Assembly (NCBI GenBank): GCA_903863035.1
Contig: CAIPAT010000167.1
Coordinates: 1,963-65,962 of the forward strand
Origin: an uncultured Lentisphaeria bacterium
GTDB lineage: Bacteria; Verrucomicrobiota; Lentisphaeria; Victivallales; Victivallaceae
Reading direction: 5' to 3'
Length of the DNA: 64,000 bases
The translations under genes and the position numbers were made by a program. A model generated the notes under the pieces. It saw only the letters and a list, made by a program, of their open reading frames with translations. It did not search any database and had not been told where the DNA came from. Positions 1 through 64,000 of this stretch are shown here, in pieces (position 1 is the first letter of the stretch; every line of letters begins with the position of its first letter).

Positions 1-494
1 GTATCTTCGTTCTTCAAAAATGAAAATTCATATTCGCGACCATCTTCTTGATCTACCAATTTGTCAACAATGTTTAAATATAGTCGTCTAGATGGTAAAC
101 AATTTTCATTATTGTCCCACCATTTACGCGGTTCTTTATATGCGTATGAGCCTTTCAATCCAATATACAAAGAGGTAAGTCGTTGTTGACCATCTAAAAC
201 AGCGGTAAATCCATTTGTGCCGTCCGTTGAAGCTTCATCATTATGTATTTTATATCTTTCTCGGAACTCGGAAATAAAACTATAAAACTTATAACCATTG
301 CGGTGCTCATTTTCAACGTTCCAGAACAAAAAAGAACTAATGGGATATTTTCTTAATAATGAATCAAATAGCCATTCAATTTTATCCGAACTCCATACAA
401 ATTCTCGCTGAATTGCTGGTAATAAATATTTTTTCTTTTCAACGTTCTCAATTGCTTGCCAAATTGTGATTGGTGTCTGAAATGCCATTCCCAT
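1..494 (-). CDS. DUF262 (ParB-like nuclease superfamily) protein, N-terminal part; candidate GmrSD-type type IV restriction enzyme; continues past the left window edge
   Basis: Absent from the ORF track because it is edge-truncated. My own minus-strand translation from the ATG at 494 is open to position 1: MGMAFQTPITIWQAIENVEKKKYLLPAIQREFVWSSDKIEWLFDSLLRKYPISSFLFWNV...FTAVLDGQQRLTSLYIGLKG... QREFVW and DGQQRLTS are the DUF262 signature motifs. The region is visibly AT-rich compared with the core genes. Confidence 0.75.
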   Translation of the reverse strand, partial: MGMAFQTPITIWQAIENVEKKKYLLPAIQREFVWSSDKIEWLFDSLLRKYPISSFLFWNVENEHRNGYKFYSFISEFRERYKIHNDEASTDGTNGFTAVLDGQQRLTSLYIGLKGSYAYKEPRKWWDNNENCLPSRRLYLNIVDKLVDQEDGREYEFSFLKNED

Positions 495-880
495 ACTCCT
501 TTTGTCACAACATTAAAATCTTAAATCTCTGCGCAGTAGGCGTCCGGACGCGTATCTAGTAAAACCACTTATAAAATATGTTCTTAAACCGGAAATGCAA
601 GGTAAAATGGATATTTACGGTGTAAAATTATGCTAATGCATTTACCTATTGCTCTCGTAAACAGTTGAATGCTCTTGATGTTTTTTCCAGTTATCGGCAT
701 ACTTCCGGGCAAGCTCCGGGCTGCGGATGACCAGCAAATTCTCGGATGGGTACTGAATTCAGAGTTGAATTCAGCAATCAAAAGTTTATATTGATGCGAA
801 ACATAGACATTGATCTTTTAAGAAAAATGGTAAGAGCCAAGGGGTTAAGCGCAATTTAATTAATGATAAGGCGAGATTAA

Positions 881-1735
881 ATGAGCAACTTAAAAGCAAG
901 AGAATACAAATCATTTGAAGCAATAAAGCATTTAGCAGGCGATGGCAATGAGTTTTGGTATGCCCGTGAACTTGCTGAGACCCTTGAATATGTACAATGG
1001 CGGAATTTTGTGAAAGTTCTGGACAGGGCAATGCTTGCCTGCACAAACAGCGGCTATGAGATTTCAGACCATTTTGCTGAGGTCAGCAAAATCGTAGAAG
1101 CAGGGGTCACATCAAAACGCATAATCGATTATAAACTCACCCGTTATGCCTGTTATTTGATTGTACAAAACGGAGATCCCCGGAAAGAAGTTATTGCATT
1201 AGGTCAAACCTATTTTGCCATTCAAACCAGACGGCAGGAAGTCGCTGATTATTTCAATCAGCTTGATGAAGATAATAAACGGCTGGTAATACGGGGCGAT
1301 ATCAAGCAATGGAACCAGATGCTTGCCGAATCTGCCCACAATGCAGGAGTTATCAGCGACGATGAATACGCCACTTTCCAGAATGCCGGTTATATAGGGC
1401 TTTATGGCGGCCTGAAGGTCGAGGATATTCATAAAAAGAAGGGCCTGAAAAAACATGACCGGATACTTGATTTTATGAGCAGTTCAGAATTGATCGCAAA
1501 TCTGTTCAGAATATCTCAGACTGAAGAGAAATTGAAAAAAGATAAAGCTGCAACTGCTGATGCCGCTAATGAAATCCATTTTATCGTCGGGCGAGAAGTA
1601 CGGGGGACTATTGAGCGGGTTGGTGGCACAATGCCGGAAAATTTACCAGTTCCAAATAAAAGTATCAGTGCGGTTGAACGTGAACAGTTAAAGAAGCTAA
1701 AGCAATCTCCAAAGAAATTAATGCTTGATGAATAA
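881..1735 (+). CDS. dinD: DNA-damage-inducible protein D (DinD) family protein
   Basis: 284-aa ORF. FEAIKH..G.EFWYARELAETLEYVQWRNF..VLDRAMLACTNSGYEISDHFAEVSKIVEAG......IDYKLTRYACYLIVQNGDP matches my recollection of E. coli DinD along its length. This is recognised from memory, not from a search. Confidence 0.7.
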   Translation: MSNLKAREYKSFEAIKHLAGDGNEFWYARELAETLEYVQWRNFVKVLDRAMLACTNSGYEISDHFAEVSKIVEAGVTSKRIIDYKLTRYACYLIVQNGDPRKEVIALGQTYFAIQTRRQEVADYFNQLDEDNKRLVIRGDIKQWNQMLAESAHNAGVISDDEYATFQNAGYIGLYGGLKVEDIHKKKGLKKHDRILDFMSSSELIANLFRISQTEEKLKKDKAATADAANEIHFIVGREVRGTIERVGGTMPENLPVPNKSISAVEREQLKKLKQSPKKLMLDE

Positions 1736-1826
1736 ATGTGTGTTATAAGCAGTAAAGCCCAAATACCACCGGCATCACCAGCAAAATTTTTTGGCAGTAT
1801 ACTAATTGACATTGACCGCCATAGCT

Positions 1827-2450
1827 TTATTTTACCGGCAGCGATGATATTTTGTCAAGGTATTTGGGAACAGCACCCTTTGACTTTTTCATAATCGTCT
1901 GGTAGATTTCCTGGTCAGGAGTTTTGCCGATTCTTTTCCGGATTATACGCTCAATATGCTTCCATAGTTCAACCGTCAGAAGCACATCATAGAGTGCACG
2001 GTGACATTTCCCCTCCTCCGGTCGCGGAAGATTCAGGTGATCTGCCAGAATTGAAAGCTTGTGCCTCGGCGAATCCTGAACCAAACGGCGTGAAAGCATC
2101 ATAGTGCAAAAAAAAGTAGGCTCATGGGTAATCCCGGCGCGGCCCATCTCGGCATGATAGAACCCGGAGTCGAATGTGGCATTATGCGCGATACAATGAC
2201 GGTCGCCAATGAAATCCTTCAACTTCGGCATGATAGCTTCCGGCTTGGGCTTGCCTTTAAGCATCGCATCGGTTATGCCGGTTAAATCTGTGATGATAAA
2301 TGGCAGACGGCAGCCCGGATGCATAAGTTCAACAAAGGAATCAGCCACCTCGCCATTCCGGACGATTACCGCCGCCACCTCAATGACGCGGCAGTAGTCC
2401 GCGCTGAGCCCCGTGGTCTCAAAGTCTATCACGGCAAATTCATTAAACAT
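1827..2450 (-). CDS. DEDDh 3'-5' exonuclease (DnaQ / Pol III epsilon-like)
   Basis: 207 aa. ExoI motif is VIDFETTGL, ExoII is AHNATFDSGF and ExoIII is HRALYDVLLT. It is co-directional with and downstream of the ankyrin membrane protein. Confidence 0.85.
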   Translation of the reverse strand: MFNEFAVIDFETTGLSADYCRVIEVAAVIVRNGEVADSFVELMHPGCRLPFIITDLTGITDAMLKGKPKPEAIMPKLKDFIGDRHCIAHNATFDSGFYHAEMGRAGITHEPTFFCTMMLSRRLVQDSPRHKLSILADHLNLPRPEEGKCHRALYDVLLTVELWKHIERIIRKRIGKTPDQEIYQTIMKKSKGAVPKYLDKISSLPVK

Positions 2451-2719
2451 CCAGCACCTGATTTCATATCTGGTTATATTTTATATCACGAAAATATAAC
2501 CGCGTTTTATCGTTCTGCCAGCCGGAATAACAAAAGCTGTCAAATTATATCGAGAGCATTTTGTATCGTTTTATGCACAGTAAAACATGCACTTGCCGGC
2601 GTAAGGAGCGTTGATTTATCGTGTATCAAGGTAAGGCTGCTGCTAACCGAAATTTCATCGTTGCTGGTGGTTATTGAATAAAAACCAATCCAGTTGTTTC
2701 TGCCCATTTGCATCCTTAG

Positions 2720-5503
2720 TTATTTTTCAACATTAGAATGCCGTTTTATAATTGTTTCAAGGCGTTTGATGGTATTTGGATTATTGAGAGCCCGGTTTTT
2801 TCGGGCGTAATCCATTACTGTCATGCCTTTGTCATCTTTGACCGATGGATCGAATCCGACACTGATCATTGCCTGTAGACGGCGGCAAGCCTTATCCTGT
2901 ACTTCGTTGTCAAATCCGCTACAGGCAGTAATGGTAAAATTCATCTTGTCGCTATTGCGGCTTAATTTCGCGCCATTCTTTTTCAATTGCATGGCAACCT
3001 GCGGATCCGGATTATTTAAACATGCCATTTCCAGTATTGATTCAAACCAAAAGTTTTTCTGTTCCGATACTTTCACTCCGGCATCCAGTAGCGCCTGAAT
3101 TACCGCCGGATTATTGTTCCACGCAGCAAACATCATCGGCGTCATCTGATTGCTGAGAAATATGCCGTTACCGCATCGGCTGTAACCGTGTTGGGCGCGG
3201 CGGTTCGGATCGGCACCATACTTGAGCAACAGGTGAATTACCGCCGGATCGGAATTATAAAATGCCGCCGTCATCAGCGCATCCACTCCTGTCAACATCT
3301 CCGTATTTAACCAATTGTGAGATGGTTGCGGCGGACACCAGGAGTCAACTTTGGTGCCGTGCCGCAACAGCAAGTCGATGATTTTAGCATCGCGGTATCG
3401 GCAGGCCAGCATCAATGCCGTATGACCAGACTCATCAGCAGCATTGACGTCGGCGCCTTGCTTGATAGCCTCTTTAATCCGGATATCCGGCGAAGACATC
3501 ACCATGTCGCAGAACGATTTGTTATCGATAAGCGTATAAGTCACTTTAGGAACTGTCACCGGCGGTAGCGCTGCCAATTGCTGCCGAATGTATTGGCGAT
3601 ATTGAGCACCTGCTTTATCTCGGGGTGAATTCCCACAGTATTGATCAAGATTAATTCTATCCATTTCCAGCAACCGTTGCTCATGACAGGCACAAATACC
3701 AGCCACACCGCTCAGTACGATTATAATTACAGAAGCGAAGATGGTAAATGCCGCCGCCGTCACTCCGACTTTTAGACGACGCTGTTCATCGCGCCTGCAT
3801 CTATAAGCCTCAATCAGCGGCAACAGCAGAAAAGCCACTCCGATGCCTGCTATTATTATCCAGAATATCATATTCTGCGGCTTATTGAAATAATAATTAT
3901 AATCGTAAATATACTGGAATTGCGGAATAATTGCAGTTAAACTAATGGCATATTTGCCGTTCCATGGCACCAATGCAATACCGGCAACAGCAATAAGAAT
4001 AACTGTAATCGCACACAAATGATAGGCGGCAGGATGTTTTATACCGGGCAGTATGAGTTCTGAGGCTCTTTTATCCACTACATAACCTAGCAACGCCAAC
4101 GGCCACAAAGTCAAAGCCAGCACCAGAAACAGGCCTTGTGCTATGAAATTCAAACTGCTGTAATTGAGCGCGTAATCACGACTGCCGGATGGTATTATTG
4201 TCATCAACCACCATAATCCCAGCGGAATGATCACTCCGAACAACGCTAAATACGCCAGTGATTTCCAATTTGTCACAAATAATCCCGGCTGCAACTTTTG
4301 CCGCAATCGTAGTCGAATAATAAGCCAGGCCAGGCTGCAACCGATTAACAGCGATAACATCAATAACATTGTTATCAAAATTACCAAGCGGTCGCTGATT
4401 GCATATTCCCATGCTCGACCTATTGCGTAATCGTTCAGATTATATTCTCCCGGCATCAACGACGAGGCAAGATATTGCTGGGAACTTGGCGCATAACGCT
4501 GAAAATCTTCCTTGACTTTCTTGCGTGTTTGAGAATTATTATTTTGCTCATAGCGCCGCAGCCACATATTGCTGATTTTGGCGGTAATACTATCTATTGA
4601 ATCAGCCTTCTCCGGCTTACCGAGTTTGCGGTAGAGCGGCGGCAGGGTTTGCCGGAAATCTTTTATCATAAAACACAAACTATGGAGTTGCCAGAAATAG
4701 CTTGATTGAGAATATTGCCCGGCAAGTCTGCTCCAGCAGTCAAGCAGTTGTTCCGCCTGATCAGGATGTCCTGATTTGATAAGTTCATCCGCCCACATCG
4801 GCAGCGCCTGAGTAAAATAATCGCTGAAATCGTAACCGTAAATAGGTGCGCTATATAAATAATTCTGCCAAATATCGGCGCGTATTCCGGTGACATATTT
4901 TGCCAGTTGCATTCGCTGGCCGGCAATCTCCTGCCAGTAATTGCAATAGCGCGGTTTCTGCAAGCCTTGCAAAAAATAAGGAAGAGCCTCCATCAGTTTA
5001 ACGCGACTTTTGATGCTGGGAGCATGACGCTTATCATCGTATTCCGTCCCGAGATAAAGCATTTCCACCGCAGCCGTGTAATCGAATAACGCATTGCCGG
5101 GATCGATTTTGTCCGCCTCTGCAAGCTTGTCCGAAGTTATCGGAATATGGGCAACCGGCCGACCGTTGTTCCAACTGTGCGTTTGAGTATGATAGACACG
5201 CAGAAAATCCTGAGCAAACCATGCTGGGTTCTGCGGCTCGTCCGTATAGAGTTTCTTCCAGTCGCTGGCAAGCAGAGCCTTATTCGTTGCCGTCATGGAC
5301 TTACTATCAATTCCGTAGGCGGCGATGATTTTATCAGGATTGACAGGATGTATCCGGTACTCACAGAATATTCGATAGTATTGCCAGAAAGGCAGAAAAG
5401 TCAGCAGCAGCAAGATCATAGCAACTAGCGGCAGAATGATAAAAAGTGCAACCATAAGGCATGGAGAGTTTTTCGCTGATAAACTAGGCTTATCTTTTTC
5501 CAT
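2720..5503 (-). CDS. Polytopic membrane protein with C-terminal ankyrin repeats; function unknown
   Basis: The ORF track gives 2720..5542. I prefer the ATG at 5503 (MEKDKPSL...) because a GGAGG lies about 10 nt upstream. The protein has one N-terminal TM helix, a soluble region of about 330 aa, and about six further hydrophobic helices (aa ~385-650). Ankyrin repeats follow: GADVNAADESGHTALMLACRYRDAKIIDLLLRHGTKVD, AAFYNSDPAVIHLLLKYGADPN, FAAWNNNPAVIQALLDAGVKV, DKGMTVMDYARKN. Confidence 0.75.
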   Translation of the reverse strand: MEKDKPSLSAKNSPCLMVALFIILPLVAMILLLLTFLPFWQYYRIFCEYRIHPVNPDKIIAAYGIDSKSMTATNKALLASDWKKLYTDEPQNPAWFAQDFLRVYHTQTHSWNNGRPVAHIPITSDKLAEADKIDPGNALFDYTAAVEMLYLGTEYDDKRHAPSIKSRVKLMEALPYFLQGLQKPRYCNYWQEIAGQRMQLAKYVTGIRADIWQNYLYSAPIYGYDFSDYFTQALPMWADELIKSGHPDQAEQLLDCWSRLAGQYSQSSYFWQLHSLCFMIKDFRQTLPPLYRKLGKPEKADSIDSITAKISNMWLRRYEQNNNSQTRKKVKEDFQRYAPSSQQYLASSLMPGEYNLNDYAIGRAWEYAISDRLVILITMLLMLSLLIGCSLAWLIIRLRLRQKLQPGLFVTNWKSLAYLALFGVIIPLGLWWLMTIIPSGSRDYALNYSSLNFIAQGLFLVLALTLWPLALLGYVVDKRASELILPGIKHPAAYHLCAITVILIAVAGIALVPWNGKYAISLTAIIPQFQYIYDYNYYFNKPQNMIFWIIIAGIGVAFLLLPLIEAYRCRRDEQRRLKVGVTAAAFTIFASVIIIVLSGVAGICACHEQRLLEMDRINLDQYCGNSPRDKAGAQYRQYIRQQLAALPPVTVPKVTYTLIDNKSFCDMVMSSPDIRIKEAIKQGADVNAADESGHTALMLACRYRDAKIIDLLLRHGTKVDSWCPPQPSHNWLNTEMLTGVDALMTAAFYNSDPAVIHLLLKYGADPNRRAQHGYSRCGNGIFLSNQMTPMMFAAWNNNPAVIQALLDAGVKVSEQKNFWFESILEMACLNNPDPQVAMQLKKNGAKLSRNSDKMNFTITACSGFDNEVQDKACRRLQAMISVGFDPSVKDDKGMTVMDYARKNRALNNPNTIKRLETIIKRHSNVEK

Positions 5504-6376
5504 CAGTACGTAGCCTCCATGTCGAAACCTGGCACCGTTCATGACTGACTATTGGCAATGCAGTAGCTGTCATGAAATCATCCTCCTCGTCATTGATGAA
5601 ATTTACGAACTTTATGTCAATATAATCTGCATAAACTGAAATTCAACAACATAATCAACACTGGCTGGCAGCAGATACCGTTGGCCAAATAAACCGGCTT
5701 AATAACTGTTTCACGCTATTTATCCCGTAGTGTAAAACGAGATAACAAAACCAAAGGAAGAATATCGCCAATAATCCCGCACAGTTCATGCATGTTCGCA
5801 GCGGCAGGAGACCGTCTGGGACATGAGGAAGGTAAGGCCCCAGGAAGGCCGATACAGGCATATCCGGTTCTACTACTTCAACGCCTGCGGCAACACCATC
5901 CACTGAAGCTGCAACCTATAATGTCGTCCATATCCATGATGCCACTCCCGAGTCTACGCCAGCCACGTCCGTATCAACAGTATCGACAGCCAGTCCAAGC
6001 CCGCGTATAACTCAGACAGTAACTCAAGTTCCAGTTATCCCGATCCGCAGTTAACCGTTAAACCCGATGCTTACGTTATCGGCGTAATACATACAACCGG
6101 TTAAAATAGTAGCGGCGCATGGCCGTACACCGGCTTGAGATCATGACCGGATACATGACCGAAGTGCTGCGGCATACTGGAGTTCCGGTCAATTAATAAG
6201 CTGCAACAGTAACTTCATGGTCAAGGAACTTATCTTGTCCGTGAACGCGGTTGACGCTAAACAAACCGCACAGATCATCCATGCCAGCCGCCAGTTACCG
6301 TTGGGGAAAAGAGGCGGATAACAGCCCTGAAACACGGATATCGGCCGTATAAGTTCACACATCCCGCTACCCGTTG

Positions 6377-7093
6377 TCAACTCTGCACATCGTCAGCACG
6401 AAGCTGATCGCCACCGTGCCGATTATCTTGAACAATAGACTTGCCATCATCCTTCGGCAAACAGGTAAACCCGTATTCACGCTGACGTGGAGGAGCAAAA
6501 CCTTTCGTGGCTAATTTACTTTGATAATTCAACCAGTTCAGGGTATTGTCTATCTGCTTATCGGCCCCAGGTTTATTCCGTCTGATCTTGATCGCCATGT
6601 TGTTTTTGGTGTTGAACTCCGGCTGCTGGTCATACCGCTCTAAGTCCGGCGGGTTGCAGCGTACATAACCAGTTCGGGAAGGGTCTCCCAGCCGCTTCGC
6701 CAGTATCTTGTCAAGATATAAAGCGTCACCCATGCCGTTCTGACTCTTCGATGCATTTTTTATGATGCCGATATGAATATGCGGCTTGGGCTCTGCCGCC
6801 CCCGAGTTGGTCGCTTCCAGTACCCAGCCGATCTGAGCTTCTGTTTTCTCTTTCTTCAGCTTTTTCTTCAAGCTGTCCAGGCTGCCGCTGATAGCCTTTG
6901 TCAACTGAGCTGGACTTATTCCTTCCGGTGCTGTTACGTCCAGGTGGCTTACAGCAACCTGATTATGCTTGTTCACCATATATTCCAGCCGGTCATGATA
7001 GCCCTGGGTGATATTAACGATGAAGCCGTTGTTGCCGTTATGCAACTGGTGATCTTCATACCGGGAATCATAACTTATTTTCTGTCTGGGCAT
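6377..7093 (-). CDS. YagK/YfjJ (inovirus Gp2-like) family protein; possible HUH-type replication initiator
   Basis: 238 aa. HNQVAVSHLDVTAP resembles the YfjJ ...LAVRVDLRLP block, and WVLEAT...PHIHIGII resembles the family's HYH (HUH-like) block. Iteron-like repeats lie immediately upstream. Recognised from memory. Confidence 0.55.
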   Translation of the reverse strand: MPRQKISYDSRYEDHQLHNGNNGFIVNITQGYHDRLEYMVNKHNQVAVSHLDVTAPEGISPAQLTKAISGSLDSLKKKLKKEKTEAQIGWVLEATNSGAAEPKPHIHIGIIKNASKSQNGMGDALYLDKILAKRLGDPSRTGYVRCNPPDLERYDQQPEFNTKNNMAIKIRRNKPGADKQIDNTLNWLNYQSKLATKGFAPPRQREYGFTCLPKDDGKSIVQDNRHGGDQLRADDVQS

Positions 7094-7147
7094 AATGAGA
7101 TTTCCTTTGTGTTTTCATATTCTTTGATATTAACTTTTATTGTTTAT

Positions 7148-7208
7148 TAGTAATGCTTTGGTAATACTCTTAGTAATGCTTACTTGTAGTAATACTTAGT
7201 AATACTCT
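7148..7208. repeat. Five iteron-like direct repeats (T/G)(A/G)GTAAT(G/A)CT
   Basis: tagtaatgct (7148-7157), ggtaatactct (7160-7170), tagtaatgct (7171-7180), tagtaatact (7187-7196), tagtaatactct (7197-7208). They sit in the spacer between the primase gene and the YagK-like gene. Confidence 0.6.
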
Positions 7209-7642
7209 TTATATTACCTACTGAGTCGGGAACGGGAAGATGGATACTTATATGGTCTTTAGCAATGCACTTCGGTGTTATGCAGGAGGGTGGTTATTTC
7301 TGATTTGGTACCTATAATATAGTTACCATAAACGCTTTACAAATATTAACAATTACAGCATGACCGCAAGACGGGGCATGTTTGATGTCCATGCCCCTGA
7401 TGTCATTATGCGGCCGCTGGGGCGATAGTGATTTGAGATGCCGTTGGAATGGTGATTTTAAATCCGGAATAGCACCTCTGATCCCTGCCATCGCGCTTGA
7501 TGTCGTTTTGCTTGGCTGCATTGAAAATTTTAAGCATAATGTCCGGCAGATGGGACTGGAAGATTTTATCAGAAAGAATCTTCCAGACTTCAATAAGCTT
7601 CCCATCGACTATTGCGTTTTCCGGTTTGACGGAAGGATTATT

Positions 7643-9148
7643 TTAGGTTTCTCTAGCATCTGTAATTCCGGCTGGACAGACTGGACACAACTGCAATGGT
7701 TTGAGACCATTCCATACATGTATTCTCTTGCCGTCCTCCAAAACTAATTTGGTTTTAACTGCCTTCGGAAACACCCGCCTTACCGCCTCTGACAGTTTTC
7801 CCATTCCGGTAACCTTATAGCCATTTTCTCTCATCGCATTCTTGTAATGCGCGTAAAGCTGCAAAGTTCCGACAGTGTGTTTGGGATCAAATTCGTAATT
7901 GTCGTTTAAGAAAGAGCCTTCCTGGTCGCAAACTTCACGATGTTCCGCTTTTATCGCCGCGCTATATGGCGTTTCAGGAAAAAGACGAAGATTCCGAAGC
8001 TTAGCCAAGCCTTCTACCGCCCAATTGAATATTCCTGACAATTCTTCCTGGACAAGCTCATTCTTCAGATTCTTGTTATCTTCGCCGGTCCCGCGTATTT
8101 TCTCATTAAAAGGGATAATGCGCAATCTTTCCCAGATGGCGCTTGTCCGGTCTGCGAACATCGGCAGACTGTTGGACGCAAAAATGTTTCTGGCAATTGC
8201 TCTTGCCATAAAGGAATCCTGAAACTTTTTTTCGACTGGTATCATGCCACCGCTGATTATATCCTTAAACATGCCTTCTACTGCTCCGCTACTGGAATAT
8301 TCTCCGGCAGTCGGTAAGTCACCGATAATGTTCAACAAAGACGCGGACAAGTCGTGCAGTCCGAAACGATTGCCGAATCTGGACAACGGAATGCAGCAGA
8401 CGTTTTCAACCCCTACAAGCTGAGTCAGCACATGCAGACAAACGGTCTTGCCGGTACCACCCTCTCCAAAAAGATAAAAAGCAACCTCAAACCTAGTGTC
8501 CGGAACTAACGCCAGCCCAAACATCATCTGAATGACTTCTCGCACCACCGGATCGGGTTGAACCCGCTCCAGATATTTCAACCACTTCGGACACTGTGCC
8601 GCCTGATTGAAATTATAAGAAACTGCGATTGTGGTAAATAAATCTAGTGTATGGTCTTTGATAGCGGCTGTTGATCCATCAGCGATTGCAGTCGCCAATT
8701 TCTCTATATCCACCATGCCGTTTCCCATGACAAACCAATTGCCGGCAGGTTCGCCATTGGGGATCCAGCACGGGACATCAAATTCAGTAGGCAGTGCGCA
8801 ATATTTAAATGATTCAAGATTCATCATTACGTCATTGAGCAGGCTTGTACTGATTTTATATCCTCTGAAATCGTCTTGGATAAGTGCGATGACTTCGCTT
8901 TGTACGTCCCTTTTGTGGATTTGGATATATTTGCCGTTCTTATATTTGTACCATCTTCCTTTGTGGACACGCAATCCAAGTTTCCCCTGATGCTGATACT
9001 TCGTGATAAGCGCCTCAACAATGTCCAATATTGGAATGGGCGGCCTGCCACCATTTTTCCCATTTTCCGGACTGGACAAAGCCCGCCTGTCAAACTTAAT
9101 AACCTGTAATTCCTGTGTCATATTCATTATCAATACCTCTATGTTCAC
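7643..9148 (-). CDS. Phage/plasmid primase, P4 family C-terminal domain with D5-type SF3 helicase NTPase
   Basis: 501 aa. It has the PKWLKYLERVQPDPVVREVIQMMFG block, Walker A FGEGGTGKT, then LLNIIGDLP...FKDIISGG..PVEKKF....F.ARNIFASN.LP...D.S.AIWERLRIIPF, which is typical of P4 alpha/D5 C-terminal regions. Confidence 0.8.
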   Translation of the reverse strand: MNIEVLIMNMTQELQVIKFDRRALSSPENGKNGGRPPIPILDIVEALITKYQHQGKLGLRVHKGRWYKYKNGKYIQIHKRDVQSEVIALIQDDFRGYKISTSLLNDVMMNLESFKYCALPTEFDVPCWIPNGEPAGNWFVMGNGMVDIEKLATAIADGSTAAIKDHTLDLFTTIAVSYNFNQAAQCPKWLKYLERVQPDPVVREVIQMMFGLALVPDTRFEVAFYLFGEGGTGKTVCLHVLTQLVGVENVCCIPLSRFGNRFGLHDLSASLLNIIGDLPTAGEYSSSGAVEGMFKDIISGGMIPVEKKFQDSFMARAIARNIFASNSLPMFADRTSAIWERLRIIPFNEKIRGTGEDNKNLKNELVQEELSGIFNWAVEGLAKLRNLRLFPETPYSAAIKAEHREVCDQEGSFLNDNYEFDPKHTVGTLQLYAHYKNAMRENGYKVTGMGKLSEAVRRVFPKAVKTKLVLEDGKRIHVWNGLKPLQLCPVCPAGITDARET

Positions 9149-9264
9149 GGCAGAACCAGTGCCGCCAAATTTTATACGAACGTAACTTCATGACTTTTTC
9201 TCAGTGATAACCTTTAACTCCCCCCGTGGTATTTCCACGGGGAGAGCCTTTTAAATTATTTAAC

Positions 9265-11763
9265 TTATGCGTCCTTCACAGCGGCATAGACCTCCACTGC
9301 CTTTTTCGTGATTCCATGGTCCTGGCACAACCCTTCGATACTGCTCTCGGAGCAATCTAACGCGCTGCTTACGGCCTTTATCGTGCCATGTTTTAGCCGC
9401 AACTCAAGCAGCGCTTGGTGCTGGGTTTCCCCGTTAAGGCCTTTCAATCCAGCAAAGGTCGTCGGAAGCGTCCCGGCATATACCTGAGTCTGTCCAGCGT
9501 TAGAACCGTCAGATTCAGCTTTTACTTCCGATGGATCTGCCGTACTGTTAATCTCACAATCCGGCGTAGGGGGCTTTTTTTCACCGGATAGTTCCAGCTT
9601 GGCTTTGTATTCCACCAGCTTTTTTTCAATAAGCGCTTGCAGATCACTGTAATCAGAATATTCTGATGAAAGATTCTGTACAGTATCCGAAAGAGTCCAC
9701 TGGATGTAAAACGGCCGCATATCACTAGCCGAAAGATGGCGTCCTTTACCGACCTCGACATAAACCTTTCGAACAGAACTGTTCATCCGGGCCATCGCTT
9801 CGGTCGCGTCCTGTAATTTACCATAAACAGCAAGATCATTGCGGATTTCACTGGGTAACGCCTGAACGATCTCATCGCGGACTTGGTCAGTAAGAGTTAT
9901 GTGCCACCTAGAATCAGCATCATTTAAAATGGCGCTTGTTCCGTAACTGTCACCGCCTAAATTGTCATGGTGTATTAGAAAGATAGTAATCCCAAGCGCT
10001 TTAAGGGCTCCGAACCATGGCTTTATTTTATCATACCCACTTTTGGTCGTCGCCGAAGGCATGACCGATAAAATATTGTCGATGATAATTACCCATTGCG
10101 ATGTTCCATCCGGATCCAATTCGGCTAATCTGCTGACGATGGCTTCCTGTTCAGACAGTTTGCAAATGTCGTCAGCAGGCTTGTAGAATGTAAGCATACC
10201 CTTGGGGATTGGCTTGCCAAACAAGCGGTCAATTCTTTTCTGGCGCATTTGTAAATCGTCATGGGGCACATCTCCTTCCTGTATTTCATTCTGGAGATAA
10301 AAAAAACTGAATTGCGTTCCTGGCGGAGATGCTAGCGGCTCGCCAAAGTTAGGAGCGTCGCCGCGTATAAGGATATTAGCAATAAATTGAGAGAGCAGTG
10401 TCTTCCCTGTGCCGTTCGGACTATGCATGAGGTGAATGCGTCCTTGCTGGACAGATTGTCCCAAAATAGTAGCCCCGACAGTTGCGGGGGGGCGCCAATT
10501 GAGCCCAATGCCGCAATTCTCGTAGACTAAGTTGTCTGGGATTTCCACTTTATACCGCTGGCAGAGCAATCCTATCCGCCCTTCATCAATTATATCACAG
10601 TGAATAGTATCTAAAATCTTGAAATGGAAAAAACCCTGTGATTTCAGCGTTGAAAAAAATTTCAACATGGATTCTACCGCACGTTTTCCATCTTTTTCAT
10701 TATCCGCCAGCTTGAGCAAATAATAAAACGTTTTTCCAAGTAGCGGGGTCAAATCTGTCCGCGCGATACCAGCCGCACCACCCAGCCAGCTAACCACGGC
10801 AATTTTTTTATTGTCGCCGTTGATGCTGGATATATGTAAATATTCCGTGACGACGATAGGATTGCCGCTCTCAAGGTTTTGCCTGTCAAGCGGCATCTTA
10901 TGTGCCGGTGCTGACAGGAATGATGTGGGGTGATCCTCATCTTTGTACTGCCAATATGAAACCGAACAACAGAATGGAATTTCAGCCGCGTGTTTAAGCC
11001 AAAGTCCCCGCATTCCTAAAGCAGTAACTGGATCGAGAAAATACTCGATGGCTGTATATGCCAACTTTGACTTTGACGGGATCTCCGGCTCACTTAACGT
11101 TTCAGTCCAGTACTCGGGCGGCAATCCATGTATGGGGGTTAGAAGGTCCGATCGGGTCGCAAAACCGCGCTCGAATAATTCTGCTGCCACCATGTCTATT
11201 GTGTATTCACGCCTTCTTAGTACTGACCACTTCATTGCTAACAACGTCAACTGCGGGAAAAATGGCTCCGTGCCGCCGGGTTGCATATTAGATATTAGAT
11301 TCAGATTAAAACTTTTATCTTCGCGGCAGGGCGGTTGTTCCCATCCTGATGAAATGTTGTTATGTTGCCGATAGCCAAGGTACAATAGTTTATCTTTCTC
11401 CAGAGTTGAAGCCTTCAGCCCAAGTTCCACAGGTGTAAAAACATTACCACCTTTGTTCGCAATATCTTTTTGCCTGACTGGAATCTCACGCGGCACATCC
11501 CCGAAAACAGTAAAATCTTCAGGACTTAATCCGATAATATAGTCTCCGTGCGGGCAGAAAAATTCATAATTATCTCTGCGTGTAAACAGTGCTCTTCTTT
11601 GTTGATTGTCACAAAGCATTCGATGGACAGTAATCTCTGCGTCGGTCAGGTTCTGTATCCTTTGCAGCGCAATGTCGTTGCTGGGATATAAGTTGTTTGG
11701 GTAATCAATCATCGTGGTTAAATTAAAAAAAACTGCGTCAGATTTATCGATCTTATCGTTCAT
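9265..11763 (-). CDS. RecA-fold AAA ATPase (AAA_25/RepA-like) with a large N-terminal domain of unknown function and a C-terminal HTH-like tail
   Basis: 832 aa. Walker A is HSPNGTGKT and Walker B is WVIIIDNILS, followed by ITIFLIHHDN (RepA/DnaB-like sensor block). The N-terminal ~430 aa are not recognisable to me. Confidence 0.6.
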   Translation of the reverse strand: MNDKIDKSDAVFFNLTTMIDYPNNLYPSNDIALQRIQNLTDAEITVHRMLCDNQQRRALFTRRDNYEFFCPHGDYIIGLSPEDFTVFGDVPREIPVRQKDIANKGGNVFTPVELGLKASTLEKDKLLYLGYRQHNNISSGWEQPPCREDKSFNLNLISNMQPGGTEPFFPQLTLLAMKWSVLRRREYTIDMVAAELFERGFATRSDLLTPIHGLPPEYWTETLSEPEIPSKSKLAYTAIEYFLDPVTALGMRGLWLKHAAEIPFCCSVSYWQYKDEDHPTSFLSAPAHKMPLDRQNLESGNPIVVTEYLHISSINGDNKKIAVVSWLGGAAGIARTDLTPLLGKTFYYLLKLADNEKDGKRAVESMLKFFSTLKSQGFFHFKILDTIHCDIIDEGRIGLLCQRYKVEIPDNLVYENCGIGLNWRPPATVGATILGQSVQQGRIHLMHSPNGTGKTLLSQFIANILIRGDAPNFGEPLASPPGTQFSFFYLQNEIQEGDVPHDDLQMRQKRIDRLFGKPIPKGMLTFYKPADDICKLSEQEAIVSRLAELDPDGTSQWVIIIDNILSVMPSATTKSGYDKIKPWFGALKALGITIFLIHHDNLGGDSYGTSAILNDADSRWHITLTDQVRDEIVQALPSEIRNDLAVYGKLQDATEAMARMNSSVRKVYVEVGKGRHLSASDMRPFYIQWTLSDTVQNLSSEYSDYSDLQALIEKKLVEYKAKLELSGEKKPPTPDCEINSTADPSEVKAESDGSNAGQTQVYAGTLPTTFAGLKGLNGETQHQALLELRLKHGTIKAVSSALDCSESSIEGLCQDHGITKKAVEVYAAVKDA

Positions 11764-11988
11764 TTTTTTCAGCTCCTAGTTCAATTAAAAATTCTACAAC
11801 GAAAGGGATCGCCTTGAGGCGAAAAATCCCGTCAACAGTACTTATAAAAGCACAATTATGGAAATTTCTGTCGGGAATATAACGCTATATTGCGGTAACT
11901 GACGTTACCATAATAAAGGTTAAATACCGACAATGGAGGGTCCGCAGAGCTGACGCCTTTGATGGCATCAGCTCCGGGAAAGTCACAG

Positions 11989-12309
11989 TTACGTGGAAGG
12001 TTTCCAGCGGCAACGCTCAAGCCACGCGTCTACCGAGGCACGTTCTATGAGAACCTTGCCACTTCTGGACGAGCTGAGTTTGCTGCTTTTGATTTTTCCC
12101 GCTTTTATGGCGCGTGCAAGAGTCCAACGGCCGCATCCAGAGTATTTCTCTGCGGCGTCAACGGATAACCAGCGTTGCATATCAGACGGGTTGTCCATTC
12201 GAGGATCAAAAGATTTGGATTTCTCCAGTAGAACGGATAGATTAAGATTCCAGGGGGCGATGAGACCATTGACAGCCTCTTCGATATTCTTTGGTAATGT
12301 ATTTGACAT
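11989..12309 (-). CDS. Excisionase-family / AlpA-like helix-turn-helix DNA-binding protein
   Basis: 106 aa. WLSVDAAEKYSGCGRWTLARAIKAGKIKSSKL....VLIERASVDAWL is an HTH_17-type pattern. It is the first gene of the replication operon, downstream of int. Confidence 0.6.
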   Translation of the reverse strand: MSNTLPKNIEEAVNGLIAPWNLNLSVLLEKSKSFDPRMDNPSDMQRWLSVDAAEKYSGCGRWTLARAIKAGKIKSSKLSSSRSGKVLIERASVDAWLERCRWKPST

Positions 12310-12511
12310 AAGTTTAACCTTAATGTTACTGATTTACTTGCCTAAAATTCTTGATTGTAATGGTGATACGTATTACGATCAAATTATCAACAATAACATC
12401 TTGCCGCGATTACTCGCGGAACTGATTTTGGATAGCCAGGACTATTCATTATGAATGCCCCGCATCAGTTCGGATATGCAGTTTAGGCCAACCCGAACTT
12501 TCGGCTGAGAG

Positions 12512-12536
12512 ATATTTTTGTTTTAAACAAAAATAT
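12512..12536. promoter_or_regulatory. Perfect 25-nt palindrome in the int-xis spacer
   Basis: atatttttgttt-t-aaacaaaaatat has 12-nt arms and a single central nucleotide. It lies in a 683-bp region with no ORF of 60 aa or more. It could be an operator or a structural element. Confidence 0.4.
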
Positions 12537-12992
12537 AAAGGCAAGTATGTGCTCGCGTTTTGGGATGAATCAGCACTCAGATTATAGTCTGATAATCGGC
12601 GTTCGCGACTGGAGATTAACGCCGAGAAGACTTAGGTTAAACTGTTTTTTAAGTTATAGAAATTATCCTTTGCTAATATTGTTGTTAATACTATAAGCAT
12701 TTATTTCTAGATTGTCAATGCCTAATCAAAAAACAACAGCAAAAAAGAATGAAACTAAAATTTGAAAATTGAAGAAGTCCAACAGCCGTCGTGTCACCGG
12801 TTGCTCGATGAATAGTCACCGGCGCGAGGCGCTTTCCTGTTTCTGCGATTGTAACGGGGGATACGGCTGGTTTCTGAACGATTCGGCCAGCCACTTAACG
12901 AGGTTTTTGGCGGTGCGGTCAGAGCCCCGATCGCTCAACGAATATTAGCGAGGTATGAAATTCCGAACACCGCGACTCTGAGTCGGGGAAAT

Positions 12993-14537
12993 TCATTTCG
13001 TTTTTTGCGCAAATTTCAAAAATTCCTTTATTACTTCAATCGGGAGTGAATCTGCCAGTTGCTTTAACCGCTCGCGTTCTGGTTCCGGCGGTGCAATCTG
13101 CTTTACCGGCTTTACGGTCATGCCCATAAAGTCCGGCAGCAACTCCATTTTCGTGCGTTTGGCTTCGCGGGTGGCATGAGCACTGTAGTGTTTGGTCATT
13201 TCCGGCGACATATGACCGACTATGGACTGGACTACGCTCAATGGTATTCCGTACATTCCAGCATAATAACAAAAGGAGTGGCGGCATGAATGCAGATCTT
13301 TGATTGATACAACACGACTGCGGCCACCAACGTGTTTGGTGGTTGTAATGCCAAGCCCATCCAGAAACTGTTTGATCCGATATGATACGCCAGTTCGGTT
13401 CTCTTGGTATAGTTTTGCATGAAGTGGTAACACATAAGTTTTTCGTTTCAGTGTTTCAATTTCAGAATGAATATCCTTCTCTGATTCTTCCGTCAGCTCT
13501 GAAATTGCAATCTCTACGACCTTGGACAAACGGGAGATTTTTATCGATGTTCCTGTTGCAGATAAAATACCGTAGTCTTTATATACTTCTCCAGCCTTTG
13601 TTTTTAAAACATATCGGAATGATGTTTCGCCGTTCTTTACTTTTATGTCTTTTGCTTCAGCATCGGCCAATTGCTTCAATTCAAGTAGATACGTTTTCAG
13701 CGGTGGCAATATGGGAATTTCTACTATACCTCCGGTTTTATTCATCTGCCTGGTAATAAGGTCTGTTTCAAAATTGATTTCGGACCATTTTAACATACAT
13801 ATATCCCCCTCACGCAACGCAGTGGCTATCGCTATAATAAATAGCGGTTTTGTGAAGTCGTTTAGGTTATTGCGGATAAGTTTAAGTTCCTTTTCGGAAA
13901 ATGCTTCTCTGCTGGTAGTATTTTTGGAAAGTTTAGGAATATCGGTAAACGGGTTGTCAATCATTCCTGCGTCACGTCCCAGTAGCTGGAAGACTTCGCT
14001 TAATGTCTGCTGATAAGTGTTGATGGTTTTTCCGGATAAATTGCTGGTTGTTACTCCCGAAATCTCATTGGACCCACCTCGTTTATAGAGAATAGATTTA
14101 TTAAACCGCCCGTTTTCACGCAAATGCTGGATATATGCCTCGGCATGATTATGCTTGACATTAGGTAACGTAGTAACATCTGGATAACGATCCATCATAA
14201 AAGCAATAAAATCTGACCAATAGGCCTTTTTTGCCTTGACAAGCTCAGGAGATGGCTGATGTCGTTTGGGTTTTTGTAATGATAAGTCATAAGCATCTGT
14301 GAGCTGGATTTTTTCGCCTCCAGTCATTTCATTCCGGAAGTTTTCAACCAGAGCTCGAACGCTCTTTTGTTCCGCAAGTTTTTTTGCCGTTTCACGAATT
14401 GACTTCTCATATGCCAAAGCAGCACGTTCCGTGGTACAAGCCTCGCAGACGCCATAATGCCGTTTCCCGCCTTGCATAAATTCATAATGATATTCTTCTG
14501 ATTGCCCGGCTGATGTATTGCGTTTTCGTATACTCAT
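12993..14537 (-). CDS. Tyrosine-type site-specific recombinase/integrase
   Basis: 514 aa. The C-terminal catalytic region includes TALREGDI (Arg), LHSCRHSFCYYAG (H-x-x-R) and VGHMSPEMTKHYSAH (His ... Tyr). It is adjacent to the tRNA remnant. Confidence 0.9.
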   Translation of the reverse strand: MSIRKRNTSAGQSEEYHYEFMQGGKRHYGVCEACTTERAALAYEKSIRETAKKLAEQKSVRALVENFRNEMTGGEKIQLTDAYDLSLQKPKRHQPSPELVKAKKAYWSDFIAFMMDRYPDVTTLPNVKHNHAEAYIQHLRENGRFNKSILYKRGGSNEISGVTTSNLSGKTINTYQQTLSEVFQLLGRDAGMIDNPFTDIPKLSKNTTSREAFSEKELKLIRNNLNDFTKPLFIIAIATALREGDICMLKWSEINFETDLITRQMNKTGGIVEIPILPPLKTYLLELKQLADAEAKDIKVKNGETSFRYVLKTKAGEVYKDYGILSATGTSIKISRLSKVVEIAISELTEESEKDIHSEIETLKRKTYVLPLHAKLYQENRTGVSYRIKQFLDGLGITTTKHVGGRSRVVSIKDLHSCRHSFCYYAGMYGIPLSVVQSIVGHMSPEMTKHYSAHATREAKRTKMELLPDFMGMTVKPVKQIAPPEPERERLKQLADSLPIEVIKEFLKFAQKTK

Positions 14538-14669
14538 GCTAAATTATTTCCATTGTCAGAGATGATATTTGCTGATGTCAATACTTGCAAATATATCACT
14601 CAAAATGCTGCTCGTCAAACATTAATTACGGCATTTTTACGGCATTTGACTATTTTTCTGGCTATTCAA

Positions 14670-14719
14670 CTTGGCTACGGACCAGAAGGTTAGGGGTTCA
14701 AATCCCTTCGGGCGTACCA
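14670..14719 (+). pseudogene. tRNA-Arg(ACG)-like 3' remnant (anticodon arm to CCA); putative att site of the element
   Basis: cttgg-CTACGGA-ccaga aggtt agggg-ttcaaat-ccctt cgggcgt-a-cca. It has a good T-arm, an acceptor 3' strand plus discriminator plus CCA, and a loop with ACG at anticodon positions. No complementary acceptor 5' strand (ACGCCCG/GCGCCCG) or D-arm is present upstream, so this is not a complete tRNA. Confidence 0.55.
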
Positions 14720-14800
14720 TTTATAACTTGCTTTAAATTAAAGACTTACAGCTCAGAACACTTCCTGCATAAATATCTTAAAAAGATACCATGTCTATCC

Positions 14801-15060
14801 TATATCCAACTTTCTCCAATTTTCCAGTAATTTGGGATTGTTTTTTTTCGATCCGATTGACTGCGATATGAATATCATCTGAATGAGGAACGGATCAAGA
14901 CAGCCGCAATACGCTAGTTCCGCAATTGCGGGATTGCGATCTTTAGAGTTTGGATTAGCTCTTTTCGAGGCCTTGGATACCCCGATCGGCAGCCTCTCAG
15001 AATACGAACCAATTCTCAAAATCTTCGCAATCCATGTTAAATTTTCAGCCGTGCAGAGTA
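14801..15060 (-). mobile_element. MITE copy A (one intact TIR at 15037-15060; the other end is degenerate)
   Basis: The reverse complement aligns with copies B and C across the conserved core (tactctgcacggctgaaaatttaacatggattgcgaagattttgagaattggttcgtattctgagagg...). TA at 15061-15062 flanks the intact end. The left end around 14801 has diverged. Confidence 0.6.
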
Positions 15061-15199
15061 TAAAATTATCCTTATGGTTTTGTAAATGTATAATTATAAA
15101 TATTCAAAAGAGAATGAGTAAATTCGGCAGTGCCGGAATGGGAAAATAGCATTTTTCATGTTGACATGCCGGCTGATAACAGGCTGGCGAGATGAGGCG

Positions 15200-15240
15200 A
15201 AAAAAACCGGAACAGGAAATGGGGGGAATTCCTGTTCCGG
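15200..15240 (-). terminator. Rho-independent terminator downstream of the 15279..15887 gene
   Basis: A 10-bp stem ccggaacagg/cctgttccgg (15207-15216 / 15231-15240) is followed on the minus strand by T7 (15200-15206). Confidence 0.7.
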
Positions 15241-15278
15241 CGGAGAATGAGCACGGGGTGATATAGTGTTGAGTTTGC

Positions 15279-15887
15279 CTAGTAAAACATTTCCGGATTC
15301 TTTGAAAGTTCCTTAATTTTGTTTTCAATCATTTGATTTTTATTTTCGAGCCGTTTCTGGTATTCCGCCTTGAATTTGGCGAGTTTATCCTGCATCGCCT
15401 TAAGTTTATCTTCGCCTTGAGCGATTAGCTTTTTTTCCATGTCAAGCCGCTCATTCAACTTTTCCGTAATTCTCGCTTTAATTGCGTCAAGCTGTTTTGG
15501 ATCCTGGCTGTTTTTGTATTCGGCGATCATATCACGGATTCTTTCTCTTTCCGTTTTCTGTTCATCCCATATTTTTTTCTTGAGCGCCTGCATCTGAGTC
15601 CTGGCTTTTTCCGGATCGTCTTTTCTGATTTTATTAATAGCTTCAACTTCCTGCGGATATTTCTCTTTCAATACAAACTCAACAATCCTCTCCCGTTCGA
15701 ATTCGCGCCCTTCGCGCAGTTCAGGATGCTTTGCATTTCGTATCTTCGGTTCTTTCCCGCTATTGTCGCCGGGTTTGCCGGCAGAAGGTCTGTCTGCAGA
15801 AACCGGAGTGTCTTCAGCATAAGTTCCGGCCATGCCAAGAGCAATAATCCCCGCGGCGGTCATTGCGGTTAAAAAACTGCTGTTCAT
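15279..15887 (-). CDS. Secreted coiled-coil protein, hypothetical
   Basis: 202 aa. It has an N-terminal signal-like segment MNSSFLTAMTAAGIIALGMAGTYA, followed by highly charged K/E-rich heptad-like sequence. Confidence 0.6.
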   Translation of the reverse strand: MNSSFLTAMTAAGIIALGMAGTYAEDTPVSADRPSAGKPGDNSGKEPKIRNAKHPELREGREFERERIVEFVLKEKYPQEVEAINKIRKDDPEKARTQMQALKKKIWDEQKTERERIRDMIAEYKNSQDPKQLDAIKARITEKLNERLDMEKKLIAQGEDKLKAMQDKLAKFKAEYQKRLENKNQMIENKIKELSKNPEMFY

Positions 15888-15990
15888 TTTTATCTCCGAT
15901 TCTATTTTTATTCGTCTACTTTATTTAACTATTAAACGCAACAATAATTGATATTATTGTGTCTTTTTTTTCAAAAAAAGTTCTTTTCAT

Positions 15991-16024
15991 AATAAACGGG
16001 TAGAACGCCGAAGCCTTCTACCCG
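15991..16024 (-). terminator. Terminator downstream of serS
   Basis: A 9-bp stem cgggtagaa/ttctacccg (15997-16005 / 16016-16024) is followed on the minus strand by TTTATT. It lies 24 nt after the serS stop. Confidence 0.55.
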
Positions 16025-16047
16025 TCCGTGATAAAGCTATGATCTGT

Positions 16048-17295
16048 TTATTTTACAGGTTCAATCCGGTCGAAACCGGTAAGAGACCGGAGAACTTCCG
16101 GAATAATGACGGAGCCGTCAGCCTGCTGATTGTTTTCCAGAATGGCGATAGCCACCCGGTCAGTTACCGCAGTAGCGCTGATCGTATGAACAAAATTCTT
16201 ATTGCCGTCTTTATCTTTAAACCTGATATTCAGGCGGCGCGCCTGAAAATCCGTCAGATTGGTATTGGAAGTGACTTCGCGATAAGTGCCGAATCCGGCA
16301 AAATAAGCTTCGATATCATACTTCTTGTACCCTGGCGCACCCATATCGCCGACACAGACATTCACCACGCGGTACGGAATGCCTAGTTGTCTTAACAGGA
16401 GTTCTTCGTTTTCCAGACAGAATTCGTGATATTTCACCGAGTCTTCGGGGCGGCAGAACACAATCTGTTCTACTTTATGGAACTGGTGAACCCGGAAAAT
16501 ACCACGGGATGCTTTGCCGTAGCTGCCGGCTTCAGTGCGGAAACACGGAGTAAAAGCAGAATACATCAGCGGCAGCTTTTCGCCTTCCAGCAATTCATCG
16601 GCGTGATAGCCGACCAGCGTCTGTTCGGAAGTTCCGATCAGCGCCAAATCTGAATCTTTAAGTCCGAAAGTCTGATCGGCGAAAAACGGCAGATAGCCGG
16701 TTCCGAACAGCGTCTTCTCCTTGGCTACGCAAGGAGTTAAGAAAGTGGTAAATCCTCTGGCATTAAGCTGCTGCTGCACCCAGAAATACATGGCATTGCA
16801 TAACTGCGCACCTTTGCCTTTCCAGTAATAAAATCCGGCCTGGGCAACTTTCGCGCCGCGTTGAGTGTCAATGATGTCCAGCATCTCGCCGAGTTCCTGA
16901 TGGTCTCTCGGTTTGAATGTGAACTGGGGCAGTACGCCTTCTTTGCGCAATTCAAAATTATCGGCATCATCCTTGCCGTCCGGAACTGACACATCAAGCA
17001 TATTCGGCAGCCAGCTCATCTTCTCGTCCAGTATATCGCTGAGTTCGACCATCAAAGCTTCAAGCCGGGCCAGTTCATCTTTCATGCTCTTGACCTGCTC
17101 ACGGGCTTCCGGATTGTCGCGGCACTCTTTGCTCAGGCGGTTGCGCTCTGCGCGGAGGAGTTCAACTTTCTGGACGGCGGCACGATATTCGCTGTCAATG
17201 CGGACAAGTTCATCAATGTCCACGGTGCAGCCGCGGCGGCAGCAATTTTTCTTGACCAGTTCAGGATTTTCCCTGATGAGTTTTATGTCTATCAT
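16048..17295 (-). CDS. serS: Seryl-tRNA synthetase
   Basis: 415 aa. It has the N-terminal coiled-coil arm MIDIKLIRENPELVKKN... and class II core motifs (FRVHQFHKVE, GDMGAPGYKKYDIE). Confidence 0.95.
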   Translation of the reverse strand: MIDIKLIRENPELVKKNCCRRGCTVDIDELVRIDSEYRAAVQKVELLRAERNRLSKECRDNPEAREQVKSMKDELARLEALMVELSDILDEKMSWLPNMLDVSVPDGKDDADNFELRKEGVLPQFTFKPRDHQELGEMLDIIDTQRGAKVAQAGFYYWKGKGAQLCNAMYFWVQQQLNARGFTTFLTPCVAKEKTLFGTGYLPFFADQTFGLKDSDLALIGTSEQTLVGYHADELLEGEKLPLMYSAFTPCFRTEAGSYGKASRGIFRVHQFHKVEQIVFCRPEDSVKYHEFCLENEELLLRQLGIPYRVVNVCVGDMGAPGYKKYDIEAYFAGFGTYREVTSNTNLTDFQARRLNIRFKDKDGNKNFVHTISATAVTDRVAIAILENNQQADGSVIIPEVLRSLTGFDRIEPVK

Positions 17296-17310
17296 TGCTA
17301 TACCTCTTAA

Positions 17311-19032
17311 TTAAAAATGGGGGAGCGGAAAATTGCGGGTAAAGGCTTTGACCTCTTCGCCGATGGATCTCAGCACGGCTTCATCGCCTCTGGCCGTAAC
17401 TGCCCGGTCAATGAAATCCGCAATATGGACCATCTCAGCGTCCTTCATTCCGCGAGTAGTAACCGCCGGGGTGCCGATACGAATACCGCTGGTGACAAAC
17501 GGTTTTTCCGGGTCAAACGGAATCATGTTTTTGTTAACCGTAATCATCGCTTTATCCAGTGAATTGGCGACTTCTTTGCCGGTAGCGGATTTCGGCCTCA
17601 GGTCAACCAGCATCAGATGGTTGTCCGTACCGCCGGAGACAATCCGGAACCCGCGGTTCGACAGTTCCGCTGCGAGCTTGGCGGCATTTATTCTGACCTG
17701 CCGCTGATATATTTTGAACTCATCGCTCATTGCTTCTTTGAAACAGATCGCTTTGGCGGCGATTACGTGTTCCAGCGGACCGCCCTGAAGTCCCGGGAAA
17801 ACTTTGGAATTAATGGATTTAATGTATTCTTCTTTGCAGAGGATCAGACCGGAACGCGGTCCGCGCAATGTTTTGTGAGTGGTGGAGGAAACAACATCCG
17901 CATACGGAATCGGGCTGGGATGTTCGCCGGTGGCAACCAGGCCGGCGATATGAGCCATGTCAACGAATAATTTGGCCCCGACGGCATCGGCGATTTCGCG
18001 GAATTTCGGGAAATCAAGTGTGCGCGGGTAAGCGCTGGCACCAACCAGAATCATCTTCGGCTTGTGCTGTTCTGCCAAGCGTGCAACTTCATCATAATCA
18101 ATCATCTCAGTTTCCTGGCTGACGCCGTAGGGAACTATATTATACAGCATGCCGCTGAAATTCATCGGATGTCCGTGCGTCAGATGTCCGCCGTGATCAA
18201 GACTCATTGCCAGCACGGTGTCGCCTGGATTTACCAGCGCGAAATATACCGCCATGTTCGCCTGACTGCCGGAATGCGGCTGCACGTTGGCAGCTTCAGC
18301 GCCGAAGAGCTGGCAGGCGCGTTCGACAGCCAGCGATTCCACTTCGTCAATGAACTCACAACCATTGTAATAACGCTTCCCGGAGTAGCCTTCGGCATAT
18401 TTGTTGGTCAGAACCGAGCCCTGCGCGGCGCGAATAGCGGCGCTGGTGAAGTTCTCCGACGCGATCAGTTCGATGCCGCCTGCCTGACGATCAGCTTCGC
18501 GATCAATCATTGCCGCGATTTTCGGATCTGCATTTCTGATGGCGGCGATATCATCGTAAGAATTTATTTCTATTTTCTCCAGCCGTCTGGCATGGCGCTT
18601 ATCATTGCTGAACGGAGTAGCCAGCCATGCCTCGACAATATCCAGCGCCAGCGTGTCATTCAGCCGGTCGGCGGCCAGCACCAGCATATTGGTGCAGTTA
18701 TGTTCACGGCTTTTTTTCGCTAATTCAGGCTCCCCGGCAATCACTGCGCGGACGTTATGGAAGCGGTTGGCATTGATACCCATACCGACTCCGCTGCGGC
18801 AGATTAGCAATCCGCAGTCCGCCTTGCCCAGCGATACTGCCCTGGAGGCGTCTCCGGCAAAGTCCGGGTAGTCGTCCTGCGGATCCAGGGTGAACGGCCC
18901 GATATCCGTGATTTTGATGCCTTTCCCGGAAAGCGCGGCAACAAGTTTTTTCTTCATTTCAAACCCGCCGTGATCAGTAGCTACGACCATTGTAAGCGGT
19001 TGTTTGCCGTACCAGTCTTTAATTTCTACCAT
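17311..19032 (-). CDS. glyA: Fusion protein: ribose-5-phosphate isomerase B (RpiB/LacA/LacB family) plus serine hydroxymethyltransferase
   Basis: The ORF track starts at a GTG at 19041 that overlaps the AAGGAG. The ATG at 19032 has an 8-nt spacing, so I prefer it. The N-terminal ~150 aa carry [15 protein letters not shown]...[14 protein letters not shown]...[10 protein letters not shown]...RHARRLEKI (RpiB). The remainder is SHMT ([22 protein letters not shown]). Confidence 0.9.
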
Positions 19033-19111
19033 GATGAACACTCCTTATGTGAAAAATTGAATCTTTATATCTAAAAAAAATTAAACCCGTCAATATTGTT
19101 TTATATCTCAT

Positions 19112-19576
19112 CTACTTCTTCAAAATCTTATCCAGATCAAGGAACAAATTGTCCAGCGCTTCTTTCATCTCTTCAAAACAGGCGCGGTATATTTCTTTAT
19201 CGCCACCGAACGGGTCATTAACATTCAGGCCCTTGACCCGGCTGCTGAAATCCATCAGCAGAAACGTTTTATTCAACACCTCCGGCAGCATTGCCACGAT
19301 ATGCATGCGATGGGCCGATGTCATCGTAACGACCAAATCAGCATCTTTAAGCAAATCCGCTGTAAGCATCGAACTGGAAAACCCGGAAAGGTCAATTTCA
19401 TGTTCTTTCATTACGGCGGCTGATTGCTCCGATGGTCCGGCGCCGTCAAGCGCGCATATCCCGGCTGAACTGACTGCTATGTCATCGCGCCCTGCAGACT
19501 TGCACAGCTTGCGAAAATAGCCTTCACACATCGGGCTCCTGCAGGTGTTCCCTGTACAGATAAATAAAATTTTCAT
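19112..19576 (-). CDS. Low-molecular-weight protein phosphatase (tyrosine/arginine phosphatase, YwlE-like)
   Basis: MKILFICTGNTCRSPMCEGYF contains the CX5R(S/T) P-loop, and there is a C-terminal DP motif (VNDPFGG). I chose the ATG at 19576 rather than the longer ORF-track start at 19642. Confidence 0.85.
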   Translation of the reverse strand: MKILFICTGNTCRSPMCEGYFRKLCKSAGRDDIAVSSAGICALDGAGPSEQSAAVMKEHEIDLSGFSSSMLTADLLKDADLVVTMTSAHRMHIVAMLPEVLNKTFLLMDFSSRVKGLNVNDPFGGDKEIYRACFEEMKEALDNLFLDLDKILKK

Positions 19577-19743
19577 ACCAATACCTGCAACTCCTTTCCG
19601 GAAACACCGGATCTGTCGCGGAACGGGAATTTTCAAAACCATCCGGCAAACCTTATTGCACTATCAACTCATTACGGATATTGTAAAAGATGTATTATAG
19701 CATTATAAATGAATAAATAAATCAAAAATATACGAAAAATTCA

Positions 19744-20388
19744 ATGATGGAACATAAAAAAGATAGTCCTTCGATAAAATTCCTGACTTCGGAATATATC
19801 TGTCTGGAGTCAGTGGCAGACCTCGCTAAATGGTCGCGGATTGAGCTGGATCTGGGGTGTGGTAAAGGCAATTTCGCCGTCGGGCTGGCGCATCGCCATC
19901 CTGAAACGCTGGTTCTGGCCGCTGACCTGCTGGTCGGCAGAATGCGTAAACTGCATAAACGTATCGAACGTGAAAAAGTGACAAATGTACTGTTGCTGCG
20001 AGTCGAAGCCAGAAACCTGCTCGGCTACATGCTGCCGGACCAGTCGCTGGACCGCATCCATATTCTCTGTCCGGATCCATGGCCCAAAGCCAAGCACCGC
20101 GGCAACCGTCTGCTTTGTTCCGATTTTATGACTCATCTTCACCGTGTGCTTAAAACCGGTGGACAGTTTCATTTCTCCACCGACGATGTCTCATATTTCA
20201 ACATCATGTATAATGTTGTCGAAAAATCCGGACTGTTCGATGAAAACAATGCACTGCTGGTTGAAACCAGCGATATCAAAACTGATTTTGAAAAACGCTG
20301 GAATGCGCAGGGCAAGGAAGTGAACCATATTCTCTGGGTCAGCCGCGCCCGGGCAGACGTTGAACACTCAATGCCGTCCGGACATTAA
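19744..20388 (+). CDS. trmB: tRNA (guanine46-N7)-methyltransferase
   Basis: 214 aa. It has the DLGCGKGNF SAM motif and HILCPDPWPKAKHRGNRL, the TrmB signature. Confidence 0.85.
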   Translation: MMEHKKDSPSIKFLTSEYICLESVADLAKWSRIELDLGCGKGNFAVGLAHRHPETLVLAADLLVGRMRKLHKRIEREKVTNVLLLRVEARNLLGYMLPDQSLDRIHILCPDPWPKAKHRGNRLLCSDFMTHLHRVLKTGGQFHFSTDDVSYFNIMYNVVEKSGLFDENNALLVETSDIKTDFEKRWNAQGKEVNHILWVSRARADVEHSMPSGH

Positions 20389-21026
20389 GCTTGCGCTGCC
20401 GGTTCGACAGTTACCGGTTCTGCTTCCGGCATAACTGCCGGATGTGCCAGGTCATCATAGAATTTGGCGAAACTGGTAAACATATATGGAGCCAGCCATA
20501 AAAAGCCAATTCCAAAAGTCAGGATGCATAATAAAGCCCAGCCAATAAAACGCAGATTCAAACAGAATAATTTCCACTTATTGCCGCACATCATTTCCTT
20601 GCTCTTGCGGATTGCATCCAAAGGACCGATATTGGCGTCTTCTGCAATAATGTAAAAAATCTGAGAATAAGCATAGGCGGCAATGATCCCGGGGATTATC
20701 AGCAGGAGAGACCATAGCAGCACGAATAATAACATTAACAAATAAGCGCCGAGAGCAACACCGAATTTCTGGAATCCTTCGAAAACCTGGGGCAGCCGCG
20801 GATTTTGATTTCTGGATATGGCCAGCGCAAAAATGGCCATCCCTACCGACATTGGGCCGCCAATGACAAGTCCCCCGATCGAGCCGACTGACGGGATCAT
20901 CTGCACGCCTGTCATAATTAATTGCACAATGACAAAAGTTACTATCGCCAGTCCCCATTTGCCTCGCAGTGATTCTCTCGCCTGAGCCATTAAGTCCCGG
21001 TTTGCAGTCTTTGACAGTGAATTCAT
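20385..21026 (-). CDS. DUF975 family integral membrane protein
   Basis: ARESLRGKWGLAIVTFVIVQLI...LLLIIPGIIAAYAYSQIFYIIAED...KSKEMMCGNKWKLFCLNLRFIGWALLCILTFGIGFLWLAPY matches the DUF975 pattern. I chose the ATG at 21026, which is preceded by a G-rich RBS. Confidence 0.8.
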   Translation of the reverse strand: MNSLSKTANRDLMAQARESLRGKWGLAIVTFVIVQLIMTGVQMIPSVGSIGGLVIGGPMSVGMAIFALAISRNQNPRLPQVFEGFQKFGVALGAYLLMLLFVLLWSLLLIIPGIIAAYAYSQIFYIIAEDANIGPLDAIRKSKEMMCGNKWKLFCLNLRFIGWALLCILTFGIGFLWLAPYMFTSFAKFYDDLAHPAVMPEAEPVTVEPAAQA

Positions 21027-21259
21027 TTTTCCCCTCTCCCGATGTCCGGTTGCTAAAATTTTAACAATATACACAAACGCTTGACTTGGAAACAAAACCC
21101 CTTCTTTTGGTTAAAAAATATAAACAATAAACTATTTATATCAAATGTCAAAACTATTTAATTTACAGTTTCCTTTACATTTGCTTTTTCAAATGAATGT
21201 TGCTATAGGTAGAATGTTACAAAAATAGAGTCTGTCAAAGACGGTATAAGGATCAAATA

Positions 21260-21931
21260 ATGAATAAAAAAGCTGTAGTTTTATTGAGCGGAGGTCTGGA
21301 TTCAGCGACCTGCCTGGCAATTGCCAAAAACGAAGGATTTGAATGTTATGCGCTGAGTTTCGATTACGGCCAGCGCCACGAATGCGAACTCCAGGCGGCT
21401 GAAGCTGTTGCCGCCGCCATGGGAGTAACAGATCACATCGTGATAAAAATGGATTTGCGCAAATGGGGTGGCTCCGCGCTGACTTCCGATATCGCCGTTC
21501 CGGATGCCGGCAGCACCGCCGGCATTCCCGTTACCTACGTTCCCGCCCGCAATATCATTTTCCTGTCATTCGCTACCGGATGGGCGGAAGTCATTGGTGC
21601 GAAAGACATTTTCATCGGAGTTAACTCGGTCGATTATTCCGGCTATCCGGACTGCCGTCCGCGTTTCATCGAGGCTTTTCAGGAATGCGCCACTATCGGC
21701 ACCAAAGCAGGAGACGAAGGCTGGCAGTTCCAGATCCACGCCCCGCTGCAAACTCTGAACAAGTCTGAAATCATCCGTAAAGGGATACAGCTAGGGGTTG
21801 ATTACGGACTGACACACAGTTGCTACAATCCCGGAGCTTGCGGCCTGGCCTGCGGTAAATGCGACAGTTGTCATCTCCGCCGGAAAGGATTCGAAGACGC
21901 CGGCGTTCCCGATCCGACAAAATATCAATAA
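21260..21931 (+). CDS. queC: 7-cyano-7-deazaguanine synthase
   Basis: 223 aa. It has the [16 protein letters not shown]-loop and a C-terminal Zn cluster [10 protein letters not shown]. Confidence 0.93.
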
Positions 21932-22007
21932 CCCTTTGGACTTCTTACTCAAAAGAGTATATTGTTTCCACAAGATAAAAAATTAATATAAAAACGGAGA
22001 AGTTATC

Positions 22008-22427
22008 ATGCGTGATTGTATTTTTTGTAAAATTATTACCGGCCAGATTCCGGCGACAAAAATATATGAAGATGAACTGGTGGTTGCATTTCTGGATATT
22101 GCGCCAATTAATCCGGGACATGCCCTGGTGATTCCTAAAGAACATCATGAAAGTTGCGTAACAATTCCGGAAGAGGTTGCCGGTCGCATGTTTAAGGTTG
22201 GCAGCCGTATCGGGGTTGCGATAAAACGGGCGCTTGATTACGACGGTTTTAACCTTCATCTCGCTGATGGACAGTGTGCCGGTCAAGTCGTGATGCACGG
22301 ACATTTGCATGTGGTGCCGCGCGGCGCACAGGACGGATTTCACTGGAACTGGCGGCAGAAAAAATATGACAACGACACCGAGCGTCAGGAAGTTGCCGAT
22401 AAAGTCATTGCCAAATTGAAAGTGTAG
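22008..22427 (+). CDS. HIT (histidine triad) family protein
   Basis: 139 aa. It has CIFCKII, PINPGHALVIPKEH and the histidine triad HGHLHVVPR. Confidence 0.9.
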   Translation: MRDCIFCKIITGQIPATKIYEDELVVAFLDIAPINPGHALVIPKEHHESCVTIPEEVAGRMFKVGSRIGVAIKRALDYDGFNLHLADGQCAGQVVMHGHLHVVPRGAQDGFHWNWRQKKYDNDTERQEVADKVIAKLKV

Positions 22428-22430
22428 AAA

Positions 22431-23126
22431 TTATTTCAGCGGTCTGGTGAAGACAAATCCGCTGCCATTTTTGTCGAAATTTACCAGCATTACCGCCAGC
22501 GGTTTCGTTTTCATGAAGATATCGCCGGTGCTTTCGCGTTGATTACCAGTTCTTTTAACGGTTGCTGTCCAGCCTTCATGGCTTATTTTTCCGGTAATTT
22601 CCTCCAACCCTATGGATGGAGTTACTCCGGTTTTGAATTCCCCGTAATAAGCGTTGCGTTTTGAAAAATACATATACTTTACCGGGGTGCTGTCGCCGGG
22701 CAGCGGCAGACAGGCGGGCCAGGTGAAATTTACCGGAAATTTAGATGGAACGGTCATGGAAAACTGGATTATCGGCGAATTTGCGCCAAGCAGTATCAGC
22801 AACAGCCGTTTTTCGCTGCCGTCTTCCTGTTTGATCGTGACCAGCATTGAGTTTGAATTAGTGGCGAACTTCGCGTTCGGAAACAGCTTTACAAGCAATG
22901 CCGCCAAGTCTTCGGCATTCATATCAATCATCCCGATATTGAGTTCCAGCTTCACATCGTTAATGGTAACCGGTTCGCTCCAGACAATTTTCGGGTTAAG
23001 CGCCGTTTCCGCATCGCCGGTTTTATTTTTGCCGGCATTCGGCCAGAGCGAGAAGACTTCGCTGTTTCCCGGGACGGTTAGCGCGAGCAGCGCAATCAGC
23101 AACAGATGTTTTATATAATTTCTCAT
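22431..23126 (-). CDS. Secreted hypothetical protein
   Basis: 231 aa. It has a signal-like N-terminus MRNYIKHLLLIALLALTVPGNS. A 4-nt overlap with the upstream SDR gene suggests co-translation. Confidence 0.55.
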   Translation of the reverse strand: MRNYIKHLLLIALLALTVPGNSEVFSLWPNAGKNKTGDAETALNPKIVWSEPVTINDVKLELNIGMIDMNAEDLAALLVKLFPNAKFATNSNSMLVTIKQEDGSEKRLLLILLGANSPIIQFSMTVPSKFPVNFTWPACLPLPGDSTPVKYMYFSKRNAYYGEFKTGVTPSIGLEEITGKISHEGWTATVKRTGNQRESTGDIFMKTKPLAVMLVNFDKNGSGFVFTRPLK

Positions 23127-23875
23127 TTATCCAGATTCCATATACGGATGCTTAAACGGTCGTAAATCCCGGGAAAAATCTTCAGCATCGGTACAGCTAT
23201 ACGGTTCCAGCCGGGGTAAATCAGGCTGCGGCTGTTTTTCCGCCATGCTTTGAACAGCGCCGAGGCGAAGACGTCCGGGGAACCGCCGCCGGGAGTGTGC
23301 GGCGGCTGACGGTTGCCGAACGAACGGCTGGAAAATCCGGTGTCGATTCTGCCGGGGGCGACGTCAATAACTTTTATGCCGTAACGTTTTACTTCCGGGC
23401 GGATCGTATTTGAAAACGCGGTTACTGCCGATTTAGTGGCACAGTAAGCTCCCATGCATGGAACGTAAAGGTCTGCGGCGATAGACGATACGTTCATCAC
23501 GGTCCCTTTCGATTCTTTCAACAGCGGAAGAAACATTACTGTCATGGCGTTCAGCGCAAAAAAGTTCAGTTCAAAAATGTCCCGCAAATCATGTTCTGAA
23601 AGATCCTCCCAGGTGGAGTAGCCGCCTTTGCCGGCATTGTTGATCAACACATCAGTCCGTCCGAATTTTTCCGTCGTCTGTTTCAGCACTTTCTCGCGGT
23701 CTTCCGGTTTGGTGATGTCGGCTTCAATCCAGATGTCCGGCTCAAAGTCAGGTCTGGAGCGGGAAATGCCGACGACTTTGATGCCGTGCTGCATGAATTT
23801 AGCCGCCGCGGCTTTGCCAAGACCGCTTGATACTCCGGTGATAACGGCTACTACCGCCTGGTTTTTATCAATCAT
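23123..23875 (-). CDS. Short-chain dehydrogenase/reductase (SDR) family oxidoreductase
   Basis: 250 aa. It has the ITGVSSGLGKA (TGxxxGxG) motif, NNAG, and the YCATK catalytic Y-x3-K. Confidence 0.9.
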   Translation of the reverse strand: MIDKNQAVVAVITGVSSGLGKAAAAKFMQHGIKVVGISRSRPDFEPDIWIEADITKPEDREKVLKQTTEKFGRTDVLINNAGKGGYSTWEDLSEHDLRDIFELNFFALNAMTVMFLPLLKESKGTVMNVSSIAADLYVPCMGAYCATKSAVTAFSNTIRPEVKRYGIKVIDVAPGRIDTGFSSRSFGNRQPPHTPGGGSPDVFASALFKAWRKNSRSLIYPGWNRIAVPMLKIFPGIYDRLSIRIWNLDK

Positions 23876-24758
23876 TTGCTTTTAATCCATTCCCGGTAAT
23901 GGAAATACCGGCATAACTTACGCAATGCGAAAAGTCCCCTGTGAGATCGCCGGAAGTAGTGTAATCAACTAGTTCCGCCTGTAGTTTTTCACCGTTGGCG
24001 ATGGCCAGGCGGACAGCGGCCAGCAGAATGCGGATCGGTCCGGCACCGCAGATTGTCGCCCCGGTTCGGTTGACATAATGATTAAAGCCGTCAAGATCAA
24101 ACTTGAGGATATGGTTTACAGCGCCCATATCCAGTTCATGCAGATTTTTTTTGACGTCGCTTACGAACGGCTCATAGCTGAAAGCTTTGCCGTAATGCGT
24201 AAAGTCGGAACTGATCACCCACAGCGTTTCTTTATTCCAGAACTGCTCCAGCGCCAGCGCCACATGTCCGGCGGTCACGACATCAATAAAACCGGCGATT
24301 ATCGGGATTATTTGCATTTCCGGATTCAGTTCGTGCAGCAGCGGCAGTTCAACTTCCAGCGAATGTTCATAGTCATGCGTTTCGGATAAGTTCTGGATAT
24401 ACTGAGATTCATTTCCCAAAATTGCGGCGACGGCTGCCGCGTCAACTTTCATGCTGCCCAGCGGTGTGCTGTAAGCGGAGTAATCAGCGGTGGCGATCCC
24501 GCGGAAAGGCACCCGGTGGGAAGGCGCGATTATCAATGCACGGGAAAATCTGCCGGCGTCTGCGCGCAACAAGGTTTTAATCGCCGTAAGGGCGGAATAT
24601 TCGTATCCGGCGTGAGGCAAAATCACCGCTCTGGCACCTTTCGCCGGAATAACGTCAGGAACCTTTTTGATAAAAGCGGCGACCTGGTTGGCAAGCATTT
24701 CCGGATTGCTGGTGTAGAACCTGCCGGCGGCAAAAGTTTTTCTCACTTCCTGTTCCAT
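23868..24758 (-). CDS. Memo-family protein (AmmeMemoRadiSam system protein B homologue), stand-alone
   Basis: 296 aa. It has AGRFY, ILPHAGYEYS, APSH, EHSLEVELPLL and SSDFTHYG, which are Memo motifs. Confidence 0.85.
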   Translation of the reverse strand: MEQEVRKTFAAGRFYTSNPEMLANQVAAFIKKVPDVIPAKGARAVILPHAGYEYSALTAIKTLLRADAGRFSRALIIAPSHRVPFRGIATADYSAYSTPLGSMKVDAAAVAAILGNESQYIQNLSETHDYEHSLEVELPLLHELNPEMQIIPIIAGFIDVVTAGHVALALEQFWNKETLWVISSDFTHYGKAFSYEPFVSDVKKNLHELDMGAVNHILKFDLDGFNHYVNRTGATICGAGPIRILLAAVRLAIANGEKLQAELVDYTTSGDLTGDFSHCVSYAGISITGNGLKAND

Positions 24759-24795
24759 GATTTCCCCTCCTTTGTTGCCTTTTCAACCGCGCCCC

Positions 24796-25872
24796 TCAAC
24801 GCGGTTGATACAGTTTTTTGGCGATCTCCAGCAGTTTGTTGATCTGTTCATCGGTTCCGATGCTGATCCTTACATACCTGCCGGTAGTCTTTCCCGGAAA
24901 ATAACGGGTCACTATCTGATTATCCCGCAGCACATCAAAAAAGTTCTTGCCTTCGTTGTCCGGAGGCGCTGCAAAAACAAAATTAGCATCGGATTCAACG
25001 ATTTCAAATCCCAGCGCCGCCAGCTTTTTGACAAGCCGTTTACGGGTATTCAGGATTTTGGCAACAGTTTCCGCCAGGTATTCACGGTCCAGCAATGCTG
25101 CTTTTACCGCCGCCTGAGTCAGCATACTGACGTTATATGAATCCTTGACTTTCATCATGCCGCCAATGATTTTCGCCGATGCCAGGGCATAGCCGAAGCG
25201 GATTCCCGCCAGCGAGTAGCTTTTGGACATCGTTCTGGAAATGATCACATTATCAAAGCATTTCACAAAATCCGCACAGTTATCCCCGGCAAAGTCGGCG
25301 TATGCTTCGTCAATCAGGACGATTCCGTCAAAATTTTCACAAATCTTTGCCACCTGTTTCAGCGGATAGGAACATCCGGTGGGCGAATTCGGACGGGCGA
25401 TCAGCAGCAGATTGGCTCCTTCAGCTTTCTTTACCGCGTTTGTCGGCAGCGAAAAGTCTTTTTTCAGGTGGATCTTGATGCATTTTGCGCCTTGCATCCG
25501 CGCTAGAACATTGTACAGCGAATATGTCGGGTCAAAACACGCGGCGATTCGCTCGTTGTCGGTGAAACACCTGATTGCCATAGTCAGAATGTCATCGGAA
25601 CCGTTACCGGCAATGACATTTTCCCGCTTTACGCCATGCAGTTCGGCCACTACATCGCGAATGCTGTCACACATCGGATCAGGATACAGCCGGAGGTGAT
25701 TCAACTCAAAATTCCGGATTGCCTCAATCACTTTCGGCGATGGCGGATACGGATTTTCATTGGTGTTTAGCTTGATCAGGTTCAGCATTTTCGGCTGTTC
25801 CCCCGGCGTATAACCATTCATTTCGTCAATATCCAGACGGAAATAGGATTTTTTATTTACTCTGATTTTCAT
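24796..25872 (-). CDS. hisC: Histidinol-phosphate aminotransferase
   Basis: 358 aa. It has LNTNENPYPPSP and the RTMSKSYSLAGIRFGY PLP-lysine block. Confidence 0.9.
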   Translation of the reverse strand: MKIRVNKKSYFRLDIDEMNGYTPGEQPKMLNLIKLNTNENPYPPSPKVIEAIRNFELNHLRLYPDPMCDSIRDVVAELHGVKRENVIAGNGSDDILTMAIRCFTDNERIAACFDPTYSLYNVLARMQGAKCIKIHLKKDFSLPTNAVKKAEGANLLLIARPNSPTGCSYPLKQVAKICENFDGIVLIDEAYADFAGDNCADFVKCFDNVIISRTMSKSYSLAGIRFGYALASAKIIGGMMKVKDSYNVSMLTQAAVKAALLDREYLAETVAKILNTRKRLVKKLAALGFEIVESDANFVFAAPPDNEGKNFFDVLRDNQIVTRYFPGKTTGRYVRISIGTDEQINKLLEIAKKLYQPR

Positions 25873-26196
25873 TAATTTTACCTTTCAATATATAGTAATT
25901 TGTTACTTTTACCGGCTTCGTTGTCTCTTTGCGCCCTCAAGCGAAATATTCAATTTTTTTCGCACAAAGCACAAAGGCACAAGGGAATCCTTTTTTACCA
26001 CGAAAAAACACGAAATAGGAACAAAAACCGGAGTCAGCGGATGAATGCGGTTACGCCGCATGCATTCACTGACTGCATGTATTTTCTTCATTACCTTTCA
26101 TGGTGAAACGGTTTTTCTTATCCTGTCTATCCTGTCTATCCCTGTTAAAATACAAATTTGTGTCTTTGTGCCTTTGCGCGAGAAATTTTTCCTGTT

Positions 26197-27492
26197 TTAG
26201 CGTTGTTTGATCCTGATGGATGCGCTGTTGCCGTGTGCGTCGAGTCCTTCCATCCGGGCAAAACATTCCACGGCTTTGACTTCTTTCTTCAGCGCGGCTT
26301 TCGAATACTGAATGATGCTGGAACGGCGGAAGAAACCTTCAACCGACAGTCCGCTGAAATATTTCGCGCTGCCGGCGGTCGGCAGCACATGGCTCGGGCC
26401 GGCGCAGAAATCGCCGATCGGTTCCGGTGTCCAGGGGCCGAGAAAGATCGCTCCGGCGGCCTTGATTTTAGCGGCGACTTTGGCGGCGTTACGGCACATT
26501 ATTTCCAGATGTTCCGGCGCATAACGTCCGGCGATTTCCACCGCCTGATTAATGTCTTTTACCTCAATCAGGAAAACCCCGCTTTTCAATACTTTGTCAA
26601 CTGCATCGGAACGGCTCAGCAAAGCCTTTTGACGCATGACGGCCTGCTCAACTTTGACGATAAGCGCGGCGGCGGTACAGAGCAGCACGGCCTGTTCCAG
26701 TCCGCTGCCATGTTCAGCTTGCGACAGCAGATCGGCGGCAATAAATTCCGGATTGCAGCTGTCGTCGGCAATGACCATGATTTCCGAGGGGCCGGCAACC
26801 ATATCCAGCGCGACTTCGCCGTAAACCAGTTTCTTCGCCGCAGTCACATAGGCATTGCCGGGACCGACGATTTTTTCAACCTTGCGAATGGTTTCCGTAC
26901 CGTAGGCCATGGCGGCAATGCCGTAAACTCCGCCAAGACGGTAAATTTCATTGATCCCGACCTGGCTCATGGCGTAGAGCACGGCGGGGTGTACTTTGCC
27001 GTCTTTACCGGCAGGAGTGACGGCGACAATCTCCTTGACCCCGGCGGCTTTGGCAATACCCGCCGTATGAATTACGGTTGAAACCAGCGGCGCGGTGCCG
27101 CCGGGAATATATACCCCTACGCGATCCATCGGTTGAAAGCGTTCACCGACAGTCACGCCTGGACGCGGTGAATGGCTCCAGGCTTTCGGAATGCGCAGTT
27201 TGGCAAATGTCTTGATGTTGGCCAGCGCAGTTTTGACGGCGGCTTTCTCTGTCGCTCCGACGCAGGCCGCCGCAACCTTGATTTCAGCTTGCGAGACTTG
27301 GAATTCAGCAGGCTTCAGGTCGGCATGATCAAATTTCTTTGCATATTTAACAATTGCGGCGTTGCCGTTATGCTTGACGTCAGCCAGAATTTCACGGACG
27401 GATTGCTCTATTTCCGGCGGATAGGACGGGCGGCAGTAAAGCGCCTGCAGCGCCTCTTCAAAATTTTTCTGTTTGAAACTGATCTTGATCAT
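26197..27492 (-). CDS. hisD: Histidinol dehydrogenase
   Basis: 431 aa. It has YIPGGTAPLVSTV, SQAEHG and GDF.AGPSHVLPT. Confidence 0.95.
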   Translation of the reverse strand: MIKISFKQKNFEEALQALYCRPSYPPEIEQSVREILADVKHNGNAAIVKYAKKFDHADLKPAEFQVSQAEIKVAAACVGATEKAAVKTALANIKTFAKLRIPKAWSHSPRPGVTVGERFQPMDRVGVYIPGGTAPLVSTVIHTAGIAKAAGVKEIVAVTPAGKDGKVHPAVLYAMSQVGINEIYRLGGVYGIAAMAYGTETIRKVEKIVGPGNAYVTAAKKLVYGEVALDMVAGPSEIMVIADDSCNPEFIAADLLSQAEHGSGLEQAVLLCTAAALIVKVEQAVMRQKALLSRSDAVDKVLKSGVFLIEVKDINQAVEIAGRYAPEHLEIMCRNAAKVAAKIKAAGAIFLGPWTPEPIGDFCAGPSHVLPTAGSAKYFSGLSVEGFFRRSSIIQYSKAALKKEVKAVECFARMEGLDAHGNSASIRIKQR

Positions 27493-27508
27493 ATTCTAAA
27501 TCCTTTCT

Positions 27509-28357
27509 TCAGTCCAGATTAATAAGTGCATTGTCAATCAGGCGGGTTACGCCGAAATAAGCGGCGATGGCGATCAGCAGACAACGGGTTGACTCCGACA
27601 CGGACTCCAGATTGTCCGCGTCCAGAACTTCAATATAATCAACTCTGCCGCCCCCGGCGGTAATTTTTACCGCGATGCTTTCTGCAAGACCGCACAGAGC
27701 TTTTCTGCCGTCAGTCTTAATTCCCGCTTCCGCCTCGCGGAGCGATGCGGATATTACCAGCGCGCGAGTTCTATCATCCGCGCTTAAATATTTATTTCTG
27801 GAAGACATTGCCAGTCCGTCTGCTTCCCTGACAATTGGCGCGATAACGACTTCCACCGGTAAATTCAAGTCCCGAACCATGCGTTTGATCACCATTGCCT
27901 GCTGTGCGTCCTTCTGCCCGAATATCGCAATATCCGGCAGCGTCGCATTGAACAACTTCGCCACGACTGTAGTGACTCCGCGGAAGTGAGTCGGGCGGCT
28001 TTGTCCGCAAAGTCCCTGCGACATTTTTTCCTCCGAAACCCAGGTGCTGCGGTCGGAACAATACATTTCCTCCGGCTCCGGAGCGAAAACCGCATCGACA
28101 CCGCGTTTTTCGCACAAACTCCAGTCCCGGTCGAAATCTCTGGGATATTTTGCCAGATCTTCATTCGGGCCGAACTGTGTCGGGTTGACGAAAATCGTCA
28201 CAATGACGATGTCCGCCAGTTTGTGTGCCTGGTCTATCAGCGACATATGGCCTTCATGGAGATAACCCATCGTCGGCACCACTCCGATTTTTTGTCTATG
28301 GTGCGAGGCGGATTTTGAGAACTGCTGCATTTCCGCGATAGTTTTAATCAGCTTCAT
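27509..28357 (-). CDS. panC: Pantoate-beta-alanine ligase
   Basis: It has VPTMGYLHEGHMSL and FGQKDAQQ. I prefer the ATG at 28357 (AGGAG about 9 nt upstream) over the GTG at 28363 used in the ORF track. Confidence 0.92.
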   Translation of the reverse strand: MKLIKTIAEMQQFSKSASHHRQKIGVVPTMGYLHEGHMSLIDQAHKLADIVIVTIFVNPTQFGPNEDLAKYPRDFDRDWSLCEKRGVDAVFAPEPEEMYCSDRSTWVSEEKMSQGLCGQSRPTHFRGVTTVVAKLFNATLPDIAIFGQKDAQQAMVIKRMVRDLNLPVEVVIAPIVREADGLAMSSRNKYLSADDRTRALVISASLREAEAGIKTDGRKALCGLAESIAVKITAGGGRVDYIEVLDADNLESVSESTRCLLIAIAAYFGVTRLIDNALINLD

Positions 28358-28443
28358 AAACACAGACTCCTTTAAAATAAAACAGGGCCGGAGCGGTTAA
28401 CTCAGGCCCGGTTGTGATACATGCAAATCCTGAATTTACGCTT

Positions 28444-29451
28444 TTAAAGCTCCATCATCCAATGGTGAGTATCAGGAATTTCACCATATTGAATACCGGT
28501 CACCCGGTCATAAAGCTTTTTGAGCACCGGGCCCATCGTTTCGGTATTGTAAGCATACACTTTATCGCCGTGGTGGATTTTGGCTACAGGAGTGATAACT
28601 ACGGCAGTGCCGCAGGCTCCAACTTCGGCGAACGTTGTCAGTTCAGTTTCCGGAACGGGGCGTCTCTCCACCGCAATGCCGAGGTCTTCCGCGATTGTCA
28701 TCAGCGATTTATTGGTTATACTGGGCAGAATTGACGGCGATTCCGGCGTGACGTATCTGCCATCCGGCGTAATCGCCATAAAATTGCTGGTGCCGAACTC
28801 TTCAATAAACGAATGGGTTTTTGAATCCAGAAAGAGCGCGACGGCGCAACCGTGTTTCTTGGCGATCTTCGACGGCAGCAGGCTGGCGGCATAATTTCCG
28901 GCAACCTTGGTGTGTCCTGTGCCGCATGGCGCCGCGCGGTCAATATCGTCAACGATCATGGCTTCAACCGGCTTGATCCCGCCTTTATAATAGGGACCGA
29001 CCGGAACCACCATTACGATGAATTCATAGGTTTCGCTGGCGGAGATTCCGATTTGCGGACTGGTTCCGACAACTACCGGGCGAATATAAAGCGATCCGCC
29101 GGTACCGTAAGGCGGAACATATTCAATATTGTCCCGGATAACAGTTTTTACCGCGTCTATAAAAGTTGCCTCTGGAATTTCCGGCATCAGCAGATGGCGG
29201 AGCGAGCTGTTCAGCCGCCGGGCATTTTCTTCAGGACGGAATATCCGTACTTTTCGGTCTTTACAGGAAAAAGCTTTCAAGCCTTCAAATGCCGCCTGTC
29301 CGTAGTGCATGCAGTTTGATGCCACGGAAAGCTCAATCTTATAGTCATTGTGGAGGCAGCCTTCTCCCCATTTTCCGTTTTCATAAGTGAAACGGATGTT
29401 TGACTTGGTCGGGAGGAACTCAAAGCCAAGTTTTGTCCATTCGATGTTCAT
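28444..29451 (-). CDS. ilvE: Branched-chain amino acid aminotransferase
   Basis: I chose the internal ATG at 29451 (MNIEWTKLGFEF...). It has the class IV aminotransferase blocks YGQAAFEGLKAF, GTGGSLYIRP and GTSNF. Confidence 0.9.
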   Translation of the reverse strand: MNIEWTKLGFEFLPTKSNIRFTYENGKWGEGCLHNDYKIELSVASNCMHYGQAAFEGLKAFSCKDRKVRIFRPEENARRLNSSLRHLLMPEIPEATFIDAVKTVIRDNIEYVPPYGTGGSLYIRPVVVGTSPQIGISASETYEFIVMVVPVGPYYKGGIKPVEAMIVDDIDRAAPCGTGHTKVAGNYAASLLPSKIAKKHGCAVALFLDSKTHSFIEEFGTSNFMAITPDGRYVTPESPSILPSITNKSLMTIAEDLGIAVERRPVPETELTTFAEVGACGTAVVITPVAKIHHGDKVYAYNTETMGPVLKKLYDRVTGIQYGEIPDTHHWMMEL

Positions 29452-29758
29452 AATCAATATCCATAAATAAGTGTTACAGATTTCTTTATTTCTAAACGGA
29501 ATGCCGGACAGAACACTGCTTTTTCTGAAAATTGCTGAAAACTGGCAATTTATCAAAATTCGCATTTAAGGCCCGGAAAACACTGTTTAATCTCGAAAAC
29601 TAAGAAATCAATTCAAAAAAAATAAAAAAATCATAAAAAAATGCGTTAAAACAACGTACTATAACTTTACAATAGCAATTATCAATATTAAAGTTATATA
29701 AATCAAAATTCATTATTTAAAAAATCTTAATTCTTAATAACAAGGTGGAGATAGAAAG

Positions 29759-30352
29759 ATGAAAATGTGGAAGCATTTATTCCTCGCGTTGATGGTAGTG
29801 GCGGTTGTAGGTACAACAGGTGCCGGTTGCAGTCTTTTTGACAATTCCGATCCTAAACAGCTTACCGGGACAATTCCTCCTCCGATTGGCGGAGATCCGG
29901 ATGACCTTGGTATTAAGGGCGACAAAGACCCCAATGCCTGGGGCAAGGGAGCCAATGACGGTTCTCTGGGCAAGATACCGGGAGAATTTACTGCCGATCC
30001 GCGTTATGCCGGGCTGCTCAAGCCGGTTTACTTTGATTTCGACAAAGATAACATTAAGGCCGGCGAACAGGGCAAGATTGCCGCAGGCGCCAAATTTCTT
30101 CAGGAACATGCCGATTCAGTCATGATCATTGAAGGTAACTGCGATGATCGCGGCACTGAAGAATACAACCGCGCCCTTGGCGAAAGACGTGCTATCACCG
30201 TCAGAAACGCGTTGCAGGCTGCAGGCGTTCAGGATGATCGCATGAAGACCATCAGTTACGGCAAAGACCGTCCTGCTGTTGAAGGTAATACTGAAGAAGC
30301 CAGAGCCAAGAATCGTCGCGGCGAACTTGTTCCGGCAACCAAGAACAAATAA
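29759..30352 (+). CDS. pal: Peptidoglycan-associated lipoprotein (OmpA-family C-terminal domain)
   Basis: 197 aa. It has the lipobox TGAGC and the OmpA_C block IEGNCDDRGTEEYNRALGERRAITVRNAL. Confidence 0.85.
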   Translation: MKMWKHLFLALMVVAVVGTTGAGCSLFDNSDPKQLTGTIPPPIGGDPDDLGIKGDKDPNAWGKGANDGSLGKIPGEFTADPRYAGLLKPVYFDFDKDNIKAGEQGKIAAGAKFLQEHADSVMIIEGNCDDRGTEEYNRALGERRAITVRNALQAAGVQDDRMKTISYGKDRPAVEGNTEEARAKNRRGELVPATKNK

Positions 30353-30368
30353 ATGATGATTTAATTTA

Positions 30369-30400
30369 AATCCCGGGTATCTCTGCCCGGGATTTTTTTT
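30369..30400 (+). terminator. Rho-independent terminator after pal
   Basis: The stem aatcccggg/cccgggatt has an 8-nt loop and is followed by a T-run ending at 30400. Confidence 0.8.
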
Positions 30401-30488
30401 CCCGGTTTTATTTGTATATCGGTCTAGAAAATTTTCTTGAGTTTATGTAGTTGAAATACTTAAAAATAGTAACACAAAGGAACGTATT

Positions 30489-31685
30489 ATGAGCAAGATT
30501 CATGCTGAACATGTTTTTACCTCCGAGTCTGTTTCAGAGGGACATCCCGATAAAGTCTGCGACCAGATTTCAGATGCAATTCTCGATGCCTGCCTGAAAG
30601 ACGATCCGAACAGCCGGGTAGCCTGCGAAACTCTCGCGACGACGGACTTAATTGTTATTTCCGGTGAAATTACCACAAAATCCCAGGTCAACTGGGAACA
30701 GGTTGCGCGCAAAGTAGTTTCTGAAATCGGATATAATGACGGCACCATCGGTTTTTGCGCTGAAAGCTGCAAAGTAATGATCTGTATTCATAAACAGTCT
30801 CCGGATATTTCACAAGGCGTTACCGCTGGACAGGGACTCTTCAAGGAACAGGGAGCCGGCGATCAGGGAATGATGTTTGGTTTCGCCACTGACGAAACCC
30901 CGGAACTGATGCCTGCACCGATTGTTTACGCGCACCAGATCGTCAAGGAGCTTGCCAGGTTAAGAAAAACTAAACCGAAAAAATATGCGTTCCTCCGCCC
31001 GGATGCCAAGAGCCAGGTTTCTATCCGCTATAAAGACGGCAAGCCGGTCGGAGTCGAAACCATCGTTCTTTCTCATCAGCATACACCGGACATGAAAATT
31101 GAAGAATTAACCGCGCTGGTCAAAGAAGTATCGAAGAAAGTAATCCCCAAAAACATGATGCATTCCAGCATTAAATACTATGTTAATCCTACCGGCAGAT
31201 TCGAAGTCGGCGGCCCTCATGGTGACACAGGGCTTACCGGACGCAAAATTATCGTTGATACTTACGGCGGTGTCGGATCTCACGGCGGCGGTGCTTTTTC
31301 AGGAAAGGACCCTTCCAAAGTTGACCGCTCTGCCGCTTATATGTGCAGATACATTGCCAAGAACATTGTTGCCTCCGGACTGGCGAATAAATGCGAAGTC
31401 CAGGTTTCCTACGCTATCGGCGTAGCTGAACCGCTGAGCATCAATGCCGATACCTATCGTACCGGCAAGATCAAGGACGATGCAGTGCTGGAAAAAATCA
31501 TTCGTGAAGTATTCAGCCTGAAACCGGCAGCGATTCTGGAGACATTGCAGCTTAAGAAACCGTCTGCCAACGGCTGGAGCTATCAGGATACTGCCGCATA
31601 CGGTCATTTCGGACGCGAAGGTTTCCCATGGGAAAAAGTTGACAAGGTCAAAGAGCTGAAAAAAGCTGCTGCCAAGTACCTTTAA
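30489..31685 (+). CDS. metK: S-adenosylmethionine synthetase
   Basis: 398 aa. It has [32 protein letters not shown] and [19 protein letters not shown]. Confidence 0.97.
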
Positions 31686-31707
31686 TCTGTAAAGACAGGA
31701 ATGCCGG

Positions 31708-32694
31708 ATGAATAAGAATACCCCTGCGGTGCTCGGAGCAGGCTCCCCGATTGTTGATATGCTGGTCAGTACGGATGATTGCTTCCTGAAATCCATCGCA
31801 GCCGCCAAAGGCGGCATGGAACTGGTTGATCAGTCCATGATCGAAGTCCTGCTCAGTAAGATTCCCGGCAATCCGGTAAAAGCTCCCGGCGGTTCCGCCG
31901 GGAATACCATTTTCGGACTAGCCCGGCTCGGCGTCCCGGTGGCTTTCCTCGGAAAAGTAGGCACTGACGCCGACGGCGATTACTACCGGAAACGTCTGGT
32001 TGAGCTCGGCGGCAGAGATGCTTCTTTCCGCCTTGACAGTTCCGCCCATACCGGGCGCTGCGTAAGCATGATCACCCCCGATTCCGAACGCACCATGCGT
32101 ACCGACCTGGGCGCGGCTGCCCGCATGACGGCGGCTGAAGTCCTGGATGCTGATTTCGAAAAGATCGCACATGTCCATATCGAAGGGTATTTGCTTTTTG
32201 TCGGCGATCTGGCGGAAAAAGTTCTGTCCACCGCCAAAAAGCACGGATGTACGATCAGCCTGGATCTGGCCACCTTCGAACTGGTAAAATTCAAGCGCGA
32301 CGTTCTACCCGGACTACTGAAAGAATATGTGGATATCGTTTTTGCCAATGAAGATGAAGCCAGAGAATTCTGCGGCGATATTGCGCCTGAACAAATGGCG
32401 GAAAAACTCGGAGAATACTGCGAGATTGCCGCAGTTAAACTGGGCCGTGAAGGCTCCTGCATCAAAGATAAAAACGGCATTGTCCGCGTCCCTGCCGAGC
32501 TGGTAAAGGCAGTTGACACCACTGGTGCCGGCGACCTGTGGCAGACCGGATTCCTTTATGGTTATCTCAACGGCTGTCCGATGGCCGATTGCGCTCGTTT
32601 CGGTTCAATCACCGCCGCGGAAGTCGTACAGGTAATCGGGGCGGACATCCCGGAAGAGCGCTGGACAATAATCCGCAGAAAATTACAGGCTTGA
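31708..32694 (+). CDS. PfkB-family kinase, probable adenosine kinase
   Basis: 328 aa. It has GGSAGNT and VDTTGAGDLW. Its position between metK and ahcY fits a SAM-cycle context. Confidence 0.75.
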   Translation: MNKNTPAVLGAGSPIVDMLVSTDDCFLKSIAAAKGGMELVDQSMIEVLLSKIPGNPVKAPGGSAGNTIFGLARLGVPVAFLGKVGTDADGDYYRKRLVELGGRDASFRLDSSAHTGRCVSMITPDSERTMRTDLGAAARMTAAEVLDADFEKIAHVHIEGYLLFVGDLAEKVLSTAKKHGCTISLDLATFELVKFKRDVLPGLLKEYVDIVFANEDEAREFCGDIAPEQMAEKLGEYCEIAAVKLGREGSCIKDKNGIVRVPAELVKAVDTTGAGDLWQTGFLYGYLNGCPMADCARFGSITAAEVVQVIGADIPEERWTIIRRKLQA

Positions 32695-32831
32695 AGCAGA
32701 TGTATTTAAAAAAGAGAATCATCCCGGTCATGTTGTCTGGAAAATTACTGGAAGAAGCCGGCGGTTTCTAGCGCGGCGCTGTTCTTTTCTTTTGCCGAAT
32801 ATATAAATAAACTAATAAATGGAGAGATACT

Positions 32832-34238
32832 ATGGATTACAAAGTAGCAGATATGAAACTGGCGGATTTCGGACGCAAAGAAATCGAAATCGCCGAAAAA
32901 GAAATGCCCGGCCTGATGGCCACATGCGAGAAATATGGTAAAACCAAACCGCTGAAAGGCCTCCGGATCATGGGCAGCCTGCACATGACCATTCAGACCG
33001 CAGTACTGATTGAAACGCTGGTAAAACTGGGTGCCGATGTCAGATGGTGCTCCTGCAACATCTTCTCAACCCAGGATCATGCTGCCGCGGCAATTGCCAA
33101 GGCTGGTGTTCCGGTATTTGCCTGGAAGGGCGAGTCTCTGGAAGACTACTGGGATTGCACCTACCGCGCCATCACCTGGCCGGACGGCAAAGGCCCGGAT
33201 CAGATCGTTGATGACGGCGGCGACGCCACCTTGCTGATTCATCGCGGCTATCAGGCGGAAAACGATGCTTCCATCCTCGATGTCCCGACTGACAACAAAG
33301 AATTGCAGATTATCAATAAACTGATTAAGAAAATTCTCAAAAAAGATAAAAAACACTGGCACAATGTGGCAAAAAAAGTCATCGGCGTTTCCGAAGAGAC
33401 CACCACAGGAGTTCACCGCCTCGTCCAGATGGAGGAAAAAGGCGAACTACTGTTCCAGGCGATTAACGTCAATGACTCAGTGACCAAGAGTAAATTCGAT
33501 AACATTTACGGCTGCCGCCATTCGCTGACCGACGCCATCAAGCGCGCGCTCGACGTGCTGATTTCCGGCAAGACCGCCATGGTCTGCGGTTACGGTGACG
33601 TCGGCAAGGGTTCCGCCGAAGCCATGCGCAATGAACGCGCCCAGATCATGGTCAGCGAAATTGACCCTATCTGCGCCCTCCAGGCCTGCATGGCCGGGTT
33701 CAAGGTCTGCACCGTGGAAGACGCCCTGCCCTATGCCGATATTTACGTGACCACCACCGGCAACAGCGACATCATCACCGCTGAACATATCAGCCGGATG
33801 AAAGATCAGGCCATCGTCTGCAATATCGGTCATTTCGACAATGAAATTCAAGTCGAAGCGCTGGAAAACTGGCCCGGCGTCAAAAAGGAAGTCATCAAAG
33901 GCAGCTCCTGCCCGGTAACCCGTTATAAGTTCAAAGACGGTCATTCCGTATATCTGCTGGCTGAAGGCCGCCTGGTCAATCTGGGCTGCGCCACCGGTCA
34001 CCCGAGCTTCGTAATGTCATGCAGCTTCACCAACCAGACGCTGGCTCAGATCGACATCGCTAAGAACCCGAAACGCAGTGTCGGCGTTTACCGTCTGTCC
34101 AAGAAACTTGACGAAGAAGTTGCCGCGCTGCATCTGGCCAAACTCGGCGCCAAGCTGACCAAGCTGTCAAAGAAGCAGGCCGAATACATCGGCGTCCCGG
34201 TCGAAGGCCCCTACAAACCGGAACATTACAGATATTAA
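32832..34238 (+). CDS. ahcY: Adenosylhomocysteinase
   Basis: 468 aa. It has [35 protein letters not shown], and the C-terminal tail [10 protein letters not shown]. Confidence 0.97.
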
Positions 34239-34258
34239 TCAGCAGTAGTTCGATATAC

Positions 34259-34296
34259 AGCGGGAAAGAACTGAACAAGTTTTTTCCCGCTTTTTT
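34259..34296 (+). terminator. Rho-independent terminator after ahcY
   Basis: The stem agcgggaaa/tttcccgct (34259-34267 / 34283-34291) is followed by T6. The same sequence recurs at 46868-46906. Confidence 0.8.
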
Positions 34297-34316
34297 ATTG
34301 GCCATCCCCGCGAGTT

Positions 34317-35237
34317 TCAGTTTTTCAGTTTGAGTTCCACTAATATTTTAATAATCTCTTTACTCTGTTTTTGTCCGAAAGCGTTAAATGGTTCCGCCAT
34401 AAAACTGCTGCAAATGTCAAGACAATTTAATGCGCACTTGATGCCCTTGATGAGGCTCGATGTATATTGCCCGCATGAATACAGCTTTCTTAGAATAAAT
34501 ATTTTTTTCTGCAATTCAAGGATTGTGGTTATATCCCCTTTTTTTGCTGCATTGTAAATATTCACATACAGTTGCGGGAATATATTTGCGCCGCCGGGAA
34601 TGCCGCCGCTTCCGCCAAATAACACCGACTCCGCCAGCAGTTCTTCCGGTCCGATCAGTAAGCTGAATGCAGTTTTATCTTTCATGGCGGCAATATATTC
34701 ATGAAATTTTATCATGCTGCAGCTGCTGTCTTTAAATCCAATAACTCCATCAATTTCCGATGCTTTGCACAATGTATCAACATCGATATTGACCTTCGTC
34801 ATGGCCGGCATATTGTAAAGAAACAAGGGCAGCGGCAGTTTGGGTGTTATATGCTCAAAGTATTCCAGCAATTCCTGCTGGCCTGGAGGGAAATAATAAG
34901 GCGGGGCCAGTACCAGCGCGTTCGCGCCGCATTCCGCGGCATGTTCCGCCAGATTAATCGACTCCGCGAAAGAAGTATCGGTTATTCCTACTAAAAGCGG
35001 AACCCGGCGGTTCACAATCTCCGATGACCTCTTAACCATTTGATATTTTAATTTTAAACTGAGGCTGGGTCCTTCACCGGTTGTTCCCAGCAGAAAGAGA
35101 CCGTGAACTCCACCTTTAAGCACGTGCTCTATCAGTTTTTCAAGTCCCGGACAATCCAGACTGTTTTCATCGGCCAGCGGAGTAACCAATGGCGGAATAA
35201 TGCCGGTTAATGGCTTTTTTAAAAATCGTTCTTGCAT
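34317..35237 (-). CDS. DapA/NanA-family class I aldolase (dihydrodipicolinate synthase family; possibly N-acetylneuraminate lyase-like)
   Basis: 306 aa. It has GTTGEGPSLS and the GFKDSS Schiff-base lysine block. It is adjacent to a BNR sialidase-like gene. Confidence 0.75.
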   Translation of the reverse strand: MQERFLKKPLTGIIPPLVTPLADENSLDCPGLEKLIEHVLKGGVHGLFLLGTTGEGPSLSLKLKYQMVKRSSEIVNRRVPLLVGITDTSFAESINLAEHAAECGANALVLAPPYYFPPGQQELLEYFEHITPKLPLPLFLYNMPAMTKVNIDVDTLCKASEIDGVIGFKDSSCSMIKFHEYIAAMKDKTAFSLLIGPEELLAESVLFGGSGGIPGGANIFPQLYVNIYNAAKKGDITTILELQKKIFILRKLYSCGQYTSSLIKGIKCALNCLDICSSFMAEPFNAFGQKQSKEIIKILVELKLKN

Positions 35238-35256
35238 AGTTTTAACCTCTTCCTTG

Positions 35257-36261
35257 TTAATTTTTGAATTTACTGCTGATATCCTGCGGGGTTAACTTAA
35301 CGAAAGCAATACTTTCTCTTCCCCATGTATAAGTAATTGCCGCGCCGCCGTCACTGGTTGCGATGACGGCGGGATAGGAATATTCCCTGTCCGGTACGGT
35401 TTCGATATCCAGCCTCTTCCCCCAGCTTTCGCCGTTATCCGGAGAAACGGCCAGGGTCAGCGGCCAGCGGACTCCCCAGCTTTTGCTGACGGGATTAAAT
35501 GCGAGCAATAATTTTCCGTCTGCCAGTTTTGCCAGATCAATGCCGCTGTTATTGCTTGGCAGGCTGGTTTCATATATTGCGCTCCAAGCTCGTCCGCCGT
35601 CACTGGAATCACTGCGGCAAATCTTTCCGGAGTTACTCCTGAGCAGCATATGTACATTGCCGGGGCTTGATTCCCAAAGCGCGGGTTGAATCACCCCCGG
35701 CGGCGCTTCTTTGCCAAGTTCATTCAGCCCGGTGACTGTTTTATTCACCGTAATAAAATTGCTCCGGATCCAGGTACTGCCGCGGTCCGTGCTTCTGTCA
35801 ACAAATGCCTGCCATGAACCTATTTCATTTGAAGCCGGTGCCAGCCAGGTGCCGTCAGACAGTTCAAGGCATTTGTTTTTTACCGGTCCTCTTCCGCCAA
35901 TATCGCCAGCTATAAGTTCACCTGGAATCGACCAGTTCTCTCCATTGTCGGCTGAAGACATTACCAGCGTCTGCCAGTGGCTGCAATTATTTCCTACTTT
36001 GAAATAAAGGAAAATTTTGCTGCCGTTTCCTCTGAACAGCACCGGATTCCAGTGAGGGAGATCATTGACTTTTGCAAGGAGTTCCGGTTTCGACCAGACG
36101 CCGGCTCTTCTTTTCGCCCCCCAGATCGCCACATCATCCTTACCCTCTTTGCTGCCGCCAAACCAGGCAGCCAGAAAATCTCCGTTTCCCAGTTCAATAA
36201 TAGTCGATGCGTGGCATTCTTTAAAATGCTCAGGATTTTTAAATATGAATTCTTTAATCAC
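35257..36261 (-). CDS. BNR/Asp-box repeat sialidase-family protein (no signal peptide)
   Basis: 334 aa with four Asp-boxes (S-x-D-x-G-x-x-W): SADNGENW, STDRGSTW, SSDGGRAW, SPDNGESW. Confidence 0.8.
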   Translation of the reverse strand: MIKEFIFKNPEHFKECHASTIIELGNGDFLAAWFGGSKEGKDDVAIWGAKRRAGVWSKPELLAKVNDLPHWNPVLFRGNGSKIFLYFKVGNNCSHWQTLVMSSADNGENWSIPGELIAGDIGGRGPVKNKCLELSDGTWLAPASNEIGSWQAFVDRSTDRGSTWIRSNFITVNKTVTGLNELGKEAPPGVIQPALWESSPGNVHMLLRSNSGKICRSDSSDGGRAWSAIYETSLPSNNSGIDLAKLADGKLLLAFNPVSKSWGVRWPLTLAVSPDNGESWGKRLDIETVPDREYSYPAVIATSDGGAAITYTWGRESIAFVKLTPQDISSKFKN

Positions 36262-36501
36262 TTTAATCCGTCCTAAATTTTTGATTTATAATATATTCCG
36301 TATTTATATTATATCCGGCGGAACTCTTCTTTGTCAATATTGAATTTGTTACATAAACTATTCATATGATACCTTTTTAAAATAAATAAATTACGCTTTC
36401 ATCGGTAAGTCCAGTATAAAAGACCTTTCAACAGTTGAAAAGACTAAATTAAAACCTATTATAATATTAAAGAAAGATATCGCCATACAGGCAAATAAAT
36501 T

Positions 36502-37395
36502 ATGACTTCCAGCGGATTAAATGTAGAACATCTGTCAAAGGACTCATTCATAAGTCTGATGCGGCATATTATTGACAGTATTGGCGTGTACAAGGTTTAT
36601 ATCTCGGAGAAAGAACCCGCAAAATCCGGAGCCCTGTCCATGACCTGCGAGTCCCGCATAGACATTCCGCTCAGCGGTCGCAAACATATAGCTTATGCGT
36701 CCAGAGGCAGGATAACCGAAACTGTCATGGAGCCTGGCGAATTACATTATTGCCCGCCTTTTCATTGGAAATGGCCGCTATGGGATTATGTGCATGAGAT
36801 GTCTTCGATAATATATAACTCCGCCTATATCAGAATTACGTACATTAATTTCAGCCAGCTTAATTCTGTTTATGAATCACGCGGCGCAGATATTTATTAT
36901 CATACATCCAAACCGCTGAACGAGGCGGGCAGCGCGTTATTGAGAACTCTTAATCTTATATCTGAACATCCGAACGACGCCGGAGTAGCAGAACTGATTA
37001 CCGGGCTGTTGAAAATCACGCTGGAGGAACTCAAGAAAGATACCCGGCTGCCGGCAGGCAAAGCGGATTTAACCAAACTCCGCATAAAACAGTATATCCA
37101 GGAGAATTTTTACGCCCCGATCAACCGGGCTCATGTAGCTCAAGTATTTGGCATCACTCCAAGCTACATCTCGCGTCTTTTTACGGAAAACGGCGAAGAG
37201 AATTTTAATCATATGCTCCGCCGTTTGCGTTTTGAACATTCCACCTTATTGTTAAAAAACACTAACATGTCGCTTGACGAAATAACCGATGCCTGCGGAT
37301 ATCTCAGCAGTACGTACTTCATTGCCGCATTTAAAAAACATTTTGGCATATCGCCGGGCAGATACCGCCGCATAAATTGTGCTATTCAGAGTTGA
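36502..37395 (+). CDS. AraC-family transcriptional regulator
   Basis: 297 aa. It has a C-terminal double HTH (VAQVFGITPSYISRLF...LDEITDACGYLSSTYFIAAFKKHFGISPGRYR). Confidence 0.8.
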   Translation: MTSSGLNVEHLSKDSFISLMRHIIDSIGVYKVYISEKEPAKSGALSMTCESRIDIPLSGRKHIAYASRGRITETVMEPGELHYCPPFHWKWPLWDYVHEMSSIIYNSAYIRITYINFSQLNSVYESRGADIYYHTSKPLNEAGSALLRTLNLISEHPNDAGVAELITGLLKITLEELKKDTRLPAGKADLTKLRIKQYIQENFYAPINRAHVAQVFGITPSYISRLFTENGEENFNHMLRRLRFEHSTLLLKNTNMSLDEITDACGYLSSTYFIAAFKKHFGISPGRYRRINCAIQS

Positions 37396-37430
37396 ACCCG
37401 TGTTGTAAAAAGCACAGCATATCCAATTGT

Positions 37431-38342
37431 TCATAGTGGCTTTTCTTTACTCTCCGGACTGATGGTTTCTCTGTATGCAGATGGCGTCTTGCATGTCAGG
37501 CGGTGAAATTGGCGGGTGAAATAGTTGCTGTCATTGAACCCGCATTGTTCTGCGATTTCATTTATACTCTGCCGGGTTGATCTTAACATTATTGTGGCCT
37601 GATAAATCCGCAGATGGAGCAGATAATTTACCGGCGTAGTGCCGGTGGCGGCTCCAAACAGCCGCATCATATTCCGTTGCGACATCCCGGCCTTGCCTGC
37701 GAGCAATTTCAAATTGATCTTTTCAGCGTAATGCCGGTTCAGATATGCAACTACATTGCCGATAAGGTTTTTGGTTGACGCCGGCTTCCGGTTTTCACTC
37801 CGTTCATAATTTCTGGCGAACAACAGCATCAGTACCATAAATAGTGCCTGGCTGGCAAATTCATGCGCGTAAGCGCATTCCTCGTGCTCTTTCTCCAGCA
37901 GCCCGCATAAGCGTCGCGTTTCGGCAAGTTCCTCCGTTGACAGATGAATGACAGGAGAGGTAAAATCTTTTTCCGCAGGAATTTTGTTATTGATGGTCAT
38001 GCTGTAGAATTCCGAAGACGCAATATCCAGTCCGGAAATGCCCAGCCGTGCAGGCAGATATAGAATATTGATCAGTTCCAGCTCTTCTGTTTTGTCATAG
38101 CCATGCGCTATTCCCTGCGGAATAAACAGCACGTCCCCGGCTGAGATGAGAGAAGAACTGTCGTTACAATTATGCAGACCACTGCCTTTGAAAATTACCG
38201 CGATTTCGCAAAACTCATGCGTATGAACCCGGGTATGAGACTGCTGACTTATGTGAAGGACAGTGAGCGGCAAATCAAAATATTGAAAGAAAAAATCAGC
38301 CGTTTTATCAAAGGATTTTATTTTTTTTGCCTTTTTGTCCAT
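37431..38342 (-). CDS. AraC-family transcriptional regulator with N-terminal cupin-like domain
   Basis: 303 aa. HTHEFCEIAVIFKGSG is cupin-like. The C-terminus is KLLAGKAGMSQRNMMRLF...INEIAEQCGFNDSNYFTRQFHRLTCKTPSAYR. Confidence 0.85.
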   Translation of the reverse strand: MDKKAKKIKSFDKTADFFFQYFDLPLTVLHISQQSHTRVHTHEFCEIAVIFKGSGLHNCNDSSSLISAGDVLFIPQGIAHGYDKTEELELINILYLPARLGISGLDIASSEFYSMTINNKIPAEKDFTSPVIHLSTEELAETRRLCGLLEKEHEECAYAHEFASQALFMVLMLLFARNYERSENRKPASTKNLIGNVVAYLNRHYAEKINLKLLAGKAGMSQRNMMRLFGAATGTTPVNYLLHLRIYQATIMLRSTRQSINEIAEQCGFNDSNYFTRQFHRLTCKTPSAYRETISPESKEKPL

Positions 38343-38464
38343 ATAATGCTATTCAATGTTGAAACAGTTAAGGTTAAAAGGAAACTTAAGAGTTAAGTTA
38401 AAGATAACAGTAAATTAAGTTTTTGCAATAAATTAAGATTTTTAATAAAAAACGCCTGGGGCAA

Positions 38465-41400
38465 ATGAAAAAACAATTAATCGAAGCAGTAAAGAATCCA
38501 TCCGCTGAATATCGCGGCACATTGTTCTGGGCACTGAACGGCAAGCTGGAGCCGGAGGAGATGCGCCGCCAGATACGCTTGATGAAACAGATGGGCATGG
38601 GCGGTTTTTTTCTGCACGCACGGGTCGGACTGAATACTGAATATCTCGGCGATGAATGGTTTAAATGTGTTGACGCAGCGATTGACGAAGCCACCGGGCT
38701 GGGGATGAAGGTATGGCTGTACGACGAAGACCGCTGGCCGTCCGGCGCTGCAGGCGGACTGGTCACCCGGCATCTGGAATTCCGGATACGCAAACTGTGT
38801 TTTACGGAAATAACCGATTTGCAGAAAACCCCGATTCCGGATGATGCGCAATGGCTGTTTCTGATCAAAATGCGCGATGAAGGGAAATATATCTATGAAA
38901 AGCTCAGTCCCCGGCAGATTCCGCGCAGCCTGAAAACGCATGAAATGATTCTGGCCTGCTGCGTCAAAATGGATGAACCCGATAGCTGGTTCAACGGCCA
39001 GACTTACCTTGACACCTTGAACCCGGATGCGGTCAAAAAATTCATTGACGTGACTCACGAAACCTATCTGAAACGATGCGGCAAAGATTTCGGCGGAGTT
39101 ATTCCAGGAATATTTGCCGATGAGCCGCGTTACAGCCCAATTTTCCCGACTGACGGCTTCACCTGCGCCTGGACCGGGAGGCTGCCGGAGGTATTCAATC
39201 AACGCTACGGCTATGAATTAACAGACCGGCTGCCGGAGCTGTGGATGGGGCACCCCGACGGCAAATTGAACCGGGTCGCGTATCATTATTGCGACTGCGT
39301 CACGGCGATGTTTGTTAAGGCTTTTTCAAAGCAGATCGGCGAATGGTGCGAAAAAAACAAGTTGCTTTTTACCTGTCACATGCTGGCGGAGGATACGCTT
39401 TCCGACCAGACTCGTTCCGTCGGCGCCTGTATGCCGCATTATGAATACATGCAGGCTCCCGGCATGGACGAATTGACTGAATACTGGCGCATTTACGCCA
39501 CCGCCAAACAACTGAGTTCCGCCGCCAGACAGTTCGGAAAAAAATGGCGGCTGAGCGAAACCTACGGCTGTACCGGCTGGGATTTTCCGTTCAAAGGCTA
39601 TAAGGCGCTTTCCGACTGGCAGGCAGCCCTTGGCGTCAACCTCCGCTGTATGCATTTGGGCTGGTATACGATGGAAGCCGAGGCCAAGCGCGACTATCCG
39701 GCCGGGATTTTCTATCAATCCCCCTGGTGGCAGGTCTATTCGAAAGTGGAAGACTATTTCGCCAGAATCAACCGGGTTATGATCAGCGGCAAGGAAGTCA
39801 GGGATATCCTGGTTATCCATCCGATCGAAAGCAATTGGACGTTGATTCGAAAAAACTGGGCACTGGGAGAGAACAAGCAGCAGGATGCCATGTTTGTCAA
39901 GGTGCAGGATTCGCTGCTTGAAGCCGGCCTGGATTTTGATTACGGTGATGAAAGCATTATGGCGCGGTATGGCAAGGTGACCACCGGGAAAAATCCGGGA
40001 CTGGAAATCGGACAGGCGCAATACAAAGTAGTTATCGTTCCCCCGCTGCTCACGCTCCGCCAGACTACGCTGGAACTGCTTAAGAAATTCAAAGCTGAAG
40101 GCGGAACTGTTATTTTTGCCGGGAAAGCGCCGGAGCATGTCGATGCGCTGGCTTCAAATGAAGCCGTTGAATTCGCCTCCTGCTGCATCATGACAGCCGC
40201 GTCAGGAGCCAAACTTGCAACAGCCGCGGAGCCGGGGCGCAGAATTCTGTTTACAGAGCCTTCCGGCAGAAAAGCGGCGGAACTGCTCTATCTGCTGAAA
40301 GAGGACTCCGAAAACTTCAACTTGTTTGTCTGTAATACCGGTTTATGCGGACAATCCCCGAATACCGAGTCGCCGCCGGTCAGTAAACGCAGGAAAATAC
40401 TGCCTGAAGTGTTAGTCAGCGGCTTTGACGGTTGCAAGGGCATTCCGCTGGAAGTTGATCTGGAGACCGGCAGCATCTATTCCGCCGAATATAAGAACGA
40501 AGGGGGGAAGATGGTAATATCAACCGGATTTCCCGAACTAGGCTCACGACTGTTTATCATTCCCAAGCGTAAAACGGCGGAGTCATTTCCGCGACGCCAT
40601 GTATACTGTCCAGTCCGAAAAGTATCCTTGAAATGCGACCAATATCCGGTCATGCTGTCTGAAGAAAACGTGCTGGTACTGGATCGTCCTGCATATAAAA
40701 TCAGCGATGGTAACTGGCAGCCGCCGGAAGAAGTCCTGCGGATCGACCGTCAGGCGCGTGAATCTCTGGAGTTAGCCGCGCGCGGCGGTCGCATGGTTCA
40801 GCCGTGGCTCAGAAAGATAAATGCCGGCGCCAGAAAAATCCGGATATTCCTGAAGTACGATATCCAGGTAAAAACACTGCCGCGTGGTCCGCTCTATCTG
40901 GGGATGGAAAAGCCGGAGACCTTTGCAATCACCCTGAATGGATTTCCGGTTTCAGCCGATATGCAATCCGGCTGGTGGACGGACCGGTCATTGAAAAAGC
41001 TTCCGATCAATCCGGCGATCATAAATACCGGCAGTAATGAACTGCTGCTGGTCTGTGATTACAGTGAGAATCATCCAGGATTTGAAAGCGCTTTCCTGCT
41101 GGGTGATTTCGGCGTGAAGCTGGCTGCATTCGCCAATCCGGTGATCATTGCACCCGCGCAATCCCTCCGCTGCGGCGATTGGACCAGGCAGGGACTGCCG
41201 TTCTATTCCGGTTCCGTTTCATACCTGATGACGTTTAAAAATACGATCAAAAAAGACGAAGTCTGTTTTATTTTCCTCCCCGATTTTCAAGCTCCCGCCG
41301 CTAGAGTGTTTGTTAACGGCGCCGATGCCGGGGTGATTGCCTGGGAACCGGCGGAACTGGACATTACCCCGTTCCTGAAAAAGAACGCTAACGAGATTAC

Positions 41401-41581
41401 GGTGGAACTATTCGGACACCGGCGGAATTCGCACGGCCCGCTGCATCTGGCAGACCGTAATCCCGGCTGGACCGGACCTGGAGAATTTGTTTCCAAAGGC
41501 GAATTGTGGCAGGATGCATACGTTATTAAACCATGCGGCTTGAAAACAGCTCCGGTTATCATGATTAAAAAAATATTGTAA
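38465..41581 (+). CDS. Large glycoside-hydrolase-like protein (family not assignable by eye)
   Basis: 1038 aa. The N-terminal block YRGTLFWALNGKLEPEEMRRQIRLMKQMGMGGFFLHARVGLNTEYLGDEWF...KVWLYDEDRWPSGAAGG resembles proteins I recall being annotated as glycosyl hydrolases (GH106/GH2-like architecture). No signal peptide is present. Confidence 0.55.
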   Translation: MKKQLIEAVKNPSAEYRGTLFWALNGKLEPEEMRRQIRLMKQMGMGGFFLHARVGLNTEYLGDEWFKCVDAAIDEATGLGMKVWLYDEDRWPSGAAGGLVTRHLEFRIRKLCFTEITDLQKTPIPDDAQWLFLIKMRDEGKYIYEKLSPRQIPRSLKTHEMILACCVKMDEPDSWFNGQTYLDTLNPDAVKKFIDVTHETYLKRCGKDFGGVIPGIFADEPRYSPIFPTDGFTCAWTGRLPEVFNQRYGYELTDRLPELWMGHPDGKLNRVAYHYCDCVTAMFVKAFSKQIGEWCEKNKLLFTCHMLAEDTLSDQTRSVGACMPHYEYMQAPGMDELTEYWRIYATAKQLSSAARQFGKKWRLSETYGCTGWDFPFKGYKALSDWQAALGVNLRCMHLGWYTMEAEAKRDYPAGIFYQSPWWQVYSKVEDYFARINRVMISGKEVRDILVIHPIESNWTLIRKNWALGENKQQDAMFVKVQDSLLEAGLDFDYGDESIMARYGKVTTGKNPGLEIGQAQYKVVIVPPLLTLRQTTLELLKKFKAEGGTVIFAGKAPEHVDALASNEAVEFASCCIMTAASGAKLATAAEPGRRILFTEPSGRKAAELLYLLKEDSENFNLFVCNTGLCGQSPNTESPPVSKRRKILPEVLVSGFDGCKGIPLEVDLETGSIYSAEYKNEGGKMVISTGFPELGSRLFIIPKRKTAESFPRRHVYCPVRKVSLKCDQYPVMLSEENVLVLDRPAYKISDGNWQPPEEVLRIDRQARESLELAARGGRMVQPWLRKINAGARKIRIFLKYDIQVKTLPRGPLYLGMEKPETFAITLNGFPVSADMQSGWWTDRSLKKLPINPAIINTGSNELLLVCDYSENHPGFESAFLLGDFGVKLAAFANPVIIAPAQSLRCGDWTRQGLPFYSGSVSYLMTFKNTIKKDEVCFIFLPDFQAPAARVFVNGADAGVIAWEPAELDITPFLKKNANEITVELFGHRRNSHGPLHLADRNPGWTGPGEFVSKGELWQDAYVIKPCGLKTAPVIMIKKIL

Positions 41582-41671
41582 CTCACATTAAATAACATTG
41601 TCAAAAAATGGAAAACAGGCTAGAGCAAAGACTTGAAAAATTATTAAGCCACTAAAAAGGAGAGTCAAAAA

Positions 41672-42481
41672 ATGAGAGACAAGAAAAGTTGTAAACAGTT
41701 GGAGTTCACACTCATAGAACTCCTTGTCGTGATCGCGATCATCGCAATTTTGGCCGCCATGCTGCTGCCGGCATTGAATAAGGCCAGAGAAAAAGCGAGA
41801 TTTATCACCTGTGTTAATAATCTAAAACAACTTGGAACAGGAATGACGATGTATGTCAATGACTATGCCTCCTTTCCTGTTCATATTCAACCAGCCGCCG
41901 GGGGATCTAATATTTTTTGGTCAGGACTGCTTACAGTAAACAATTACACAACCCGCATGAATTTTGTTTGCAATAAGCGCGCCTCAGCAGCTAATCCGGC
42001 GTGGGCTGACGCTGCCGCAGGCTATAACAGGCTCCTTAATATAACATTGCCGATGCCTCTGCTTGCGAAAACCACCCCCACCCTGGGCTGGCAGTATGTT
42101 GATTATGGCTATAACTGGGCATATCTGGGGTTATTAAGGCGGTGGTCCGGCAGTGGTCCATCAGCCAAGCTGGAACAGATTAAATATCCGGCACGAATGG
42201 TAATGTTTGCGGAATCTGCATGGGATACGCGCTATAGAGATTGCGGATATTATGCCCTTACTTCAGCGTATAGCGTTGTAAATGGCGACGGTGGCGTCTG
42301 GCCGAATCATGGCAATAAATTAGCCGTTGCCTGGGTGGACGGTCATGTCGATACTTCAGCAACGGCTCCAGGCAGCGGTGAAGTATTGTGCGCAAATCTG
42401 TATTCAGCTTCAGGACCGCTGCTCAATGATTCACTGAATAATAATAAATGGACTCGCGACGGCAAACCCAGGCCTAATTAA
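41672..42481 (+). CDS. Prepilin-type N-terminal cleavage/methylation domain protein with DUF1559-type C-terminus (H-X9-DG)
   Basis: 269 aa. It has the [24 protein letters not shown] pseudopilin N-terminus and a C-terminal [15 protein letters not shown]. This architecture is characteristic of PVC bacteria. Confidence 0.9.
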
Positions 42482-42654
42482 TCCAGTGTTATAAAATCAA
42501 TTTTGCTGCAGCAAAGTTAATCTTATATGAAACAGTCAAGTTGCAGGAGGTGACTAAAAACAAAACGGTGAACCATCGTCAAATGTTCGGCTGTTGCTCA
42601 GTCTGCAGATATCAAAAACAGAAAATTGTTAGAAAAAATAAGGTTACATGATCA

Positions 42655-43974
42655 ATGAACAAAATATTGTTAATGCTTCTTGCCCTTTGTGTGCTTACTC
42701 CATACTTCAGCATGTCGGCCGCCGGCGGCTGGGAACAAAAAGAATTTATCATCACGATGTGGTGCCCCCCTATGGCGACTGATGAAAACCTTGCCCGGCT
42801 GGTGAGTGAGGGATTCACGTTAACCAACGTGTCCTGGAAGGGAAGTGACCTTCGTTCTACTAAAGAAGAAACGCTGAAACTGCTGGCCAACGTCGACAAG
42901 TATAAAATCAAGACCCTTGTGGGTAACGGCTATATTCCGCTTTTACGTCCAGAGGCTTTGGACGATCCGGTCAAGAAGGCTGAACTTGACGAATTCATCG
43001 ACACGGTAAAAAAGCATCCATCCTTTGAGGGATACTACCTGAAAGACGAGCCGGGGGCCGACTCTTTTGCAGATTGGAGCCGTATGATACGGTATTTGAA
43101 AGAACGCGATCCCGATCATTTAGTATACATTAATCTGTTGCCTACCTATGCCAGCAAAAAACAGTTAGGCGTATTTTTACAAGAGACGCCCAAAGGAACT
43201 GTCAGTATTCCAGATAATTATGAGGGTGTTGCAGCCTGTAAAGATACCATCCTGCTTTATGATGAATATCTGAAACAGTATATTAACCTGACAAAACCGG
43301 AACTGATCAGCTACGACCACTATTTCATGCGCAAAGACAAAGAACGCAAACAGTATTTCCTGAATCTGGAACTGATAAGGCGCGCCTCCGGCCAGGCCGG
43401 AGTGCCGTTCCTTAATATCATTCAGGCATGCTCCATTGAAAAAGCATGGAGAATGCCGGGTAAAGACGAACTGCGCTGGCTGGCTTATACGACTATGGTT
43501 TATGGCGGCCGCGGCATAAGCTGGTTTCTTTATGACGGCCCGGCCAGTTTCGGCGGCTTGTATCAGGATGGCAAAAGAATGCCGGCCGCAGACTGGGTTA
43601 CCGAAATAAACCAGGAGATCAAAAGCCTGGGACCGGAACTTATGAAACTTAATTCAAACCAGGTATATCATTCCGATCCGCTGCCGAACGGCACTCAAAA
43701 CATGACCGCAAGCCCGGTCAAAGCAACCGGTGGCGAGTATATCGTGGGAATGTTCAAAGGCAGTGATGGCGCTGATGCATTTATGATTATGAATCGTGAC
43801 TGGAAAACGAAATCCATCGCCAGGGTATCCATAAGTCTGGGAGACGGAGAATTATTTGAATTTTCCATCCCCCGCAGACAATGGGAAAAAATTAAGACGG
43901 TTACGCCTGGAAGCACAATCGATGTTGAGTTACTCCCCAGCTTCGGAAAACTGTTTAAAATACAGAAAACTTAA
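42655..43974 (+). CDS. Secreted hypothetical protein; possible clan GH-A-like TIM-barrel hydrolase
   Basis: 439 aa. It has the signal peptide MNKILLMLLALCVLTPYFSMSAAG. YYLKDEPG resembles the acid/base NEP-type strand of GH-A enzymes. The functional call is weak. Confidence 0.5.
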   Translation: MNKILLMLLALCVLTPYFSMSAAGGWEQKEFIITMWCPPMATDENLARLVSEGFTLTNVSWKGSDLRSTKEETLKLLANVDKYKIKTLVGNGYIPLLRPEALDDPVKKAELDEFIDTVKKHPSFEGYYLKDEPGADSFADWSRMIRYLKERDPDHLVYINLLPTYASKKQLGVFLQETPKGTVSIPDNYEGVAACKDTILLYDEYLKQYINLTKPELISYDHYFMRKDKERKQYFLNLELIRRASGQAGVPFLNIIQACSIEKAWRMPGKDELRWLAYTTMVYGGRGISWFLYDGPASFGGLYQDGKRMPAADWVTEINQEIKSLGPELMKLNSNQVYHSDPLPNGTQNMTASPVKATGGEYIVGMFKGSDGADAFMIMNRDWKTKSIARVSISLGDGELFEFSIPRRQWEKIKTVTPGSTIDVELLPSFGKLFKIQKT

Positions 43975-43995
43975 TCACTCGAACCGCATTGCAAG

Positions 43996-44024
43996 CCGTC
44001 GCCGTAATCTACGGCGGCGGTTTT
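43996..44024 (+). terminator. Rho-independent terminator after 42655..43974
   Basis: The stem ccgtcgccg/cggcggcgg has a 7-nt loop and is followed by TTTT. Confidence 0.65.
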
Positions 44025-44114
44025 ATCGCTGAAATCAATTAGTTTTTTACCAAAACGCAATTATAATAAACCTGCATGCCATAGAGTTATTACAATTGGA
44101 GAGGATTGAAGAAA

Positions 44115-45224
44115 ATGAAAATTGATGCTGTTGAAATTTATCATGTCGCAATGCCTATGATTCATCCTTTCAAAACTGCATTTGGCAACACTCACACCAT
44201 TGAATCAGTGCTGGTTAAACTTATTTCCGGAGATCATTACGGCTGGGGGGAGGCCGCATCATGGCAATATCCGGCATTTTCTCCAGAATTCGCCGAAGGC
44301 CAGTTCCTGGTTTCGAAGCAATTCATAACCCCTTCACTGCTTGGCAGGGATATCTCATCCGGACGGCAGTTACAGGATAGTCTCGCCTGGATCAAAGGCA
44401 ACTTTTTTGCAAAAGCCGGGTTTGACCTTGCCTGGTGGGACCTCTATGCGAAAATGCAGAACAAACCTTTATGGCAGATACTTGGGGGAAAAAGCCCTGA
44501 TGTGGAATCGGGGGCGGATTTTGGCATTCTGGAAAAAGTGGATATTCTGATAGATACTGTTACAAAAGCTGTTGCAGACGGATACAAGCGGGTAAAGCTG
44601 AAATACGGTCCCGGCTGGGAACTGGATATGATTTCCGCCGTCAGGGAAACTTTTCCTGATCTGATAATCCACGTCGACTGCAACAGTGCCTACACGCTTG
44701 CCGACATCGAGATGCTCAAACAACTGGACAAATACAACCTGGCAATGATCGAACAGCCGCTGATGAGTGATGACCTGGTGGATCATGCATTTCTTCAGGC
44801 TCAGCTGAAAACCCCGATATGCCTGGATGAAAGCATCACGTCTCAAGCCAAAATGCGCAAGGCTGTTCAGCTCAAAGCCTGCCGCCTCGTCAATATAAAG
44901 CTCGGACGTACCGGCGGCATTACCAATGCCCTGGAAATCAATAAAATCTGCGAGGTCGCCGGTATCCCCTGCTGGGTAGGCAGCATGGGAGATTCAGGAA
45001 TCGGTGCCTCTCATAATATCGCGTTCTCCACACTGTCAAATATCAAATATCCGTGTGATATTTTCCCGACCGGAAGATTATATGAAAAAGATCTGGCTGT
45101 GCCCGAAATAGTTCATTCCGCTCCTTCGATGTTCAGGGCGAAGGATGTGCCGGGAATAGGGGAAGAACCTGATCCGGAAATGTTGTCAAAGGAAACACTG
45201 CATCAAGCTGTTGTCAAGCGATAG
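44115..45224 (+). CDS. Enolase-superfamily enzyme, o-succinylbenzoate synthase / N-acylamino-acid racemase (NSAR/OSBS) subgroup
   Basis: The ORF-track TTG at 44106 abuts the GGAGAGGA. The ATG at 44115 has a 9-nt spacing, so I prefer it. It has KLKYGPGWE, IHVDCNSAY, MIEQPL, CLDES and NIKLGRTGG, which are the metal and catalytic-lysine blocks. Confidence 0.85.
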   Translation: MKIDAVEIYHVAMPMIHPFKTAFGNTHTIESVLVKLISGDHYGWGEAASWQYPAFSPEFAEGQFLVSKQFITPSLLGRDISSGRQLQDSLAWIKGNFFAKAGFDLAWWDLYAKMQNKPLWQILGGKSPDVESGADFGILEKVDILIDTVTKAVADGYKRVKLKYGPGWELDMISAVRETFPDLIIHVDCNSAYTLADIEMLKQLDKYNLAMIEQPLMSDDLVDHAFLQAQLKTPICLDESITSQAKMRKAVQLKACRLVNIKLGRTGGITNALEINKICEVAGIPCWVGSMGDSGIGASHNIAFSTLSNIKYPCDIFPTGRLYEKDLAVPEIVHSAPSMFRAKDVPGIGEEPDPEMLSKETLHQAVVKR

Positions 45225-45259
45225 CCTGAATTATTCAGGCTAATGACAAGGAACGAAAT

Positions 45260-46438
45260 ATGACGCTTAAAAAGAAAATTGAGGACCTAGTTGACAGGAT
45301 ACTGCCGGAAGTCATCGCGCTGAGGCGTACAATCCATCGGAATCCGGAACTGGCCGGAAGCGAATTGTCCACCGCTGCATTAATCAGAAATACATTGATT
45401 GCCAACGGACTCGAACTTCTGCCTCCGTTTCTCAAAACCGATGTTGTGGGGATATTGAAAGGCAAAAGGGATGGCAAAAATATTGCTCTCCGCGCCGATA
45501 TTGACGCCTTGCCAATGCAGGAGCTGAATAACTTTCCCTATAAATCATCCGTGGACGGACGAATGCATGCATGCGGGCACGACGGGCATGCGGCCATGCT
45601 GATCGGTGCGGCCATGGTACTCATCAAACTCAGGGACGAATTAAAAGGATCAGTGCGTTTTGTTTTCCAGCCAGGAGAGGAAATAGCCGCCATGGGGAAG
45701 GATCTTGTTGATGCCGGAGCTCTTAAAAATCCGGAACCTGATGCAGTGTTCGCAATACATGCCCAAAGTGGATATCCTGCCGGTTCGATAATTTCACGTC
45801 CGGGAACAATCATGGCGGCCATTGGTTTTCTCAAACTAAAAATTATCGGACGCGGCGGACATGGCTCCAGGCCGGAACTTACCGTTGATCCGATCCTCGT
45901 CGGCAGCCGAATCGTTGAATCCCTGCAAAGCATTGTCTCACGGAATATTGATCCGCAGGACCCCGCAGTTATCAGTATATGCCGTTTCGAAGGCGGAAGA
46001 AATGCAAACGTCATTCCGGAAGAAGTGATCCTTGAAGGAACTACCCGTTTCTTTGACAACAAAGTCGGGGAACAAATTCACCGGCTGATTGAGCAGACGA
46101 TCAAGGGAGTCTGCCTCGCGTCCGGAGCAATATATGAATTTGACTACAAACAGCCATACATTCCTACTGTCAATGATTCTGTTTATGTAGAGGCCGCCCG
46201 CAAGGTTACTGAAAAATATCTTGGCAGTAATATGTGGTTTGAAATGGAGAGAGCGTTGCTCGGAGGAGAGGATTTCGCCTTCTATCTTCGGGATTATCCG
46301 GGAGCGTTTTGCTTTATCGGAATCGGAGAGGACAGCCCGGCTCTCCACAATCCGAATTTTGACTTTAACGATGAGGCAATACGAAATGGGATTATTTACC
46401 TTGTTGCTATGACGCTCGAGACAATGGAAGCGAACTAA
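45260..46438 (+). CDS. M20-family amidohydrolase (N-acyl-L-amino-acid amidohydrolase / hippurate hydrolase type)
   Basis: 392 aa. It has RRTIHRNPELAGSE, MHACGHDGH, QPGEE and HNPNFDFNDEA. Confidence 0.9.
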   Translation: MTLKKKIEDLVDRILPEVIALRRTIHRNPELAGSELSTAALIRNTLIANGLELLPPFLKTDVVGILKGKRDGKNIALRADIDALPMQELNNFPYKSSVDGRMHACGHDGHAAMLIGAAMVLIKLRDELKGSVRFVFQPGEEIAAMGKDLVDAGALKNPEPDAVFAIHAQSGYPAGSIISRPGTIMAAIGFLKLKIIGRGGHGSRPELTVDPILVGSRIVESLQSIVSRNIDPQDPAVISICRFEGGRNANVIPEEVILEGTTRFFDNKVGEQIHRLIEQTIKGVCLASGAIYEFDYKQPYIPTVNDSVYVEAARKVTEKYLGSNMWFEMERALLGGEDFAFYLRDYPGAFCFIGIGEDSPALHNPNFDFNDEAIRNGIIYLVAMTLETMEAN

Positions 46439-46525
46439 ACGGTATTATTATCTGTCGATGTGATGAAAATATTGACCATAAATTGCATTGTTCAACTGCA
46501 GAAGTTAGAATGCACCCAGACGCGG

Positions 46526-46591
46526 ACATCGCCGTCCCGGTGGAAGGCCCCTACAAACCGGAACATTACAGATATTAACCAGCAGTAGTTA
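46526..46591 (+). repeat. Duplicate of the last ~17 codons and stop of ahcY (left part of the duplicated ahcY tail)
   Basis: 46526-46590 aligns with 34186-34250 with 3 mismatches in 65 nt (...gtcccggtggaaggcccctacaaaccggaacattacagatattaaccagcagtagtt). No ORF leads into it, so it is a gene fragment. Confidence 0.85.
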
Positions 46592-46858
46592 TACTCTGCG
46601 CGGCTGAAAATTAAACTATAGATTGCGAAGATTTTGAGAATTGGTTCGTATTCTGAGAGGCTGCCGATACCGGGGTATCGAAAACCTCGAAGAGTGCGAA
46701 TCCAAACTCAAAAGATCGCAACCGCTTTGCTGTGATGTCTTGCGGTTGTATTCTTCCGTTCCTTCTTCCGGCGATATTCATATCGCCTGTCAGTCGGATC
46801 GAAAAATCCAATCCACAATCCTATTCATCTATAGTTGAATTTTCAGCCGTGCAGAGTA
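46592..46858 (+). mobile_element. MITE copy B (complete, 267 bp) inserted into the duplicated ahcY tail
   Basis: The TIRs are tactctgcgcggctgaaaatt ... aattttcagccgtgcagagta. TA is present on both sides (46590-91 and 46859-60). The uninterrupted paralogous site at 34245-34258 reads agtagtTCgatatac, against agtagtTA[MITE]TAgatatac here. Confidence 0.8.
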
Positions 46859-46860
46859 TA

Positions 46861-46906
46861 GATATACAGCGGGAAAGAACTGAACAAGTTTTTTCCCGCT
46901 TTTTTT
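46861..46906 (+). repeat. Duplicate of the ahcY terminator (right part of the duplicated tail)
   Basis: 46861-46906 matches 34252-34296 (gatatacagcgggaaagaactgaacaagttttttcccgctttttt). It retains the terminator hairpin and T-run. Confidence 0.85.
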
Positions 46907-47121
46907 ATTTGCGACCGGGTGCGAGAAAAAAAATAGAATCAAGAATATCCTGTAAACCATGTTAAATAAAACTCTGCACCCAGGCGCGGACATTGGCGGG
47001 AACAATGATTTGAGACTTGATAGAATTGTATGCCGTAATTTGTGTTTGCAAGGCATGTTAAAGCGGCTTTTTGCACGTTTTGCGGAGAAATTGCTAATTC
47101 TCTTTTTTGAGGCTGAAATAT

Positions 47122-47199
47122 GGGGTGGATGACGGGACTCGAACCCGCGACCTTCTGGGCCACAACCAGACGCTCTAACCAACTGAGCTACAACCACCA
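47122..47199 (-). tRNA. tRNA-His (GTG), with encoded G-1 and CCA
   Basis: The reverse complement is GGTGGTTGTAGCTCAGTTGGTTAGAGCGTCTGGTTGTGGCCCAGAAGGTCGCGGGTTCGAGTCCCGTCATCCACCCCA. The anticodon loop is TTGTGGC. An extra 5' G opposite discriminator C is typical of tRNA-His. There is one T-T mismatch in the acceptor stem. Confidence 0.9.
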
Positions 47200-47232
47200 T
47201 GAGACAGGCCGCATGTGCGGAAATCGAAAAAA

Positions 47233-47306
47233 TGGCTGCCCCGCAAGGATTCGAACCTCGGCAAAATGATCCAGAATCACTTGTGCTACCGTTACACCAC
47301 GGGGCA
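47233..47306 (-). tRNA. tRNA-Gln (CTG), CCA encoded
   Basis: The reverse complement is TGCCCCGTGGTGTAACGGTAGCACAAGTGATTCTGGATCATTTTGCCGAGGTTCGAATCCTTGCGGGGCAGCCA. The acceptor stem is TGCCCCG/CGGGGCA and the anticodon loop is TTCTGGA. Confidence 0.9.
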
Positions 47307-47450
47307 AACTAAACAAGGCGTATAATATAGAACAAAAAAAATAAATGTCAAGAAAATATCTTCCTTTTTTTGAGGCTGTATACGCTTTTCGCCGACGTGA
47401 TCATGGTTTGGTTTTACATTTTTATGGAGGGCACACACCCATTCACGCAA

Positions 47451-50400
47451 TTACTTTGGCAGCTCGCTGGCCAGCAGCTTGCCGTTATGCGCCACGGCTC
47501 CCGGATATTTATCACGGATTTCCTGGTACAGTTTCTCCGCTTCCTGAATTTTGCCGCTTTGGCGGCAGTATCCGGCCAGGTAGAATCGCGCATAGGCGCC
47601 GACCTGAACGCCGTCGCCATACCAGCAGTCGCTGTAATCAGCGATCGCCCGGCGGAGATAATCCTCCGCCTGTGGCCGGTCAGGGCACGTTTGACCCAGA
47701 TAAAGCATTGCGCAGCCGGTGCGGTTAGCCTGCGGATATTTACTGATAAGCTTTTTGAAGCCGTCCATAGCTTCCGGACTGTTAAATTTTTTACTGGCAG
47801 CCTGGTAAAGTCCCTCTATTTCGTTCAATTCCGACTCATTATAACGCTTTCTATCCTGTTCGTATCGCGCCAGAAACCGTTTTTTCCGATCCGCGCGCAT
47901 AAACAAATCATTCGAGTCGGATTGTGCCGCGGCCGGAGTTACAGTTGGCGGCGGTGCGATTGGAGCCGCGGGTGCCGGTTGCTGAATGGAAGGGACTTTT
48001 ACTGTACATATGCCTTTGACCAGCGGGGCCCAGTCCGGAACTTTGTCAATATAGGAATTGCGGGTTTGGATGGCGCCGGCCTTCAGCCCGGTAAAATTAA
48101 ATGTAATTGAGGGCTGAGCATTGTGTTGCAGAATTTTATCTTTGCTTGATGCTAAACTTACTTGCCCGGTGAATGTCCAGACCTTGTTATCCGGAAGTTC
48201 AAACGTGAAAGAGCTCGGAGCCCAGCAGTCACCCGTCTCGGCTTCAAGCGTTATTGTTCCGATCTCGGTAATATCTTTCGGACATTGCAGGACAAAGCTA
48301 TGAGAGCTGCCTCTGCTGATGGATTTGTCCTGGCAGAGAATATATTTCGGGTTGCTTTTATTAATCATGGCATACAATGTCAAGTGTTTCGTGTTAGCGG
48401 TTTTTTTGCGGGGGGTGGAAATTTTAATAATGATACTGTTTGCCGGCATGACGGCACTGTCTTTTTTATTTTCATCCTGCTCGGCCGGCTTTGCAGTTAG
48501 AGATTTATTTGCAGGCTCGGGCTTTTCCCATTCGCAGATGAACCCGTAGGTATTTTCACCGGGAGTTTTGTTATTGCAAACCATGCCGTCATAGCTGCCC
48601 CAGCGGTCTTTTCTGGCCACCGGAGAAAATGCCGCGTAATCCTTATTGTTTCCATCGCTGACCGGCTGGCCGGAGTCCCAGCGTGAAAATTTGAGCCGTT
48701 TACCGCTGCCGGCCCATCGCCAGTCTCCGGCTTTTTCTTGATCGGTGGCGCCGATGAAGATTACTCCGTCAATCTGCGAAACCTTCTCGTAAAGAAAACT
48801 GTTTTCGCCTGGAGTTTCGCTGCCGGCCAGATATCCGCCCATCTCTTCGCATCTTTTTTTCGCCACATTCCAGGATACATATTCGTTGAACAACCGGTAA
48901 TAATGCCCATTGTAGAACCATACCGGGAATTGTACTGCGGTTTTTGCTGTACTGACTGTGCTTACTGACTCCTCCGGCTCTTCTACGGTTCCGCAGACGA
49001 TGCGGAACCCGTATTTAGCGCATGGCTCCGAACGGTTGTCGCAGATGCTGCCGGCGCAGCGCAAATTTCCCGGCGGAGCATCGAAGGCGCCGCCGCGTAA
49101 AACCATCGCCGCCGCGTTGCTGTTGTCATCGGCTTCATCCTGACACCATTCCCAGGCATTGCCCAGCATGTCCGCCAGCGCGAAGCCGTTACAGCCTTTT
49201 TCGCCGTAAAAATCAACTGGAGATACAAATGTCCAGCGGTCCTCTTTGCCGCAATTAGCCTGGAAAGATTTTCCGTTCGGAAATTTGTCGCTGCCGGCTG
49301 CATTCAGCCTTCCTGCTGCATCACTCCAGTCATTGCCCCACCAGAATCTGGTTTCTGCTCTGCCGCCGCGACAGGCGTATTCCCACTCAGCCTCGGCGGG
49401 CAGGCGGTATTCCAACTCCTGCGGCATCCGGTCGGCCCGGCGTTCACTTTCCGTCAGCCATTGACAGAATGCAACGGCGTCATTCCATGAAACGCAGGTG
49501 ACCGGAAAGTTGTCTTGAAGCGGGTAACTGTAATTGGGGTCGCGCCAGCTTTTTTCCGGCATCCACATCCATTTGTTATGCTTCTGCCAGTCGAAACAAT
49601 AGGCGACTCCGCGTTTTTCAGCATCAGTACGATATCCGGTCGCGTCAATAAATTTGCGCCATTGGCCGACGGTGACTTTAGTCCGTCCTATCCAGAACGC
49701 ATCTTGTATCGCATTTTCGTCCGGTTCGCCGCTTTCAAGTTTTAACCTTTGAGCGTTAGTTTTGCCTTCCGGCCCGACGGCCCATTCCCGCTCCGCCTGG
49801 GTGCTGCCCATTATAAAACTGCCCGGACGGATGTACAGCAATTCCAGTCCGAGTTCCGGCACTGACCAGTTCACGTTTTTCACCGGCCCGGCGACTTGCT
49901 TGACGGGTTGCGGCACTGGAGTGTTTTGAGCTTTAAATTCAACTGCTTTATTCCAGGCCGGCGCAGTGGCGAAGACTGTACCGGGAACCGGGGCTGCCAG
50001 TACCACGCGAAAGCCTATCTCCGGGCTCTTGCGCTCAGGCGCAGCGGACCCGTGGTAGCCCGGAGGTTTGCTGTTTAAGTAACCGCCGCCGCAGGCCACC
50101 CGGATTTTGCCGGGCACAATATTGACGGGATCAACAGCCGCCACCGTGCTGTAAGGACCATACCAATCCAGACATAATTCCCAAACATTGCCGGCCATGT
50201 CATAAATTCCTAGTTCATTCGGTAATTTAGTCCCGACTTCATGAGTAGTTTCGCCGGCATTACTCTTATGCCATGCGACAATATCAATATCATTGCCGCC
50301 GCAGTATTCATACCCTTTGCTTTTATTGCCGCCACGCGCGGCATATTCCCATTCCGCCGCCGTCGGCAGCCGGTACACATAGCCGTCCGGTAATTTTCCG

Positions 50401-52637
50401 GCACGCTGTGCCAGTTCAGTAAGTTTTTCACAAAAGTTTACGGACTCGCTCCATGAAGCACATTCTACCGGCAGCATTTTGCCATTACGCTGACTGGGAT
50501 TGCTGCCCATTATTTTCTCATATTCCTGTTGTGTTACTTCATATTTCCCGATCCATAATCCCCGGCTGATGGTAACTCGATGCTTGCTTTTACCTTCTCC
50601 CATCATGAACATGCCGGGCTCGACGTACACCATCTGCATATTCAGTTCCGGTACGGTGCTGTTGGGATTTTTATCCTCGCTTGCAATCGTTTTGACGTTT
50701 AGCGATGCGGCTTTAAGTTCAACCGCTTTATTTTCGACCGGTGCGGCGGCAGTCGCGCCTGGAATGAAAGCGGCCAGCGCCACGCGGAAACCTATCGCCG
50801 GGTGTTTATTCTCCGGCGCGGTATACGAGCGGGCTCCCGGAAAACTGTTGTTTGTGTAGCCGCCGCCGCACATAACCCGGTTTTTGCCGGGTACAACATT
50901 GACGGGGTCAACGGCCTCGGCAGTACTGTAAGCACCATACCAGTCCAGGCATAATTCCCACACGTTTCCGGACATATCATAAATCCCGAGCTCATTCGGA
51001 GGTTTGGTCCCGACTTCATGAGTTGTTCCGCCGGCATTATTCTTATTCCAGGATACAATGTCAATATTGTTGTCGCCGCTGTAGAGATAATTTTTGCTTT
51101 TATTGCCGCCGCGCACAGCATATTCCCATTCTGCTTGAGTCGGCAGCCGATAGACGCAGCTTTCCGGCAACCTTCCGGCTTTACGTTCGCGTTCAGTAAG
51201 TTTTGCACAAAAATCTGCCGCGTCGTTCCAGGAAATATACTCCACCGGCAGCTTGTCTCCTTTACTCACACTGGGATTGCCGCCCATTAGTTTTTGATAT
51301 TCCTGCTGCGTTACTTCATATTTGCCGATCCATGAATTCCGGCTGATGGAGACTCGATGTTTACTTTTGCCCTCTCCCATCATGAAAGTACCGGGTTCAA
51401 CATATATCAGCTGCATGTTCAGTTCCGGCACAGTCCAGTTGTAATTTTTTACCGGTTGCTGTATCGGCGGATCCGATGGAATGGTGTCACCGTCTGCTAT
51501 TCTCTGCTCTTGAACAGTTTGATTGACCGAATTGGCGGGTTTTTGGGTTGATGGCACGGCAGTATTCGCGGCCGCCGGATGATTGGCTTTGCCGCCGCCG
51601 GATACCATGATAGTAACGTTTTTTTGAATCCGGTCTTTCAGCATAAATAATCCACCCAGCACGAATAGTCCGCCCAGGATAATTATAACAATCACGATAA
51701 TGGCGGCAGCGGCCATTTTCTTTGCCATTGGCGTTTGCGGCAGGCCGGCAGCTGGCTTGCTGTTTTTCTGCCGTTCAAGTTTTTCCTCGCCGTTGGCGGC
51801 CGCCATGAGCAGTTGCCGGAATTCATCAATGCTGCCGATCCGCTCGGCCGGGTTTTTGCAGCAGGCCATGCAGATGACCTGATTCAGGCGTTTACTGAGC
51901 CCGAAGCTGATGGATTCCGGCAGTAACGGAAATTCGTCAGGCGGCAGTCCGGTCAACGCGCAATACATGACTTTACCGAGGGCATAGATATCGTACTGAC
52001 AGTTTTTGTCGGCTGAAGAACCATTTTCGCCGAGCAGCTCTTCCGGTGGAATGAACCCGACGGTCCCGGCCAGGCTCATGCTGGCGTCCCGCTGTGCCAC
52101 AAACCCGATATCGCTCAGCTTCGGCACACCGTTGATAAAGATGATATTTGCCGGTTTAATATCGCGGTGAATCAGCCCGGCCTCGTGCAGTGCGCCAGTT
52201 CCGTTCAACAGATGCTGGATCAGTATTACCAGCTGGTCGGACGCAAACGGCCCGTTCGCTGCGAGCCGGTCAGCCAGAGTATCTGCATAATACGGCTTGC
52301 CCGGCTCGGCGAGATTGTCGGCCAGTTCCATGGTGTAAAAGAAATACTGTTCGTCTTCGCCGACGTGCATAATCTGGATCAGATTTTGGTGGGAACTGAT
52401 TGTCCGGCAGTAGTTTTTGATGCCGTTGAATTCGCGCTGCCAGCCGGTGCCGTATATTTTCTTTGAAACTATTTTAATGGCCAGTCGCCGTCCGCTGATA
52501 TCCTCCGCCTGCCAGACTTCGCCGTATGCGCCGCAGCCGCAGTATTCGCGCAATATATAATCATGGAATTGCTGGTCGGTCGCAAATGCGCCCAGAAAAC
52601 CAGATCCAAAATGTTTTTTATTCTCGTTCTCGTCCAT
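47451..52637 (-). CDS. Giant membrane Ser/Thr protein kinase with three FGE-sulfatase (SUMF1/EgtB-type) domains, a C-type lectin domain and a TPR-like C-terminus
   Basis: 1728 aa. The kinase spans aa ~25-285 (AIKIV, HRDIKPANIIF, SDIGF, GTVGFIPPE) and the TM helix aa ~308-333. FGE-type domains lie at aa ~400-622, ~659-880 and ~922-1215 (RLPT.AEWEYA.RGG, GN.WEW). The C-type lectin spans aa ~1236-1372 (W..A...CEEMGGYLA ... FIGATD ... GFICEW). A helical-repeat tail follows. Confidence 0.9.
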   Translation of the reverse strand: MDENENKKHFGSGFLGAFATDQQFHDYILREYCGCGAYGEVWQAEDISGRRLAIKIVSKKIYGTGWQREFNGIKNYCRTISSHQNLIQIMHVGEDEQYFFYTMELADNLAEPGKPYYADTLADRLAANGPFASDQLVILIQHLLNGTGALHEAGLIHRDIKPANIIFINGVPKLSDIGFVAQRDASMSLAGTVGFIPPEELLGENGSSADKNCQYDIYALGKVMYCALTGLPPDEFPLLPESISFGLSKRLNQVICMACCKNPAERIGSIDEFRQLLMAAANGEEKLERQKNSKPAAGLPQTPMAKKMAAAAIIVIVIIILGGLFVLGGLFMLKDRIQKNVTIMVSGGGKANHPAAANTAVPSTQKPANSVNQTVQEQRIADGDTIPSDPPIQQPVKNYNWTVPELNMQLIYVEPGTFMMGEGKSKHRVSISRNSWIGKYEVTQQEYQKLMGGNPSVSKGDKLPVEYISWNDAADFCAKLTERERKAGRLPESCVYRLPTQAEWEYAVRGGNKSKNYLYSGDNNIDIVSWNKNNAGGTTHEVGTKPPNELGIYDMSGNVWELCLDWYGAYSTAEAVDPVNVVPGKNRVMCGGGYTNNSFPGARSYTAPENKHPAIGFRVALAAFIPGATAAAPVENKAVELKAASLNVKTIASEDKNPNSTVPELNMQMVYVEPGMFMMGEGKSKHRVTISRGLWIGKYEVTQQEYEKIMGSNPSQRNGKMLPVECASWSESVNFCEKLTELAQRAGKLPDGYVYRLPTAAEWEYAARGGNKSKGYEYCGGNDIDIVAWHKSNAGETTHEVGTKLPNELGIYDMAGNVWELCLDWYGPYSTVAAVDPVNIVPGKIRVACGGGYLNSKPPGYHGSAAPERKSPEIGFRVVLAAPVPGTVFATAPAWNKAVEFKAQNTPVPQPVKQVAGPVKNVNWSVPELGLELLYIRPGSFIMGSTQAEREWAVGPEGKTNAQRLKLESGEPDENAIQDAFWIGRTKVTVGQWRKFIDATGYRTDAEKRGVAYCFDWQKHNKWMWMPEKSWRDPNYSYPLQDNFPVTCVSWNDAVAFCQWLTESERRADRMPQELEYRLPAEAEWEYACRGGRAETRFWWGNDWSDAAGRLNAAGSDKFPNGKSFQANCGKEDRWTFVSPVDFYGEKGCNGFALADMLGNAWEWCQDEADDNSNAAAMVLRGGAFDAPPGNLRCAGSICDNRSEPCAKYGFRIVCGTVEEPEESVSTVSTAKTAVQFPVWFYNGHYYRLFNEYVSWNVAKKRCEEMGGYLAGSETPGENSFLYEKVSQIDGVIFIGATDQEKAGDWRWAGSGKRLKFSRWDSGQPVSDGNNKDYAAFSPVARKDRWGSYDGMVCNNKTPGENTYGFICEWEKPEPANKSLTAKPAEQDENKKDSAVMPANSIIIKISTPRKKTANTKHLTLYAMINKSNPKYILCQDKSISRGSSHSFVLQCPKDITEIGTITLEAETGDCWAPSSFTFELPDNKVWTFTGQVSLASSKDKILQHNAQPSITFNFTGLKAGAIQTRNSYIDKVPDWAPLVKGICTVKVPSIQQPAPAAPIAPPPTVTPAAAQSDSNDLFMRADRKKRFLARYEQDRKRYNESELNEIEGLYQAASKKFNSPEAMDGFKKLISKYPQANRTGCAMLYLGQTCPDRPQAEDYLRRAIADYSDCWYGDGVQVGAYARFYLAGYCRQSGKIQEAEKLYQEIRDKYPGAVAHNGKLLASELPK

Positions 52638-52661
52638 AAAGCCACATCCTCAATAGTAAAT

Positions 52662-52895
52662 TTAGCAATCATTTTCCGGAAAGCGGTTTAATTTATTTGC
52701 CTCTCCGGCGGCTTGTTTCAAACGGTCCAGTTTGCCGCGCAATTCGTCCAGCAAGGCATCGTCCTCTTTCAGGGAATCTAATAGTTTATGGCAGGAACGG
52801 CAGAATTTCAAATGTTCCGAGCATATAATTCTGGAAAACAGGTTCATGTCGCCGTTCCTGTAGCAGTCTAATTCTTCGCGAGTGTAATGTTTCAT
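52662..52895 (-). CDS. Small zf-HC2-type anti-sigma factor (no TM segment)
   Basis: It starts at the ATG at 52895 (MKHYTREELDCYRNGD...), which overlaps the sigma-gene stop as ATGA. The H-x3-C-x2-C motif is HLKFCRSC. Confidence 0.6.
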   Translation of the reverse strand: MKHYTREELDCYRNGDMNLFSRIICSEHLKFCRSCHKLLDSLKEDDALLDELRGKLDRLKQAAGEANKLNRFPENDC

Positions 52896-53458
52896 AGTTC
52901 TGCCTCCAGATCGGAGATAATTTTCTTCAGCAGTTCCATGCACCGGTTTTTAGCGATGTAAACCGCATTGACCGAAATATCCAGAAATTTTGCCGCCTCT
53001 GCGCTGGTTTTACGGTGCAGTCCATAGAGGATAAATGCTTGATAAGTGGCCGGTTCAACGTAATCTTTCAGTTCCGACATGGCCATTTTCATCAGGTGGG
53101 CCCGCCACTCTTCGCGCCATGCCTGTTCCAGCACGTTAATCTGTGAAAAATCGTTGTCGCAAAGCGGCACTTCCTGGTTGATGCGCTTGCGCAGAATGCG
53201 GGCGATCTGGTTGCTGATGATCTTTTTGATGTAATCGCGGAACCGCCCCTTGCTCCGATCATACAGAAATTCCCGGCTGCCTTTAAAAATTTCGGACATG
53301 ACGATCTGCACCAGGTCTTCCTTCTCGGTCGGCTTCAGGGCAAAATCCTGTCCCCGCAACAGGATCAGCGGCCGGTAAGCCGAGTAAAATTCATCCCAGG
53401 AGATTTCATCACCCTCCCTGATTTTTGCCAGCAGGCTTTTGCGTGTCGTAAATGCCAT
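52892..53458 (-). CDS. ECF-type RNA polymerase sigma-70 family factor
   Basis: It has a region 2-like DLVQIVMSEIFKG and a region 4 HTH SAEAAKFLDISVNAVYIAKNRCMELLKK. I prefer the ATG at 53458 (GGAGA upstream) over the TTG at 53473 in the ORF track. Confidence 0.85.
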   Translation of the reverse strand: MAFTTRKSLLAKIREGDEISWDEFYSAYRPLILLRGQDFALKPTEKEDLVQIVMSEIFKGSREFLYDRSKGRFRDYIKKIISNQIARILRKRINQEVPLCDNDFSQINVLEQAWREEWRAHLMKMAMSELKDYVEPATYQAFILYGLHRKTSAEAAKFLDISVNAVYIAKNRCMELLKKIISDLEAEL

Positions 53459-53737
53459 ATTTCTCCGTCTCAATTAATCTTTCACTATATACTAATTGGC
53501 ACGTCATTCCATATTTCTTTCACCATTTTTAATTTTTTTTGAAGAAAAATGCAAATAGAAGCTGGTTCCCGATAAGTTAACCCTTTTCTTGAGCGTATCG
53601 TGCAGACATCCGGCAATCCGGAATTGAAGCTGCTCGTTCCGGATGATTTCATTCGCAAAATCTTGGCAATCTATTTAAAAATTTTAACTTTAGAGAGAAT
53701 AATCGCAACCGGCAAAGATTTAACCAGCGCTGGATCT

Positions 53738-54394
53738 CTATTTTGCGGGCTCGGCATACATGGCCGGCTTGTCGGATAGACGTTTCTGCTTAATCAGGGA
53801 AGCGTATTGCTTGGCGTCAATGTCGCGGGGGCCGCCGGGCGGGGGATTGCCGGCGGCGGCGCCGGAAGTTGACGGCAGATCGGCTGCAGGCGTCTGTTTC
53901 GAGGGCGTACCGATCAGTTTCCCGAAAGCGTCGCCGGCTTTTTCCAGCGTTTTGGCAATGCCTTTGGAACTGTATGTCGCACCGGTCACCGCTTCGGTAT
54001 CGCCAATGCCCGGCTGAAAAATATCTTTATCGAGATAGCGGTCTTTTTTCTGGATTGCCTTGTTGAGATATTGGGGGGTCTCGGAATGTTTGATTATCTG
54101 GAAATTTCTCAAGACGCCGGCGGCGGACACATAGACCAGCATTTGGATCGGACCGTGAAACCCCTGGACGTCATGGACAAAATCACCGGTATCAAAAATA
54201 TATCCGGAAATCTTCCCGGCCTTGTCTTTCAATTCATAAAAGGCCTTGCCGTCAACTTTGCGGATTGCCGGAGCAAAGTGATTACTGCCGGTAATTTTAT
54301 GGATGTCATCGGTTGAAAGCGGTTTAATTTCAGCGGATGACAAAACTGCCATTGCCAAAACCATTCCCAAAATCAGAGTTATTTTTCTTATCAT
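53738..54394 (-). CDS. Exported FMN-binding domain protein (FMN_bind; flavinylation-type motif)
   Basis: 218 aa. It has the signal peptide MIRKITLILGMVLAMAVLSSA and EAVTGATYSSKGI, which matches the [S/T]GA[S/T] FMN-attachment motif of RnfG/NqrC-type domains. The tail is Pro/Gly-rich. Confidence 0.8.
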   Translation of the reverse strand: MIRKITLILGMVLAMAVLSSAEIKPLSTDDIHKITGSNHFAPAIRKVDGKAFYELKDKAGKISGYIFDTGDFVHDVQGFHGPIQMLVYVSAAGVLRNFQIIKHSETPQYLNKAIQKKDRYLDKDIFQPGIGDTEAVTGATYSSKGIAKTLEKAGDAFGKLIGTPSKQTPAADLPSTSGAAAGNPPPGGPRDIDAKQYASLIKQKRLSDKPAMYAEPAK

Positions 54395-54424
54395 TTTTTT
54401 ATCTCTCAGTTAAAAGTTATGATA

Positions 54425-54697
54425 TACTCTGCACGGCTGAAAATTTAACATAGATTGCGAAGATTTTGAGAATTGGTTCGTATTCTGAAAGGCTGCCGAT
54501 ACCGGGGTATCGAAGGCCTCGAAGAGTGCGAATCCAAAATCGAAAGATCGCAATCCAGCAATTGCTGGGCGAGCACCTTGCACCCGTCTTTTTCCGTTCC
54601 TCCTTCATGCGATGCGGGTATCGCCTGTCAGTAGGATCGAAAAAATCCAAACCACAATCCTGCTCGTCTATTCTTAAATTTTCAACCGTGCAGAGTA
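54425..54697 (+). mobile_element. MITE copy C (complete, 273 bp)
   Basis: The TIRs are tactctgcacggctgaaaattt ... aaattttcaaccgtgcagagta. TA flanks lie at 54423-24 and 54698-99. It sits between the FMN-binding gene and the spermidine-synthase-like gene. Confidence 0.8.
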
Positions 54698-54980
54698 TAA
54701 TATACTATGATGGAAACGATAAATCCATAAGTCGCAAGCAGAATGGTACTAAAATTAATCACTGCGGCAACAACCGGCTCGTTAACACATAGAAATCATT
54801 TTATTAAAATAGTAAGGAGCTGTCAAGAAATAAACTTGACAAGTCTCGCGAAATATCCCGAAGAGATTTTGGGAATTGCCGGTAAGGCGCATACCTGAAG
54901 GTATGTAACGAACCGGCAAATACAAAGGCATTCGGGAGAAGCGCGAAGATGTAAAGGTTATTTCTTTACGGCTCCTAAGT

Positions 54981-57314
54981 TCAATAGCGATTATTCCTGT
55001 CCGGTTTTCTGTACGCTATCGCCAGGAGCATCAGCAGTGCAGCGATAGCCAGCAGCAGCAGTTTATCCGTTCCCAGCAGCGGCAGCAGGATGACCGCGGT
55101 GACAATTCCGCTGATCGCGCCGCCGATGTTATCCAGTGTTTCCAGCAGCGCCGCCGCGGACGTGTCGCCGCGTCCGCGCTGTTTAAAAATATATGCGGCG
55201 CGCGGCAGATAAGCACCGCTGAAAAATCCGGTACCCAGAAACAGCAGTGCGAAAATCCATACCGGCAGCGAACCGCAGGAGAGATGTCTGAGCAGCAGCA
55301 GAAATACTATAAAACCCGATGAGGCGGACACGAAAGAGCAGTATCTGCCCTGCCCCCGGTTTTGCAGAAAATCCGTAAGTCTGCCGCCGCAGAACAAGCC
55401 TAGCATAAAAAACGCGTTGACCAGTCCGAAATAGAGGAAAATCGAGCCTTTGTCCATTTGGAAAGCAAACATCAGCCAGATATTAATTGCCATGGCGATA
55501 ATCGAAACGAAAAACAGAATAAACAGCACATCAAAACTGTTGACGGTCATATCGCCTTCCGGACGGGAGTGCGCCGCCTGAACCCCCTGGCGGCGGCGGG
55601 TAAAACAGCGCAGTGCAATCCGCGAGACACCATACAGCGCCAGAACGATGATAGATACCGTAAGAATATCGCTGGAATAGAAGGTGATAGCGGCGGCTGG
55701 AAGTTGAACGCCGCCAAGTTTTTTGATTGAGAAAACCATCGTAAACAGACAGGCCAGCGGGTTGAGATCGGAACTCGACAGATTCTGTTTGCGGAGACGG
55801 CCGGCCGTCTCCTGATATTTGGTCATCTGCAAATCAACCCGCAGCGGATCGAACACCGTCTGCAAATACTGCGGCGGAAAGATATTGCTGAAATAGGAAA
55901 TCCCGTTTAACTGTTTTTCCAGGAGGGGCGCTGAATCGGAAACTTTGCCGGTTTTGAACGCCGCCCAGAAACAACTGTTTTCACCGGGCATTAACGCGAC
56001 CGCTGGAAACACCTGCTGTAGATTCAGCAGCAGCGAACCGCCGAGAAAAGCAATCTCCGGGCTCAGGTAATTTTCGCCGCCCTGAAACGATGCGCTGACA
56101 ATGCCGGATTCAGTCATGACCCGGCTGACAAGCTGATAAAATTCCTTGCTGAAATAGCGGTTCAAGCTGAGTGATGACGGTGCCGGAAAGCGCAGTATCA
56201 CCAGATCGAATTTATCGCCGGCTGTACGCAGATAATCTTTGATTTCAACGCCCGGAATTTTCATCTGCGCCGGAATGGTTTGAAACTGCTTCGGCAGCCG
56301 CCGCAGCAACGCCCCGGCGTAATCCGGATCAGGGTCCAGCCAGACTACCTGGCGGACGCTTTTTATCCCGCAAAATGTCCGGCTCAGATTAAACGTTCCG
56401 GGGCCGATAATGAGAATGCGTTCAGCCATCGGCTGCTGCGCCAGATTCAAAGCCGCGCATTGCAGCGCGGAATCGCGGTCGGCCAGGTTTTCGTAAACGG
56501 AATTCCAGCACAGCACGGTAAAGCTGCCGGAATAATCGCCGCAGATATATTTTGCCTGCGGCGTGAAAAAACTGCCGCTATATTCGCCGCCCGGCAGCAT
56601 CCTTGACCATTGTTTTTGATTTTCCGTCCGCTGCCATAAATTGCCGAATCCGGAAACAGCGGCAATCAGCGAGATTAACGCCATCGCCAATGCCGCCAGA
56701 TACGGCAGCAGCCGCCGGATGCCGCGACGGTTCTCCTCCGTCCGGAACATGTTCAGTCCCAGTGCTCCGGAAGTGATCGCGGCGGCCAGCAGAAAAATCG
56801 TTTCATCCGCGATGCCGGCGGCCAGCATGACCGTTACCGCCAGTGCGCCGCCGAATGAGCCCAGCGCCTCGATGATATACACTTTCACGGCGGGAACCGG
56901 CCCGGATTCCACCCACTTTACCGCCGAGACAAACAGCGCGCCGGTAATCAGGCTGACCGGGGCAGCAAACAATACCGCCGCGACAGCAAGTTTGCCCAGC
57001 GGAATGAGTTCATATTCCGCCACGCCCAGCAACTGCCGGGTATTGAGCAGCAGATATTTTTCCAGGATGAACGCGAACGGATACAGCAGCAGCAGATAGA
57101 CAAAGCAGAGCCGGGCAAATTTTGATACCGGCGGCAGCCAGGCGGCCAGTGCGCCGAAACAGATCCACAACAACCATGCAAACAGGAAAAGCCCGGCGGA
57201 GATTTCACTGCCGTCAAACACCGAAAGAAAATCGCGGAACAATAGCGACTGGACCAGCAGACTGAACATGCCGATACAGAAGATTGTACTTGATGTCAGG
57301 AGCTTGTTTCGCAT
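54981..57314 (-). CDS. Membrane-embedded spermidine-synthase-like protein (TM bundle, Rossmann methyl/aminopropyl-transferase fold, TM bundle)
   Basis: 777 aa. About 7 N-terminal TM helices are followed by a central RILIIGPGTFNLSRTF...VVWLDPDPDY...FDLVILRFPAPSS region (spermidine synthase-like) and further C-terminal TM helices. It resembles the 'fused MFS/spermidine synthase' family as I recall it. Confidence 0.7.
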   Translation of the reverse strand: MRNKLLTSSTIFCIGMFSLLVQSLLFRDFLSVFDGSEISAGLFLFAWLLWICFGALAAWLPPVSKFARLCFVYLLLLYPFAFILEKYLLLNTRQLLGVAEYELIPLGKLAVAAVLFAAPVSLITGALFVSAVKWVESGPVPAVKVYIIEALGSFGGALAVTVMLAAGIADETIFLLAAAITSGALGLNMFRTEENRRGIRRLLPYLAALAMALISLIAAVSGFGNLWQRTENQKQWSRMLPGGEYSGSFFTPQAKYICGDYSGSFTVLCWNSVYENLADRDSALQCAALNLAQQPMAERILIIGPGTFNLSRTFCGIKSVRQVVWLDPDPDYAGALLRRLPKQFQTIPAQMKIPGVEIKDYLRTAGDKFDLVILRFPAPSSLSLNRYFSKEFYQLVSRVMTESGIVSASFQGGENYLSPEIAFLGGSLLLNLQQVFPAVALMPGENSCFWAAFKTGKVSDSAPLLEKQLNGISYFSNIFPPQYLQTVFDPLRVDLQMTKYQETAGRLRKQNLSSSDLNPLACLFTMVFSIKKLGGVQLPAAAITFYSSDILTVSIIVLALYGVSRIALRCFTRRRQGVQAAHSRPEGDMTVNSFDVLFILFFVSIIAMAINIWLMFAFQMDKGSIFLYFGLVNAFFMLGLFCGGRLTDFLQNRGQGRYCSFVSASSGFIVFLLLLRHLSCGSLPVWIFALLFLGTGFFSGAYLPRAAYIFKQRGRGDTSAAALLETLDNIGGAISGIVTAVILLPLLGTDKLLLLAIAALLMLLAIAYRKPDRNNRY

Positions 57315-57581
57315 GTTATTTCACCGTATTTGTTTTTAAATGTCAAAGAAATTTGAATATCCAATATTCAAGTGGAGAAATACCGCTGGCGCGCATGCCT
57401 TTTCCAGGCAGTATTTATGTGCTTTAATAAGTATGATTGTCTTTTGTATTTACCTTTCCTTCATCAGCTGGTTATTTTCCCGCACTGCGGTATCCTGCTT
57501 TGCGGGACTGGATATTGGATATTTGTTTTTAACCCGTTACGCAATATGGAGAAGAACGCAAAACCGTAAAACTCAATTATG

Positions 57582-59114
57582 CTATTTCCGTTTTTCTTTT
57601 TCGCCGAAAACTATGGCCTGAAAGGTTTGGAATTCGGCGCCGCTTTTCCAGGCGTTTGCATCAAGCCCGGCCTTTTCCGCCAGATTCGACAACGTTTCCG
57701 CCAGATCCCAGCCCTGTTCCGGAGCGACCTGCGGCAGGAACACCGCCGAACGCCCGTCTTTTGACAGAATCACGCCGTCCCGGCCGATGACTATATCTTT
57801 ATAGGAATTGACTTTCACCGGCGGCGTCAGCGCGGATATTTCAATGTCAATCTCTTTGAGTTCCGAGGTGGTTACCGGACTGAAACGCCAGTCGTTCAGC
57901 GACGAATTCACCGCCTGGGCGGATACCGCCTGATACAACGGGCGGCGCGGCGGAATTTCACCGATGCAGCCGCGCAGCCGCGCATTTTTATGGAGGGTGA
58001 CAAACGCGCCCATTTTCTGCTTCATGGCCGGGGATATATTAACGCCGAGTTCATCAGGGTCCGGCACGGATTTTCCGGAGACGGCGTATTCGACGGTTTT
58101 CCGGGCAATCAGCAGCAGCGATTTCTTATCGGAGTCTCTCAATTCCGGGAGTTCGGCGTCCGCCGTTTTAACTTGAACCGGCGCCGGTTTCCAACTGCCG
58201 GTAAAAGCGACAGACGCATAGCTTACCGAGTGCGCGTAACTGCCGGTCATTCTGCCGGAAGTGTCATATTTCAGCAACCGGCCTTTACTGCCTTCCGGCA
58301 GCAGCGACAGCAGAACGCGGATGGGGTCCTGTCCGCAGACAGTCGCTCCGGTTTTCTGCAAATACCCGGAGAAACCGTCTTCATTGATTGCAACAATTTT
58401 TTCAATCGCCCCGTCATCCAGTTTCTTCAGCCTGTTTCCGGTCTGGAAGTCCAGCGGAAACGGCTCATAATCAAATGAAGATCCGTAGTGAGTAAAATCG
58501 GAACTGGCGATAATCAGTGTTTTATCATCGAGCAGCGGCGATATCGCGGCAACAATCTGCCGGATCGTCCGATCATCAAGCCGCCCCGTGACAATCGGGA
58601 CCAGCTTGAAGTTTTTCAACGCGATTTGCAACATGGGGATCTGAATATCCACGCTGTGTTCGGCAATATGCGCCTGCGGAATCGATTTACAAAAATCGTA
58701 CTTCAATATTTTATCGATAAATTCGCGGTCCAGTTCGACATCACCAAGCACGGTCCTGATATGCGTCTCCGACGGTATGCTCAGCCAGTTGTTCATCGAC
58801 TGCGAATGCGACGGTCCGAAAATAATCACCCGCCGGATCGCTTTGCCCGCGATTTCTTTAATGCCGCAAGCCGCGATTTTGCCGGAATAACGATATCCGG
58901 CGTGCGGTTGAATCAGTGCGATCACATTCTGCAACTCCGGGACTTTCGCATCCGCCAGGTCATTGCTGACCATTTTCGAAAGTTCCGCCGGATCGGCGGG
59001 ATACCAGCTGCCGGCCAGCGAGGATTCGAAGATGCGCTTTTCAGCCGCGAAACCGGCGAACGGCGCGACCGTCAGCAGCAGCAACAAACAGCATATGGCA
59101 TTCAGTGTTTTCAT
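57582..59114 (-). CDS. Fusion of AmmeMemoRadiSam system protein B (Memo) and protein A (AMMECR1) with an N-terminal Sec-type signal peptide
   Basis: The ATG at 59114 (MKTLNAICCLLLLLTVAPFAGFAAEK...) has AAGGAG about 11 nt upstream. The ORF-track start at 59123 is too close to the RBS. Memo motifs are GSWYP, QPHAGYRYSG, GPSH and SSDFTHYG. AMMECR1 motifs are GAFVTLHKNARLRGCIG and AVFLPQV. Confidence 0.85.
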   Translation of the reverse strand: MKTLNAICCLLLLLTVAPFAGFAAEKRIFESSLAGSWYPADPAELSKMVSNDLADAKVPELQNVIALIQPHAGYRYSGKIAACGIKEIAGKAIRRVIIFGPSHSQSMNNWLSIPSETHIRTVLGDVELDREFIDKILKYDFCKSIPQAHIAEHSVDIQIPMLQIALKNFKLVPIVTGRLDDRTIRQIVAAISPLLDDKTLIIASSDFTHYGSSFDYEPFPLDFQTGNRLKKLDDGAIEKIVAINEDGFSGYLQKTGATVCGQDPIRVLLSLLPEGSKGRLLKYDTSGRMTGSYAHSVSYASVAFTGSWKPAPVQVKTADAELPELRDSDKKSLLLIARKTVEYAVSGKSVPDPDELGVNISPAMKQKMGAFVTLHKNARLRGCIGEIPPRRPLYQAVSAQAVNSSLNDWRFSPVTTSELKEIDIEISALTPPVKVNSYKDIVIGRDGVILSKDGRSAVFLPQVAPEQGWDLAETLSNLAEKAGLDANAWKSGAEFQTFQAIVFGEKEKRK

Positions 59115-59299
59115 CCTCTCCATTCTCCTTGTTTTGCGATTGCCTTGAAATCTAGTTTTTTTATTTTCCCGGGATAGCGCCCGCCTCTTACGGCTTCAAT
59201 CACCCGTCGCGGCGCCGCTGTTGCAAACGCGCCGCATTTGGCGATCAGGCTGTACACATACAGCACCCCGGCAACCTTTATAAAATCTCGTCTTTTCAT
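59111..59299 (-). CDS. 62-aa ORF with a twin-arginine (Tat) signal-like N-terminus
   Basis: The sequence is MKRRDFIKVAGVLYVYSLIAKCGAFATAAPRRVIEAVRGGRYPGKIKKLDFKAIAKQGEWRG. Its ATG overlaps the radical-SAM stop (ATGA at 59296-59299). Its stop overlaps the Memo-AMMECR1 ATG (ATGA at 59111-59114). Confidence 0.5.
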   Translation of the reverse strand: MKRRDFIKVAGVLYVYSLIAKCGAFATAAPRRVIEAVRGGRYPGKIKKLDFKAIAKQGEWRG

Positions 59300-60267
59300 T
59301 TCCATACTCCATAAATTTTTTTGCCGCATTTGGGACATTTGCCATCGCTGAGATTATTTTCCATCATTACCATATTGTGCCGCCGGACCAGCTCGCCGCC
59401 GCAGCCCGGACAGAAAGTGCAGGTCCATTGTTCATTGAGAATATTGCCGACATAAACGTATTCCATGCCGGCGGCTTTCGCGATATCGCGGGCACGGCCC
59501 ATCGTCTCTTCAGAAGTCGGCGGCAGATTGCGCATCAGATAATAAGGAACGAATTTCAGAAAATGCAGCGGCGTGTCTTTGCCGAGATTATCTTTCACCC
59601 ATTTCACGAACGCGGACAGCATCGCGTCGCTGTCATTCAGCGTCGGGATGACGAGGTTGGAAACTTCCAGTTCCACACCCATTTCCTTCGTACTGATCAC
59701 CGTATCAAGGACCGGCGCCAGAGTGCTGCCGCAAACCTCCCGGTAGAACTTGTCCGACATGGCTTTTACATCAATAGTTGCCGCGTCGACATAGCGGCAC
59801 AGCTGGCGGTAAGGTTTGCGGTTGATGTAGCCGGCGGTAACCAGAATATTTTTCAATCCGGCTTCCCTGGCTTTGATGCTGCAGTCCAGGGCGTATTCAT
59901 AGTATGCCGCCGGGTCTGTATAAGTATATGAAATAGACGGACACTCGTAGCGTTTGGCCATCTGCACCAGCTGGTCCGGCGATACCTGACAGACGTCAAC
60001 CAGATGCGGCGGCGACTGCGAAATTTCCCAGTTCTGGCAATTCTTGCAATGCATGGTGCAGCCGACTGTCGCCATTGAAAAAGTTCTGGTTCCAGGCATA
60101 AAGTGAAACAGCGGTTTTTTCTCAACCGGATCGACATGCATTGAACACGGGAATCCATACGTTACCGCCAGCAGTTTCCCGTCAAGATTCACGCGGATAC
60201 GGCAATCTCCGCTCTGTCCCGGTTTGACCAGACACCCTCTGGGACACAGTTCACATTGAATATCCAT
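59296..60267 (-). CDS. AmmeMemoRadiSam system radical SAM enzyme
   Basis: I prefer the ATG at 60267 (MDIQCELCPRGC...), which is preceded by GGGAGAGGGG about 9 nt upstream. The CX3CX2C motif is GCTMHCKNCQNW. It has the N-terminal Cys-rich CELCPRGC...GDC and C-terminal CTFCPGCG...CPKCG clusters typical of this family. Confidence 0.9.
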   Translation of the reverse strand: MDIQCELCPRGCLVKPGQSGDCRIRVNLDGKLLAVTYGFPCSMHVDPVEKKPLFHFMPGTRTFSMATVGCTMHCKNCQNWEISQSPPHLVDVCQVSPDQLVQMAKRYECPSISYTYTDPAAYYEYALDCSIKAREAGLKNILVTAGYINRKPYRQLCRYVDAATIDVKAMSDKFYREVCGSTLAPVLDTVISTKEMGVELEVSNLVIPTLNDSDAMLSAFVKWVKDNLGKDTPLHFLKFVPYYLMRNLPPTSEETMGRARDIAKAAGMEYVYVGNILNEQWTCTFCPGCGGELVRRHNMVMMENNLSDGKCPKCGKKIYGVWK

Positions 60268-60461
60268 TTTGCGTTTCCCCTCTCCCGGCAGCATTTAATA
60301 AATTCAGCACCGGACCCGACTAACAAAATAAATCATTTTCCGCATAATGCAAATTATTGTGGAACCGCAGACAGCGGCTGCTGCAGTTTCAGCGAAGAAG
60401 GAACTATCAGTAATTTGAAAAATTTTTCAAATGAAAAATACAGCGTTGCATAAGGATAATA

Positions 60462-60550
60462 TACTCTCCACGGCTAAAAATTTAAGAATAGACGAGCAGG
60501 ATTGTGGATTTGTTTTTTTCGATCCGATTAACAGGCGGTATGAATATCGG
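60462..60550 (-). mobile_element. MITE copy D (about 90-bp half element, right-end type)
   Basis: tactctccacggctaaaaatttaagaatagacgagcaggattgtggatttgtttttttcgatccgattaacaggcggtatgaatatc matches the reverse complement of the right ~90 nt of copies B and C. TA lies at 60460-61. It is truncated next to the AraC gene stop. Confidence 0.6.
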
Positions 60551-60569
60551 GAGTCATCTTACTTCGATA

Positions 60570-61361
60570 TTAATGTTTAAATAAACTTGACGGCGAACAG
60601 CCGAAATGTCCGGAAAATTCGCGTGAGAATTCATGAATGCGCCCATACCCGAGATACTCGGCGATTTCGGAAACATTCATGCCGGACAACAACAGCAGCG
60701 CCCGGGCCTCTTCCATGCGCAGCGCTTTGAAATATTGAATCGGAGTTTTGCCGTTTACCCGGCGGCACAGCCGGATCAGGGAGGAGATGCTGATCCGGAA
60801 TTTATCGGATAATTCAACCAGCGAAGGACGGGAAATGTGTTTGCTTCTGATGTAGTGTTCTATCTCCGACCACGCCGCATCATAGCCGCCGGCTTGTTTC
60901 AAATCCGGCCGGATTTTCTGTATTTCGGCAAGAATGTTCAGCAGTGTTCCATGGGCCGCGTAGAGAGCGGTCCGCGGATTATTTTCAATACACACTTTCG
61001 ATAGTCTGCGAAAGTGACGGTCACACTTGCCGGGCGCCGGAAAAACCCGAAAATCCAATGGCAGCGGCTCGAAATCCGGCGCGGCAAATGCCACTGAATA
61101 AAACGCGGTATCTTTATAAAAATCACAGGCCACATCTTCTTCCTGATAATAGTAAATAATGTCGCCGGGCTTAACGTTATAACCCCGGCGGCTGATGACG
61201 ACATTATAATGTCCGGAAATCACATAATGAATCAGGTGTCCGGGGGTGGAGCGGGCAGTGGTTTTAAGTCCGGCACGGCGTTCAAATTTCCAGAATCCGG
61301 CAATATGCGTCAACGGGCAGCCTGCCGATAAAATCAACCCGGATGAAGATGTAAAATTCAT
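60570..61361 (-). CDS. AraC-family transcriptional regulator
   Basis: 263 aa. It has a cupin-like N-terminus and a C-terminal HTH pair (LVELSDKFRISISSLIRLC...VSEIAEYLGYGRIHEFSREFSGHFGCSPS). Confidence 0.85.
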   Translation of the reverse strand: MNFTSSSGLILSAGCPLTHIAGFWKFERRAGLKTTARSTPGHLIHYVISGHYNVVISRRGYNVKPGDIIYYYQEEDVACDFYKDTAFYSVAFAAPDFEPLPLDFRVFPAPGKCDRHFRRLSKVCIENNPRTALYAAHGTLLNILAEIQKIRPDLKQAGGYDAAWSEIEHYIRSKHISRPSLVELSDKFRISISSLIRLCRRVNGKTPIQYFKALRMEEARALLLLSGMNVSEIAEYLGYGRIHEFSREFSGHFGCSPSSLFKH

Positions 61362-61545
61362 ATTACCGCCTGTCGATTATTGCTAAATTAAGATTGTAAA
61401 TATACATATAATTTAGCATAATTACTAATAATGTATGACGATAATAGCGAAATAACCGCTTATTTTAGCTAAAGACTTTTACTAATATATAAACTATAAT
61501 AATGGCGAATAGTGAATGGTGAAAATTACGACCAGGGAGAAAATC

Positions 61546-62688
61546 ATGAACAGAAAAGAACGTTTATACAATACCTTTCAAGGAAAAAGCGTAGACCGGC
61601 CGGCGGTTAATTTCTATGAGATCAACGGCTATTCTGAAAACCCGGACGATCCGGATAAATACAACATTTACAGCGATCCCAGCTGGAAACCGCTGATCGA
61701 TCTGGCCAGAGAGAAAACCGACCGCATGGTATGGACCAGCGCCGCTGTCATCGCAGACGGCAAACGCGTAGACTTTTATCCTCCCGGCATTGAATCAACC
61801 AGAACAGAAGAAATCGGCGATAGCCGGCACACGTATACAACAATAAAAGTCGCGAAAAAAACACTGACAAGTCATAACATCAGAGAAAAGGACGTCAATA
61901 CCAGCTGGTGCGTGGAACATCTGATCAAAGACCTGGACGATTTAAAGGCATGGACGGCGATTCCGGATAGTGTATTTCAAGGAGTTGCGGACATCTCAAA
62001 GATAGTGCAGATGGAAAGAGATCTGGGCGATACTGGATGCCCAATGCCGGACCTGGCCGATCCGCTATGCATGGTTGCGTATAATATGGCAATGGAAGAT
62101 TATACGGTGCTTGCCATGACCGAAGAGAAGACTTTCCGTGAAGCGCTCGACAAAGCCGCCAGGTATATTTTCTGGCTGACGGAACAGCTCACTGCCGCCC
62201 TGCCCGGACGCGTCTGGAGAATTGTCGGACCGGAGTTTGCGGGGGTCCCTTATCTGCCGCCGTCGCTGTTTCATGAATATGTTTATAATTACGATAAAAC
62301 CATGGTTGAAATCGTGAATAAATCCGGCGGCTATGCCAGGCTTCACTGTCATGGCAATTTGAGGTCAATTCTCGACGATATCGCCGCCACCGGCTGCATG
62401 GGAATCGACCCCGTGGAACCGCCGCCGCAGGGCGATGCGGAACTCTCATATGTCAGAGAAAAATACGGTAAAAAGCTGGTACTTTTCGGCAATCTGGAAG
62501 CTTCAGATATTGAAAATCTGAAACCGGAATTGTTCCGTGAAAAAGTTAAGACCGCGCTGGAGGAAGGCACGCGCGGCAACGGCCGCGGATTCGTGTTGAT
62601 TCCGTCTGCCTGCCCTTACGGCAGAAAACTGTCTTCGACTGCAATGAAAAACTACGAAGTAATGATTGAAGAAATTGAGCGTTTCTAA
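61546..62688 (+). CDS. Uroporphyrinogen-decarboxylase (URO-D) family protein (function unknown; methyltransferase/decarboxylase-like)
   Basis: The ATG at 61546 is preceded by AGGGAGA. RLHCHGNLRSILDDIAATGCMGIDPVEPPPQGD...LVLFGNLE resembles URO-D/MtaA-family C-terminal strands. Recognised from memory. Confidence 0.65.
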   Translation: MNRKERLYNTFQGKSVDRPAVNFYEINGYSENPDDPDKYNIYSDPSWKPLIDLAREKTDRMVWTSAAVIADGKRVDFYPPGIESTRTEEIGDSRHTYTTIKVAKKTLTSHNIREKDVNTSWCVEHLIKDLDDLKAWTAIPDSVFQGVADISKIVQMERDLGDTGCPMPDLADPLCMVAYNMAMEDYTVLAMTEEKTFREALDKAARYIFWLTEQLTAALPGRVWRIVGPEFAGVPYLPPSLFHEYVYNYDKTMVEIVNKSGGYARLHCHGNLRSILDDIAATGCMGIDPVEPPPQGDAELSYVREKYGKKLVLFGNLEASDIENLKPELFREKVKTALEEGTRGNGRGFVLIPSACPYGRKLSSTAMKNYEVMIEEIERF

Positions 62689-63122
62689 ATTCAATGAATT
62701 TCCAATCAATCAGACCGCGCTGTTTTACAGATATGTTCGTGTCATCATGAATGATTTTTAAACACCGGGCCAATGGTATTTAACGACCCGTTGAAACATC
62801 TGGCATATTATCATTTTTTGTGCTTAAAATTCATGTTTTTGCATGCCTGCTGTCATCACCTTTTTACGCACGTGAAAACACTGAAAATTCCCTGTTGCGG
62901 ATAGAGAAATCAGTGATATTAATGACATCGCGGACATCATCACTTTTTTATTGTTGCAAAACACATGTAAAATATCATAAAATTCTTTAATTTTTTTATA
63001 AAAATAATTACCGCCATCATTTTTCTGCCGTTTGAGGCAAAAAAATAACAATCTTTTTTGAGCTTAAATTTAGTCAGGCAAAATAATATTTTCATATTTT
63101 TTTAATGATTTAATATTTTTAT

Positions 63123-63150
63123 TTGACATTGATTTAAAACTTGTTATATT
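63123..63150 (+). promoter_or_regulatory. Sigma-70-like promoter for the histone-like gene
   Basis: TTGACA (63123-63128), a 16-nt spacer, then TATATT (63145-63150). The RBS GAGAGG lies about 7 nt before the ATG at 63183. Confidence 0.45.
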
Positions 63151-63182
63151 CATTATAACCAACAACTTTAGAGAGGTGTGCT

Positions 63183-63527
63183 ATGGTTAAAAAAGTAATG
63201 GCTCCCAAGAGTGCTCCCAAGGCTACCAAACCCGCAGCGAAACCCGTCGCAAAACCCGTCGTCAAAAAGGTCATTGCCAAGCCCGTTGTAAAGGCTGTCG
63301 CAAAACCTGTCGTCAAGAAGGCTGTTGCAAAGCCCGTTGTCAAAAAGGCTGTCGCTAAGCCTGTTGTCAAGAAGGCTGTCGCAAAGCCCGTTGTCAAGAA
63401 GGCCGTCGCTAAGCCTGCTGTTAAGGCTGCTGCAAAGCCCGTTGTCAAAAAGGCTGTCGCTAAGCCTGTTGTAAAAGCTGCCGCTAAACCGGTTGCTAAG
63501 AAGCCGGCCGCGAAGGCCAAAAAGTAA
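63183..63527 (+). CDS. Histone H1-like / Hc1-like Lys-Ala-Pro repeat nucleoid protein
   Basis: 114 aa made almost entirely of AKPVVKKAV nonapeptide repeats. It has a strong promoter, RBS and terminator. The composition is like chlamydial Hc1/Hc2 and AlgP-type KPAA proteins. Confidence 0.8.
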   Translation: MVKKVMAPKSAPKATKPAAKPVAKPVVKKVIAKPVVKAVAKPVVKKAVAKPVVKKAVAKPVVKKAVAKPVVKKAVAKPAVKAAAKPVVKKAVAKPVVKAAAKPVAKKPAAKAKK

Positions 63528-63546
63528 GACACTTGTCTTATGAGAT

Positions 63547-63580
63547 ACCCCGGTGTTGTAAAATACCGGGGTTCTTTTTT
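63547..63580 (+). terminator. Rho-independent terminator after the histone-like gene
   Basis: An 8-bp stem accccggt/accggggt has a 10-nt loop and is followed by tcTTTTTT. Confidence 0.8.
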
Positions 63581-63744
63581 GTACTCAAAAACCCGCTTTA
63601 TCACTTTATTCTCTTCTGTCAGGTCATCACGATTTACCATTTCAAAAAAGCCTCAGCGCAAGATGAAAAATCATGATCAAAGCCGCATTATAATTTTATT
63701 TTATCTCAGCTTTTTATTGCCGTTTAAATCATTAATTCTTTATA

Positions 63745-63818
63745 TACTCTACAGGGCTGAAAATTTAACAATAGACGCTCGTCCCGCAATCTATGTTAAT
63801 TTTTCAACCTTATGAGTA
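63745..63818 (-). mobile_element. MITE copy E (74-bp internally deleted mini element retaining both TIRs)
   Basis: The sequence is tactctacagggctgaaaatttaacaatagacg...gcaatctatgttaatttttcaaccttatgagta. Both ends match the family TIRs and sub-terminal sequence. TA flanks lie at 63743-44 and 63819-20. Confidence 0.6.
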
Positions 63819-63945
63819 TAGTTTGTCATCCCGCGGCAAAACGGCAGTTTTTTACTTTTTTTCAGAAATTTATCTTGAACCGCTTTTCCCGCACGGCTAT
63901 TTTCTTCACATATAAAAATTAATAATCCCATCAGCGGAGAATAAT

Positions 63946-64000
63946 ATGGCGGACCAGTTACATCAAATTGATCAAAGTTACGACCGGCAGATCGGCCTGT
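63946..64000 (+). CDS. 5' end of an unidentified ORF running off the right window edge
   Basis: The ATG at 63946 is preceded by GCGGAGA. It encodes MADQLHQIDQSYDRQIGL... and is too short to identify. Confidence 0.3.
   Translation, partial: MADQLHQIDQSYDRQIGL

Follow-up and report, generated by a model that had tools for sequence, protein, structure and literature searches.

A Signal-Bearing Memo–AMMECR1 Fusion and a Twin-Arginine Mini-Protein Suggest an Envelope-Targeted AmmeMemoRadiSam Operon in an Uncultured Lentisphaeria Bacterium

Introduction

On which side of the cytoplasmic membrane do a radical SAM enzyme and its Memo and AMMECR1 partners work when one of those partners begins with an export signal? 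This question is raised by a locus in a 64,000-nucleotide stretch of contig CAIPAT010000167.1 (hereafter the window) from an uncultured Lentisphaeria bacterium. To our knowledge, AMMECR1 and MEMO1, though conserved from archaea to humans, have been assigned no biochemical role. The canonical parts are usually assumed to be soluble, cytoplasmic and without targeting, whereas the fusion protein in the window has a signal. Here we propose, with moderate confidence, that the operon is an envelope-targeted AmmeMemoRadiSam system in which a twin-arginine (Tat) signal is supplied in trans to the radical SAM enzyme, which would be exported by hitch-hiking. Signal and topology assignments throughout were made by hydropathy and motif rules.

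Results

Gene order and junctions of the operon

The operon lies on the minus strand. A radical SAM gene of the AmmeMemoRadiSam type (59299–60267; 323 aa, start MDIQCELCP, stop at 59296–59298) is followed by a 62-codon small ORF (59111–59299; start MKRRDFIK) that encodes a twin-arginine signal mini-protein, and then by a gene joining Memo (protein B) and AMMECR1 (protein A) in one polypeptide (57582–59114; 510 aa, from MKTLNAICC). A GGAG-type ribosome-binding site precedes the start of all three genes; the sequence GGGAGAGGGG is the site 9 nt before the radical SAM ATG at 60267. The initial annotation had reported three tight junctions with two ATGA overlaps. Both overlaps are present, one between the radical SAM gene and the small ORF and the other between the small ORF and the fusion gene, but the junction of the fusion with the downstream membrane gene holds a 267-bp spacer (57315–57581).

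The module had also been delimited to 57582–60267, which proved too narrow, as two downstream products belong to it as well: a 777-aa membrane protein (54981–57314, minus strand), built of seven transmembrane segments, a SpeE-like domain and seven further transmembrane segments, and a 218-aa FMN-binding protein (53738–54394, minus strand; Pfam FMN_bind, 51 bits). The fusion and membrane genes are 267 bp apart in the window, whereas in relatives they abut or overlap (median −3). In the closest relative, L008, the junction reads TAA-C-ATG, and relative to that locus the 267-bp spacer is an insertion. The spacer core is a short dispersed repeat with 27 further copies in the genome. Its identity with the window's 270-bp MITE family was considered and rejected on comparison, the spacer repeat being different.

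The Memo–AMMECR1 fusion and its predicted Sec-type signal

Both halves of the fusion were readily assigned. The Memo part matches TIGR04336 with 213.9 bits (cut-off 26; aa 35–307 of the 513-aa ORF), the AMMECR1 part matches TIGR04335 with 162.8 bits (cut-off 99; aa 335–506 of the same 513-aa ORF), and Pfam Memo and Pfam AMMECR1 each match the fusion too. The Memo domain (58194–59012, minus strand) keeps its metal-site residues in the motifs PHAGY, GPSH, SSDFTHYG and TxCG, with H71, H103, D206, H209 and C260 as invariant columns, and the AMMECR1 domain (57597–58112, minus strand) has the LRGCIGE motif, within which L380, R381, G382, C383, I384 and G385 are invariant.

Ahead of the Memo domain lies a predicted signal peptide (aa 1–23, MKTLNAICCLLLLLTVAPFAGFA; 59046–59114, minus strand) with a predicted SPase I site between GFA and AEK. 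The N-terminus has a K2 charge, a hydropathy peak of 2.35 over aa 6–24, and small residues around the site (GFA followed by A). In the AF2 model of the fusion (mean pLDDT 90.5), the fold starts from residue 28, and residues 2–19 form a separate helix with pLDDT 65–79. The signal is kept in close relatives. In-frame starts are limited to residue 1, residues 10 and 11 (TTG, within the hydrophobic core) and residue 48. A later start that avoids the signal was considered and rejected: starting at 48 would delete the first strand of the Memo fold, and a usable start 3' of the hydrophobic segment is absent. Hydropathy, AF2 and conservation in relatives thus confirm the Sec-type N-terminal signal first noticed in the initial annotation, and the fusion is predicted to carry it in cleavable form.

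The same genome also encodes a signal-less Memo, a signal-less AMMECR1 and a radical SAM gene with a canonical N-terminus, which are dispersed. The presence of this separate set indicates that the exported set is a paralogous system.

A twin-arginine mini-protein between enzyme and fusion

In the small protein, aa 1–26 (59222–59299, minus strand) were read from the sequence as the Tat signal, with an RR motif, a hydrophobic region and an AFA cleavage-type site. The layout is MKRRDFIK..AFA, then TAAPRRVIEAVRGGRYPGKIKKLDFKAIAKQGEWRG after the predicted cleavage point, which falls between AFA and T. MKRRDFIK is a Tat motif of the S/T-R-R-x-F-L-K type near the N-terminus. Pfam TAT_signal scored 13.1 bits, under its cut-off of 22.7; beyond this sub-threshold match no family in Pfam or NCBIfam covers the small ORF, and the database names of its matches are all 'hypothetical protein'. 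The genome has TatC (TIGR00945, 167.6 bits, contig C464).

An alignment of 38 sequences of the small-ORF family showed R3, R4, W60 and G62 to be invariant and F6 to be at least 90% conserved, with identities of 18–44% once the closest relatives are set apart. The mature part of the window type follows the pattern PRRxxxAxRxxxYPG...KWxG, and the only invariant features of the protein are the twin-arginine signal and the C-terminal W-x-G. Invariant residues in sequences so diverged show the small ORF to be a real conserved protein and not a chance ORF. The fourth coupled gene reported earlier is thus real and coupled, as this 62-aa ORF, but its nature as a twin-arginine signal protein had been missed.

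A Tat-type signal could also serve as a membrane tether only: the small protein would insert in the membrane and keep the enzyme on the cytoplasmic side, beside the 14-helix membrane protein, with the product, or a radical-modified substrate, passing out to the exported fusion. SAM and reductant chemistry would then stay in the cytoplasm, a clear AxA site is missing from many members of the small-ORF family, and plain hydrophobic N-termini without RR, more anchor-like than Tat, occur in some homologues (L110, L121, L133, L148 and L150). We nevertheless consider tethering quite unlikely: the hydrophobic region is below the transmembrane threshold and too weak for a stable transmembrane helix, the N-terminal positive charges lead one to expect an orientation with the C-terminal docking part outside, and the invariant RR plus F suggests recognition by TatC.

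A radical SAM enzyme without its first N-terminal strand

The radical SAM enzyme matches TIGR04337 with 351.6 bits (cut-off 220) and Pfam Radical_SAM PF04055 with 51.3 bits, and its CX3CX2C cluster motif, CTMHCKNC, was read at residues 70–77 (C70, C74 and C77; 60037–60060, minus strand). The TIGR04337 alignment starts at profile position 10. Bearing no signal, the enzyme begins at the second N-terminal strand (MDIQCELCP) and lacks profile positions 1–9, the EAxFY strand present in canonical members and in those with a Tat signal of their own (cis-Tat members). Upstream in-frame room amounts to at most 9 codons, up to 60294, and the nearest representatives, P0152, P0170 and P0213, have the same N-terminal start. 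In the AF2 model of a cis-Tat homologue, the signal helix (residues 3–24) has low pLDDT, the linker (26–33) is disordered, and strand 45–48 (YEKL) lies in the fold with pLDDT ~97, beside strand 52–55 (EIKC). It is at the equivalent of this second strand that the window enzyme begins.

The enzyme had been described as cytoplasmic-type. Its first strand is missing, and a Tat signal is encoded in trans that sister lineages carry in cis; this makes a topology with all parts outside the membrane the more likely one. An arrangement in which the enzyme stays in the cytoplasm opposite its exported partner is less likely, but still a live rival.

In structure, the modelled cis-Tat member is matched best by PDB 3CB8, a pyruvate formate-lyase activating enzyme (16% sequence identity; TM 0.81, taken over the target), and glycyl-radical activases appear as weak NCBIfam matches. 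Unlike 3CB8, the window family has additional parts, Cys-rich at the N-terminus and Zn-ribbon-like at the C-terminus, and a glycyl-radical enzyme partner is not present here. Pfam found only Radical_SAM and Fer4_12 in the window enzyme, and no SPASM or RRE-type domain.

This fold bears on the alternative that the small protein is itself the radical SAM substrate, a RiPP-like or cofactor precursor that is modified in the cytoplasm, exported by Tat, and processed or used by the periplasmic fusion. Pyruvate formate-lyase activase acts on a protein loop, the small gene comes immediately after the enzyme gene, and the strictly conserved W-x-G at the C-terminus, together with the YPG motif, resembles precursor peptides, of which MftA and PqqA are examples with conserved C-termini. 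A modifying enzyme of this kind would, however, be without the SPASM or RRE-type domain; no such peptide occurs in canonical or cis-Tat systems; the RR signal itself is the most conserved element; and the corresponding ORF of another lineage (L119, L140 and L151, described below) carries a structural strand of the enzyme and not a substrate-like core. A substrate role is, in our view, very unlikely.

Distribution of the exported set and of the small ORF

More than 5,800 fusion homologues were found. Among the nearest 120 of these, 106 have a signal peptide, lipobox or anchor (signal peptide or anchor in 78, lipobox in 28, none in 12), so that the locus, first described as atypical, instead has a layout that is standard in a large clade. 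An HMM places the small ORF between the radical SAM and fusion genes in 46 of 52 loci, and inspection by eye adds 5 more; in relatives it is single-copy and invariably directly upstream of a fusion gene, and the fusions in loci with the small ORF bear a signal, lipobox or anchor in 44 of 46 cases. Such loci are labelled Planctomycetota, Hydrogenedentota, Kiritimatiellia, Lentisphaerota and Verrucomicrobiota, among others. A survey of loci, which the initial annotation had proposed, thus finds B–A fusions, signal peptides and the small ORF recurring in several phyla. Where a fusion occurs without a radical SAM gene next to it, as in 28 loci, the small ORF was never found, indicating that its presence tracks the enzyme and not the fusion.

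Of 80 further loci, 54 have an N-terminal RRxFL signal on the radical SAM enzyme itself, and in 13 of these cis-Tat loci the fusion follows directly after the enzyme gene (−91 to +37 bp). The small ORF is absent from cis-Tat loci, where its HMM matches just the enzyme's own signal. The 'short' enzymes of the window type are followed by a gap of 128–200 bp before the fusion, with the small Tat ORF inside the gap. L119, L140 and L151 form a separate lineage, in which the last residues of the small Tat ORF read KEAMFWRRL, KAMFWRK or KEAMFWKRLN; these endings are the enzyme's canonical first strand. In the enzyme tree, the 52 enzymes with the window small-ORF type fall on one side of a branch (SH-aLRT 98%), and the other trans type forms a separate clade (99%); with two separate supported trans groups, the cis/trans split arose at least twice. 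The small gene sits downstream of the enzyme gene, which argues against simple gene fission.

Homology of the mature small protein of the window type to the cis-Tat linker or first strand was considered and rejected, as the HMM aligns only positions 6–32. With the match restricted to the signal, homology of the mature part is not claimed for the window clade, and strand replacement there rests on analogy and one invariant Trp. In L077, the radical SAM gene and the small ORF seemed at first to be naturally fused; this was likewise rejected as an artefact, because the two genes occupy different frames and the one long ORF is an open alternative frame in GC-rich DNA.

These distributions bear most directly on the alternative that the small protein is exported alone by Tat, as a periplasmic subunit, tether or regulator of the fusion, while the enzyme stays in the cytoplasm. 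Such an arrangement corresponds to the membrane-spanning complex or substrate pictured in the initial annotation. The position of the small gene, which overlaps the start of the fusion and is always directly upstream of it, is as this alternative would have it; the enzyme itself is signal-less, SAM and reductants reside in the cytoplasm, and the mature peptide is conserved (YPG, W-x-G) and not recognisably the enzyme's first strand. Against it, sister lineages that share the fusion and the membrane partner put the Tat signal on the enzyme and have no small ORF, the small ORF of L119, L140 and L151 holds the enzyme's first strand, small-ORF presence follows the enzyme, and it is not obvious why an unstructured peptide of 33–36 residues would need Tat. 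Solitary export of the small protein therefore seems unlikely to us.

A further alternative is that the hydrophobic N-termini are annotation artefacts, arising from wrong starts or a chance ORF in an ordinary cytoplasmic AmmeMemoRadiSam system. We found nothing in its favour. An alternative fusion start is absent, conservation of both the signals and the small ORF extends over several phyla, and the signal-less set is encoded separately in the same genome; an artefact of this kind is hardly credible.

Membrane and FMN-binding proteins downstream

The 777-aa membrane protein is the sole additional conserved neighbour of the system, with a homologue encoded immediately 3' of the fusion gene in 54 of 80 loci. 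A SpeE-like Rossmann domain of 324 aa (Pfam Spermine_synth, 23.9 bits) lies between TM7 and TM8 of its 14 helices, and the positive-inside rule predicts this domain to be on the outer (periplasmic) side. LviG.g and W...D are conserved; conservation is limited to the Rossmann G-x-G and the acidic positions and does not extend to the aminopropyltransferase catalytic motifs. Assignment as a spermidine synthase (SpeE) was rejected, the best NCBIfam match giving 37 bits against a cut-off of 472.

The 218-aa FMN-binding protein is of the RnfG/NqrC/NosR type, has a flavinylation-type motif, and is predicted to be N-terminally anchored or exported. In most relatives, the FMN_bind domain is fused to the membrane protein, within a downstream protein of ~1200–1300 aa with two Fer4_5 domains; unlike in these relatives, the Fer4_5 (polyferredoxin) part is absent at the window locus, a point against the reading proposed here. 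NosR/NapH-type conduits combine a periplasmic flavinylated FMN_bind domain, transmembrane segments and a Fer4_5 polyferredoxin. The large protein of most relatives resembles them in having FMN_bind with two Fer4_5, and the window resembles them in the TGATYSS motif of its FMN_bind protein and in the ApbE encoded in the genome. The window differs in that its FMN protein is a separate gene in a locus devoid of Fer4_5, and the module differs in being tied to the SpeE-like 14-helix protein and not to N2O or nitrate reductase genes.

Discussion

In the mechanism that we propose, the radical SAM enzyme would be bound by the small protein in the cytoplasm, once folded and loaded with its cluster; the C-terminal segment of the small protein would probably dock at the site of the enzyme's missing first strand, and the enzyme would ride it through the Tat translocon as a hitch-hiker. 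If the enzyme is so carried, all catalytic parts come together at the cytoplasmic membrane, on its outer face, where the FMN protein would give electrons, a role that in most relatives would fall to the fused NosR/NapH-like module of FMN and polyferredoxin parts. The expectation that topology could constrain hypotheses about function is upheld.

The proposed Tat step has its nearest counterparts in hitch-hiker pairs, in which a cofactor protein that has no signal leaves the cytoplasm in complex with a partner that has one, as with the [NiFe]-hydrogenase large subunit and its small subunit HybO/HyaA, or DmsB with DmsA. The window system is like these pairs in that a signal-less cofactor protein is encoded beside a twin-arginine partner and in that cis and trans forms alternate between lineages. 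It is unlike them in that the partner has ~60 aa, a signal plus a 33–36-residue tail, and is no full redox subunit, and in that the cargo, a radical SAM enzyme, is putative.

Neither SAM nor a low-potential reductant is known to be at hand outside the cytoplasm, and the literature searched describes no radical SAM enzyme that is extracytoplasmic; both points count against export of the enzyme on the small protein. That radical SAM chemistry takes place outside the cytoplasm, with a Tat-escorted enzyme, the Sec-exported fusion, electrons from the flavinylated FMN protein (from a NosR-like conduit in relatives) and the 14-helix protein, through its outward-facing SAM-fold domain, supplying SAM or a related sulfonium, is a possibility that we put forward only tentatively.

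Compared with the canonical AmmeMemoRadiSam system, the window has TIGR04335, TIGR04336 and TIGR04337 all above their curated cut-offs and adjacent, and keeps the Memo metal-site residues, the LRGCIG of AMMECR1 and CX3CX2C. It departs from that system in having B and A fused behind a Sec signal, in an enzyme without the first strand, and in the addition of the Tat-signal mini-protein, the 14-helix SpeE-like protein and the FMN-binding protein. Memo–AMMECR1–radical SAM systems are those of Burroughs et al. 2019, as cited in PMC7159879. Our literature search on AmmeMemoRadiSam, which did not cover Burroughs et al. 2019, found nothing on export or on this variant; within the literature searched, this is a widespread, previously undescribed envelope-targeted form of the radical-SAM/Memo/AMMECR1 set.

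Taken together, these results mean that a large bacterial clade would target the whole system to the envelope, with dedicated electron-transfer and SAM-fold membrane partners added and with the Tat signal placed either in cis or on an escort of ~60 residues. Envelope targeting would narrow the possible substrates to envelope or extracytoplasmic molecules, and a contact is predicted between the escort tail and the enzyme N-terminus. The finding also leads one to ask whether radical SAM enzymes are able to function beyond the cytoplasm at all. If the proposal is true, a free-standing signal-peptide protein completing its own cargo would be the smallest signal-bearing Tat hitch-hiking partner known to us.

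Results

Organization of the Coupled Locus

The locus comprises three genes on the minus strand: a radical SAM gene (59299–60267, product beginning MDIQCELCP), a 62-codon small ORF (59111–59299, MKRRDFIK...GEWRG), and a gene for a 510-aa Memo–AMMECR1 fusion (57582–59114, MKTLNAICC...). The radical SAM stop overlaps the small-ORF start in an ATGA, and a second ATGA joins the small-ORF stop to the fusion start; the three genes are translationally coupled. In NCBIfam, the products matched TIGR04337 (radical SAM; 351.6 bits, cut-off 220), TIGR04336 (Memo, protein B; 213.9 bits, cut-off 26), and TIGR04335 (AMMECR1, protein A; 162.8 bits, cut-off 99). Because all three families exceeded the curated cut-offs and the Pfam assignments agreed, the gene order described in the initial annotation was correct. 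That annotation had also called every junction tight; this holds for the two ATGA overlaps, and the junction after the fusion gene is a 267-bp spacer. By its families this is an AmmeMemoRadiSam locus, and it departs from the usual form of the system in two properties: the enzyme N-terminus is not full length, and targeting signals are present.

Signal Peptide of the Memo–AMMECR1 Fusion

Residues 1–23 of the fusion comprise an N-terminal region with Lys, a hydrophobic core (aa 6–24, Kyte–Doolittle 2.35), and a GFA/AEK site. In-frame start codons occur at residues 1, 10, 11, and 48 only, those at 10 and 11 being TTG codons within the hydrophobic core. In an AF2 model (mean pLDDT 90.5), residues 2–19 form a helix of their own, modelled with lower confidence, and the Memo fold starts at residue 28, so that translation from a downstream start would cut into the fold. 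Database searching retrieved over 5,800 homologues of the fusion with lengths near 500 aa; of the best-scoring 120, 78 carried a signal peptide or anchor, 28 a lipobox, and 12 neither. Hydropathy, start codons, the AF2 model, and conservation consistently argue that the proposed signal peptide is real. The claim that it makes the locus atypical did not survive, as most of these 120 homologues carry a signal or lipobox; judged by these sequences, a signal is the norm of the fusion clade and not special to the window locus. Signal-bearing fusions with neither an adjacent radical SAM gene nor an adjacent small ORF were seen in related genomes G006, G010, G015, G026, G028, G037, and G039, and likewise at 28 of the fetched genome loci L008–L087.

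A Conserved, Putative Twin-Arginine Signal Protein

A single-sequence search with the small ORF found close relatives only, and we therefore fetched 80 genome loci encoding fusion homologues as the survey sample. Their taxon labels include Planctomycetota, Hydrogenedentota, Kiritimatiellia, Lentisphaerota, Verrucomicrobiota, and others. At 52 of the 80, a TIGR04337-type gene lies directly upstream of the fusion across a 150–250-bp gap; an iterated HMM detected the small ORF in 46 of these 52 gaps, and five more divergent copies were recognized by eye. None was found at the 28 genome loci whose fusion has no adjacent radical SAM gene. The fourth gene noted in the initial annotation is thus upheld as both coupled, by ATGA on either side, and conserved (51/52 loci).

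In a 38-sequence alignment, R3, R4, W60, and the C-terminal G62 are invariant and F6, A36, P43, and G44 nearly so, while identity to the window copy is 18–44% outside the two closest relatives. The hydrophobic region was too weak for a transmembrane helix by hydropathy, as is typical of Tat signals, and TatC is encoded in the genome of the window. Among 41 related genomes, the small ORF is single-copy in 12, and all 11 strong matches lie directly upstream of a fusion gene. No Pfam or NCBIfam family covers the ORF, which is named hypothetical in every source; its conserved features identify it as a predicted twin-arginine signal protein.

A Tat Signal on the Radical SAM Enzyme or, Probably, Supplied in Trans

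The TIGR04337 match of the window enzyme begins at profile position 10. Upstream of 60267 the reading frame stays open for just nine codons, to 60294, and a ribosome-binding site, GGGAGAGGGG, stands 9 nt ahead of the ATG at 60267. Close homologues retrieved by a full HMMER search against 1.8 billion representatives had N-termini of three kinds: the canonical MKEAxFYxxLxxxxVxCxLCP; long enzymes (365–420 aa) with an RRxFL twin-arginine signal 45–70 residues ahead of the canonical strand; and the window type, M..VxCxLCP, which has neither the signal nor the first strand. On its N-terminus, the window enzyme is therefore not classed as an ordinary family member. Search representatives P0153–P0292 include many multi-domain relatives, with the radical SAM domain C-terminal in proteins of 589–1055 aa or N-terminal in proteins of 838–1112 aa, and some of these begin with membrane or signal segments.

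An alignment of the long forms was then used to fetch 80 metagenome loci, which we classified. The Tat signal is in cis, on the enzyme itself, at 54 loci, 13 of which have the fusion next at −91 to +37 bp. The small ORF is absent from the cis loci, where the small-ORF HMM matched nothing but the enzyme's own signal. A short enzyme like that of the window occurs at seven loci, and five of these have the fusion next at +128 to +200 bp. The same spacing holds at L155, which was scored canonical by script and treated as window type, its enzyme start being just as short. The gap behind short enzymes contains a small Tat ORF, of the window type at L157, L167, and L155 (E about 1e-24). Six loci have a canonical N-terminus without a signal, and five enzymes were unclassed. 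Eight have a hydrophobic N-terminus without RR; the Sec-like or anchor-like N-termini at L110, L121, L133, L148, and L150 do not sit easily with the idea that a folded Fe-S protein is exported.

At L119 (1368–1505), L140, and L151, a second type of small Tat ORF follows the radical SAM gene and ends in ...PLKEAMFWRRLDDE, ...DKKAMFWRKRR, or ...YKEAMFWKRLN. This C-terminus (KEAMFW..L) is the canonical first strand of the enzyme. In an AF2 model of the cis form L141 (mean pLDDT 92.7), a signal helix (residues 3–24) and a disordered linker (26–33) precede strand 45–48 (YEKL; pLDDT about 97), which adjoins strand 52–55 (EIKC); the window enzyme starts at the equivalent of this second strand. In a tree of enzyme cores, a branch with 98% SH-aLRT support has the 52 window-type enzymes all on the same side; enzymes of the second trans type group apart from them, in a 99% clade that sits among cis and hydrophobic forms. 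Detachment of the signal thus took place at least twice.

From this bioinformatic evidence, we infer that the Tat signal is probably supplied in trans, which fits the gene content, conservation, cis/trans distribution, missing strand, and TatC. In this scheme, the 62-aa protein would attach to the enzyme once this is folded and loaded with its cluster and would escort it through the Tat translocon, as in known hitch-hiker pairs, its tail docking at the site of the missing strand. For the window clade, tail docking is suggested by analogy with L119, L140, and L151 and by the invariant Trp; the HMM showed no similarity of the window-type tail to cis forms beyond the signal. Alternatively, the small protein might leave the cytoplasm by itself to act with the fusion, the enzyme remaining inside; this is unlikely given the cis/trans alternation, the strand-bearing small ORFs, and the lack of the small ORF from fusion-only loci. 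The same three observations speak against its being a peptide substrate of the enzyme, a reading we consider very improbable. That it merely tethers the enzyme to the cytoplasmic face of the membrane also seems quite improbable. Annotation artefacts as the source of the signals are excluded in practice.

Downstream Membrane and FMN-Binding Proteins

Unsupervised clustering of the neighbors of the 80 genome loci yielded four conserved genes only: the radical SAM gene, the small ORF, the fusion, and, immediately downstream, a large membrane protein (54/80 loci; median length 1222 aa, median distance −3). The module extends beyond what the initial annotation recognized. The large protein of relatives has transmembrane segments and Spermine_synth-like, FMN_bind, and two Fer4_5 (NapH/NosR-type) domains, and in most other phyla the membrane and FMN-binding parts belong to one protein of about 1200–1300 aa that also has two Fer4_5 domains. 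In the window it is divided into a 777-aa membrane protein (54981–57314) and an N-terminally anchored, 218-aa FMN-binding protein (53738–54394) with a TGATYSS flavinylation-type motif; a MITE copy (54425–54697) lies between the two genes. The window locus has no Fer4_5 part, and the genome has its ApbE gene at another site.

Hydropathy and the positive-inside rule gave the 777-aa protein seven TM segments, a 324-aa domain, and seven more TM segments. With 26 Lys/Arg in inside-assigned loops and six in short outside loops, the SpeE-like domain is predicted to be periplasmic. It keeps the Rossmann G-x-G and acidic position and does not keep the aminopropyltransferase motifs.

The spacer between the fusion and membrane genes (57315–57581) is inserted sequence by comparison with the closest relative, whose junction is TAA-C-ATG. 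The core of the spacer (about 55–95 bp) recurs at 27 other genome sites with 75–91% identity and one 22-bp exact match. The spacer has no relation to the window's 270-bp MITE family.

A Second, Canonical Set in the Same Genome

The genome also encodes a dispersed, signal-less AmmeMemoRadiSam set: a stand-alone Memo (296 aa; window 23868–24758, minus strand), a stand-alone AMMECR1 (194 aa; G000:C208:21711-22214), and a second radical SAM gene with the canonical N-terminus PASWWEPCADGKVKCRLCP (G000:C304; fetched locus L005, 1471–2355). The last product has just 294 aa, with ...FLGNI as its end, and the C-terminal Zn-ribbon part is apparently missing. As the two sets coexist, the exported one is a paralogous system rather than a replacement.

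Discussion

Among solved structures, PFL activase comes nearest to the enzyme family (3CB8; TM 0.81 over the target, 16% identity). Tat hitch-hiking is the closest mechanistic analogue of the proposed trans signal, and NosR/NapH that of the electron-transfer partner. The literature found naming AmmeMemoRadiSam, in a search that did not take in the comparative study of Burroughs et al. 2019, does not treat its export.

The initial interpretation, in which an exported or anchored fusion beside a cytoplasmic-type enzyme implied a membrane-associated complex or a substrate crossing the membrane, is supported in part and is extended here. The locus is a new form of a known but uncharacterized system. 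It limits where the AmmeMemoRadiSam system acts, and it opens the possibility that radical SAM chemistry takes place outside the cytoplasm.
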